A stretch of DNA of 63,829 bases, counting the filler, from Platydemus manokwari (taxonomy: Eukaryota), in assembly GCA_037951405.1 (NCBI GenBank). It is 6 parts of 6 records of this genome, joined end to end, with 100 filler letters (N's around TTAATTAATTAA, not from the genome) between each part and the next. Parts side by side here need not be neighbours in the genome. Positions count along the whole stretch, not along the records: positions 30,996 to 41,061 come from JBBMOY011172545.1; 5 more parts are not named here. The stretch is one strand, 5' to 3'. Below the pieces are notes generated by a model. The model saw only the letters and a list, made by a program, of their open reading frames with translations. It did no database searches and was not told where the DNA came from. Position numbers and translations under genes: made by a program. Below are positions 1 through 63,829 of this stretch, piece after piece (position 1 is the stretch's first letter; every line of letters begins with the position of its first letter).

Positions 1-18
1 AAAAATAAATACATAAGC

Positions 19-118
19 ATAATAATAACAATAATAATAATGATAATAGTAATAATTATAATAATAATAATAATAATAATGATAATAATAATAATAATAA
101 TGATAATAATAATATTAT
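19..118. repeat. (AAT)n degenerate microsatellite
   Basis: Run of aat/aac/gat triplets at the contig start. Confidence 0.9.
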
Positions 119-120
119 AA

Positions 121-830
121 ACAAAAAAATGTTTTATGTGCTTATAAATGGATTTATTAAATCCATTTTATAATTGATTGACTCTCAGTAGCTGGCATCT
201 GGTGAATCTAAAATGTCATGTTTTTAAATTTTATTCTCTCTCATTGCGACATCTCAAATCGATAACTGAAAATGTTTGAATCTATTTTTTTGATAATGAT
301 AAAAATCGATTTATTTACCGCCGAAATGTTCAATGATCTGTGATGGAGGTACATTTGATCAGAAAGGATAGCGGATATGATGATATTTTAATGATAACAT
401 GTTCCCAATGGTGCCTAATTTACAACTAAATTATAATATTAATCAAAAAAATTAAAAACAAACTATGTTTTACGTGGTTATTAATGGATTTATTAATGTT
501 ATAATCAACTGACATTCCACAGGTTGTCATTGAAGAGATGTCAATAAAATGTCATAAATCATCTTTGATCTTTCAATATATTATTATTTTGAAATTTTTA
601 TCAGTGGCGGACATCTCGTGTATTTAAATTGCCATTTTTTAAAAATTTATTTCTCTTTTTTGTGACATCTCAAATCGATAACAGAAAGTGTTTGAATCTA
701 TTTTTTAGATAATGATTAAAATCGATTAATTTAGCACTGAAATGTTCAATGATTTGTGATGGGGTTACATTTGATAACTGATTAAAAAAAAATAAATGTT
801 TCATGTGATTATAAATGGATTTAATCCGTT
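121..830. repeat. Local compound tandem duplication
   Basis: A ~140-bp block (…gacatctcaaatcgataac…gaaatgttcaatgat…acatttgat) occurs at ~217-359 and ~633-774. The motif atgttt(t/c)a(t/c)gtg…aatggattta occurs at ~129, ~465 and ~796. Confidence 0.85.
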
Positions 831-2030
831 TTTAAAATTCATAGAATAACTTTTTCAATTTGCTAGAAGACATAAATCCATTTGATGAATTAATTTCCCT
901 TTAGATTAAAAATTAACTTTAGAGAAGTAGATTGTGAGTAAAGAGTCGGATTACTGTTATCAACTTTTATGACATTGATAATCTTTATTACTCAAAACTA
1001 TATATTTCATTGAATTATTGTTTATAAAGTCACTATCTGAGCTAATAAATCAATAAAACATAATCGTTTCTGTTTAATGAATTTAATGGCGCAATGTATT
1101 CGATATCTCTTTGAATCTGTCAAAAACTTAAACAGATACTTTTACATTATAAAATTTTGTAATTCTATCAATCAGTTCATTTTCTTTAAACAAAATCTTA
1201 TTGATTTTAAATATATTAGTTACAATTTTTTTCAAGATTAAAAGATGAGGTAGAAATATAAATATCGAGATCGATAGTTTGAATTTGTTTTGGCAAATGC
1301 ATTGAAACCACTTTTAAAATAAGCGTATTTGATACCAAATCAACTAGAAGCCATTGTTATCATTTTATTCACAAACAAATATATAGGCGATGATTTGTTT
1401 TTTGTGTTTAGTAAACATGATCATTTGCGCAAATGTTACAGTTTTTTCATCACTGTTATAATATCATTACCATATTAAATATTTATTTTATTAATTATAT
1501 TGTCCGAGAATCTTTGGCTTTCAGAAATGAGTGCATTTAAAGGGTTTTTAGTGGAAATAGCAAAATAATGTCAACATGTTTTCGAATCTAGATTAACAAA
1601 AACGACACAGAAAACTTGAAAAATGTAAAAAATTATTATTGTTCTGAGACAAACAAAATCGATATTGCGAATAAAATCATATAATTTACTATATCAGCTT
1701 TTGGATTAAATTGTAATTTGATGTTTAATTTAGTCCAAGATTTGTTTTCAGAAAACCCTTCTCTAGCAATAAATTTTTTTATATCTTTTTATTATATGTT
1801 TTTATTTCGATATTTTTTATATTTATAATTTCTATACACCTTACTAGACTAACAGTATTTAAAATGAATTGCGTCATAGGTTAATAATAAATTTCTTTCT
1901 GATACAATTCGAAAATGATAGACTTGGCACACTTTCACCAGTTGTATCCAGACTAGATAATCAAATGCTTTTCTGATAATCGATCCTACAACAATTGATT
2001 CTGTTTTTGATTCTTGTATTTTGTTTGTAG

Positions 2031-3805
2031 CTTCAATTCAACCAGATTTCGGTAAATCGATTATATTTTCCAAAATTACTCCAATCGAACCCGTTTCCAT
2101 CGTTACCGATGATGAATCTAATTCAACCAATACAGGTTTCGGTACAAATACGTTGCAAACTTCACATTATTCATGCTCGGAAAGCGAAGATATTGAAACC
2201 AATTCATTATCACTCGACATAACCAATGAAAATATTAATGACGACTCGTTAAATCTACAAATCGATTCTGATGCCAATAAAAGTTGTCATAATGTTTCAT
2301 CATCATTTTCACGTTTGTTTTCTGTTAATCACACTGATGAAAATGATTGTGATGATGATGGAAATAGATTAAACGAAACCGATTCACAAAATTCACATCA
2401 AACAGATACAAATCAAATCGCAAATAAATCCCAAGGAAAATCAAATATTTTAGAGACTCTAGCAGCAGATCTGAACAATGTTCCGAGATTCACCAGATTA
2501 TCTTACGATGATTCTGATTCGGAAGCTGAATTAAAAATCTGCGAACAAATTCATTCAACAGTTGCCCATGATGGCAATGATTTTCATTCGACATGTTCAG
2601 AATCTGTTGGAAATATTTTATCAGCTAATGATATTCGCAGCTATCACCATGGTAACTCGGAAAAATCACATCCACAATCTAGTGATTCCTTGACACCATT
2701 AAATAAATTGGAGATTGATTTTACTCGAACAGTGGGCACTCCAACTCCATATACACCAGCATCCGTAACCATGACAACCGATCCTGCAATCCGAGACAAC
2801 GATGTTATCAAAGAAGCGCCACATTCTTTTCATAGTAAAACTTCAAACACCGTTGATATGGCTTCTAATATGAGCACAACTGGAAATATTTCTCCACCGG
2901 CCAAGCATTTGGGATCGCCTTATAATTCTCCTTCATATGATAATTCTAAAATTGATGTCCATCAAACGACAAGAAGAAAAAGAAATTATCTTCCAACAGA
3001 TAAAGAAAATATCGCTTCAAAACAAAATAAGAATTTTTGTCCTGGAATAAAGAATTCACCAGCACCAGTAATAGATTCAGACTCGAGTATGGAAGGAAAT
3101 CTATTGATAAATCTGCCAGATTTGCATCACGTCTCTACGCCAATGTTGACATCAGTATCAGATGTGGATAAATATCGATCTAATGATTCATCAATCAATA
3201 AATCAGATAATCAGAAATTTATCACTGAAAATAATCGATCTGAATCAACAGCCAATGAAAACAATTTCAGACATTTATCGGAACCAATCATCGAAACGGA
3301 TGATATGAGAAAGGATATCGATTCATTTGATAATGATGGCGATTGGTTTTCAGATGGTGTTGACATTCTTACGATTCCATCGATATTAAATGCCGAATTT
3401 GATGATGAGGAAAATGACGACCATCTTGCTACTGAAGGAGTGAATATCAATACAAATGATAATCAATATTCATTACCATCGATCTCATCATCTGTTAATG
3501 TCATGAAAGTCGATGTAGAAATCAACCAATCACATCATAATAATATTGATTTATTCCAGAATCAATCAATAAATTCCGTCACCAACCATAATGTCGTTCC
3601 AGATTCGACTTGCTCTACCTCAGATTTATCATTATCGAATTGCTCAACTATTTGGTCACTCGTTCCTTTGATTTTACCATCGAGGACATCATATCACGAA
3701 ATGAAAATCAATTGTTACAATTTCCCCTATAAATTCGATGATCCTCGCCTGTACAATCACCCCCAGGCTCTCAAACCAAATTGGCAAGATTGGCTTCTTT
3801 CTTGA
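2031..3805 (+). CDS. Large terminal exon of an uncharacterised S/D/N-rich, probably disordered protein
   Basis: 594-codon stop-free ORF in very AT-rich DNA. The ORF start is TTG inside a T-rich acceptor (ttgtttgtag|ct, AG ends 2030). A possible phase-compatible first exon is ATGAATTGCGTCATAG|gt at 1864-1879. No family recognised. Confidence 0.7.
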
Positions 3806-4329
3806 TTTGAATCATCTTGACCTAATTTATTTGATAATTTTTAAATATATTTGTATTGATTTGTGATTTTTCTTTTGATGTTCTCCGCTATAATTCCAAA
3901 TCATTCAATGGATTGGGTGACATAACCTCAAATTGGAAAATATTATTCAAAATATGAAATTATTGTTTTAAATGAATGGAATATAAAAAGCGGAATTTTA
4001 AATAATAAATCATTGATTTTTTGGCTAAAGGTCAAAAAGAGTCGTAAAATCAGATTTTATATTTGTGGAATATATTGCAAAAATCTATATCGTTTATATT
4101 CTATAGTATTTGGAAAACCCGGTCAAAGTAGTTCAAAATGCATTTTATTGAAAATTATTGAGCAATCACTTTTTTGACATTAGAAGCAAGTGGAATGACA
4201 TCCAAGATTTTTCGAGTTATTTTATTTTAACATACTGTAATCAAATGAAGATTTGATCCAAATCAAATAAATCGTATAAGTGAAGATGCCACAAATAAAT
4301 AAGAAGTCATGGAATTCGAATAAGGAATT

Positions 4330-4620
4330 GGTTCAACAATTCGGCCTTGTCCCTTTTCAACATTCTGAATAAGGTATGTTTTGAGCACGCGGCTCACACA
4401 CAAAAATTATATGAGTAAGCTAACAGTCAACAAATGGACACAATTTTAATTAAAACAAAACTAAGAATTTAAAATTATTTACTTAAGTACAAAATTTGAA
4501 GATTCCTCGCCAATGAATAAATATCTTGGCATAGATATATAATTGCAGGCCTAAATATCGTCGTAGAAATTGACGAGGCATCTTTTGGAAGTGCCAAATA
4601 TAGTATTTGGGCATCGAAGA
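4330..4620 (+). mobile_element. Decayed Merlin/IS1595(ISXO2)-family DDE transposase fragment
   Basis: 4542-4604 translates IAGLNIVVEIDEASFGSAKY, matching the family motif IGG.G..VEIDES.FG.RKY. Upstream MSKLTVNKWTQF resembles the S..TV..W..F motif. The frames are broken. Confidence 0.7.
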
Positions 4621-4756
4621 CATGGTTTTTGATTGTTAGAGTTGTTTTTTGGTTTTTAATCTAAAATTGAAAATTATTTAAAAATTTCATTAAAATATTA
4701 TTACAAATAATTTTTAACATCGAATAACTCACGAAAAGTCATTACATTAAAATTGT

Positions 4757-5430
4757 GTCAAAGGACCCTTTTTCTTAACTTAAGCCATTTTTGTGATAAG
4801 CCATCACTCTCTTTGCTATTTTTATAAATTGAAAAATTGTGACCATTTTGATTTCATAAAAAAAGGAATTAATTGATCGAATAAATAATAAACATTTTGC
4901 ATTTTTTTATTTAAGTATTTAAGAATAATTTTTAGTTGTTTGAAATCAAATAATAAATGCACTCAACCTTCCAAATCTCCTGAAATTTGAATATTTGAAA
5001 AAGGGATCAAAGTAGGCCGAATTGCAATTTATTGAAAATTAGCGAGGACCCCTTTTATAATATTAGAAGCAAATTGAGAGATATTCTCAATTTTTACAAT
5101 TATTTTATAAAAATAACCAATGATATTATTAAACATATCCGTAATTAACTAACTCGATTTATAGTTATAAAAATTTTAATCTAAAAACTCAAATAATCAT
5201 ATAGAGGTGTCATAACAATGGGAAGTTAATTTTAAAACTGTATTTTATCCATATTAGACATCCTAAAAAGTGAGACATTAACTGGATTATACGAATAGGT
5301 CAAACATAGCAGTTATAAATAAAATGAAGTTATAAAATTATCTCATGCACGAAAATTCATTATTACGAAAGTAGGTCAAAGGACCCTTTTTCTTAACTTA
5401 AGCCATTTTTTATGATGCGCCATCACTCTC
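4757..5430. repeat. ~55-bp direct repeat pair (4757-4811 and 5375-5430) next to the Merlin relic
   Basis: gtcaaaggaccctttttcttaacttaagccattttt..tgat..gccatcactctc is present twice. Confidence 0.85.
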
Positions 5431-6220
5431 ATTGGGTCGAAATTATACGAAATCGATAAGCATTCCTACCCATTTATACAAATTGCAAGTTTTATTTTAT
5501 CCATGGATACAAGTCCTGAACACTATTCCTTAATATTTAAACGACTTTTTATTTTAAAATGTTTCCAAAATGTGTAAATGTAAAAATGCAAATGTAAAAA
5601 TTACGAAAATGTAGCTGATTAAAAATCGATATTATTATAATTTTTTATTATTAATAATAATTTTTTCTCTTAACTGAAGCAGAATTTATACAAAATATTT
5701 CAATTATATTTATCTTTTTGGTTAGTGAATTTTTAAATTTCATTTAAGATTTCCTTGTTGATAATAATCTAAATGATATTAATAGGATAATATAACCATT
5801 ATAATTCACAGAACACTCTCATGTTAACAGGAACAATACGAATCACCATCCGAATCATCATTACCCACCATTAAAAGCGGCTTATTTGAACTGTGAAGCA
5901 ACAGGCTTGTTGACAGCATAAGATTTATAATATTTGACAGAAGTGACATATTCTTTGATATTGACATTGAAAATGAAATTGTCAAGAAAATTGTAAATTA
6001 CTTCGAAATCCAACTTTTCGAGAAACAGGATTTCTTAAGTTAGTTTCAAATCTTAAATAGACTCTTTGAACATGTCCATGATGATATACGTGATTAATAC
6101 ATATTTATTTAAGAAATTTTATTAATTTTAATTTTAATAATTTATGGATGTCCTATCAACAATTAAACCGACATATCAAACTGAAACAAAATTTAGATTA
6201 TCGCAAATTCAATACCGTAA

Positions 6221-6761
6221 TGTTGGGTAGGTCACAAAATCAGCCAAAGTGTTCACAGGAACCACGAAAATAACCTTTAAAGGATTGACACGCACAGATC
6301 CTATAAACGCACTTACAATAAGATTCCTTTTAATATTAATCCATATTTAGAAGTTAATAATCGACTGGAGTATGCCAAAAAAATTGCAACAAACACAGAT
6401 ATCTGTCAATGTCACAAGAGATGTATGGAAAATTACTATGTCCAATATATGTACCAACAAATTCAACAAATGAAAAACGAAGCTCCGAGACATCAAACGG
6501 ATCCGCACAATAGGTCTATAAAAGAGACTGGATTTCATGAGCCAGTCTTGTCTGGTCGGTAATCTGTATTCTGTTCTTGGCTTTTGTGATTTTCAGAAAC
6601 CAGTGTTTTTGGTTGTTTTCTATTCTCTGCTTGATCCCGTCTGTGTGATAATTTGTTATTGAATTGTAACACGATTTTAACTGTATCTTTTCATAATCGA
6701 GTTTGTGTTATTGTAGTTTAAATTATAATTTTCAAGTTTCAATGTCAGTTCATACCTAGCA
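6221..6761 (+). mobile_element. Solo LTR, family A
   Basis: Starts TGTTGGG and ends cctagCA. Aligns along its length with 55074-55617 (shared taatattaatccatatttagaagttaa, aataggtctataaaagag, gccagtcttgt). Confidence 0.75.
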
Positions 6762-7078
6762 ATATTATGAATGCCAATGAAAAATGGCACCAACAGAACC
6801 ATTTTGATTTAAAAAATTGAATTTTAAATAATTTTTTAAAAATATTAATATTATTATCAATCAATTAATCGAAGCTTTTTAGACATTTAATTTTAAAAAT
6901 AAATTAATATTTAACAAATCTTTCAATTTAACTTCAAATTATTGTTAAATATTAAAAATTCCAAATTTTCTTTTTCGTTTTCTTTTTAATTTTACAAAAA
7001 TAAAATTTTCAATTGAATTCATTTACATAAAACAGTAAAATATTTTCTAAATGTGATTTTTGAGTCCGAAAAAAATGA

Positions 7079-9202
7079 TCAATCTGATCTTCTGTGTTCC
7101 AACGAATGAATATAGCTTTTGACCATCAAAACATTTCTATCAACAATTACTTTGCGAAGATATCTTGGACGGGAATTTATCAAAAAATAAATCAACAATC
7201 CTATTAATAAAAATAAATGCTCAATAACTACCAACCACCCAATAACGATGTGTCCCGATTCAGATTGGTATGTGTGTTTGATCAATTCTATCTCTCTATT
7301 TTTCTTATTTTGTCGAACAATTACTTTTTTAAATAAATGCGGTACCCAATCCATCATTTGGTCTGATGTTATTCCAAATATGAAAGTATTGGTCATCACT
7401 GATAGCCATGTTAATGACGATATTATAAACAACCACGGTTCTATAGTATTATACTTATTAGCTTGGGGTCTTTGATAAAGAAAAAGTAATTTCATACAAT
7501 CGGTTTTCAAATCTATTAGATTAGATATCAAAGCAATCATACCCGGAATTAATGAGACGTTTGCAAATAGTGATATGTATCCGAATTCAATAACCATCTC
7601 AAGAAAATCATCAAACGAATCATATGTTTGCATATACGATTCAGGCGTAGTGACTGAATTCCAAAATTCCAATATCGATCTTCTTGATTTGCTTTTCGAG
7701 CTACTGAGAAAAAGATTGGTTTTATATTTAGCTTTAAGAAAAACCCAGGGTATAATACATTTCAAAATCAGTCGTCGTACGGAATCGGAAATGAATAGAC
7801 TGTGTAAGATCAATCTCGTTTTCATTAAATCACACTCATAAAAAGCAAAATAAATTAATCCAGAATACGAATCAAAAGAATCGAAAACAAATCTTTTCAA
7901 AATCAGATGGTAAACATAGTCAAAATCCGTTTTATAATTCTCCCATTCTGTGAGTTTGAAGGCGATCTTTTTGAAGATAACTGTATTGACGATATATATC
8001 ATAGTGGTGTGCATCAAAATTGGAACCCAAAATAAAGGTCCATTCGCATCAAAAATAGCCCGTTTCTTTGAATATTTATTTAGTGATTTAATGAAGAAAA
8101 TATTCTTATTTCCCAAATATGTTTCTTTGCTAATAATTCCTCTGAGATTAAATGAACAAATAATTAAAAAGAAAATAAACAGAGCAATTATAGAAACCAA
8201 AACTAGACTGATAGAATTTCGGATAATTCTTAAATATTTTGGAAAATAAACTTCATATTCTTTTGACACTTCGTTAAATATCAATTTACCATTGAATTTT
8301 GGTCTGATGTTGTAATTATTAAATCTACTGATCGTATTCCATTGGTGTGACAAATAAGACTGGCGACGAGTCCAAAATTTCGTGAACAAAAACCCCCAAA
8401 TTACTACTGCTACACCATAAAATGGAATAAATTTATTTTTATTCACATCACTAATATACTTGTTGAAAATCGACAATAAGAAAATGAAAATTCCTAAACC
8501 CGCTGGAAATAAAAGCCATAACCAATAAAATGACATCCATTCAAAATAAAAGGCAACTTCTTCACCAAAATAAAAACACACATCATCGCCTCGTGGAAAC
8601 AATAAATAGGATCTTGTTTGCAACCAGATGTGAGAAACTGTATCTTGGTTATGTAAAGGGTGTATAGAACTGATAACACCTTTGCGGATTAAATAAGGAA
8701 TGATATTCTCCCTTTTTCTGGAGAATGGACAGAAAAATGCAATGTCACCCTTAATTGGTATTCTATTCAGATGAGAATTCATCAAGAATAATATTTCACT
8801 CTCACTAAATATATTATCCAGTTTCTCGTGCTTGAAATCTTCAGCATATTCTTTATCGAATTCATCAACAAGTTTAATCAAAAATATTTCAGAAGATTTG
8901 GTTTTGTAGTTGTATTTCTTTAAATTCAATCTCTCAGCTTCATAATAGATATACTTTTTTTTAATGCAAAGAAAATATTCATCGTTAGAAATGTTAGTTC
9001 CCACCATAATGATACCATTCATTAACATATGATTGACAAATATGGAAAAATATATGCTACTAAATTGTCCTTTTAAAACCAATTGATGACTAGAAAACAT
9101 TTGTGATCGTAATATAATATTAGCTTTAAAAACGAAATCATACTTTTCAATGATATCATCAGAAAATTCGTTATTTAATCCAAATAAGCGAGTTGTACTC
9201 AT
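7079..9202 (-). CDS. Anoctamin/TMEM16 family protein (ANO8/ANO10-like branch), intronless, ~707 aa
   Basis: Hallmark motifs HPLH, YFGEEVAFYFEWMSFY, KLTEWENYKT, DDFLEMVIEFGYISLFA, KLLFLYQRP, IEHL, plus multiple TM segments. First ATG at 9202. Confidence 0.93.
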   Translation of the reverse strand: MSTTRLFGLNNEFSDDIIEKYDFVFKANIILRSQMFSSHQLVLKGQFSSIYFSIFVNHMLMNGIIMVGTNISNDEYFLCIKKKYIYYEAERLNLKKYNYKTKSSEIFLIKLVDEFDKEYAEDFKHEKLDNIFSESEILFLMNSHLNRIPIKGDIAFFCPFSRKRENIIPYLIRKGVISSIHPLHNQDTVSHIWLQTRSYLLFPRGDDVCFYFGEEVAFYFEWMSFYWLWLLFPAGLGIFIFLLSIFNKYISDVNKNKFIPFYGVAVVIWGFLFTKFWTRRQSYLSHQWNTISRFNNYNIRPKFNGKLIFNEVSKEYEVYFPKYLRIIRNSISLVLVSIIALFIFFLIICSFNLRGIISKETYLGNKNIFFIKSLNKYSKKRAIFDANGPLFWVPILMHTTMIYIVNTVIFKKIAFKLTEWENYKTDFDYVYHLILKRFVFDSFDSYSGLIYFAFYECDLMKTRLILHSLFISDSVRRLILKCIIPWVFLKAKYKTNLFLSSSKSKSRRSILEFWNSVTTPESYMQTYDSFDDFLEMVIEFGYISLFANVSLIPGMIALISNLIDLKTDCMKLLFLYQRPQANKYNTIEPWLFIISSLTWLSVMTNTFIFGITSDQMMDWVPHLFKKVIVRQNKKNREIELIKHTYQSESGHIVIGWLVVIEHLFLLIGLLIYFLINSRPRYLRKVIVDRNVLMVKSYIHSLEHRRSD

Positions 9203-9822
9203 TTTAATTTTAGTTAATACAATAAAAATCAATACAATTGCATATTTACAAAAAGTAAATTATATTATTGTTAGATTGTTGTTACGACTTATTATTTATT
9301 GATTACGGTTACTGTTATTGGCTTTCGTTTCTATAATAATATGGAGACAATCTATGATTTATTGTATGATTCATATTATATTTCCGCTGCGTCTGAATTT
9401 TGAATGCATTGTTATTGGCTTACGTAGTTCGTTTAAATATTCGTTTACATATGGTGCACACATAGCAACGGTAAAAATGATTATGTTTTTAAAATTAAAT
9501 TTAGTTTGAGTTCCTTTATTTTGGTGATACCCTAAATTAACGATAATCAATGAAAATGAGTTTAAGAGTCGACGTTTATCAAATGTCAAAACACAAAAAT
9601 ATTGCTGTTACCGATTCTGCCAACTACCATAATAAGTGTTCAGAGTATTAAGAAAATGGAGATGGAAATTCTGTCACAAAATCAGCTTCTGTCATGCTCT
9701 TTTTATGACCGCTCAAGTCATTTTTTATTGCGATTTTTAATTTGAGTTGGTTTCACTGACAATTCTATCTTAAATTTCCTAATGGTTAATGGATTAAACA
9801 ATTATTTGGATAGAAACTATAT

Positions 9823-10290
9823 TGTTGAGTAAAGACGAAATCTAGCAAAAGAAAAACGATTTTCGATCCTGGAACCCTTAATTTAGAACTTTAAGCATGC
9901 CCATGCCTACACAATCGTACAGGTATATCAATCAACTAATCACAGCTGAATTAGACGGAAAATGATAATTCGCAAAAGGCTTATAGCCACAGAGTAACAC
10001 ACACAGCGATTAACCAACCCCGAGTACACAAAATCAATAAATCCAATTAGAACTTGAGAAATAAAAGATCTAATTAAAATGTGATACATTGCACGCAAAT
10101 ACCCATTTAAGAGATCCAGTTGTCTGTTGGAAGCCAAGTTTTTTCTTTTTAATTTATATCACTAGAGCTAACTGGAAGCTTATTAGTATTGCGAGTATTT
10201 GCTTTTTATTGTGTACCAGATCCGTTCTGAGCAGCACGGTGTTGTAGAAATAAATATTGTGCAAACCTTTGATTCTTCTGGAACCCAACA
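9823..10290. mobile_element. Solo LTR, family B, with 4-bp TSD (ATAT)
   Basis: TGTTG…CAACA termini flanked by atat on both sides. Homologous to 55962-56372 (ttaagcat..cat.cctacacaat; aatcaataaat.caattagaac.tgagaaat.aaagatc.aattaaaa). Confidence 0.78.
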
Positions 10291-11032
10291 ATATTATTTA
10301 GGATTATATCTCTGTCTCTATCTATGTCATAAATAATTTGCAGCAAAACTTAGTCCTAATGTGTACAACAATTATTAACATCGATTTATTATATGACAAA
10401 ATAAAATATTAAAAAACCACAATTATAAAACATTGTAAACAAACATTACTGTATACAAAAAAGAAAATAATTATCAATGCATTATCAATTAATTTATCAT
10501 TTAATTGCAGTACTTCAGTGATTGATGCTATTGTTTCCTTCTTGAGCTGTCTAAAATTTTCAGATTTTTTTGTTTTGATTATGCTCTACTACATACCAGT
10601 ATATTTCTTCAAATCCATCGAAATTGTCAGTAATTCCTTTCCTGGCAACTACTTTACATATTACACGATAGTAAATATTCACAATTTATCCATCCAATTT
10701 ATCTCTTTTGTAGACCAGGAAAACTTATGGTCTTCGTTAATGTTTGCCCCATTATTAGTGCTCCCTCTGAACTAGAGCACTTTATCTATTCATAGTTCTG
10801 TGATTTTCAATTTATATTTACTATTGCGACCTATGTCTTCATACAGATTTTTCTCCTAGTTAACTACTTTCAATAAAATATCCATTTATTTCCTCATCTA
10901 AAAAGGTTTTTGAACTAAATATTAGGTGTATTAGTATGATTCCGGCTTTTTTTTTAAAAAACAAAAACATTTTTTTAAATATTTATTTAATGAAATTCAA
11001 TCAAAATATTTTCCATTTGCAGATATGACATT

Positions 11033-11132
11033 NNNNNNNNNNNNNNNNNNNNNNNNNNNNNNNNNNNNNNNNNNNNTTAATTAATTAANNNNNNNNNNNN
11101 NNNNNNNNNNNNNNNNNNNNNNNNNNNNNNNN
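11033..11132. other. Artificial contig linker N44-TTAATTAATTAA-N44
   Basis: Identical 100-bp spacer with stops in all six frames, recurring five times in the window. Confidence 0.98.
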
Positions 11133-12018
11133 AAAAATACATCACTTTATTATCTTTCTGACCTGATTAATATCTTTGATAACTTATCCATTTATTTCGA
11201 AATTTTCAATCAGTTTATTTTCGGATTTTTTGATAAGTTTTTCTTATCGAAATGGAAAATTTTATGTTTAATAGAATCTTAATCATATTCACATTATATT
11301 ACTCATCAAGGAACATTGATCGAGGTCAACATCATAAACCATAGCTTCGAAGGTATTTACATCGTGTTAATGTTGTTAGTTTGCTATTACATATTCCTTT
11401 TCGAATTCTTCAAAAATATATTTATTCAAATGAGGATATAAATACGGTGTGGGTATATTCGTTACATTTGCTAATCTAGTATAGAAAATGAATCAATGAA
11501 AGTATAGGAAAATGTGTACAGTTTATTGTAAAACTATCAGGGTGAATGTATTATTCTCATCAGCGTCGATTAAAAAAAATTTAGAAAAAATTAATTAAAA
11601 ATGAAATAAAATTATTCTGGAAATAAAACTGGAAAAATGCACTTAAAAATGAATAAATGACATTTAAATCAAAATGCATCGGAGAATTGATGACTGCACA
11701 CACCTTGTGCTGATGTCACACACATGAGCTAGGTTGTCAGAGACCTAATGTATTTAACCTGATGTATTTAATCATTATTAGCAAATATTTCAAAATATAT
11801 TTTCATTTAATCTGCATTTTTTATAATTAATATATCATATTCATTTTACAAGACTAATATGTGTGTTTATTGACCCAATATGACATATTATTGACCAACT
11901 GTTTATATTTGATATATTAATAAACAATAATCAAATGCTGTGATGAAATTTTAAATCATGTCATTTGCCATTTTTTCAAACACGTCAATTTATATTAAAA
12001 AATGTATTTTTATTTCAG

Positions 12019-12166
12019 CTTGGTATTTTCTACACCATTAGGATGTGCTATTTTTCCACAACAAAAGACAATAGCTTTCGATCGATTAGAAGAAAGCACT
12101 CAGAATGAAGTCAAATTGAAACTAGGTTATGAACCACCAGTAGTTTATTATAACAAGGGATTATAA
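12019..12166 (+). CDS. SFXN: Sideroflexin, last coding exon (upstream exons not found in this contig)
   Basis: After the acceptor ttttatttcag it reads LVFSTPLGCAIFPQQKTIAFDRLEESTQNEVKLKLGYEPPVVYYNKGL*. This matches the conserved sideroflexin C-terminus LVFATPLCCALFPQ…VYFNKGL. Not in the ORF track. Confidence 0.92.
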
Positions 12167-13639
12167 AATTGCCAATTTTCTAACAAGGAAATTTTATATG
12201 TATTTTATTGTTTAGAAATCTATAGAAATTTTAGATATACATTTCCGTGCTATTTTTATTCTGTTCTGATGATTTTAAAATTTATATAGAAAATTTTGTA
12301 TCAATTCTTTTAGGATTTATGAGAATTTTTCCCAATTAATTCCACAACTTTTATTATTTAGTTTTATTGAATGTCTCAACGTTTTATAATCTCGTAGCCT
12401 AGATATATATATATTAATTTTATCGATTGGTTTATTATTTAACACCTCAATCATCATATATAAATGTGGTTTTTATGACCAATAAATTAAATTAATATTA
12501 TTTATTTATTTCCTGCATCAGTAATTGATTAGATAATTTACTTTGGCGAAAAAAACTTAAATAATGAGACAATAGAATAATTAATGGTGCTGGTTGTTTA
12601 TGGACATAAATGGAATAATTTCTTTGAGAAATGAAAATCAACTAAATGTATGCAGATAATGTTAAATATGATTACTGGTTTTTGACCTAGATATAACTCA
12701 TCTTAATCTCAATTTGTCTGACTTCTATTCTGAATTTAAATGGTTCTCAATGAGCCTGATTAATATTTATTTATTTCAAATACACAGGTAAAATAATGAT
12801 TTGGGGTCAATTTAAAATAGAATAGCAATTGTCGTTGATATAGTCCCTCTTAAATGCCTATGACCAATCACGAACAATAAATATGACACATGCCGTTAGC
12901 TACTGGTAACTTCCTTACAGAGTACTTATGAAGCATCAGACAGTCATGCCTTTGATATACTAGAAATCACAACATCATTGGCTGCGCTCAATATAAACAT
13001 TAAGAAACAAAAACATTTTGTTTTTTATTCTTTTGTCTTGAACCAGCAAATTATGCTTACATCAATTCTTTAACACAATCATACGGTGTGTGTCTCTTTA
13101 TTAACTGTCATTGGCAATTAAGAACTTTACCAATTATAATCCCTTGTTAGCACTTTTAATTACAGGCTTCTATTTTGAATAAATAGTAAAAATAATTAGT
13201 AATAATTAAATTATATTTATTTTTGTTTTATTATTTTTATGGTTTTGCATATATGGTGTTTATAATTGAAATATTGTTTTTGACTTTCTTGCATATTAAT
13301 TAATATTTCAATATTGTTTTTAACCGAATTTCTTTAACATTTGTCACAAGATTTATTAAAATACAAGTTTGGTTCATTTTTCTAGGATAGATTTTGATCT
13401 ACTTGGGTCTAAAAGCATTTGATCCGTGATGTCATCGGCTCAGTAACTACTTTTTTAATTGCATTTTTCTTCAATTTCTATTTAACAACTTTATTATAAT
13501 TTTACAAGCTTATAGATTACCATTTCTAGTCTGAGATCAAAGTGTGTGAAGATTGAAATTTAATTCACTTGCAATAATATTCTAAATGGTTGTTGAATTA
13601 CATAAATGTCTCAAACACAAAAGTATAATTTGATAATAT

Positions 13640-14480
13640 TTTATGCGTTTCGGGCTTGTTAATTTTGAAATTTATATTTATCAGTCTCAAAATGTATTTA
13701 TGATTTTGCTCAAGGATCACTGTTGTCTTGATCAGTCTTGCTGAGTTCTAATCAAACCCAAGGTACAAACAATTAAAACCTTTTATGTTTTCCATTTTCA
13801 CCTCGCGCAACACTATTATGTGTTGATAATGTATGCGGCAACAATGATCTTTTTTATCCACTAATCCTATCAGTCTCAGTTAATATTGTTCTTATTTATT
13901 TCGATCAGTGAACAATAAATTTCGGTACACAAATGTTTATTAATTTGACAACTACTACAATGACAACTGAAATATAAAAATAACAAATTGATTTTGTCAA
14001 TACAATATACACTTAGCATCTTAAAGAATTTATAATAATACGAATTTCTGGACAAATAATACTGTTCATATGCTCCTTCTCTTGGAGCAAAACCAATTAC
14101 TTTTCAAGATGGTTAACCGAAAACTCGATAATAAAATATAAACGATACAATGTATAATAAAAATTAGCATTTTATACGAATGGATCTTACTGAGAGTCTT
14201 CCAGTAAAATACTGGGGATACTGTTCTTCTGCATTGTCTGATCTTCTATTGTGCTTTGGTTGAATGTAAAATAATATCTTCTCCGGTATATAACAATTGA
14301 TATGGCGTGTATTGGTGACTTGGCAGTGTTAATTAAGACTGCTGCCTTATTTAGATAGTGCTAAATCACTCGTAGATATTCTTTGAGATTAAATTTAATC
14401 GAGTGAATATTTTATTTTGTCTCAGAATTTATGTGGTAATAGATGGCAATTTATTTGACGATGTTATTGCGCGATAATAC
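13640..14480 (-). mobile_element. Decayed LTR-retrotransposon 3' end (integrase tail, PPT, LTR portion)
   Basis: The minus strand gives integrase-like LINTAKS/HQYTPYQLLY (~14280-14340) and a purine tract aagagaaggag (~14073-14083). 13640-13885 is the reverse complement of a block at ~32225-32470. Confidence 0.55.
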
Positions 14481-14774
14481 ATTGCATATTTTTATTTTAT
14501 AAATTAAAATATTATTTAGGGAATTTCATTGTATTTGGTCTTGGTGGGTTTCGCTAATATTATTTCACATATTTATAAACAATAACTATTATGAATAATA
14601 ATATATTATACTAATTTCGCTGGCATGTTTTAATAGATGTTAAAATATAAAAAATATACGCTGATTAAATGAAAATCAATACAAAACAAATTAATGCATA
14701 TTTGATACGTAGTGTCATGCATTGTTACAAAAATTTGTACAATGTTGCGCATAGTTTTTTCAATGTGAATTAAT

Positions 14775-15413
14775 TGTTGGGTGAATTAATTGAGAGAGAG
14801 AGGGAGAGAGAGTTCGATACTACCGGTTGAAGAGCAAAGTCAGTCCGGTAGGTGCGTGCTCTTATAATTATAATTAATTAATACAAAAACGAACACAACG
14901 ATTGTAACAATAAGATTTATTTTTGTTGTTTTTACAAATTTACAAATATATCAATTTTTTGTACACTTACAAATATTATGAATCCTTTTTAGTTTGGATT
15001 TTTCACGCAAAATTATCTACGCAATCAAACAGTATATCAAATTTACACAAATGCGCAGTTTAATAAAAGTGCTCAACAAGGAAAGGCTCAGATACCGGAC
15101 GTCCGTTGCTCTGATTTAAGATTTTCGATATGGATATAGTTTATGATATGGGCTGACCCTTTAAATATTTCTTTTAAAAATTCGCATCTTTGCTTTAATT
15201 AGTTTCGTTTGTCAATAGAAATATATTATTGTCTAATTATTTTTCTTGCTTCCAAGCTAAAGTCGCTGTTAGCTATCTGTTGGTGTTAGCGAAATATGTG
15301 ATTTTGCCATTCCTCATATAATATTTTCTAGGACGGATTGTGAATAATCGTTTTTGTTTATTATTTTCTTTCTTCCTATTGGATTTTAAAATTATTTTAC
15401 AAATCCACCTACA
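14775..15413. mobile_element. Solo LTR with 5-bp TSD (TTAAT)
   Basis: Starts TGTTGGGTGAATT and ends AAATCCACCTACA (imperfect terminal inverted repeat). Flanked by ttaat on both sides. Confidence 0.75.
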
Positions 15414-16747
15414 TTAATAATTTTAATTTATTTTTCACCCATATTATTCATAACCTTTAATTTTTCTCCTATATTTAAAATTCCCATTTTCTTCCACAAA
15501 TACGCCCACATTTTAATTAATTTTCCCCACCTTAATAAATTATATTATTATTATTTATGAAGGTTATTTTGATATTTATTATCTCGCCTAATTATGATTA
15601 TTTCTTATGGAATTTATTATTAATAAATTATTTTCCTTTTATTTATTTAATCAATTTTTTATGATTTTATTATTATTATTATTATTATTTTTCATAATTT
15701 TTTCTAAAAATATAATTTTTTACATATGATTCCAAAAATATAATTTATTTGAGCTTTGATAATTCTTTATAAATGGAATTTTCAAAATTTTACAAATAAA
15801 TCATGCAAGAATCAATCACAATAGAGTCAGTTTAGAATTAAATCACTAAAGAGTCAGATGTTCTTTACTCGTCCATATCGACTTTCCACTTGGATTGTAG
15901 CCTTTGATAAGAGGCTGATCGGGATGATGGGAGTTTGGGGTTGATCTTCTGTTATGCTGAAGATAAGGATCCTTCTGTGGACATTGATGCTGATATTGAT
16001 GACATTGATCCTAGGCTTATTGAACCTGCCTTATAACATATATATGTCTGATTAAGATTAGCAATTAATAAACTCTATGAACATTTGTTTAAAAATGTTT
16101 GATTTGTTTGTATTATTAAATAAGTTACAAAAATCGTATAAATGAATTATTTGATTGAATCTTCAATTTTAAGAGAAGTATCGACACTGACAATCAATAC
16201 AGTATATATCAACAAAAGTATCACGAATTATTATTGATTTGTTTTGGGACATTATTGTTAATAATATTTGGTTTGGTTTGGGTTAAAAATACACCAAGTA
16301 CTAAATGGCCGGTTGATCATAGCATGGATCGATGCCTCAGTCTAGTACGACTCAGTCTATCCATGAAAATCGGAAGTAGCTCAGCTGCCACTCAGTTGTA
16401 ATTTAAAACCCTAATATTTTTCTTTAAAAATGGTTTGTATGAAAATATAAATGTTTAAGAAGATCTTGTTATATATTAGATTTTTATTTAAATTATATAT
16501 ATGTTTTCATTTCAGTGAAAATGAGTCAATAACATTACTAACATTAATATTTCTAAATGATGCAATTTTTATTGGGTTCATGCATCAAATATTGTACATA
16601 TTGAGTAATAATTCTTACAAGGAAAATATAAAAATATCATTTTAATTAATTTTTGTTTGTTTCAGTTAAATTTTAATAATTGATGAGATTAACATTTAAA
16701 TTTATTGTTTCCTGTATTAACAATTTATATTAATTCACATTTGATTT

Positions 16748-17954
16748 ATGGCATTAAAGTTATTTTTATTTATAAGTTTTTGTATTGTATACGTAAAATG
16801 TCAAAGTATTCTTGATTTAATGAAAACAGACCCTAAAATAAGAACAGTTAATTGATTTTATTGTTAAATTATTATGGATATTATTTTTTTCTTAAGTTTT
16901 ACAGTTTTGTTTCGACTAATGATGAGGTTAAAAAATATTTAAGTAATGTGAACCAATATTTAACAGTACTTGTTCCATCTGATGCGGCGATGAACAACTC
17001 TAATTTAGCTAACGTTGACAAGGTTAAATTATACAAGAGCCATATGTTCCGATGTAATATTTATCTATTTATCACTTTAATGTTGAGAAATTGTTTTCCT
17101 TTAGCACAGACTAAACAAGGTTCATTTCCGGGATTAACGACTAATTGGGGCAAATATGAACTGATAAGTGCCAGAAGTTCAAAGTTCTATGCAATGCTAT
17201 CAATAGACGATCTCACTCGATTGTTTATGTATGGAACATCGGTAAAATACCTGATTTTTTTCTTGTTGTTATTGACAAATTTAGCCATATTATTGCAATG
17301 AAGCGATGGTAGAAGAAGCCAATAAAGTTAATGGAACACAGGTTTATCACATCATTGACCGAGTGTTGATAAATTATCAGAACTTGCCCTTTATAAGATA
17401 TATGGAATCAAATAGGCTTCTATCGTAATAATAATGCTATCTTTACATCAAGCGCTAATTCTGTTATAATAGGACATCGTTGGAATTGTGGAACACTCTG
17501 ATACGGATGTCCGACACTGGGTTGCCTCCTGGTTCTAATTTTAACAAGGATTATATGGCATTCAAATCGATATTTCCCGCTACGGTTCTCATTCCGTCCA
17601 ATGACGCATGGACCAAACTAACTTCTGCAGAAATGGTTCTATTGAGGTCAAATATGACATTGTTGGAATCAGTAAGATGTTTTGAATGGCTTCATGATGG
17701 CAATGGTGATCGTGATGCCAATGACTCCAATGTGCGTCCGTTGTTACGCAATCACCGGGATGTCATTGCATAACCACAGTGTCAATATTGAATGCATTGT
17801 TATTGATTCATTTCAGGTATTGAGTCGACATTTTATTCCCTTCAATATCTACTTCCTTCGCGGAGCTGAGGTCAGATTTAAGGTTGGATTCAATAAGCAG
17901 CTGCTCGAAAATGAGGTTGGATTGATGGATGGCAAGATAACATCGGATTTGCAA
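16748..17954 (+). CDS. Secreted fasciclin-1 (FAS1) domain protein, periostin/TGFBI-like; 3' end uncertain
   Basis: GT-AG exons: 16748-16846, 16897-17053, 17105-17241, 17285-17424, 17473-17671, 17817-~17954. Signal peptide MALKLFLFISFCIVYVKC, then SILDLMKTDPKIRTFYSFV…YLTVLVPSDAAM (H1), VYHIIDRVL (H2), and a second domain ATVLIPSNDAW…LLESVLSRHFIP. Confidence 0.85.
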
Positions 17955-18883
17955 GGTTTGGCTTCTGTTTTGATTGATTAATGAAGTGATTGATTGATGA
18001 AATATCATTGGTTGACACAATTATTCTATAAGCTGTCATTTTCGTGTGTCTCTCCATCAAGATTGGAATTTCTAATCTCAATTTTATCAACGAATGAGCT
18101 TCTTTCATCCAGATTTCTTCACAATTTTTTCTCCTTGCACAACCTGATATCCAATATAATACCCGATGATTTGATAAAAGCTCTTTTCCTCAAATCCATA
18201 CTTAATTTGACTATTTTGTTAAATATAATAAAATTCAAATGACGTCGGCATAAACCGAAATTGTATTGATTTTATGCAACAAGAGCAGATCAAAACCTCA
18301 CAAATAAATTATTATCTGTGATCCGTTAAAGTCAACATCTGTTCTCAATATTTGTTACAAAATAAAACCACAGAATTATCTCGTGACCGTCACTATGGTA
18401 ATTCAGCATATAGCGCATCACTTCACTACAATACTAGCTGTATTTGAAAACTGGCGCTTCAAGTATCACATAACAGAAATATTAAATATTGAATATTTTG
18501 TAGCTGTCAGGTGATGAAAATTTGCTCTAATGTTCCTTGTTCGATACAAATCACTGGCACTGTGTTCGTAATTTGTCTGTCAGTTATTTGTTTTGATTGT
18601 TACCGATACGCATTGCTTCACACATTCGTTTTATCCGTATTATTGACCATTTTTGTTTATTTATGCACATTTTACGCTTATTTTTAATAAATTTGCTTTT
18701 TATTATTCTGTTTTAATGATAAAATCGATTATTTATGTGTGTGTGTATCATTTTTATTTGTGTACAGTGAGAAATAATCAATAATAATTGGTTTGAATAT
18801 ATTTTGTATCATAAATTGATAAACTTGTATTGATTACTCCAAAATAATTCCATAGGTCATTTCGATCAATGTTATTCGATATT

Positions 18884-19385
18884 TGTAAGCCGCAAATATT
18901 TTATAGAGCACTCATGAAATCGCGAAACCAAATTATATTTTAATTATAGTTATTCAAACAAATTAAAGTTTTATAAAGATCTGATTTTAAAACATCAGTT
19001 CATTATAAATCTTCACATTTATCTTTCTTTAAAATCTTTGATTTTCTCTTAATTCCTAATTAACTCTCTATCAAATTCTTTAGATATTTATCTATATAAA
19101 AATTTATATTTTTCCTATACTTCAGATTTCCCTATATCTTTATATTTCCACTTTTTCTTCTAAATCTTCTGTGCAACTTTTCTATATCCTATTTACATAT
19201 TTTCTATATCTCTGTCCTTCTTTTTCATATATATATTCTCATAATCGAATCCAAATGTGGCTACTACTTTATAAAGCACGCACTTAAAACGAACTGAAAA
19301 GTCACAACATCAAAATATAATTTCATTATAGTTATCCGAGCAAAATAATATTTTATAAAGATCTGAATTCATATCTGTGAATTAA
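18884..19385 (-). mobile_element. Putative TRIM-like miniature LTR element
   Basis: Degenerate direct repeats at 18884-19017 and 19256-~19370. On the minus strand, CA-tt-TGG (PBS-like) follows one repeat at 19255 and a purine tract (19018-19030) precedes the other. Confidence 0.45.
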
Positions 19386-20549
19386 AGGGAAAATTGAAAA
19401 CTAAAAATTTTAAAAAGTTATTGAGAAAATTAAAATTAAAATAATTTTAAAAAGTTCTAATTTTAAATGTTTGAAAATTCTTTAAAGTTTAACATGACAT
19501 GATTTTTGAATAATTTTCATATATGTATATGTTTGTTGTACTGTTTGTATCCCTGGAACTCTTAAAAGTATTTTAATTGGTTTTAAAATGTTTAATTTGT
19601 TTTAAATAATTTCGAAATATTTCGTAAAACTTCTCAATGACTAATTCTAGCGAATTTCCAAATTGCAACAAGGCAGTTACTACTAGCAATATTAATATTG
19701 AATATTTGAACATATTATTCCGAATCAATATTTTTTACAATTGATATCATTGATTTATTTTCTGTTTTATATTATTTTTGATCACTTTAATTTAAAAACA
19801 TTATTTATTGATCCAATCAATAATTTATCGAACTGATAATTTATTCTTTATTTGTTCAGCTATTATTATATCAAATAATCAACAATTTATTAAATATCAC
19901 TGATAAAATATACGAACTGTAAACATATCGATTAAAAATGAATGAATATTGAAATAATCTATTAATCGATATTGGTGAACAATTAATGTATCATCAAAAT
20001 ATGATCAAATATTATTTATTGTTTGATAAAATCGAATTGGTTTCATATCAGATTAGAAATATTTGATTCAATTTCATACAATCGGTGATGTATTTTTTAT
20101 GTTGGATTCGACTTGTCGTTGAATTGATGTTTATTGAGTTGTCGTTATTTTATACGAACGTGTTGAAATTAAAAATTATTATTTTCAGTATTCAATAAAT
20201 GTTGCGCGATCATCGATGAGCTAGAATATATTTAAATAACATTTAAATAATATTTTTACTCGAGCTAGTTATTCAGCCAAAATCTCAACAAAATAATAAA
20301 TAATATCACATCAGATATTCGAACATTTATACTATTGATTATATTGTTATCGATTGATTATGGTTGTTAGTGGCTAACACTTCATCGCTTTTTAAATTAT
20401 ATTCACAACTCATAATTAAGTATAAAAAAATATATTTCCATATTAAATATTATTTAAACAAGTATTCCTTCTTTTTTTTTTAAATTTCACTCAATAAAAA
20501 AATATTCTTTTATACCCGTTTTTTAAAATTTATAAATGATTTTTGAAAA

Positions 20550-20649
20550 NNNNNNNNNNNNNNNNNNNNNNNNNNNNNNNNNNNNNNNNNNNNTTAATTA
20601 ATTAANNNNNNNNNNNNNNNNNNNNNNNNNNNNNNNNNNNNNNNNNNNN
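20550..20649. other. Artificial contig linker
   Basis: N44-TTAATTAATTAA-N44. Confidence 0.98.
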
Positions 20650-21572
20650 TTATATTTTCTAGAGAAATAACATACATGAAAATAAATTTTAAAATGTTTT
20701 TGACCAAACCTACTCGGGAAATATTATTCATTTCAATAATTAATTTTGTAACTATAATTTCAACTAAATCAAGGACACATAGCCATTGAATAATTGATAA
20801 CAAATTTGAAACGATTTAATCTATGATAGATACTCTTCATCGGTTCTTGTCATTATACCTATCATGTATTGACAGTGTTAAAGATAATTTTATGAACGAT
20901 GTAATATAAAATTGCTAAAGGAAAATATCGAATACTAATATATTGATGAATTACTTTCAATATTAAATTTAAAAAAATTTAAATATATACTTGATAAATA
21001 GTAAATATTTTAATGAAAAGCCAGGGGATGATTTTATAAAGATGCGTGACTCTTTAGGAATATTTTCTCATCTGATTAACTAGAAACAATAAATACTGTT
21101 GCCAATTTGGCTTTAATTGTTTATTGAATGACTATTGGGATTTGATTTTCATTCAAAACAATAAAGCACTAAATGAATTTAAATGAATTTCAAGTGGAAT
21201 GTTTCATCAATGGTTTTTTCAATTCATTGACACGGAATATGTTGTTTTAAATGAATAGTTTCAATATTCTGAACATATTTTATCATTGGCAATTAAACGC
21301 GTGTACATTAGATGCTTTATCGCTAATTTTACTAATTTTTATCATTACTAGATTCAGTTTCCAACTGCATTGAAACTATTTCTTTTTCCTTTTACTGAAT
21401 GAATGTTCGTCTAATGTTTAATCATATTCTTTTCTTTTTTAAAATTTATTTAAATATTATAATTAAATATTCATAACAACGACTAAATTGATATTTAAAT
21501 AATTTGGTGTCTATATAAAAATATTTATATTAATTTTTTTAATTTATAGATTTTGCAAAATTTTAACGGTAA

Positions 21573-22177
21573 TGTAGAATATATGGAAACCAGCATGAAA
21601 GAAACCTCTATAATATCTCTGAAATAACCTTGAAAATGCTAAACCCATGTCAGCGAGACACATCTTTACACTAGCCAATCAGAGATCTGATCATTATGGT
21701 TTCTGGTTTAATTTTCATTTATGATTAATCCACGCATTAAATAATTTAATATTTAAATGAAAATCACCGGGAATTAACCAATCAAAACCTTTGGGTTGAT
21801 GCACGTGTTAGAGACAGTTTAAATAACTACAATTCAAAGAATTTGTATAAGGATTTACAAAATTTTTAAAAAAATTATTTTCAAATAGATTTATCATAAA
21901 TACGTTCAAAAGGAACTTTATTTCACAAACGGCTACCAGTCTTTATTGGTCTGTATACATTGTCTATGTGACTTCTATGTAATTTTCTAGCAACTAGTCT
22001 TTACGGTTTATTCTCTCTGTTTAACTTTCGGTTGCTGATTATACATTGTGTTGGTTGTTGATTTGACTATTTAGAGTTTCATATTAGATCGTGATTGTTT
22101 GTCGATTTGGTTTTCTGTGAAATATTGTGATCGATAATTATAATTTTTGTATTAAGCATCAGTAAATATTCACAACA
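21573..22177 (+). mobile_element. Solo LTR-like element related to family A and the 41548 LTR
   Basis: TGTAGAATAT…ATATTCACA(ACA) termini. Shares tagccaatcaga, ccagtcttt and cagt.aata.ttc.aca with 41548-42057. No clear TSD. Confidence 0.5.
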
Positions 22178-23152
22178 AATATGAATTGATGTATCACACA
22201 AATGTTTCTGTTAGATTAATATTTGTATTAATTCACACTGTTTGAAATACAAAATGTAATTCATCGCAATAATACAAAATGAAATATAAAATCAGAATCC
22301 AGACGAAAGAATAAGTCTCAGCACAAAGTCAAATAATAAATCAGCTCAGCACCGACTACGAGAAGATGGCCCTTGTTGAATAGAATTGACTTTTAAGTAG
22401 TCATCATGCGTACATTGATTTATTTAAACAATACTCTCACGAACATTTCATCGAAATACAATTATAATGAATTATTCTGAAAATCTTCTAAAAATAAATG
22501 ACTTCTGCACAAGTTCTAATAAAATATTTCCACAAGTAGATAACCGTTATTTCTACAAAAGTTACTCTGTCTCAGAATCTTTCTTTAAATAAACTTAATC
22601 AAACTTTCGTTAATTTTTATTTGTCTATTGAGCAGCCTTTGAAAACATTATTTTGATACCAGGTTTGATTTAGTCGATTTTATTCGAATTTTTAAATTAC
22701 AACCATAAATAATTACAAAATTTTAGCAATTTTATAAAAATTTTAAGCTAAATAAAAGCCATCAAAAAGTATTTTAAAACAAAGATATATATTTAAACAT
22801 AAACATTGCTTATCCATGTAAACAGCAAAATATTCACAAAAATATGAAACAATTGAATAAAGTCAAAATGCAATGATATGGATAAAGATCAATAAATCAA
22901 TAAAATAAATAGAATAAAATTTTAACAGAAACGAATCAGATGCTAATATCAAAAACGGTTTTAAAATCAAAATTTTAATAATATTACACACCAGATGGAT
23001 TTATATTGATTATTTACAATACAATGGTGATGAATAACATATAAGGTATTCATGTTTTTTTATTTATTTTTTAATTTTTTAATTTATTAACTATTTTTTT
23101 TAATTATAATATTTAAAATATTATTTTTTATGTAAATAGTTAATACAAAAAT

Positions 23153-23545
23153 CTAAAACAAACTTGTTTCTGGAGTGAATAAGTTTCCATTGCTAAAATC
23201 AATTTTGCAACAATCTATCAAAAAATTTTCGGAACCCAATACTGGACATTCAGCTGTACATTTCTTCGTGATAAATATTTTGGGTATATTATCCATAATT
23301 TTTTCAGGCTCATTAATTCTATTATCAACTGTTGGTTGGATATTTGTAGTTATAGTCATACAATATTGGCAATTTGAAGATGTAGTCAGACTGATAGAGA
23401 GTTGTTCACAATTAACGCATTCTATGCATTTTATTGCTAAAATAAATGGATAACCTAAATCAAAGTTTATTATTTCATTAAGGCTTTGGTAAACTATGAA
23501 ATTACATAAACTTATTATCAACAGATAAATATATTTCGAAGCCAT
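23153..23545 (-). CDS. Ly6/uPAR (three-finger, CD59-like) secreted protein
   Basis: Exons 23545-23506 and 23454-23153 (51-nt GT-AG intron) give the signal peptide MASKYIYLLIISLCYPFILA, then IKCIECVNC…CQYC…KKCTAEC…CCKIDFSN. Confidence 0.75.
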   Translation of the reverse strand: MASKYIYLLIISLCNFIVYQSLNEIINFDLGYPFILAIKCIECVNCEQLSISLTTSSNCQYCMTITTNIQPTVDNRINEPEKIMDNIPKIFITKKCTAECPVLGSENFLIDCCKIDFSNGNLFTPETSLF

Positions 23546-26500
23546 TTTTTTACAAAATGAATGTGTACACATTATGAAACAATAAATTTAATTCTTTGAG
23601 AGGACAAGAAAATAATCTCTATGGTTATACTGTCGTTGTCATTCGTTTATTGTGAATAGAAAAAACAGAAAAAAATTGAAGATAGAAACTAATGTTGTCT
23701 TTCAGATATTGTTTTTAAGGTATATTTTTATATAAATATTATTCAATAAAAATGTAACTGTTTGTTTCGGTTTTACATTGTTGATTTTTATTTTTAATTA
23801 CTTTGATTTTATTTTAATATTCATCCTCACTATTTAAGACTTATATCATCCTGTTGAATTATTTTTGACCCTCTGATAGTAATTAAGCCATAATCAATTA
23901 ATCTTCTTCAACTTCGAATTTCAAAAACTTATATGGAGATAAGCGTTACGTTGTAGATAATAGATTTATTGGAGATTTTTACTTTATATCTACTTCTCTT
24001 GTCTCATTGATTTGTTTATTATTTTTTATCGGTCTTTATTAATTTATTATAACACTGAACTATGAAAAAGGTGATAAATGACAATGATAATGATAATTAA
24101 AACCAAATGAATATTATGAATACGATAGACAATCTACCTATTAAATTTTTATGGCGGTTAATTCTTACTGGCTCTAGGAGGCTCTTATAGCATTTATTAA
24201 AGACCATACAACTGGAAAAGTTTATCTATTTCTAACTCACACTACGTGCAATTATGTCTGAATATTACAGTATTTGTTTTTCTAAATATAATTAGATTAG
24301 TGAAGCTGTATATGGTGTAGCTTTATACTTTTACTTTACTATCTTCAGCAAAGGGTGATAAAAGACAACATTGTTTAAAATATTTTATTTTTGTAAAGAG
24401 AAAATAAATAAACAGCAGAACGAAATAAAGCGATTAATAGAATTTAATGTCCGATGCGTCACGAAAGTGATTTATCGGCAGCCCAGGTGGACGGAGAAGA
24501 TAGGCAGATTTTTTAATTAAATATGATGGCAAAAATTAATATTATAATGAAAACTTGATTATGAGTAAATGATATGTGAAATAATTGTTAACGACTTATC
24601 TTACTGTTTCTTCTCTCAAGTAGATGGATATCTATCCTTGAATCCCGTAAATATTGGTCAATGCTAAATAATCGAACATACGCTTCTAAGATTTAACTTG
24701 TTGTGTATCAATCAATAATTGAAACGATAACGATGTTGATTCACAATAATATTCCAACACTAGCACTTTTCTATAATGATAGGTTGTGTTATAACTGTAG
24801 CTAATTATGTCGAATGTCGATTTTCTCCAATTGTAGTTCCGTACTTGGTAATTGTGTTTGTGTTATGTTTAATGGCATTGTTGGTCGACATATGTCTGTT
24901 GTATTCATAGCTCAGTCTTTGCGTGGAGGACCATCATTGTTCTATTATTTATCGGCTTTTCGTAAGATTTTCTCATAAATTAATGATGAGAAAATTTTAG
25001 TCCTAATTATCATTATTGTTGCCATTTTCCATTTATATTATCTTATTATTTTTGTTCATTTATTAGTTATTATTATTTATATTCTTTATTACTATTTGTT
25101 AATTTTCATATTTTATTAATTTTATATTTCTATTTTGTTTTGTCACTTATCTTTCTCAGTTTATTATTTTTTATTAATGCTCAACGTCAATTTATAAACA
25201 ATCTTTTACCCTCTCTTTATATGAAATACAAAACAATAAAATATTCGATATATTACTTCATATATTTTCTGATAAATCAGTCAGTTATTGGAATCAACGT
25301 TTCTAGTAATTTAGTGTCATTGACGCTATTGGCACAGCATGGCTTAACAACAGAATGACTTTAGAAATTAACTTTGATCTAGCTATATTTTCAAATATAA
25401 AAGGATTGAATTGTTATGGGAAGGCTTTTTAATGATTAATTGTCACACATGAGTTGTTACAGAGAGTTTATTTGTAATTCAGTTGTGTTGGCTTCCCACA
25501 TACTAATTAAATAATTTTTCACAAATACCAAACGAAATACTTATTAAGATTGAAAAATAAATTACACTGATTCTGAATAATACTTTTATTCACTTCAACT
25601 TTGGATTGCAGTTATAACAATTCAAGAAAGGATTTGTGGTCAATAAACCCTTCATAGCTCTTGGGAAAATATCTTTATCATCGAAATTCTGATTCCCAAC
25701 ATAGATTGATCTCTCTTAATTGCAAGTCGTGTCCTGATTAACATATTTAAATCTAAAATCATTTATTTAGACTTCTACAATTTTCAATGTTTATTAATTC
25801 CGGTTTGTTAAAAATATGATTTTAAAAATAATAAGAATGGGAAATTAATATAAATACAAGATAAATCAAAGCAGTATATCAGATTCTCAATAAATTAACG
25901 ATTAAAATTTTTGTGGTTGAATGTTAGAAATGGATATCGTTTAATCGAGATAAGTAACACACCAGGTTCCAAAATTTCAGATCAAGTTTAATTATCCATA
26001 ATTTTTATTGTGAAAAATATCAAAATTAAATCTCAAAAATAGTACATCTAGATTATTAATAAATTTTCTCACTTAACTAATTTCCAACTTTTATTTGAGA
26101 GGCTCTGTATCTTTATAATAATTGATAAGTTTATTGCTTATTGTCTATTTTATTTATGAAAAATAAATAGAATTAATTGTTAACGAAGACTTGTCAAAAC
26201 AATTAGATTTCATGAACACTTTATTATAAGTTTATACTAGTGAAATTTACTTAATTAAATTTAATGATGAGCTTTTCACGATAAAATTTTTGAATGTATA
26301 ATAAAATAAATGAAGAATGTAATTATCATATTGCACTTTTATTGAAATAAATTGTATGAGAAATAACAAATTTAACGAAAAAAATCATAACAAATACTGC
26401 CAGATTAATTTCTTAAAATTAGAATAAACGGAGGAAAATGAACTTTCTGGCAAGCAACAAATAATGTGTAAACGATTCAATTAAACAGGAAAGATTAATA

Positions 26501-27034
26501 TAAAAATTCTAAAGTACAAATCCAATTGATTCTTGCTGTTATCCAGTATATTCCATGATGAATTATTTTATATTCCTGAAATAATAAGATGGTAAAAGTT
26601 GGGAAAACAGATGCTGATATAAAATTTTAAAATTCTTAAGTGTATTGAAAAAAAATTATCTTACATTGAACATGCATATTATTTTAATTTTTATGGTTAA
26701 ATAACTATATATCATTATAATATGGATTTTATTTCTCACAGAATGTACAATTTAAAAATTCTTTAATAATTATTAAATTAAGACCATATAAAATTTATTT
26801 CATTTCCATTTAAAATTTGAAAAATAAATTTAAGTTACTTTTAAAATGAAAAATTTGCCTTCTGAAATAACATTTCATTAAATATTTTTATTTATTTGAG
26901 CTATTTCATTTAAAATTTCAAATACATTTTAGTATTGTTCTTTGTTTTACTTTCCAATATAAACAGCGCGACATTTTGTTGGCAATGATAATTAAGAATA
27001 TTTATGTGCATTAATTTTATGAATGATTTTATCT

Positions 27035-29523
27035 ATGCCTAAAAGTCGACCTAATAAATGTAATATTACTGTTTAAAAATTATTCTATTCTGTTTTATAT
27101 TTAGTAATCACTGTTAATCTTCGATCAGCTTCACCATCACATAAATTTTCCAATGAGAGTTCTGATAATCATTTGTCTCCTCATTCACCATCATCAATTG
27201 ACAAGTATCCATTTCGGTTATAATTAAATTTTAATACTTAATAGGTTAAATATAAATGAGTTGAAGGATGAATTATTTCAAAAAAGTGGAGTTCTCACTA
27301 TTAATCATGAAGTATTTTCGTATTATTTTTATGGATTAATTAAAACATATCATAGAAAATCATCACGAAAATGGAAGAATTTGAAATAGAAATGAGTTTG
27401 GGACATGGTACGTGTGGCAATGTATATCGTATGCGTCACAAAAGATTATCACTTATTTCAATGGCTGTGAAGCAGATGAGACGTAGTTCTCATTCTGTTG
27501 AAGAAAATAAACGAATTTTTCGAGATTTAGATGTTGTTACTCGATGTCACGATTGTCCATTTATTGTTACATGTTATGGAATATTTATATCACCAGTAAG
27601 AAACGATATATTGTTTCTTTTTTGGATAAAGTTTTATTTTGTATCCCATAATTATTTTGATATTTGAATGTTGATGTAAGTTCGATTTCTATTTATAATT
27701 AACAATGTTTCTCCACAACTAATTAATTCTGATTAATATTTTCATATATGATAATTTTATTACAAATTAATTTATAAATTTCTGAATACGTTTTACATCA
27801 TAACATAGGAAATTACGTAATTGTGTCCATTAATTATTTCGGTGATTTTTTAGTTATTTTTGAATTGTTTGTAATTATTTTCTATTATGAATTTTATTTA
27901 ATATGAATTAATATTTTTATTCGTCCATTGTTATTCTATTTTTGTACTGATTTTTTCCCTCTAAATCATTTGATATTTGGTAATTTTTGGTTTAACATTA
28001 TCTCAATATTAAAATGGTTTTGATAAAATGTACTTTATTTTTTTTGTTTCACCTTTTATTTCTTTTTTTTACTTTTTTTGTTTTTTATTTTAAGATATTC
28101 AGTTCTAGTTTCTACCTTTTTTATTTTTTAATTGTTTTTCCTACCTTCTAAAAGTCTTATTGTCTATATTCTCACATAATCACTTTATTTTTTTGAAAAG
28201 AAAAAATTAAAAAAAAATAAAGGCAAAAGGGGAAACTAAAACAGTAAATTTATAAGAATTAATATCAGGGAAATATTTTAATCCTAAAAATAAATTATGT
28301 AAGAATATACAGTTTATTTTTTTTAGTTTTTTATGTTTCATGTTTTGTCTTTTATTCACGTTTTTCTTCACTCAATTTTCTGTCATGTGCACAAATGAAA
28401 TTTATATTTATAAAAACAGAGATAGATTATGACAGGCAAATTAATAATTGGCATTTAATATATTTCAAAGACAACATTCGGTTGTATTACAATTTTTGGA
28501 TAAACATATTGAATCATAAAACACTCTTTATTGTGGGTGACAATTATTAATCGAATTGAATTTGAATTATAAATTATTATTTTTTGTTTAATTGATATTT
28601 ATTTTGGATATTCATTGATTTTGATGATTTATCGGTTATCATTTTGTGGGTATAAATAATAATTATTTCCTAATAATAATAATATTTTATTTTGAGCTAA
28701 AAGTGATGAAATTATTGAACAATTAAATAATAATAATAATGATAATAATAATAATATCTTTCTTTTATGGTTAACCGATCCAATTATAATTACCAAGATA
28801 TCTCCTTTTCAATATAACAGTTTCAACAGTTTCATTATTTGTTTGAAGGATAAAGCAATTATCGTTGGATCGCTTGAAATTTTAATGAAAATATTTTATA
28901 ATTATTTATAATTTGAAAAAAAAATTATTTTTGCAATTCATGTGTTGAAAAGATTTTCGTTTTTTTTTTTAAAATTTTTATGTTACTGTTTATCATTATA
29001 GATTCTATTTAATAAATTTTATAATCAAATCCTTTCAAAGTAAAATTAAATCTTTTTACATTTGATCAAAATTTCTTGCTGTATATTTTCTGACGTTTTA
29101 AGTCGTTTCATTGCATGATATTATAAAGAACTCAGCTCATATATTGTTATAATATATCAATAATGATTATAAGAAAGATCACAATGAGGATTATATAACT
29201 ATATGATTATATATTATTTTTCTACACTTCTGTCTGTGTGATAATTATTTTGTGGATAGTTTTTTGTTTATTGAAAATCATTGAAATTCCTTTTATCTTC
29301 AATATTAGAGCGAGGTTTGGATCTGTATGGAAGAAATGTCAACCTGCCTCGATAAATTGCTCAAATTCCTCAACCACCCTTTTCCTGAATTTGTGATTGG
29401 CAAAGTGTCTTGTGCGGTAAGGAAATAATGTGAAAATGATTGTATTTTGTTTTTATTTCAAATGTTTACAGATTATAAAGGCCCTTCAATATCTCAAAAC
29501 TAAACATGATATTATGCATAGAG
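27035..29523 (+). CDS. MAP2K7: MAP kinase kinase 7 (hemipterous-like), 5' part; remaining exons not found in this contig
   Basis: Exons 27035-27059, 27105-27204, 27245-27311, 27356-27595, 29309-29416, 29472-29523. Motifs GHGTCGNV, AVKQMRRS, EENKRIFRDLDVV, HDCPFIV, WICMEEMSTCLDKL, IIKALQYLKTKHDIMHR(D) match MKK7 subdomains I-VIb. Confidence 0.92.
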
Positions 29524-30895
29524 GTAATTATATTCTATTTTATTATTATGAAATATAAAATAAGATTATTATTCATCTTTTAAAATTATTTCTAATGAAT
29601 TTTATTATTATTATTATCATTAAATCATCAATACGTCAATGCAACTATGGTTTTATATTCTCAACTGGTTAGAGACTTAGAAATTGGAAAATTTATTTAC
29701 TTTTTTTGTTGCCATAGCGACAGTGCTTCTTAAATTTTATATTAGAAAATTTAACAACACTAAAATCTGTCATATTATTGATTTTTCAATTTATTAATTT
29801 CCAAATACTTACTAGTGAAAATTAATTAATCCATTATAAAATTACTCGATCTTTATTGTATAGAAAATATTATTAAAGTGGGAAAAATACCGTAAAACAA
29901 TTTTTAGAATAAATAAACACTCATCATCTATCATCACCATGGTAACATGTTTTATTTTCAAAATCTCATTATTATTTTTTCTAATATTTCAAAAACCAAT
30001 AAAAATTACTTTGCAAATAAAATTGGATTCATAGTTTTATCGATATATTTTGATTGTTAAGAAATGGTGGTAGGTGGAATATAGATCTTAAAAGATGGAT
30101 GAGATTTGTTAGATTTGGATATTAAATGATTATTTATTTTTAATTTGTTGATAATCTTGTCTGGTATTTCACACGAAACCTAGAATCCATAAATTCTTGA
30201 TGGATAAGTCCATTTTTACTCAACTCCATTATAACTTATACCCGAGGCTTTGGATCTTGATTATTTATTAGCAGACCTTCAGGTTTTTCAAAAATATAGG
30301 TCTGATGTGCATTGGTCTTAGAAAGTCTTATTTTTGAATTTGATTTTTCAATAAGATAAATGTTATTTTCTATAGATACTATAAATAAGCTATTATTTAA
30401 GCTAAACACATTCATATGAAATATTCTTGCTGGTAACAACTGTGATTTTATCGATTAAATAAAGGCTGTTTTTTCATATTATTGATGATAGTATTATGTT
30501 TTATATTATAGAATCTATAGCTTAAAACAGCTGTATTGTATTTGACTACAATCAAATATGAACTGATTTTTCATTGAAATAAATCTTATTATCATTAATA
30601 ATTTTATGCATTTATTTTTTTAATTATTGCATTGACTGGATGGTGATAATAAAGATAAATGTTCATTTTTATATCCAAACATAAACTTCTTTGTTAAAAT
30701 ATATTTATATCAATGATTGTTTAGGGAAATAATAATAATAATAGTAGTAGGAACTGTTTGTCTTTGTGTATTATTTTTCTGTCAATTCTCAGATCAAGTC
30801 CATATTTATTCGGATTTTTTCACGTATGGTTAAAAAATTATTGAATGGAAATTTTCTTCTATTTTCATTGAATATTTTGATATTTCGAAATCATT

Positions 30896-30995
30896 NNNNN
30901 NNNNNNNNNNNNNNNNNNNNNNNNNNNNNNNNNNNNNNNTTAATTAATTAANNNNNNNNNNNNNNNNNNNNNNNNNNNNNNNNNNNNNNNNNNNN
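30896..30995. other. Artificial contig linker
   Basis: N44-TTAATTAATTAA-N44. Confidence 0.98.
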
Positions 30996-32224
30996 AGAAC
31001 AACAGTAAGATAATACATTTAAAATCACATATTCAATTATCTATAACGCATATTCTCCCTATTTATAGAGCCGAGTCTCGGAATACCCCCTTGAATTGTA
31101 TAAAAATCCCGTCGTTTATGTGTATAAAAGTAGCTTCATAAAATCATTTGTATTCATTGTATAAAAGTACCGTAAAAGTAGTAATTCATAATCCCATAAT
31201 TGTATAACTGTAGTCACAATATAATTTCATAACCGTAATTTGAGTTGACTTATTAAATTGATATAAGGTATCACAAGTTCATAGTAATGATCGTCATTGT
31301 CATTCACCACCTATTTTGAAGTAATGTCGGTTAATTAAATAGAGACTGATTAATAACGAGTGAGGACTGAGTGAGAGTGAATAGTATTAAAATCTGAAGG
31401 ATAAAGTTAGAAATAAAATACCAATATCAATATCTACGCCGATCCACTTATCGACATATAAGAAGTGATCGTCGAGGCGAACAAAATAATAAAACTCTTA
31501 AGGTCAAAATACTTTCTGAGCGTCAATAACGGACTCAGAGCACTGATTAAGTCGTAGTATCGATCAATCAAAAGAAAGAATAATAAATCATAAAAGACAG
31601 TGACCCCAAAACGTATCAATAAAATAAAATAATATTTAGCGGGAATAATATTTAAGGTAAAGAGTTTAAATATTATTAATAATATCCTTGGTAATAAAAT
31701 TCCATTGTTAAAAAGAAATAATAGTTAATATTTGGGAAATCCTCGGTGAATTAAAATATCATGTAGCGTTTTTAAGCATTAAAAACCATATAAATAGGAG
31801 TTAAAAACACCAGAACTCGCTCATTATTTCATCGAAACCACTAGACTACAGTGCGTTTGAAAACCCACTATTAAGCTAAATTACTCGAAGATTGTTAGAA
31901 GATTTGCTCGACGATAGAACATACCAATACCATATTGCCATTTCAAATAGTGAGTGAGATTGTTTTGTAACTAACTGATTTGAACTTATAGTACGTATCG
32001 TCTATCATATTATTATAGAGCTTTGCTCAAAAACATCTTTAGTATTCGGTTTTACACCAAGAAAAGGACGTATTAACCGCTATCATCTGAAATTGTAGGT
32101 TTAGCCTTTGATCCAACTTTTTATTTCGGTGTATATCAGTATTGCAAACTGTAATTTTGCTGTTGTTTAGCTGTAAAGAAGAGTTACGTTGTTGATCGAT
32201 AACAGAGGAATAAATAGTTATAAA

Positions 32225-32470
32225 ATAATCGAGTCTGATAGGATTAAATTAACCCTTTTAGATCATTGTTGCAAATCATTTCTATATTCATATAGATTTG
32301 ATTGCGAGGTGAAAGAAGAAATAAATATAATGTTTAAGGGGCACCTTGGCCTTGATTAGAACTCGCAAGAGACTGATCAAGACAACAGTGATCCGTGAGC
32401 AAAATCATAATAGAATTTTATTGAGAGTGATTAAAACAAAAAATTCAATTTACAAGCCCGAAACGCATCA
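32225..32470 (+). repeat. Dispersed repeat (probable LTR segment), inverted copy of 13640-13885
   Basis: Shared blocks ctgataggatta, gatcattgttgc, gcgaggtgaaa, gactgatcaagacaacagtgatcc.tgagcaaaatcataa, acaagcccgaaacgcat. Confidence 0.85.
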
Positions 32471-33593
32471 AATTTAATGTTTAAGTTTATTACGCTGTTC
32501 ATCACTGTAATTACTATAATTTATATCGAATCTACTACACACCCCAATCAACAGCAGCTTACATTCCCAGTAAAAGCAATGAGATACAGTTTTAAGAAGA
32601 ATTATGATAAGAAGAATGTGAGCACATAAGTGGTAATTTGAAAGTTATTCTATAGACAACACATTTCATTAGCTAAACGTCTATAATATTCTAATGCCAC
32701 AAGGATTTAACGTTTCATTTAAAAAGATCGATTAGAAAACTACATCAGACACAGAAACTTTACCACCATTATTTTAAAGCAAGAGTTTTACTTAACTAAA
32801 TTTTCTGCCAGACAAGGAATTCTTTGAAGAAAATCTATAAACCATAGAAGTTTCAAAAGAAATAATTTCACTTAATTGTTAGTAAAGTAGCCGCGCTCGT
32901 CGTTTCCATCTGATTCTCTGTATTTATCGAGTGGATATTCACAACAACTAAGTTACACATTTCGATAAATTTATTTGATTGATACAATTTGCCGTTTTAT
33001 TATTCAACCAAATTTGTTATCGATCACCATAATGTAGAGCAACTAGATTTATTTGAACAAATTAAGATTAGTGGATCATCTTATAGAGTATACATTAATG
33101 ATGTCATATCTAGCTATATATCTATCTGTATATTGTCATGATAATCAGTTACATTGACTTCAATAACATTATTAACGACAATCATGAGTTAACCTTTAAA
33201 ATTCATTATAGTTTCCTTATCATAAGATATTATTAAAGGCACTCCAGAATAAAATAAAATCAATCACAATAAATAACAAACAACCACCAAAACTCGAACT
33301 ATTTCAATAAATTGAAACTCTTTAGAATGTATTGAGCATACCGCATTAGATATTACACTTTACCATGAAGTCTTTGAAATTAAAATGATATTGGGACATT
33401 TATTCAATTTCACATCACACATTCTCGACAATAAAAGAATTAAACCATACATTTTACTACATCAAAAGATAAAATTCAAATTACAATTTCCATTTCAAAA
33501 TCATATATTTATACAAAAATCCCTTCCGATATCAATTCTTTCGATGATTGACATTATTATACACACAAACAAATGGTATTTTTCCCAATATTT

Positions 33594-36500
33594 TTAATAG
33601 ACGACATCAATCGAATCATTGGACAGAGATAAATCTTCTAATCAAATGCAACACAACAATTAATTATCAATCCATCTTAATCATTTTACTCACTTGTAAA
33701 TACAAATTTATCTCTGGACATCAGAATTTTAGCCATTCTATAAATGAAATCTTGTAATTTTTTATTGTTCACTACTTCGGATTCTATTTCAACAAAATTG
33801 CATTTGGGAAGATAATGATCAATGGGAAAATCTTCATGTAATCTGATAAATAAATATCAACAATGGTTTTGACATGATTCCATGTATTCAAATTTAATAT
33901 AACATTAAATTAATCAATAAAATTTTATTGATTCACTAAGATATAATACATGATCATTGATATTGATTAATTTAAACAAATAATTATAAAAATGTAATAA
34001 GATCAAAAACCAAATAAACGCTCAACAACAATAATAACTGAATAATTAATAACGAAAAAGAAATAATCCGCAACCGGAACGAATTCATGATGAATTCAGT
34101 GATGCCGAAATAATATCTAATTGATTACAGAAAAACAAATTTCCAAACGAGTGAATGCACAAAAACTGTCCATAAAGAGAAATGATTCATTGTTGTGAAC
34201 GAAACAGTTCCTGCTCAATCAGTCATGGACAATATAGATAGGGGAACAGATAAAACAAAAATAGTTGCGCAGAGATAAAACGCTCAAAAATACAGCTGAT
34301 ATCAATATTTCATATGAAAGTCATATCTATGACATTCTTAACAATGATATGAAGAATTTGGATGTCATTCAACCGTTTTTTGCAGGTTTTATTTAATTTT
34401 AAAAATATTAAATAACACACAACGCTTACTGTCATGTCTGAACGCCAGGTCAGCCTGTTAATCAATAAAATTTTAATTCATAATTACTTTTCAATAATAC
34501 TAAGAAACTAGCACATTTTACTGTGCATAATGCACGTAAATCACTCAGTTCATGGAATCAAGCAAAATTAAGCGATATATCGCGTTTATATATACTGACG
34601 TTTTCATTGGTATTGATGAAGTAACTATTAGTAACCACGAAATAACTATTTATAATGCTAATCAATAAAAATGTCAAAGATATCTTATTCGATGTTTTAC
34701 TTTATTAAATTCGATAAATATTATATAAATCACATAAAGATTTTACCAGTCTTGATAAGTGAAACCCATGGCAACCGTGCGCCGTAATATACATGCCATT
34801 AATTATTGCTGCACTTAATGCATCCCCCTATTTTCATATCGACAAATCAGAGTTCAGGGCGCACATTATAAACAATAAAATACGGAAATCGTTAATTATA
34901 ATTGGTTGTGCACTAACAAATTAAATTATTCCTCGGGAATTTATCATAGAATATTTTAATAAAATGCACATTTTAGTCAATGGTCAATATAAATGGTAAA
35001 CAAAAACCTGAGCGAAACATTGCAAAACAGATATCTCAACAGCAAAACCCGAGATACCGATTCGCACATAAACAATCGCAATTGCTTATTCTTTTCCACG
35101 TGAATTCTCAACTCATCCAGCATCACAAACATCAATTCATTGAGACAATGTTCCAATTGTTGCCAGACACTGTATTCGATATTGAATTGGCCACAAATCC
35201 AACAGAATGCCTTCAATGGTGAACAAAGAAACAAAGTGAACAGATGGCCGTGATTCTCTTGCTCTATACAACAAGAAAACGATATTAATGCGTAATAATT
35301 ATAAATAAAATAAAAAGGAAATAGTCATAGTGTATCATTAGAGACATCGAAAAATAGAAATAAATAAGAAAAAAATAAAGAAAAACAAAAGAAAATAGTC
35401 ACGGTGCATTGACACCAGAGGGAAAAATAGAGAAAAATTAGAAAAAATAGGGAGAAATAAAAAGGAGTAGCTGCGGTGTGTTGACATTGAAAGGAAAAAT
35501 AGAGAAAAAATAGGAAAAAAAACCAAAAGGAAAAGTCATGATGTATTAATGTGCGATGAAAAAAAGAAAAAACTTGAAAAAAAATAAAAAATAAAGAAAA
35601 AACTAATGCCATACTAATATAAGTCGGATAGGAAACTGGTGAAAGCAAGCACAACAGTGGTTCCGTGATGTGATCTTTGATTTGGTGGAATTCATGGCTG
35701 GATTCGCTGTCAATGATGACGACAGATGGGCAAATGATTAACGAAATGATATCCATTGGCAACATACTTCAAGTGGTCAGGATCGAAATGAAATTAACAC
35801 ACACAAAACAATTCAAACAACAACCCACCATTCATCGATCGGATGGTCGACATTTTCATCAGCAAATTGTTTCATTTTCAAACCCTTTCTATCCAAACCC
35901 ATTCCGGGATCGGTTTTGTCTGAAAACGATCAACATCAAACGATTTCATTCAAACGCAAATTTCGATATTCACCCTCAGACAAGATTTCGAACATATCGG
36001 CATTGATATAAAGGAAGAAAATGCCATTTCTCGACATTTTATAAGTGGCATCATTGATACCGAGTAAAACATCATAGATGCTTGGGTTGTAAAATGTCCA
36101 TTTGCGAGCATTGACATGCTTGTCAGTGGGATCTAGAGATCGTGACAGATTATGTATATAAATCAAACAAATATCAATCAAGGTGTGTTAATTCCTTGAA
36201 AATTGCCCTACTTCGTCTGTTATATGGATTCTGTTCAATTGCGTGACATATGCGAAACATATCAATGGTAAAATTGCGATAAAATCGCTGCGTAGCACAC
36301 GATGCAATAATGACTGCTCTTTGCAATCGAAATCCTTCACAGTTCAAATTTTCCAATTCATACGGTTGACAACCGATTCGAATGTTGATATCCATCGGTT
36401 GACGATTATCATTCATTACAACAATGCCCGTTGCACAATCATATAAATCGCGCATCTTTTTAAACAGTTCATGAAACTCTACTTTGAGAAAACGATTATT

Positions 36501-37140
36501 TCGTACGTAATGTGCACGATAGGCCTAGTGAAATGAAAACAAAACAATTCTAATATTATCAATCAAAACATTTGTTCGCTCACGCTTAATTCGTTTTTAA
36601 TATTCGTCATTTGATTGAGAAAAAACAAAACAAAAATCTTATTGGCATAAAATTTACATTTGTCTCGTATAAGGTAATTACTAAAAATCGAAATTATGAA
36701 GTTCAAGATATCAACAGAAGTTAATTATCAAATATCTTTACCTTTGAACAATTGGATAAAATTCTACAATTAAATTATGTATTTCCAATACTTTAAATAA
36801 AGAACCAACATCTGATACGTTAATGCTAAGGAAAATTTAAAAATACACTGAACGTGGTTAAAATTACTATAAATATAAATATTCATTCGACAGTTGTCGG
36901 CCAGACACAATTAGTTCCTCGATTAAAGTTGGATCCGATGAAACTTCAAACTTTCTGAATAAACATAAGAATTCTTCTCGCTTATCATAAAAAACCTGAT
37001 TTAAGCTAAAAGATATTATTCATTAATATATTATAATGTTTAATGATAAATTTTAATTTTAAAAGAAGAACGTACGATTTTTTTGTACTTGATTTAGTTT
37101 GAAGTTTATTCGAATTGGAATTGGAATTTAAAGTTGTCAT
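33594..37140 (-). CDS. SCAI: SCAI-like protein (suppressor of cancer cell invasion), ~11 exons
   Basis: ATG at 37140. Exons include 36524-36212, 36132-35974, 35919-35829, 35766-35615, 35263-35008, 33842-33694 and 33637-33594, plus four upstream exons. Peptides CKFYANKIFVLFFLNQM, FTIDMFRICHAIEQNP, PLLCLLSPVSYP, GHLFTLFLCSPLKAF, LLLRYLFC…RLH and VVNNKKLQDFIYRMAKIL parallel SCAI motifs (LTVDMFRMLQALEREP, PLVCLLSP, GSLFTLFL, LLTRFIFC) in order. Confidence 0.88.
35310..35610. repeat. Degenerate ~70-bp purine-rich minisatellite (~4 units) in an SCAI intron
   Basis: Recurring unit a(a/t)agtc…gtg..ttgaca…gaaaaatagagaaaaa…aaaag. Confidence 0.7.
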
Positions 37141-40100
37141 TTGTGTTATGATATATTTAAACAATTTTAAATAAAGATTTATATTTTTATTTTGATAAAG
37201 AAAAATCAATGTTTAAGAGTTTTATATATAAATAATTGTATTTCATAATTTAATTAAATTTGTAAATGATGTCAATTAATTGTCTAAATTAAAATTTTTT
37301 AATTTTTAAAATTTAAAAGATGAACAAATAAGATTATTTGAAATCAAATATTGCTAAGCGGATGATTTCTGTAAATAATTCAATTTTATTCGGGATCTAA
37401 CTTAATTCTAAACGAATAAAAGGCAAAAAAATTAAATTCAAATTTTAATTTGAAACAATCCACAGAGTTAAAGCTAAAGTATTTTATTTCGAATGAACCT
37501 ATTATCATGGAAAATGCTTAGCAAAATTTTTATGCTTGAGGTCGAATTTTGACATAAAAAAATGTTTAGAATCATTATAAAAACATAATGATTTCGAAAA
37601 TTCAACAAATATCAAAACTTAAAACTTGAATTGAATTACCATACTTTTTCTACAAGTTAGTAATGTGATAAATAAATAAATAAATAAACCAAATTGAAAA
37701 CATTTATCACAATTATTATGATCCAATCAAGAAATTTCAAAAGTGAAAACCAGATTTTTAGCTTAACCTTTTATTTCTTACTCATTTTTGAATTGAGCAG
37801 GAGGTAAAAATATTTTTACTAAGAAATTAAAGAATACAATTTATGTCATTTTCGCAAACGGATTATGATTAAATAATCATTAACTAAATGTGTTTCCAGA
37901 AGCAATATTGGAAGTAATATTTCTTTAACATTCATTTTCATTTATATTTTTAGTTGGGCAAAATACATTATTTTTATAAGATATTAAATAAAAAACGTCA
38001 TCTAAAATAATCCTAGATCATGTTTCTGTCTTAAAAATTAAAAATTCTTAATTAATAAACATCTATTCCTTGTTTGGTTTTGATGAAAACGGTTTCAAAC
38101 AAATTTATTAATATGAATTCACACCATAACTTCAGAATTTGAAAGCACAACAATTTCAGCCGTAATAAAAGAAAGAAAATAACCAATTTATTTGATTAAA
38201 TTTTAATTAAAATATGCAGGGTATCAAATTAACTCTTTAATTATCATTTAAATTTAACTTGTGGTTGTGAATAATTATTCCATAATTTACTAACTAAAAT
38301 TTTCAATAATAACTGAGAATAACATAATCCTGGCATTAAAATTATATTTGGTTAAACATTCTGAGATGTACATAATATAAAAATATCATTTCAAGACTTT
38401 TTTTGATTTTCCACGGAAAATACCAGTAAAAATTTAAAAAATAATCAGGTTCAGGATTTTACCTAACCCTTTTACAATAAACATTTAATTTTTATGCCTT
38501 AGTGATTTAGTGATTCACAGTACTTGATTTGTGCGTATAAAATATATTCAGGTTAATTATTTAATACGTTTAGTCACAATATTTTCTTAATAGTATTTTA
38601 AATGGTACCAAATTATAATATTATATGATAATATTCTTATTTTTGGAAAATATTTTGGTAATTTGAGTGACAGGTTAAAATTCATCACAATCAATTATCC
38701 CAATTGCATGCGATATGGATAATAATATGATTAAAATCCCTGTTATCTGAAGATAATAACCTCATAAAAATAAAATAATATTTGTATATCCAAAATGGTA
38801 GCAATAGATGTAAAAATAATTTATAAAATATAATGAATAATCCTAAATAATCAATTGTATAAACAGTAATGACCCTATCACATAAGACAATGGGACGTTT
38901 AAATAAATAAATATGTATAAAAAGGGTACAAGATTCAATAGCCTTGTCAGAATTTTGAAACAACTAGCACCACTTGAGAATATTGAGAAATTACTTCTCA
39001 AAGAAGAACGCCATCGATGTTTTTTATCCAAACATCAAGTTATTAATCATCAAGTTCATAAAGTTGAACTCGGAAAGAATTACGTTTTATAAAATCTTTA
39101 TTAGCATTCACAACATCCGTCTTATGTATGCAATTAGTCGAGCTCTGCTCATCCTTGCAAGTGACTCGTTTCATCTGTGTTGATAATAAGCACACTTTAT
39201 CCAGATTGAGTTGGTTATTGATCGAATAATAAAGATCATAATCATATTTGTTACTGAGATGTCTTCAATTGTCAGTTCATTACCTTTAAGCGCTAGTGAG
39301 GTGTTCTGAAGAAAATATATGACTGCCAAATTACGAGGATTGTGGACAGAAAGTCCCTACTGTTGAAACTCTTATAATCAACAAATTACGAGCACAGTAT
39401 CGGAGAACAATTCGAGGATAATATAACTTAGTTATAGAATAGAATAGAGTAGACTTAATAAAAATTTATTTCAAGCGTAAATATAAAGTTTATAAAATTT
39501 CGATATTCTTAAATTTCCTGTAACCTTAATGTATCAAATTACAAATCAAACACTGGTTTAATAGTGATTAAAATTGATATTAGTAGAGTATCGAAGGTAT
39601 CTGATCACAAGAACGACTGTCAGTTTTTATTCTTTCTAAAGTTAAACGACCACTATAATTATTTAATCGTATTTCGCAGTAATAACTGAATTATTTATCA
39701 AATATTCTGTCTCTCAAATTCAAGTAATAAACAAACCATTTGCAGATCCATTAAATAACAAAATCTGCACCGTAAACAAAATGTTGTAAATATATCCATA
39801 CGACGATAACAAATTTTAGATATTTTTTATATGTATCTTTTGGTATTACAAAGTATGATAAATATAGGTGTATTGTGTAGTTGACATTTATTTGAAACAC
39901 CTGAACCAAAAATTTACATAATAAAAGTCTTATCAAATGGTAATAAAGTTTTTGTTTAACTAAAACAGTAAAATTAAAAAATCAAAATTTCATATACCAA
40001 TATATACTGTGAACATTAAGGAACATTGCTATATAATGACCTTGACGATAATTCTGAAAATATTATTACATGCACTCTTTCTGAATGTTAATATCAAATA

Positions 40101-40612
40101 CGAGTTGAGTATGAAAAATAAGGAGTATTGATATAAGTTTTTTAAAATTTCACTTTAATCACAATATTTTATTGTTTATGTATATCAATTTAGGAATAAC
40201 CACTTTCTTTCGGCCTATTTCATGAAAAAGGAAATTGGAAATGCTTATTTCTTCACAACGAAAGATATTGCTTCGAACCATCTTTCCTTATTTAATACTT
40301 TTACTCTAAGCCGGAACTAAACATATATAATATAGTTAGAAACCTTAACTAATATCTTTGAATATTAAAAATGAATTTATGATAAACTCCTCGAGGAAAT
40401 AATAAGTAATAGCATTCGTTTTATGAGAAATTTGTAAATGTGTTAGCAAAAGTGATCTATCAATCATCGTTAATTATGAAAGAGTAATTAGAGCTACAAA
40501 CATTACTCTTAATTATAATAATTGTTATTATTATTATTATTAATTAATGTATTATGGAACAATTCCACAGCTCTCTTTTGACGATAGGAGATTAACCGGC
40601 AACACGTAATCG

Positions 40613-40620
40613 TATAAATA
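40613..40620 (+). promoter_or_regulatory. Candidate TATA box of the prohormone gene
   Basis: TATAAATA ~60 nt upstream of the ATG at 40672. Weak evidence in AT-rich DNA. Confidence 0.4.
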
Positions 40621-40671
40621 ACAAATACAATTATCAGAACTTGAGAAAAATTCACAATTGTAATATTTTCA

Positions 40672-40893
40672 ATGGAGAAGACTTATTTTCTTATATTAAT
40701 ATTTGTTACAGCTTTCGCTGTAATCGTACAAGGTTCCGATTCAATGATGGAAAATGCATATTTGCAGAATCAAATTCTCAAGAATAGAATGTTGAAAAGA
40801 ATGAGCCAACAAATGGAAACCCATCCGAATTCTATGAATATCATTCGACGAAACTGGGAAAACTTTTTCGGTGGATCTCGTCAGAGATTTTAA
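40672..40893 (+). CDS. Small secreted neuropeptide prohormone (73 aa)
   Basis: Signal peptide MEKTYFLILIFVTAFAVIVQG and dibasic convertase sites KR and RR, releasing MSQQMETHPNSMNII and the C-terminal NWENFFGGSRQRF. Confidence 0.8.
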   Translation: MEKTYFLILIFVTAFAVIVQGSDSMMENAYLQNQILKNRMLKRMSQQMETHPNSMNIIRRNWENFFGGSRQRF

Positions 40894-40969
40894 TGTTCGT
40901 CTGACTTTTGAGTTTTAAACAATATTTGATTAAACTTTATCAGAGTTTTGTTAATAGTTTTTAATAATT

Positions 40970-40982
40970 TTATTATTATTGC

Positions 40983-41058
<76 letters not shown>

Positions 41059-41061
41059 GTT
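40970..41061. repeat. (ATT)n microsatellite at contig end
   Basis: ~30 att triplets with rare gtt variants. Confidence 0.95.
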
Positions 41062-41161
41062 NNNNNNNNNNNNNNNNNNNNNNNNNNNNNNNNNNNNNNN
41101 NNNNNTTAATTAATTAANNNNNNNNNNNNNNNNNNNNNNNNNNNNNNNNNNNNNNNNNNNN
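41062..41161. other. Artificial contig linker
   Basis: N44-TTAATTAATTAA-N44. Confidence 0.98.
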
Positions 41162-41547
41162 TTCAAATTCAATATAAATTCAAATTCAATATAAATTCAA
41201 TTTGATATCCTCACAAATGTAAATAGTAAACAAAAAATCTTAAGTGAATAATTGTAATTGTGGTTCTTTTTATAGTACTTGTCATGTTATAGCATATTCG
41301 TGAATAGTTTTCCATTGACTATATGCAGTATAGGTAAGATATATCTCAACTTTTGCTTGTATGTCTTAAATTTCAATATGCTTTACAATATTTCACTAAT
41401 TTATCTTATGTTGATCATCATTTCAGTTATTTATTAATGTAATAATTAATTTACGTTGAGTTATATATCTAATTTAACGAGCTCTAATTTCTTATTCAAT
41501 TCCTTTATCATAGTAATACGAATGTTTAGTAACTCTGAATTTCAAAA

Positions 41548-42690
41548 TGTTGTGTAAATGTCCACAGGAACCATGGCAATAACCCAAAAAAGATCGATAT
41601 ACAAAAAATTCAACAAATGTACGTACAAATAGCCAATCAGATTATTCCTTTCTATCAGTTCATATTTAGTTTCATAAAATTAATTGATGCATACCAATAA
41701 CAGGCTCAAAACATCAAAATACACTAATGACACAAGAAATATGGAAAAATTTGCTTACTAGCCGACGTGTAAGCGATCCTATTGAATGAAAATGAAGCTT
41801 TGAGATATCAAGTGAACACACACGATAAACTTATAAAATGAGTTGGATTTCAAGAGCAACTGCCAGTCTTTTTGGTAGATAAATTCTTTTCTGTGTGAGA
41901 TTTAAGTGTCTTTATGACAATCAGTCATTGTGATTGTCATCTATTTGTCGTTTGGTTTATTGTGATTTCTAATTGTAATTGGTGACTAGTTGAATTGTTG
42001 ATTCATTGTGATTCAAATTATACTTTTCAGCATTCATTGTCAGTTAATAATTCTACAATTTTTCGTTAGCCTCACTTTGGAACAAAAAGCAATAAATTCC
42101 GGTATAAAAGAAGAACAAAAAATAAGGATAAAGTCACAAATAACTATTTTCTAGTACATGAAAATCCTACAACAAAAATTGCAAGTTGCTAGAAATTCCT
42201 ATTTGATCAATATAGTGTCTGATTACTTCATATGGATGGATGAAACAAACGATGATACAACAATAACCTTCCTATTTTAAAGGGACAGCTAGAGAGGTAT
42301 ACAGCCAGATTGACCGTCGAAACATCGTAGAATGGATGGCAATCAAAGATGCTCTTTTCAAAACACTCATCAATGGAGATGTGCGTGGAATTATTCGTCA
42401 AAAAATTCTTCTCCTGTGTGGTAAGAGAGATCATACTACACAAAAATGTCGATCAAAAATCCAAATTGAGGAGAGTAAAATTTTATGAGTCCATAGTTAA
42501 AAATACGAGTTTTGTTTTCCACTGTGGGAAATGGAGCCATACATCATTAATTTTAATGCGTGCAATAGAAATGAATGTGGATTCTTTTCAGACAAAGGAG
42601 CTAAGAATATATTCTGAAATAAAAGTAAAAAATCAAAAAAGAGTTAGTTGTAGTAAAAGAGAAAGTTATCGCAGACTACAAATGTAATGA
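41548..42690 (+). mobile_element. Decayed LTR retrotransposon 5' end: LTR (41548-42057) plus gag relic with two Zn-knuckle remnants
   Basis: TG…CA LTR sharing cacaggaacca…aataacc and ggatttca.gag…gccagtctt with family A. Downstream frames give LCGKRDHTTQKC and FHCGKWSHTS. Confidence 0.6.
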
Positions 42691-45600
42691 TGAGCCATAG
42701 AAAATTTCTGGATAGGTAATAGACAAAGCAGTGATAATGAAGTAATATTCTCCTAAGATACATCAATAGGAAGGTGTTTTTGATTAAATAAAATCGAGTA
42801 TATGTATGTCAAACCTTTTGAGGGTTTACGATGGCTTTCTTACTTTCGTCTTGTTGCGGACTTAACAGTAAGAACTAGGTTTACATTTTTTGCTTTAAAA
42901 TAAATATTTATTTTAGTACACTCTATATAAAACTAGGTAGGGTACAACCACAAACACAAATTGATTAAAAAAATTTTAAATGATGTCTATTACCAAGTCA
43001 TAATCTCATTGTGGCTTATTAACTATACCTGTTAACAAATACGGCTACTTTATTTAACAAACACAACTATACCAATTAAACTATAAAATACCTTAGAATA
43101 CACATCGTTGCCAAAAAATTGCTTAAGAAATATCATAATTTATACATACTTTCTTGGTCTGAATAAAGTGGCAAGATCTATTACTTCCCCTCATTATTTA
43201 TATTAATCTACGATTCAGACTCATTGCGAAAATCAAAATAACATGTGCTTTATGAGAAGATTAAAAAAAATAATAAAATCTTTAATTCATAATCTAGGTT
43301 AACTCCAATCAGAAAATTTAACATTAAATGGTATGGACTGTAATATATTAATTAGGTTGAAATTCTGATAAATTTTCTTTGTTAAATCCTTTATCTATTA
43401 CGTGATAAGAAATTTTTGTTAGAAATTGTGTTCATTTATCAATTATTTAGATGAGAAACCATCATTAGATAAATTTATTTTATTTTCATTATAAAGGTAC
43501 ATTTGATTTTAGTTGGTAACGAGCCAGAACAAGTACTATTTGTCCGTATTTTCCATTTACTTTTTATATCGGAATTTGATTCCACCGATGAGAGGATATT
43601 TTTTGTTTATCTAATCATTATAACAAATAGATCTTTCATAAACTTGATTTAATGAAACGAAAATTCAATCAAACTCATATATTCCATTTATGATTTATAT
43701 CAAATCTATTCTTCAAACATTTCTAAAATTTAATTCAAAACAATTTTCAGAACTTCATCTATTTAATTAACAATTTCAAATGTCAATTTAATCGATTACA
43801 AATTTTTATTAGAAATAAAATTGACATGCTAAATAAATTTAACAGACTCGTGTAAACATTTGTTTATCAAATATTTATTTTGTCAAAGGAATTACTGTTT
43901 TATAATATGCAACTACCAGAATTGATTTTGCAAAAATTCAGCAATAAATTCACTAGCAACAATATATAAATACTCTCATCGCTGCTTAGGATTTATGAAT
44001 ACAAACACTGGTATCTCCTAATAAAAACCCTATAAAGTAGAAAAAGCTTATCATTTGTTGAACAATACCAAATGTTTTATTTATGTATGTTAAAAAGTTT
44101 ATCATTAAAATTAAAAATTTCTTATACATTAAAATACTGATTTATATCCATACAATGTTGTAAGCAATATTTATTTACTCTGTAAACAGTTATTATAATA
44201 TGTTAGACTTTGCGGATAAATGCTTAATTATAACGCATATCTTTGTATTCTGCAAATCTATTATTTCATTTAAAGTTTAACAGTACAGTTATCAATTTCT
44301 AATTATAACCATTATCAACCTTTAAATTTATATACGTACACAATTCTATTATTTTTAAAATAAAAACCATTGGTCAAAATTCGATCTGAATTCCTTTGTT
44401 AACATTTTCATTTAATTTATTTTGCAAACCTTCATTGATGAATTAAAATTTTGAAGTGGATACGACTCTAAAATAAAATAATTAAACAACGCGAAATATA
44501 TTTCAATTCTTAAGATTGAAAACTAATTTTTGTTGGAGTTGAAAGTAATTTTTAAATGTGATCCTTATTATTTTAAAAATCTATGGTGGGAAAGTAAAAT
44601 AATTGGCTTAAGTTTGGAAAAGGGGTTTTTTAAACAGTAGAACAAATACCAAATTAGAAAGAGAAGAAAAAAGTCCATCAAAACCCTGAAATCAGTCATT
44701 GTAAGGAATTTACCTTGAAAGGAATAAAGTATATGTATAAAACACTCAATTTGGAATCTCTTACCTCATCTCAATACACTAATGGGAATTTGGAAACCAA
44801 TAATTTACCCATAAAAACCCTTAAGATATAACTAGAAAATTAGCAAGAAATGCAAGTCTAAACTGCAATACCAAGACTCTTAAGGAAATTTCTCAATTAT
44901 TTAATAATAGTTTATCTTTCGAGTGCTGAATCCAGTTTTTATTGTGATTTAATCTTGTATTTTGGACATTGAAGACTGAACCTTATTGTGACAACTTTAA
45001 TGTTCCACTTAAATCTTAGCTGTGTTTTAACATCACCTAGAAAATGAATATTTTATAAAATATTATTATTACTTAATATTATTAATGATAATAATAATAA
45101 TATTATCTGATATACTTTTAATTGAAATCATTATACAGCTGACAAGATTTTTTGAGTACTTTGAAATTCTTTTCATAATTATTTCTCTTATTAACACTGA
45201 TTTAATAATAATCTGAAAGATGTTCTGAGATATACAACGTCACCAAATTATAAATCAAAGCTAAACTCAAAATATACCGAAAAAAATATACATCGTGTTA
45301 AGGTTCTCAGCTTGAATCAGCTGAATGCGTTTGAAGCTATCATGAATTAATTGTGTATTTCATCGAATAAATTTCTAATTAAAATTTTAAAAATATTAAA
45401 AATATGAAGACTCAGATTTCGCATAAAAATTTAAAATAGATAATAATTTTGAATTAAAGTTTATTTTATTATTGCTTTGATTTCATTTCTAATTCTGTAA
45501 ACTCTATGATTTTAAATATTTCTGAATCCACTGTGTCTGTTTCTTTGTATTTAGTTTTTAATTATTTTTATCAGTTTTAAATTATTTTGATTAGTTTATT

Positions 45601-48106
45601 GTGAGATCATTTATTATTTATTTTTCTTAATACTGATCAGATTTTATTAATCTAGTTCTACAGCATATTGATAAACTTTTTCAGTTTTTATGCTCAATCC
45701 CCAAAAGATTAGTTAGATGATTTGCGTTTTTAGAAACGTAATATTTCAAAATTCATCAAAATAAATCCTCATAAGAAGAGAGCCTAGCGTATTTAAATAT
45801 TAATAAGGCTTTGTAAATATCTCGATGACAATAATAATATTTTAATTGAATATATATATTATATTCTATGATCAGATTTTAGTTGATGGGAACATTGCGC
45901 ATAGATGTCTAGTGAAACATTTCAAAGTAACTTTCGGTATTATCAGTAATTATCTACGAATTTACAATTTTTTTGGTCTGTGATTGTTTAATAGTTGCTC
46001 TTTGCTTTTCTTAAAGTAGCTTCAATAGTTACTTACAAAGTCTTCAAGAAAACTTTTTTGTTGTTACGGAAACCCCAAACCGTGCGCTCACACCATTAAT
46101 AATGTTCCGTTTTGGGGTCACTCTTTTTGTTTCTTTAATTATCATTCTTTTTATTTGATGGGAATCTACTTCTTGACCCCAGGTAGTAATATGACCTATG
46201 TATTTTGATGTTACTTTGTCTCGACGATCTCGATTTGATTATTTTATTCTTATCCTTTGCCTCTATTATTGTCCTATTTATGGTATCGATTTTTATGTTA
46301 TTGATTTTGCTTTCAGTCTCATTTAATAATGCACCAGAAAAAATTATCCCTATTGTTCTTGTGTGTTAATGATTGCGGTGAGTCATTCACAGATATTAGT
46401 GAATTTATCATAAGATAATTTTAATCATTTTCATTTTATTATATCAATTTCTGTTTTCTTATTAACTATATGGATTATAAATTGGGGTTTAAATTATATA
46501 TTATATTATATATTATTATACATTATATTCTCGTTGGTCACAAAATCTCCCTGAATTTGCATGTTTTCCGTGCAAAAATAAGATTATACATTAATGCATG
46601 CTATTGCTGTTGAATTAAAAAATTAACATAGGCCCAAAAATCCAACAATAATGTGATTGCAACAGTGTTAATGTATGTAATTAATTAATGTAACATGGAT
46701 GACGATTGGATTAATTCCCCCAAGTAAGTCACGCGCTTTTATATACATACGAATATCATTATCGATTTATCGTAAGACTGAAAAATATATTCAAATCACA
46801 ACAATGCACTTAAGATAAATAAGAATAACAAATGTATAATGTTGTTGTAAATCTTCAAATTGTTGTCACATGAAGATGATCAACAAGCTTTGATGAGAAC
46901 TAATGGCATCCAACTCGAAAGGAAAACGAAGATTAAGAAAATTTGATTTTATGAAAGATGTAAAATGTCCAATGCGAACATCGATGGATTAATTTACTAA
47001 TAACAATTCTCTAATGAGTAACAGTTCCACAAAATCATGAAATAAAAATTTACTCATTTTGTTGATTCTCGAATTCTAATGTGTTGATTTCTAAACTTTC
47101 CTAGTCTGTTAATGCGTAATTCGATGCCTTTCAAAATTAGTGGTTCCAATTATTCCAATTCCTGTTTTTAAACTTTTAGTTTTCATTTTTGATTTAATTT
47201 TTTTGTATTTTTTCACCAATTTGGTTAGGGTTTATACGGTTTTTTATCTATGATTTAATTGTTTATTTGTTGCTGTTTGCATTTGTTGTGATTGGCTATT
47301 GCGATACCATGGCTAGTACGAATTTGTTGTGCAATCTACTTTGGTTGTCATGGTAATACGATGGTCACCTTAGTTACCCTTTAAATTGTGTTTATTCACA
47401 TTCATTGTTCTTTATTGAATTATTTACTTTATTTTTTTACTAATTCTTTGAAATAACGCATTTGCATCAAATTATGCGTCATTATAAAATATTATAATGT
47501 TAGTATAATATTATTATTGTGTTACTTATTGTAATAATTTTGTGTAATAATAAAATACTATAAGTTCTGTTTAATCATCTTTATTGAGTTATTTATTAAT
47601 GGGGTCCTGAATTGTTAATAAGTAGTTGTCTGACTTCATTAATTTATATTTGATAGTATTTAGTTTCTAATATTGTTGTGATATTATTACGATATGATCA
47701 ATCGATTAATGATATTTCAGTGTTATGTAACAGCATTTTAGAATTTCAATTATCTTGATGTTTTTGTTAAATTATTCATCTAGTTTTTATTATGTTATGT
47801 TGCTATGTGTTGCTATGGATACTGGAACACAAGCAATATTTATCGAGTCATTAAATATTTGGAAACATAACATTAGCCAAAGCATTTTCAAATTTCTTGG
47901 TTTTGTGGTTGATCTAATTAACTGGTGAATTCTTTTCATCCAAAAAAAATCAACAAAATAAAATTAATACCGGTATTATTGGTACCAGTTTAATAGCCCA
48001 ACCAACCTGGGTAAAACTTTCATTTTGATGGGAAAAAGGAAAAAATGTGAAATATCGATCAGTTGTCCTTGAATACCTCGTGAGTTGTTATAGATTTCAG
48101 CGGTAA

Positions 48107-48346
48107 TGAAGATGCAAAGATTTATTATAAAACAATAATTTCTTGTTTGATACTCAAATTCAGAATTTCTGGTTTTTATAGTCAATATTTTCTAAGTCGT
48201 AGTCGATTTTCACGGGCATGAATATTATCACCGTGCACTTTTGTTTATTCCAATGTTCTCGTTACGCAATCATCCCGTACTTCATCGATTATCAAGCTAA
48301 AATCTAAAAAACAAAATATAATCAGGAAACAATAATAAAATTTATC
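48107..48346 (+). repeat. Dispersed ~240-bp repeat, copy 1
   Basis: Colinear with 57544-57786 (gaagatgcaaa.atttatta…gtttgatactcaaa…ttctggtttt.atagtcaa…ctaagtc.tagtc.attttcac.ggca.gaatat…gaaacaataataaaa). Confidence 0.85.
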
Positions 48347-50778
48347 TTTGTGGCGACTTTGTTTCTGATCTAAAACAATTTATTCGGTCTCTTTTCTGCA
48401 ATTTCACCTTAGCTTAAACAGGTCGAATACTGTAAAATAACTAACTCTGTCACAGATATTACTTGGTTCCTAAGTTAAAATTGTTTTCATTTATTTTTTA
48501 ACAATATATTATTATTTATTAAATATTCGTTATCAGCTAATTTGTTATTCCACTATAACGAATCACCCAGTCTTGATTTAACTGAAACAAAAATATCAAC
48601 AACGCAATTGAGCGTTCTAATTTATCACATGCGATATCAATTCTTATTGTGTCAAATTACAGTACGTCTAAAATCGATATTATTTACTAAAAATAAAACT
48701 GGGTGAGTATAGAGCAGTGTCCCGAAAAACATCGTTTAGCAAGTAGAGTCTTTAAAATATAATTGCTAATATGTTTAGTAAAAAGATAACTCGTTTCCAT
48801 CAATATTTATTCTAATTCAAAATTACACCGTTTGTTTTTTAATATTAAAACAAATCTTATTTTTTTTATCTCACTTGTTTAAATTAAGAAATCGCACATT
48901 TTCGATGTCATCCATTTCTCAGTTTCACAAAATAGTCGCACTCAAATCATTCAATTATCAACAGTTTCCACATTTCCATTGATTATCGATATATTTTTCA
49001 AGTTTTTTAATCTTTAGATTGGTAAATGTAGCTCGATCTTCCCATCTTGCCTTATTTCATCATGTTTTCACTTGAACTCCGAGACTCAATATATTAACAT
49101 GATCACATTAAATAAAATTATAAATCAATTTATCCATGCACAGTGCAAACGCAGAAGTAATACATTTGGAGGAAGTTAATCGAAAACCAATTTGCTTTCA
49201 ATTATAAAAATAAAGCAGATTTATGGATTCGATAGTGAAAAAATAATTCTGACCAATTACTAAACTATCCCAAATTCAAAGCTATTTATTTTTATTGTAG
49301 AAATTAAATTATTTGTAATCAATATTTTTTGCATTTTATTGTGTTAATTGTGTTAATTGTGAATCAATCTTTTGATAATGGTTTTTATTATTTTACGAGG
49401 TAAATTTTGATATTGGGTGATGAAACAAAAATTTTGATAGATATAATTGACAAGAACGGGCCAACATGCTTGTTATCATTCGTTAATGAATGACAGAATA
49501 TTATGATTAGGAGAATAATAATTCACATGAGTTCACTACAACTTTCGATATTCAAAAAAAACCAAAATGAAATTGCTCGAAAAAAAACAAAAATCCAAAG
49601 AAACAAATGTGAAATTCACATTTAATTCAGATAAAATAGCGATAATTTATGTCTGACAACTCCAGCACATACTTGGTAATTTCAACTTGTGATTTTAATC
49701 GCAATAATCTCCACTTATAAATGGGTATTAACATCGATTTGTAATAATAATTTTAATAATTATAATAATAATGATAATAATCACTCAAATCATTCTGACA
49801 AGAAAAGTAACAATGATCATAATTATTATTTAACCCACAAACTTATCTAAATATAAATCTGCAAAATAATATTAATAAAATCGATAAAGTATAAAATTTC
49901 ACCAATACTGGTTTGAAAAGGAAAGTTGAACAAAATTACAACCAAGTCACTGCATGGATCCATCAGAGTGCTTATTCATAATTCTCAGATAACTTTGAAA
50001 TAAACTCGATCTGTAAACCTGTGATTTTATCTGCATATCTTTTTGTGATTCTAAAACATTAGTAATGTAAATATTATGCATAAAACATATTATTCCGAAC
50101 TCATTATGTACAGAAAGAAGCCTCTTCTGTTATTTTCTGAAATATATAAAATAGTTTGAAAGTATTATAATAAAATTAAATTTAATTTAAAAAATTATTT
50201 AGGTCTACGAAAAGTTTCTTGAAATAGATGAATTATTTTTAATGGCAAAGCTGTGGAGGCGTGGGAAACTTTGAAATAAGTTCAATTTATTAGTTAAACT
50301 GATATATAAAACTTGGTTTATTAGTTTGGTAAGTTGGGAATGTTTGAATTGTGATAACATAAACCTGACACAATTAACATAAAAAGAGGGATTCGGTTAC
50401 TATGACAATAGTATAAATAGTGAAACTATTCCACTGCAATTCACTGCAAAATTTCCGAGAGTGAACCAAGACCACGAAGTAACCGACTGAAACGCAATTG
50501 AATGGTTGTTGGACGAAATCATTGCGCAAAAATAAATATATTGATTTTTGGAAGATTTTTAATAAAGTATTGTTAATAATTTATCTAGATATTAAAAACT
50601 ATAATAAGTAAAATGAAATTTTGACGACACCATTGTTCACTAATCGGCAAATAGAAGAATCAATCTATTTCAGAGAATTTTTCTTATTGGTCCAAACTTT
50701 AGATTTGAATAAATTTATTTCGAACTCACCTGTTAAGCCAATTAATAACAACATGTGAATGATTTAAGTCATGCTGAC

Positions 50779-52908
50779 AATTGAATAAAAATGAGTTTTC
50801 TTTTAATATTGAAAGAAATGCGTATGATTTTTAAATAAATAAATTTTAATGGAAGTAACTGATGTTTTAACTGGCGACCACGCCTAAATAAAAGCCGCTA
50901 CTAGAGCCAAAAGTAAAGAGAGGAAGAAAGTTTTTGCGAATCTGCCCCAAAAAACTCAGGAGTTACTTATTCCGAAGCCGCTATTTTTCGATTCATCAAT
51001 CCAAGATGCTGGAAAATGATTTCAAACAGCTGTGGCAAGAATTCAGTAGTTTTAAAGAATCTGTCTCAAATGAAGAGATAGAGAAATGGTTTTTGGAAAC
51101 TTTCTCGCATACCAAAACAGTGTACGACAAGTTTCAAGATTTGACAGCAATACAACAAAGACCAGATGAAAAATATTGCAGTTTTAAACTTCGAGTAAAG
51201 AAGTTGGTTTCGGAGTTGCTTGACAAGAAAAAGACTCTTGAAGAAATTTCAAGACTATTTATTCTTCAAGGTCTAAATAGAAAGAAAACAAAATAGTCCT
51301 TTACTCTTGACCCTGCAATGCCCGACGATAGAAGAAGAGAGCTGGCTGTCTATTTAGAGAAGTTAACTCTGACGAAGCTGATAAACACCATCAAAAAAAC
51401 ATATGCTTAGTAAGTATTTCAAAGTGACCCAAAAAAGACCTTTCAGAAAGAGACTTCGTTCAAAAACCCAAGTCCAATCGTGAAAGAAAGAGATTTGCAA
51501 ACTTATCCGTATTCAATTTCAAACTTCAATATTGGAAGGGACCAGATCATGGAATTACGGAGAGACTCTCAAGGATAGGCGAAACATTTTGTACACAGTG
51601 CCTAACTCAGTACCAGGAGGCTAAAGAAGGTAACCAAAAAGCCGGTTTATTAATGTTATCGAGTATTCAATTGCTAATAATGACGAATCAAGGAAGATTC
51701 AGAAGAAGATTTTGTCTTTGGTTCCATTCGAAAATGGTTACAAAAAACGGAAACAGGACTCAATTCAGCGGTCATAAAAGCAAATATTTAAACAGTTTAA
51801 AGAAATACGAATTGTTTGAAAATATGGTAGTGTATAATGAGAATGAAAAGAAGCGAATTGTTGTGCTAAATTAACGAGTAACCTTCATGAGGACTTGTGC
51901 CATCTCGGTAATAAAAAATTGGTTGATTGTATTCAAAAGATATCACGGAATTGTGATATTTGTGCTAGACGGAAGGTATACAGTGGACGGACTAGATAAA
52001 TTATGATTTCAAGGGAAGAGTTTGGTCCTCTGGAACAGATCGTTGTTGATGTTGCTCACTTTTGGGAATTTATGACTAAAACAAAAAATTTTTTGGTTAT
52101 TGTAGATAGATTCAGTAAGTTGGTCAGCTTGGAGCCACTTATTTGACAAGATGAAACAAGTATTTCCAAGCCTATCATCAATAATTGGATCTATAGATAT
52201 TGTGCTCCAAAATTAATGTTCACTGATCGGAGTAGATTCTTCGAGGGTAGATAAATGAAGGAATCAGTGACACGTTTTTGAATAAAGCAAGAATTTATCT
52301 CCCAATACCAACATCAGGTAAATGGTTTAGCTGAAAGGATTATTAGGACAGTCCGAGACCTGGTGGTAACAACGATGGCATCAGAAAAACAGGCTTGAAA
52401 TAAATTAATACCTCGGGTAGAATTTACCATCAATGCAACATATCAGAGGTCAATTCAACATTCTCTTTGTAAAATATTATATGGACGAAGAATTTATATA
52501 GATGGGTTACGACTAAATGAACCAAGCCACCACGGCCAGATCATCAAAGAAACTGAAAACCAGCTAAAACCAGTAGCCACAAACTTAAGGAAATTTGATG
52601 CTTAAAAAGAGATTGTAGAATTTTCGCGGTTGGAGAAGAAGTTTTAGTGAAGAGAGAACCACACAATATAAAGAAGAACGGAGATCGTTATGAAGGTTGT
52701 CACAGAATTTTGAAATTTTTAAGCACACATCAAGTGCTTCTTGATTTCCATGGACAGCCAAAACCTTGAAGAATTGAGTGGCTAAAAAGGATCTCAAAAA
52801 CAACAGAGGAGGGAAGTTAGATAAAAATGAGTTTTGTTTTAATATTGAAAGAAATGCGTGTGATTTTAAAATAAATAAATTTTAATGGAAGCAACTGATG
52901 TTTTAGCA
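50779..52908 (+). mobile_element. Ty3/Gypsy-type non-autonomous LTR element (2130 bp): 94-bp LTRs, gag and integrase relics, no PR/RT/RNaseH seen
   Basis: LTRs at 50779-50872 and 52815-52908 (~9 mismatches in 94). PBS TGGCGACCACG and PPT agaggaggga (52805-52814). Gag-like ORF 50934-51296 (QQRPDEKYCSFKLRVKKLV). Confidence 0.88.
51886..52490 (+). pseudogene. Retroviral-type integrase (HHCC plus D,D(35)E) with in-frame stops
   Basis: HEDLCHLG…CDIC zinc finger, then one frame reading PLEQIVVD…LVIVDRFSK…PKLMFTDR…NGLAERIIRTV with exactly 35 residues between D and E. Four stop codons interrupt the core. Confidence 0.9.
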
Positions 52909-54597
52909 GTACAATATGTAAGTGCAAAATTTAATGATAGCAATTTTCAATAAGTTATTTGATTTGAATTTAATTTATTTCATTATTCCATTAATTTATT
53001 TGTTGTTTATTCTTAAAACTTTCTGAAAGTCATTGAAAGAAAATGGAACCAATATTTTTAATAAAATAATAGGCGATAAATTAATAAACAAAGTAGTTAA
53101 TTTTAATATAAGACGGCATTAAAAAATTGAGTAATTTATACCATAAAGCGGTGCCTCACATTATAGTAAAAATACAATATTAAAATTAAATTACGGACGA
53201 TTAATCAAGAAAATAGTAAGCACTCAAGCTTAAAAGCTATCATAAAATGAATCTATCTAACCAACAGAGACACATAATCAATAGCTACTTTTTATATCCA
53301 TTCGTTCTAGGAAATATCTAGGAAAAATAACTCAAATCAAGAATCATACTGAGAATCAAGACACAAATCAAATAAAGTTGTTCAAATTATAAATAAACCT
53401 ATAATATATTGTTTTATTCTAACTATGTTAGCGATCACCTTTCTGCAAGCTATACACTGTTTTAACGATTTATTTTCACTCTGAATACTACTTTATCTAA
53501 ATGTATAATATTAACAAGCACTCCCATACTTTTCTCAATAGTGATCTAGGGGACATCGAATAATCGATGCACACATTTTGCTTTCTAACAAATATTTCTT
53601 TCCGTTCTGTTTATTCTAGTTTTTTCCCAATATGCATTTATATTCTATTCTGATTCATTGTTTTTGATTATTATGGTTATTATTGTTGTTATTATAAGCT
53701 CAATTCACCATTCATACGATTATCAATAGCGTTATGAAAGCAACACGAAAACAATTAAGCCAACAAGTTCTCATTTTCAGTCAACTAGTCCTTAACCTAA
53801 GTTTGAATCGGACAGTTCAGCAAGCCAAACAATCCCGACAAATCCAGATTCCGGGCTCAAACCACATGGAAAGTGGACCAAGATATTTGAAATTTGAATT
53901 CGAGTTTTATGTGTATGGCAATTATTATTTGATTCTATAACTGTCAAATAATCTTGCAACTTTTTCTGATTTTTTGTTAAAATTGTTCATTATTTGACTT
54001 TGATTTTGTAAAATGACTTTATTATTTAATTTTGTCATTTATGATTTTGTTTTGTTTTTGTATTTTTTATATTATTTGATAATTACTTGGAAAAGATTTT
54101 AAAAAATCTATAATGGTAAAAATATTATAATATATTTTTAATGTAGGCATCTATAAAAATCAAAAAGAATTATTCAGCATAAGAATAAATAGAATTTAAT
54201 AATTGAACGAAAATTAAAATGGATAATCAAATTCTATCAGATAAAGAAAAACAAATAGTAAATAGAATATTCTTAATAATCACCAAAGAAAAGACTATAC
54301 AAACAGTTTAGAAAATAACTACACGAAAATTGTCATGTTATTGAAATCGTTTAAACCAATACAAATGTGTTATCCGATGAGAAAATTCTTATATGATTTC
54401 AAAAACTATTGTAAGATTATCCTAATAATCAAATACATAATTTGACTCAATCAAGTTGATATAACAAAAGCCCATTGCATATAATAAGCCTAGCGTTTAT
54501 TTTTCTAATCCATGCAACCTAATAGCCCAATGGTTTATTTTATTAATACATTCGATAAAATAAGCCTTGTTTGCTAGTTCATTATTACAACAAAAGG

Positions 54598-54697
54598 NNN
54601 NNNNNNNNNNNNNNNNNNNNNNNNNNNNNNNNNNNNNNNNNTTAATTAATTAANNNNNNNNNNNNNNNNNNNNNNNNNNNNNNNNNNNNNNNNNNNN
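54598..54697. other. Artificial contig linker
   Basis: N44-TTAATTAATTAA-N44. Confidence 0.98.
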
Positions 54698-55073
54698 TAG
54701 AAATTAATAAAGTATTTTTTTATTATGCTATTTTGTTCTTTTAAACTGAATCTCTAATTCATCATCATCATTTTTATTTTCAAATGAATCAGATAAAGAA
54801 GAAATATTATTAGATGATTCCTTATCTGATAATATATTTATAGTTTTGTTTTCTTGTGATTTTTTATAATAATTAAGTATATTATAAATATTGTTATTAA
54901 TTATATTATCAGTTGTATGAGGTTTATAAATTAAATTATGAATTTGCTGACTTGTAAAAATGTTGATCATGAGCTATCAAATTCTGAAACAAGCTGAGAA
55001 AAATTAAATGAACCTAATTAATAAAATGTCCTGAGATATTATTATAATTTATTATAATATTAATAGATTACAA

Positions 55074-55617
55074 TGTTGGTAAGATCACAAATCAACCAAA
55101 AAATGTACAGAGATCAAGCAAATAACCCAAAAATGGTCAACACGCAAAGATCCGATAAACGGATGTCCTATCATCCAATCGGATTTGTTCTAATATTAAT
55201 CCATATTTAGAAGTTAAGAATCGACAGGTCTATACCTACAAATGGCAGTGGCATAAGAGATATGAGGCAAATTGCAAGAAGACCGATCTAGGAACGAATT
55301 CAGCAAATGAAAAATGAAAATCCGTGACATCAAGGAGACACACTCAATAGGTCTATAAAAGAGGTTGATTTCCATGAATAATTGCCAGTCTTGTTTGGTT
55401 GGTAACTCGGGTATTATTCTTAACTTTGTGTGATTTTCAGCAACCAGTCTTTTTGGTTGTTTTCTATTCTGTGTTTGACTTTTGGATGCTAATCCCATCT
55501 ATTTTGATAGACTATTATTAAATTGTAAGGAGGTTTAACTATAATTATTATGATTGATCTTGTAAAATTTTAGTTAATATAATTTTCAGGTTAAATTTTT
55601 GATTATAATACTCAACA
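55074..55617 (+). mobile_element. Solo LTR, family A
   Basis: TGTTG…CAACA termini with a near-TSD (acaa/acga). Homologous to 6221-6761. Confidence 0.78.
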
Positions 55618-55961
55618 ACGAAATGAGTAAAACTTTGCTCTAATAAAACTATTTTTAAGAATTTTGAAGAATTATTCTTTTAATATAAGTACTTTTAAAA
55701 TGTTTTCTTCACCATTTCTTTATTGAAATAAGCCACCTGGTTTTTTAATCAACAACAGAGAGAAATAATACCGAAGGAAAGAACCCAACGAGAACCTGAA
55801 AATGATACTCCAACTTGTTTTCGATTTTTGGCAGTTCAAAAAACAACTATTTTGTGAACATTCACTACTTCTTATAAACATCTAACTACAGCCATAAAAG
55901 TCCTTTGCTTGAAATGTTTGTCTCGTGTCACGTAGATTATTCAGTATTATTTCGTTTTTGT

Positions 55962-56372
55962 TGTTAAGTAAAGATAAAATCACACAAAGAAACATTATTT
56001 TTCACCTTGAAACCCTTTATTTAGCACCTTAAGCATTTCCATACCTACACAATTATAAAGGCATAGAAACCAGCCAATCAGAGAGGACTTAAATACAAGA
56101 TTCCTATAGAAATGAACATGAGTAAACCGTAACACATCAAACCAGAGCTCACAGAATCAATAAATTCAATTAGAACCTGAGAAATTAAAGATCGAATTAA
56201 AACATGATACACAAATCTCAAATATAAATACCGATGTGAAGATTGCCAACTGCCATTTTTATTTGATTTATGGAGCTTTAGAGTCGTTGAATTTTAAATT
56301 TTTTATGTACTTAGAGATTAGTACTATTCAGTGAAATAAAAATTGCGACCGTCAATTCTTTTGGACCCAAAA
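55962..56372. mobile_element. LTR, family B copy
   Basis: Homologous to 9823-10290, from tgtt.agtaaaga to attctt.tgga.ccaa. Confidence 0.65.
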
Positions 56373-57543
56373 AAGGTTTATTTCTCTCTAATATCCCACA
56401 ATACGGTGCCTGTAGCTTTAGAGATTGTTCATAATTTTTAGTTTGGTTTCAAAGATTTTTCAAGAATTTTCTATCAGGAAGATCCGTTTAATTGACTCAC
56501 TATTTTTTTAAATTACTTACTAGTTCTCTACTTTTTTGTTGGCTCCTTAAAGTGAAATCCTAAAGACTCTTGTATTTTACAACCTTTCAATCTAAGAAGT
56601 ACATTGAAGAGTAATAATTCCTATTATTGTCATCTTATTTTTTATCGAAAAACTTTTTATCTAAATTCCCAACTTGGTATCTTTCATTAGATCTTTTTCC
56701 TCGTAATGACAATTCTTGGATTTTGTCGCTATCTGTTCTCATATCTGTTAATGTGTAGGAAATCACATAAATATTTCTTTATTTCAATTTCGGCTGGTTT
56801 TGTTTTTTGCTCCTGTATCGGTATTAATTACAGGGCAGTTGCCATAAATATTACTCGTTCTTTAAAGGTTTTGCTCAATTAAATCAGTTATGGCGAATCG
56901 CCAACCATAAGAACATTGCAATCGGTAGAAAGGCTTCTAACTCATATTAATATTATAGTTATAGAGACATTTTTGAATTTTATTTTGAATCACGAAACCA
57001 TCTCAACAAGTTGATATTGATTTAGATTATTTTTAGATTGCTTTAGATCCGAAAATCAAAGCAGATAAGTAATTTTTGTGATTATTGAAAAAACCAAAAC
57101 AAACATATCATTATACACGGTCAATAATATGAAATTTTATAAAAAAAATTTATAGCTATATATAATACCAAATCGATTGAATTTATAATTAATGATCGTC
57201 ATGGCTGAGAAGTTTATATCGTGAAGTTCGAATCTGAAAGCAATTAAAATCCAGTTTTATAATTCCAAAATAACAGTTCATACAAATTTATTAATAATAC
57301 ACCACCCAGAAAATTTAAATCCAAGTTACTGAGAAAAACAAAAGTACCGAAACTCAAATGTTGAATCACAGTGGTTACACCATTGAAACAATAAAAATAA
57401 CAAAAAATTATGACTATAAAATACTGATAGTTGTTCTCGAGAGTCCACATTTTTTATAGACGTTTTTTGGCCTTTGACCGGTTACCTTGCAGTTTTTATT
57501 TTAGTCCGTTAGAACCGGTTGACAAATTTCTTTCTATCTAGTA

Positions 57544-57786
57544 TGAAGATGCAAAAATTTATTACAAAACATAAAGATTTCTCGTTTGATACTCAAAGTT
57601 AGAAATTCTGGTTTTCATAGTCAAAATCCTCTAAGTCATAGTCAATTTTCACCGGCACGAATATGCTCACTGTGTACTTTCCTTTAGTCTAATTTTCTCG
57701 GCCCGCAATCATCAGTACTTCACCAATTACAAGGCAATAATCTGAAAAAACAGAATATACTTATGAAACAATAATAAAACTCATCT
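57544..57786 (+). repeat. Dispersed ~240-bp repeat, copy 2
   Basis: Colinear with 48107-48346. Confidence 0.85.
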
Positions 57787-58784
57787 CCAATGATCTTTTT
57801 TGGTTATTTAAATGTGTGTTGCCTTTGGTTGATGTGCAATAAAAATCTAATCATGGATTGATAATTTGAAGACATTTGATTGGCTTCTAGCACTTTGTTT
57901 ATCATGTTTGTGTGTATCGACCATTCGAAGAATATTCTCATGGTTTTCATAGATATTTTTGATGGATTTCATCACACACTCCATACGATGGATCGTGATC
58001 ATTGGTCACACATAAATAAATGTTTTTTCAATCACGGAAATTCTTATATATTTGGAAACATTTATTTAAATCCTTATCAATTAAAGCAGATCTTTATTTC
58101 ATTAATTTTACTTGGGAATAGGTTAATTGGAATAAAATTATTGTTCACCCATAATAGACATTATTCTCGTCTTTCATATAGGTTCTGACAAAGTCGTTTA
58201 TTTGATTTAAATATTGTATAAGATAATTTGTAACATTTTTAAAGTAAAAATTCTTATGAAATTGAGCTCGAAATTCATTAAAGATAAAATAGGTGCTGTT
58301 ACTTCATAAAAATTGAACGAAAAATGAAATTAAACAATATCACATTGTTATCATTACCATTGTTGATAATAAAATATAAATTAATTTATTAACATTGTCG
58401 AATAATCAATGGACAACTCGATGTAAAATCAGACTTATGGGATAAGCACAACAAATGAAACACTGAAAACAAACTCATAAATTCACTAACAGCAATCTAA
58501 ACAAATATTTATTCACGAAAAAAAGATTCAAAAGGAATTTCAACGAAATAACAGTTGGTGATTTTGTTATTGATTGAATTTAATAATGAAATACTTGACA
58601 GTTTCCCCCAAACATTAGAGGGAGAGAAAGAAAACAAATCATTACTCTCATAATAGTCTAAACTCAGGAAACTATTCGACATTAAAATCTGGTATAAATA
58701 ACTATCGTTATCCAGTTTAATCAATTAATTCTGGATATAAAAGTCTCTCACAACTTGCATTATGTTTGTCATTTTTGCTATCTC

Positions 58785-61025
58785 ATGATTATTAGACGAA
58801 TTATCAGATCAATCGTTTTATTAATATATTCAATTGAAATCAACTTATCGATCATTGAAGATGGCAAATGTATTGGATCTGGTGAACATTGTAATTGTGA
58901 TCGAATGTGTACAATTTATGGTGATTGTTGCAACAACTCACAGCCCACTTCATCGATTGCGAAGATTGCTTCGTGTCAAGAAGGTTATTACGTCATTGAT
59001 AAATGTGATGGCAGTGTTACCAATATGGAATGGAAAGGATTTTGTGAAGACAACCGAGAACTGAATGTTACTTTGTTGATATTCCATGTGCCTGTCTATG
59101 GTCTTTATGATAAAATATCTCTGGTGTACAAAAATGTGTTTTGTGCCTTCTGTAATTTTCAAAAGGAATATGTGTTCGCCAATGTAACCAATGGTAACAA
59201 TTACACCCATATTGAATTTGAGATTCCGGAATCCTTTAAACGGGTTTGTCATGAGAATATTGTCGAAACATGTCCGAACAATTCCAAGAATGTGTACAAG
59301 CTTTTGTGTCAGGAGGAAGCTGTATTTTACATCGTAGACAGTGAAATAAGTAGAAAAACCGTTTATCGCAATCCATATTGTTATTTATGTCACAGAAACA
59401 TTTCGTTTTTGATTTATGAAATTGCTTTGACATTTCCGAACAATATTTTTGGCATCGATTTCAATAAATCACATCTTGACAATTATCATGCTCTAATCGA
59501 AACGTTGAGATTCAATCAATCAATGTTGGAAAATAGTTCAGTCATTTCCTCATGTTCTGAAAATGGATCTTTGTCGATACTGGAAACCATGGAAACGAAT
59601 AATATCACTCGATTGATGTTTAACATTCCAATATTCACATCATTCGACAACACTACACAATTCAATCAAACCAATGTTTGTTTAGCCTGTCAAGGAAAAA
59701 ACCGATTGAAAGTCACAACCAGTAGATATAATCAAAATACAGACACCGGATCAGAAGTAGATCAAAACAATACTTCTATACATTGGCATTTCGATATTCC
59801 AAACATTTTCAAACGTATTTGTTTCCAAAAGATAATCGCAACCTGTTCTCGACATTCAAAAGCGACATACAAAACTATGTGCGTTCAGGAACCGACATTC
59901 TACGTTTTTGAAAGAGATTCATATGTATATCGAAATATATATTGCTTTCTGTGCAACAGGAAAATATCCCAAAAGCCCAGTAAAACAGTTAGAACTCTGC
60001 CGATCAATATTGCAGCCATCGATTTCAATCGGTGGTGTCACAGAGATTGTCATGCTTTGTTGAGAGCTTTCAAAAATAATCAAAGTATTTTGAGAAAATT
60101 CTCAAATCTTTTCACGTATAATAGTAGAACGAAGATTTTAAGAGTTTATAGAATTATATTTATGATACCAAGAGCAATGTCAATGATAAGTTTAGTGTGT
60201 ATTTTATTTATATATGGTTGTATAGAGGATGAACAAAATCTGGCATCGAAAATTACAATATGTTTGGCACTGTCGTTGTTTTTACTAACAATATCGAATA
60301 CCGTCTATAGCTATGTGGAAAACCCTTCAAACCGATTTTGCTTTGTCTTTTCAATCGTTCACCATTACTGTTTTCTCAGTTCGTTCGTGTGGATGTCGAT
60401 ATTTGCAATTGATGTTTATCGATCTCTCACTTCACAATGTGTCACCAGCACAAGATCTTTCTCGATATTTGCGAGTACCAAATTGAGAGTATACATTCTC
60501 ATTGGTTATGTTGTTCCATTCATATTCACCATGACAGCATTGATCATTCAATTGATGAATGAAAACAATATTCTGAGTGCAGGTTTCGGAGAGAGAGAAT
60601 GTTCTATTAATCGTTTAATTGGAGGTTTGATTTGGTTGTTTATTCCTCTGTGTATCTGTCTGATGACAAATATTATTGTATGTATTTGTTTATATCGATT
60701 CATATATGTGGCTAATCAGCAGACGGCTATCGCAACAAATACCTTGCAATGCCGGAAGCAAGGTTTTATTATATGTATAAAACTATCGATTTTATTTGGC
60801 ATAACATGGCTGCCTGCTTTTATTGGTATTTTTCTGAATAATTATATTTTGAAATTCATTGGTGGCGTTTTCAGTAGTTTACAAGGCATGGTATTTTCCC
60901 TCTGTTTTATCCTAGGAATTAAAACCCGCCGAAACACATATCAGTATTTCAGAAGAATCACAAATAGTATTTCAACTATGACATTTCAAAAATCACTGAG
61001 ATATTCAGAAGAATCAGATCTGTAA
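58785..61025 (+). CDS. Intronless class-B (adhesion/secretin/Methuselah-like) GPCR with a somatomedin-B-like domain and Cys-rich repeats
   Basis: ATG at 58785 with a signal-like N-terminus. SMB-like CNCDRMCTIYGDCC and repeated Y(K/R)NxxCxxC motifs. 7TM_2 motifs QNLASKITICLALSL, HYCFLSSFVWMSIFAID, KLSILFGITW, SSLQG. Confidence 0.9.
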   Translation: MIIRRIIRSIVLLIYSIEINLSIIEDGKCIGSGEHCNCDRMCTIYGDCCNNSQPTSSIAKIASCQEGYYVIDKCDGSVTNMEWKGFCEDNRELNVTLLIFHVPVYGLYDKISLVYKNVFCAFCNFQKEYVFANVTNGNNYTHIEFEIPESFKRVCHENIVETCPNNSKNVYKLLCQEEAVFYIVDSEISRKTVYRNPYCYLCHRNISFLIYEIALTFPNNIFGIDFNKSHLDNYHALIETLRFNQSMLENSSVISSCSENGSLSILETMETNNITRLMFNIPIFTSFDNTTQFNQTNVCLACQGKNRLKVTTSRYNQNTDTGSEVDQNNTSIHWHFDIPNIFKRICFQKIIATCSRHSKATYKTMCVQEPTFYVFERDSYVYRNIYCFLCNRKISQKPSKTVRTLPINIAAIDFNRWCHRDCHALLRAFKNNQSILRKFSNLFTYNSRTKILRVYRIIFMIPRAMSMISLVCILFIYGCIEDEQNLASKITICLALSLFLLTISNTVYSYVENPSNRFCFVFSIVHHYCFLSSFVWMSIFAIDVYRSLTSQCVTSTRSFSIFASTKLRVYILIGYVVPFIFTMTALIIQLMNENNILSAGFGERECSINRLIGGLIWLFIPLCICLMTNIIVCICLYRFIYVANQQTAIATNTLQCRKQGFIICIKLSILFGITWLPAFIGIFLNNYILKFIGGVFSSLQGMVFSLCFILGIKTRRNTYQYFRRITNSISTMTFQKSLRYSEESDL

Positions 61026-63117
61026 ATGTTTTCCTTTCGATGTTATTTATGAGCGATATTTTTGTGTTGATTTTTTTGTTTCTCATTTGATATATTATCT
61101 ATCGTAAAATGTGTTAACCTGTTATTATATTATCCATAAACATCTCGTAGTGGTGATTTCAGAAAATAGTGGCTAAAATTTTAAATTCTATTTATTGATA
61201 ATTCTTTTGCTCTAATCATGATCATCACGATTTTAAATTTTTAAATTTATCCATTCAATGTATTATTTAATAAATAATTATCACTTATGTTTTTTTTATG
61301 TTTTGTATTCGTTTAGATCATATCAGATATCAATCAAACATACTTTATTATTTTTATTTTTTAGAAATTTTAATTAAATAATTAAAATAATAAATAATTA
61401 AATTAATCTCTTTATTAGTCTCATCTTTAACCAACATTCGACATCAATATTTTTAATATTTAAAATTTACAGATGGCACCGAAAATGTTTGGCACGTCTT
61501 GACACGTCCAATATCAGAATATAGGTTTTATTAATATTATTGGCTGTTATTATTTTATTATTTTTTTGCAAATATTTTTCTTTTATCATTATCATTGTTT
61601 ATGGAAGGCGATAAACTGCATCTGATTTGTCAAAAATGATTTATTAGATTGTGTTTGTTCTAGATTATTGATTTGATCTTAAATGGCTTGAAACAGTTTA
61701 ATGTGGAGCTATTAGAATTTCAAATTTCGATAAGATTCGTTTCATGTGTTAGCTTAGAAGGAAACCGATCATCATTCATCAATCGTTTATTTCATTTACT
61801 AGTTGTAAGCTACTAGTTTAGAAAACACACATTGAAAAATAATTGAAATATCACGACAATTAAATCTTTAAAAATTCGATTCATTTAATTCATACATCAG
61901 TTATCATTTTGTTCAGTTGTCTCTCGGGAAACATGACTCTATTTCTGAAAAATTGAGCTGGTCGTTTTGATAATAGTGTGCACTATATTCAAACCAGGAA
62001 GTAAAAGCTTAGACCAAAACATAGATGATCGAGACATACTGATTGACTGGGTATTATCAATTTTGAAAATATTATCATCTTGAATATCTAAATTACCACG
62101 CCAATTTGAAATACAGAATTCGAACTATGAAATTAATCAACCGTTTTATCTTTCAATTGCTGAACTCGTTTCTTATGTGTAGAGTTGTTTATTGTTTAAT
62201 AAAATCAAGATAATAATTTTTCGGAGCTGTGTTTGTCCCTATTATAATAATTTTATACCATCAGCTAAATAGGCAAATTATAAAACCATAAATTGGTGGG
62301 ATTGAAACACGTGGAAACTTCTTATTTTTGAAAGAAAATTTTCTAAAGAATTTTAAAAAGTATCTAAAGAATTTTAGCTAAACTTGAAATTTTTATCTGT
62401 ATTTGAGATTTTTAAAAACAACATTTTAGTAGACATTGTACAAATTAGAATAACAGGCAATCAATGAAACCTGCCTTAAGAAGATTAATCAAAATTTTGC
62501 AGCTTCAAAATCAACTGTGATTGGCTAAAATTTTATTTATTTCCATATTTAAGTGATAGACAAGGTCAATTCGTTGACATGAGGAAAATAAAAGCGCTGC
62601 AACGATTCTTAAAAATTCATCAACGATTTTCTAATTGTTGTTCTTAAGTGGCAACTATCGAGATTATAGTTTATTTCGCGTCCAATAAATTATTTATCTC
62701 GAATAACACGAATCCATTGCAGTTCTTTTTGGAAGGTTCTAATCAAATTTCTAATTCTCTCAATCGAATTCCTATTTGATACGCAACTTTAGTGATTTAT
62801 TTAAAAGTAAAGACAGATGTTCACAATTCAATTCTAAACTCTTTTAAAATAGTAACGGTATACTTATAATATATAAAATTTTAAAAATTTAAAAATATAA
62901 TTTCAATAATTTCATAACAATAACTATTATTATATTATATTATAGTAACCAATACTTGTAAATAGTTTATAAAAATTTTATAATTATTTTTATCATTGAA
63001 AATCATTTAAAAATTTTAAAAATAAAAATGCCACAAAAATTCAAGAAAAAAATCTAATTATAAAAATAATTTATATGAAAAATTATCGATCGAAATATTG
63101 TTTTAAATCTCCTCGTT

Positions 63118-63720
63118 TTATTTCCACATTTTTTGGACTTTTCTGCACCCAAACAAATTCTGTGGAAAAAAATACGTTTTGTTAAAGCGTTCATTTCTAA
63201 CAGCAATCCGTGACACGCATAAACTTTCCTTCAAAACATTATCCAGAAATTTTTCTTTCAAATTATCTTGGAATCCTTTTTCGATATTTCGTCTGTCTTT
63301 AGCCGTGTAATTTTTCACTGTGAAACCAATCTGAACCGATTCTGGAATCGGTGGGGCCGTTAAAGGAATTTGAAATTTAGAACGACCCATTAGAATTTCG
63401 TCGGAATCCACTGCTACTGAAGGTTTTTTAAATCTAATTCCCACAGGCGTAGAATCTATCAGTGGTTTTTGAATTTTTAAATTGTTTATTCCTTTTAAAT
63501 TCACAGCTGTATCCAATAGCGCACATTTTAAATGGACAAAATTGGAATGGGTTTGATTGTTGATTTCCGCCAATAGTTGTGTTTCTTGAATGGTCTCTGT
63601 TAAAAATGACGAAACGACATTAGTTAATGTTGCCAAAGCTTTCGTTTCAATAGATTTATAATTGTGATCTTTTAGAATCAATGAAATCGATTTCATAAGA
63701 GCATCATCAAAGCCACTCAT
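63118..63720 (-). CDS. TAF8: TAF8-like TFIID subunit (bromodomain-associated histone fold), intronless, divergent
   Basis: N-terminal ALMKSISLILKDHNYKSIETKALATLTNVVSSFLTETIQETQLLAE…LKCALLD fits the Bromo_TP fold. IPLTAPPIPE and RRNIEKG resemble the TAF8 C-terminal motifs IP.HLPPFP and RRDVE.AL. Confidence 0.7.
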   Translation of the reverse strand: MSGFDDALMKSISLILKDHNYKSIETKALATLTNVVSSFLTETIQETQLLAEINNQTHSNFVHLKCALLDTAVNLKGINNLKIQKPLIDSTPVGIRFKKPSVAVDSDEILMGRSKFQIPLTAPPIPESVQIGFTVKNYTAKDRRNIEKGFQDNLKEKFLDNVLKESLCVSRIAVRNERFNKTYFFPQNLFGCRKVQKMWK

Positions 63721-63829
63721 TTTCTAAAGTAAAACCAAAATCCTTAATTCAAAAAGCCATGTTTAAAATTAAATATATTTATCTTTAATTCTATTGGATA
63801 ATTTTTTAAAAAATAGCTAGATTTTTAAT

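What the first reader, a model, noticed from the sequence alone, without database searches (positions are those of the whole stretch)
40672..40893. Candidate neuropeptide prohormone yielding a non-amidated …QRF peptide
Seen: signal peptide, KR and RR sites, and the terminal peptide NWENFFGGSRQRF followed directly by a stop. It has no Gly donor, so it is RF-OH rather than RFamide. From memory (unverified), it resembles the planarian SPP-12 peptide pattern N-[YW]-x-[DN]-FFG…QRF, so it may be a new member of a flatworm-specific peptide family. Such 73-aa single-exon genes are often unannotated.
Basis: partly seen in the sequence, partly recalled or inferred. Interest (0 to 1): 0.7.

Follow-up and report, generated by a model that had tools for sequence, protein, structure and literature searches.

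The report
Unlisted flatworm neuropeptide gene, SPP-12-like
A small, intron-free gene encodes a secreted precursor whose last 13 residues form a non-amidated "…QRF" peptide related to planarian SPP-12; a near-identical peptide seems to have been detected in planarian brain in 2016 but mis-sequenced, so this is probably an uncatalogued neuropeptide gene of a known kind.

Summary
Window 40672-40893 (+) is a 73-aa ORF with a hydrophobic signal-like N-terminus, KR (42-43) and RR (59-60) sites, and NWENFFGGSRQRF directly before the stop, with no Gly amidation donor.

ORF length alone is not significant (0.67 such ORFs expected per shuffled piece). The gene is supported by three results:
- **Homologue.** A search of 1.84 billion proteins gave one full-length relative, P0001 (78 aa, E 1.3e-8). 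It has the same MEK start, the same RR, the peptide NWEDFFGGTRQRF and the same stop. Identity is 13/15 in RR plus peptide against 19/63 elsewhere (p = 9e-5).
- **SPP-12.** Smed-SPP-12 yields the MS-confirmed free-acid peptide KR.NYMDFFGLNGDMQRF.KK. The chance of so good a match is about 8e-6 per comparison.
- **Mass spectrometry.** Ong et al. 2016 list a Schmidtea brain-enriched ion, m/z 1646.0, read de novo as NWEDFF-FKDAAK(ac)S-amide. That tail is isobaric with GGSRQRF-OH (788.418 against 788.404).

The gene is absent from the Collins 2010 catalogue; a 2026 preprint still counts 52 known neuropeptide genes. Expression in this organism and the organism's identity could not be tested.

Verdict: a real SPP-12-like prohormone gene and a new member of a known kind. 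Interest is moderate.

The parts
40613..40618 (+). TATAAA, a possible TATA box 59 nt upstream of the ATG (inferred only)
   Evidence: the only TATAAA in 40500-41000. In DNA this AT-rich, a chance occurrence is not negligible.
40642..40644 (+). In-frame TGA that closes the frame upstream of the start codon
   Evidence: read directly from the sequence.
40672..40893 (+). Complete single-exon coding sequence, 73 aa plus TAA
   Evidence: Full-length homologue P0001: E 1.3e-8 against 1.84e9 proteins; BLASTP 41% identity over 1-73.
40672..40734 (+). Predicted signal peptide, residues 1-21, with cleavage after V-Q-G
   Evidence: hydrophobicity and the -3/-1 rule. The MEK.Y..ILIF start is conserved in P0001. 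Heuristic only; SignalP was not run.
40735..40845 (+). Poorly conserved pro-region, residues 22-58. It contains KR at 40795-40800, which is not conserved in P0001.
   Evidence: 11 of 42 aligned columns identical; the KR of this protein aligns with KE in P0001.
40846..40851 (+). Conserved RR dibasic cleavage site, residues 59-60
   Evidence: invariant in both sequences.
40852..40890 (+). Terminal peptide NWENFFGGSRQRF, predicted free acid, MH+ 1644.77
   Evidence: 11 of 13 residues identical to P0001. Alignment score 34 against the SPP-12 peptide, P about 8e-6. The Asp-4 variant is isobaric with the de novo sequence of the m/z 1646.0 brain ion.
40929..40934 (+). ATTAAA, a possible polyadenylation signal 36 nt after the stop (inferred only)
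   Evidence: There is no AATAAA in 40500-41000. Weak evidence in AT-rich DNA.

Best explanation
This is a real, intron-free gene for a small secreted prohormone of a flatworm, most likely a planarian. It is a paralogue-type relative of planarian spp-12. The inferred pathway follows the established prohormone route. The 73-aa prepropeptide enters the ER, and signal peptidase cuts after about G21. A PC2-type convertase cuts after the conserved RR60, and possibly after the non-conserved KR43. The C-terminal 13-mer NWENFFGGSRQRF is then released as it stands. No Gly follows the final Phe, so peptidylglycine amidating enzymes have no substrate and the peptide ends in a free carboxyl group (RF-OH), as the MS-verified SPP-12 peptide NYMDFFGLNGDMQRF does. 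It is most likely made in brain neurons and acts as a neuropeptide on an unidentified receptor. Shown here: the ORF, its features, the homologue, the conservation pattern, the SPP-12 motif match and the mass identity. Inferred: the processing steps, neuronal expression, the receptor, and the promoter and polyadenylation signals.
For: - **ORF and features:**
- **Homologue:** one full-length relative among 1.84e9 representatives (P0001, E 1.3e-8). It shares the start, the RR, the terminal peptide and the stop.
- **Conservation pattern:** identity is 13/15 in RR plus peptide against 19/63 elsewhere, Fisher p = 8.7e-5. This is the usual pattern for neuropeptide precursors.
- **SPP-12 match:** the SPP-12 peptide and its free C-terminus are documented by MS. 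The alignment score of 34 was reached by 5 of 600,000 random 13-mers; P0001 scores 38 and the Asp-4 variant 39, and 39 was never reached.
- **Brain ion:** Ong 2016 Tables 1 and 3 list a cephalic-ganglia-enriched ion, m/z 1646.0, with AUC 1.00. It falls to 0.3 of the intact level 3 and 6 days after decapitation and recovers to 0.9 by day 12. It was read de novo as NWEDFFFKDAA-Kac-S-amide. That reading has MH+ 1645.764; NWEDFFGGSRQRF-OH has 1645.751.
- **Prohormone criteria:** the protein meets Collins 2010's operational criteria of a signal sequence, basic sites flanking the peptide and a length under 200 aa.
- **Language-model neighbours:** nearly all are small peptide-hormone precursors, at scores of 0.83-0.90, which is a lead only.
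Against: - There is no transcript or peptide evidence from this genome.
- Only one homologue is known. Its DNA and source organism are unavailable, so no dN/dS test was possible.
- The window encodes Asn at peptide position 4 (MH+ 1644.77), whereas the Schmidtea ion fits Asp (1645.75). The link therefore needs a species or strain difference, or deamidation.
- Similarity to SPP-12 is confined to about 13 residues.
- The signal peptide was judged by heuristics only.
- The assignment of the 2016 ion is my inference from mass arithmetic, not a re-analysis of the spectra.
Confidence: 0.8

Rival explanations
1. This is a chance ORF in AT-rich non-coding DNA, and the prohormone-like features are coincidental.
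For: An ORF of 73 aa or more is expected 0.67 times per shuffled piece. TATAAA and ATTAAA are easy to find in DNA of 27% GC. The exact protein is not on record in gene-call collections.
Against: The full-length homologue has the same start, the same stop and an in-frame 5-residue indel, with E 1.3e-8 in a library of 1.84e9 proteins. Conservation is concentrated in RR plus the peptide. The match to SPP-12 has P of about 8e-6. A matching ion was seen in planarian brain.
Confidence: 0.04
2. The gene is real and secreted, but it is not a neuropeptide. It could be, for example, a gland, mucus, antimicrobial or pheromone-like peptide.
For: No expression data exist for this organism. A short cationic, aromatic C-terminal peptide is not diagnostic of neural function. 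The receptor is unknown.
Against: The matching ion in S. mediterranea is a marker of the cephalic ganglia and behaves like SPP-12, SPP-4 and SPP-6 during regeneration. spp-12 itself is expressed in the cephalic ganglia and ventral nerve cords.
Confidence: 0.09
3. This is simply the spp-12 orthologue of a flatworm other than Schmidtea, not a separate family member.
For: The motif N-[YW]-x-[DN]-FFG…QRF is shared, the precursor length is similar (70 against 73 aa), and the organism is unidentified.
Against: S. mediterranea appears to make both peptides: NYMDFFGLNGDMQRF and an NWEDFF… ion of the predicted mass. That points to two genes in one species. The architecture also differs: SPP-12 carries a further C-terminal peptide, QQFFRNHRPEIEWN, after KK, while here the QRF peptide is terminal in both this protein and P0001.
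Confidence: 0.07

Closest known systems
Smed-SPP-12 (secreted peptide prohormone 12, Schmidtea mediterranea; Collins et al. 2010, PMC2953531)
   Same: Both are precursors of about 70 aa with a signal peptide. Both carry a peptide that follows a dibasic site, fits N-[YW]-x-[DN]-F-F-G-x(2-4)-x-Q-R-F and has a free, non-amidated C-terminus. The SPP-12 peptide is MS-confirmed, and spp-12 is expressed in the brain and nerve cords.
   Different: In SPP-12 the QRF peptide is internal. It is followed by KK and a second peptide, pQQFFRNHRPEIEWN. Here the QRF peptide ends the protein and is 2 residues shorter. I saw no similarity outside the peptide by eye.
Cephalic-ganglia marker ion m/z 1646.0, assigned to dd_Smed_v4_15196_0_1 '(no signal peptide)' (Ong et al. 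2016, PMC4825013)
   Same: The de novo prefix NWEDFF equals the start of P0001's peptide and differs from the window's by N4D. The de novo tail is isobaric with GGSRQRF-OH, and the whole-peptide masses differ by 0.013 Da. The ion is brain-enriched.
   Different: The published sequence and assignment differ, and the ion was not called a prohormone product. The window's own peptide is 0.984 Da lighter (Asn instead of Asp). I could not check whether dd_Smed_v4_15196_0_1 is the orthologous transcript.
RFamide neuropeptides (FMRFamide-like peptides, NPFF with its PQRFamide end, QRFP/26RFa)
   Same: The C-terminus is …(Q)RF, the peptide is released from a small secreted precursor at basic sites, and the context is probably neuronal.
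   Different: These families are defined by C-terminal amidation from a Gly donor. Here the stop codon follows Phe directly, in both homologues, so no amide can form. No sequence homology was detected (Pfam blank).

Membership tests
Planarian neuropeptide prohormone (operational criteria of Collins et al. 2010) | N-terminal signal sequence | tested here: met
   hydrophobic residues 4-19 and V-Q-G before the cleavage point. The feature is conserved in P0001. This is a heuristic; SignalP was not available.
Planarian neuropeptide prohormone (operational criteria of Collins et al. 2010) | Basic cleavage sites flanking predicted or MS-confirmed peptides | tested here: met
   RR60 precedes the terminal peptide and is invariant in P0001. 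KR43 is present here but not conserved.
Planarian neuropeptide prohormone (operational criteria of Collins et al. 2010) | Shorter than 200 aa and not similar to genes annotated otherwise | tested here: met
   The protein is 73 aa. Pfam gave only a sub-threshold chance hit. There are no named relatives.
Planarian neuropeptide prohormone (operational criteria of Collins et al. 2010) | Verified by cDNA or transcript | not testable with these tools
SPP-12 family | Mature peptide N-[YW]-x-[DN]-FFG…QRF directly after a dibasic site | tested here: met
   score 34, reached by 5 of 600,000 random 13-mers. The best 13-mer elsewhere in the piece scores 25.
SPP-12 family | Free-acid C-terminal Phe (no Gly donor) | tested here: met
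   The stop codon follows Phe73 directly, and the same holds in P0001. SPP-12's peptide was observed non-amidated.
SPP-12 family | Second C-terminal peptide (QQFFRNHRPEIEWN) after KK | tested here: not met
   The protein ends at QRF, both here and in P0001.
SPP-12 family | Detectable homology over the whole precursor | not tested
   SPP-12 has no reference id, so the full-length alignment was left out. It did not appear in the phmmer search, but I do not know whether the library holds it.
RFamide peptides (FLP, NPFF, QRFP) | C-terminal RF followed by a Gly amidation donor and a basic site | tested here: not met
   The sequence reads …QRF then TAA, with no Gly.

The most novel reading that the evidence does not exclude
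Flatworms have a small family of free-acid …QRF neuropeptides, comprising SPP-12 and this gene. This gene would be an unrecognised 53rd planarian prohormone gene, and its product would be the brain-marker ion m/z 1646 that was mis-sequenced in 2016. Because the peptides are never amidated, their receptor would recognise an RF-COOH end. That is a ligand type distinct from the RFamides.
Probability: 0.5. Interest if true: 0.5.

Novelty: new member of a known kind. Interest (0 to 1): 0.42.

Why it matters
Planarian neuropeptide work, including an RNAi screen posted in October 2026, still uses a list of 52 genes. A missed, brain-enriched peptide gene would extend that list. It would also give a correct identity to a published regeneration-marker ion. 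With SPP-12 it would define a conserved non-amidated QRF peptide family whose receptor could be sought. More generally, it shows that single-exon genes of about 70 codons escape annotation and that de novo MS tags can be re-read from genomic ORFs.

Tried and rejected
- **Pfam on the 73-aa protein:** only a sub-threshold Listerin HEAT hit (E 0.034), taken as chance.
- **Word-index protein searches:** the single sequence gave nothing; the two-sequence profile returned only P0001.
- **P0002:** this second hit is a 1958-aa Ser/Thr/Asn-rich repeat protein and was rejected as a compositional match.
- **JGI metagenome scan with the profile:** 481 pattern matches, none a relative.
- **Exact-sequence look-ups:** neither the protein nor two neighbouring ORFs are on record. 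P0001's contig has no DNA available.
- **Organism identification:** a word search with a SCAI exon gave nothing, so the organism stays unidentified.
- **Literature string searches:** no paper other than Ong 2016 holds the peptide or its parts. No paper besides Ong 2016 mentions dd_Smed_v4_15196.
- **Collins 2010 supplements:** there is no 1645/1646 mass in Table S6, and the sequence is absent.
- **Local sequence checks:** Rfam found nothing in the piece, there are no inverted repeats or transposon ends around the gene, and there is no second copy of the motif in the piece.
- the full-length alignment to SPP-12 was not run, because the 70-aa sequence has no reference. Only its 15-residue peptide was used.
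- **Not checked:** the parasitic-flatworm catalogues (Koziol 2016, McVeigh 2009) are not in the library.

Full report
**1. Observation**

The ORF is in the piece (30996-41061) exactly as described. It runs from the ATG at 40672 to the TAA at 40891-40893 on the + strand and has 73 codons. An in-frame TGA at 40642-40644 closes the frame ten codons upstream, so this ATG is the first possible start.

- The N-terminus, MEK followed by sixteen mostly hydrophobic residues and V-Q-G, looks like a signal peptide with cleavage after G21. Mean Kyte-Doolittle score is +2.69 for residues 4-19 and -1.09 for the rest. This is a heuristic; SignalP was not available.
- KR lies at residues 42-43 and RR at 59-60.
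- NWENFFGGSRQRF (40852-40890) precedes the stop directly, with no Gly, so amidation is not possible.

Length alone is not evidence. Shuffles of the piece give 0.67 ATG ORFs of 73 aa or more on average. Four of the five observed ORFs of that size sit on or opposite exons of a neighbouring gene.

**2. Is it a gene?**

Pfam and the word-index search were blank. I therefore ran the exhaustive phmmer search of 1.84 billion representatives.

- It returned one true relative, P0001. This is a 78-aa protein from a 1102-bp contig of an ENA metagenome assembly, with E 1.3e-8, aligned over residues 1-73 of the query and 1-78 of the hit.
- A second hit, P0002, is a 1958-aa Ser/Thr/Asn-rich repeat protein. 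I take it as a compositional match.
- P0001 starts MEKVY…, has a hydrophobic leader and ends …RR-NWEDFFGGTRQRF-stop.
- Start, stop and RR coincide in the two proteins. One 5-residue indel is in frame.
- Identity is 13 of 15 columns in RR plus peptide, 8 of 21 in the leader and 11 of 42 in the pro-region. Fisher's one-sided test gives p = 8.7e-5.

A diverged spacer next to a nearly invariant peptide behind a conserved dibasic site is the standard pattern of neuropeptide precursors. Homologous non-coding DNA at this divergence would not be expected to keep it.

The KR at 42-43 aligns with KE in P0001. Cleavage there is therefore not a conserved feature, and the two upstream fragments are probably spacers.

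No further relatives were found by the profile word search or by a JGI metagenome scan. P0001's DNA and organism are not available.

**3. The SPP-12 lead**

Collins et al. 2010 (PMC2953531, Tables S2, S3, S5) give Smed-SPP-12 as a 70-aa prohormone. They detected KR.NYMDFFGLNGDMQRF.KK by MS in sexual and asexual animals as a free acid. They classed it among "miscellaneous non-amidated peptides" and reported expression in the cephalic ganglia and ventral nerve cords.

| Peptide aligned to the SPP-12 15-mer | Local BLOSUM62 score |
|---|---|
| Window peptide NWENFFGGSRQRF | 34 |
| P0001 peptide NWEDFFGGTRQRF | 38 |
| Asp-4 variant NWEDFFGGSRQRF | 39 |

- A score of 34 or more occurred in 5 of 600,000 random 13-mers of this composition. 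A score of 39 never occurred.
- The best 13-mer elsewhere in the real piece scores 25.
- Corrected for about 250 catalogued planarian peptides, the match is still unlikely by chance, at roughly 2e-3.
- The shared positions (N1, aromatic 2, D/N4, F5, F6, G7, Q-R-F) are the ones conserved between the window and P0001.

By eye there is nothing in common outside the peptide. The architecture also differs: SPP-12 continues with KK and a second peptide, whereas here the protein ends at QRF.

**4. An unexpected link to published mass spectrometry**

A full-text string search found "NWEDFF" in one paper only: Ong et al. 2016, J Biol Chem, PMC4825013.

- Their Table 3 lists a marker ion of the S. mediterranea cephalic ganglia at m/z 1646.0, sequenced de novo as NWEDFFFKDAA-K(ac)-S-amide. 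It was assigned by BLAST of the high-confidence residues to dd_Smed_v4_15196_0_1 "(no signal peptide)".
- Their Table 1 shows the ion is ganglia-specific (AUC 1.00). It drops to 0.3 of the intact level at 3 and 6 days after decapitation and returns to 0.9 at 12 days, like SPP-12, SPP-4 and SPP-6.
- The de novo prefix is the first six residues of P0001's peptide and differs from the window's only at position 4.
- The odd tail FKDAAK(ac)S-NH2 sums to 788.418 Da, and GGSRQRF-OH sums to 788.404 Da. The whole de novo sequence has MH+ 1645.764, against 1645.751 for NWEDFFGGSRQRF-OH, a difference of 8 ppm. That is inside their 15-50 ppm precursor tolerance.
- The Thr variant of P0001 (1659.77) does not fit.

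My inference is that S. mediterranea makes NWEDFFGGSRQRF-OH. Its N-terminal half was read correctly, and the Arg-rich tail was filled in by the software with an isobaric combination.

The window's own peptide has Asn at position 4 (codon AAC; MH+ 1644.767), which is 0.984 Da lighter. Either the window comes from another strain or species that differs by one transition, or the observed ion is the deamidated form. I cannot decide between these.

If the inference is right, S. mediterranea has both the SPP-12 peptide and this one. That makes the two genes paralogues rather than orthologues. This section rests on mass arithmetic and a table, not on spectra.

**5. Is it already catalogued?**

- The complete Collins 2010 supplement (not cut) holds QRF and FFG only in spp-12, and none of NWE, FFGG, SRQR, GGSR or MEKTY.
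- Ong 2016 added only spp-20.
- A preprint of October 2026 still counts "52 known" neuropeptide genes.
- No other searchable paper holds the peptide strings or the transcript id.
- The parasitic-flatworm catalogues (McVeigh 2009, Koziol 2016) and PlanMine are not in reach, so "uncatalogued" is provisional.
- dd_Smed_v4_15196_0_1 may itself be the orthologous transcript, perhaps truncated at its 5' end.

**6. Surroundings**

- The piece has 20-36% GC.
- On the minus strand, 34977-36524 carries at least four exons of a metazoan SCAI homologue (PF12070, profile positions 168-524).
- SCAI's N-terminal part was not found between 36524 and 41061. It is therefore open whether the peptide gene sits in a 5' intron of SCAI or upstream of it, head to head.
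- The gene is flanked by ATT-type microsatellites at 40512-40555 and 40970-41058.
- There are no inverted repeats, no second copy of the motif and no Rfam match.
- A single TATAAA at 40613 and an ATTAAA at 40929 would give an mRNA of about 0.3 kb. Both are weak evidence in such AT-rich DNA.

**7. Mechanism**

The steps below are inferred from the established prohormone pathway. Its planarian enzymes PC2, CPE and PHM are described in the 2026 preprint.

1. Co-translational secretion, with signal cleavage near G21.
2. Convertase cleavage after RR60.
3. Release of the C-terminal 13-mer, which needs no carboxypeptidase trimming and cannot be amidated.
4. Storage in and release from brain neurons, followed by action on an unknown receptor, presumably a GPCR.

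The intact 13-mer mass in the 2016 data argues against internal cleavage at the single Arg residues.

The language-model neighbours of the protein are almost all small hormone precursors: PDH, DH31, NPF, gastrin/CCK, PrRP, galanin, spexin and NPS. Their scores are only 0.83-0.90, so this is a lead and no more.

**8. What could not be done**

- The source organism could not be identified.
- "Flatworm, probably a triclad planarian" therefore rests on the SPP-12 relationship, the Schmidtea ion and the base composition.

**9. Verdict**

- My estimates are: a real conserved coding gene, about 0.93; a neuropeptide prohormone, about 0.8; evolutionary kinship with SPP-12, about 0.65; identity of the m/z 1646 ion with the Asp-4 form of this peptide, about 0.75.
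- It is a new member of a known kind. It is useful to planarian neurobiology and corrects a published ion assignment, but it is not surprising in principle.

Noticed in passing
window 34977-36524, minus strand: At least four exons of a metazoan SCAI homologue (PF12070) match profile positions 168-524. The N-terminal exons were not found within the piece, so the peptide gene may lie in a 5' intron of SCAI or upstream of it, head to head.
   Followed up: partly
window 40512-40555 and 40970-41058: ATT/TTA-type microsatellites flank the small gene on both sides. The downstream one (about 30 copies) runs to the end of the piece.
   Followed up: no
Ong et al. 2016 (PMC4825013), Table 3, m/z 1646.0: The published de novo sequence NWEDFFFKDAA-K(ac)-S-amide is isobaric (0.013 Da) with NWEDFFGGSRQRF-OH. 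The assignment to dd_Smed_v4_15196_0_1 '(no signal peptide)' may therefore be a mis-reading of the tail, or may refer to a 5'-truncated transcript of the orthologue.
   Followed up: partly
P0001 (ENA assembly ERZ27256860, 1102-bp contig, gene at 572-808): The only homologue in 1.84 billion proteins comes from a metagenome assembly. This presumably reflects flatworm DNA in an environmental or host-associated sample. Its DNA could not be fetched.
   Followed up: partly
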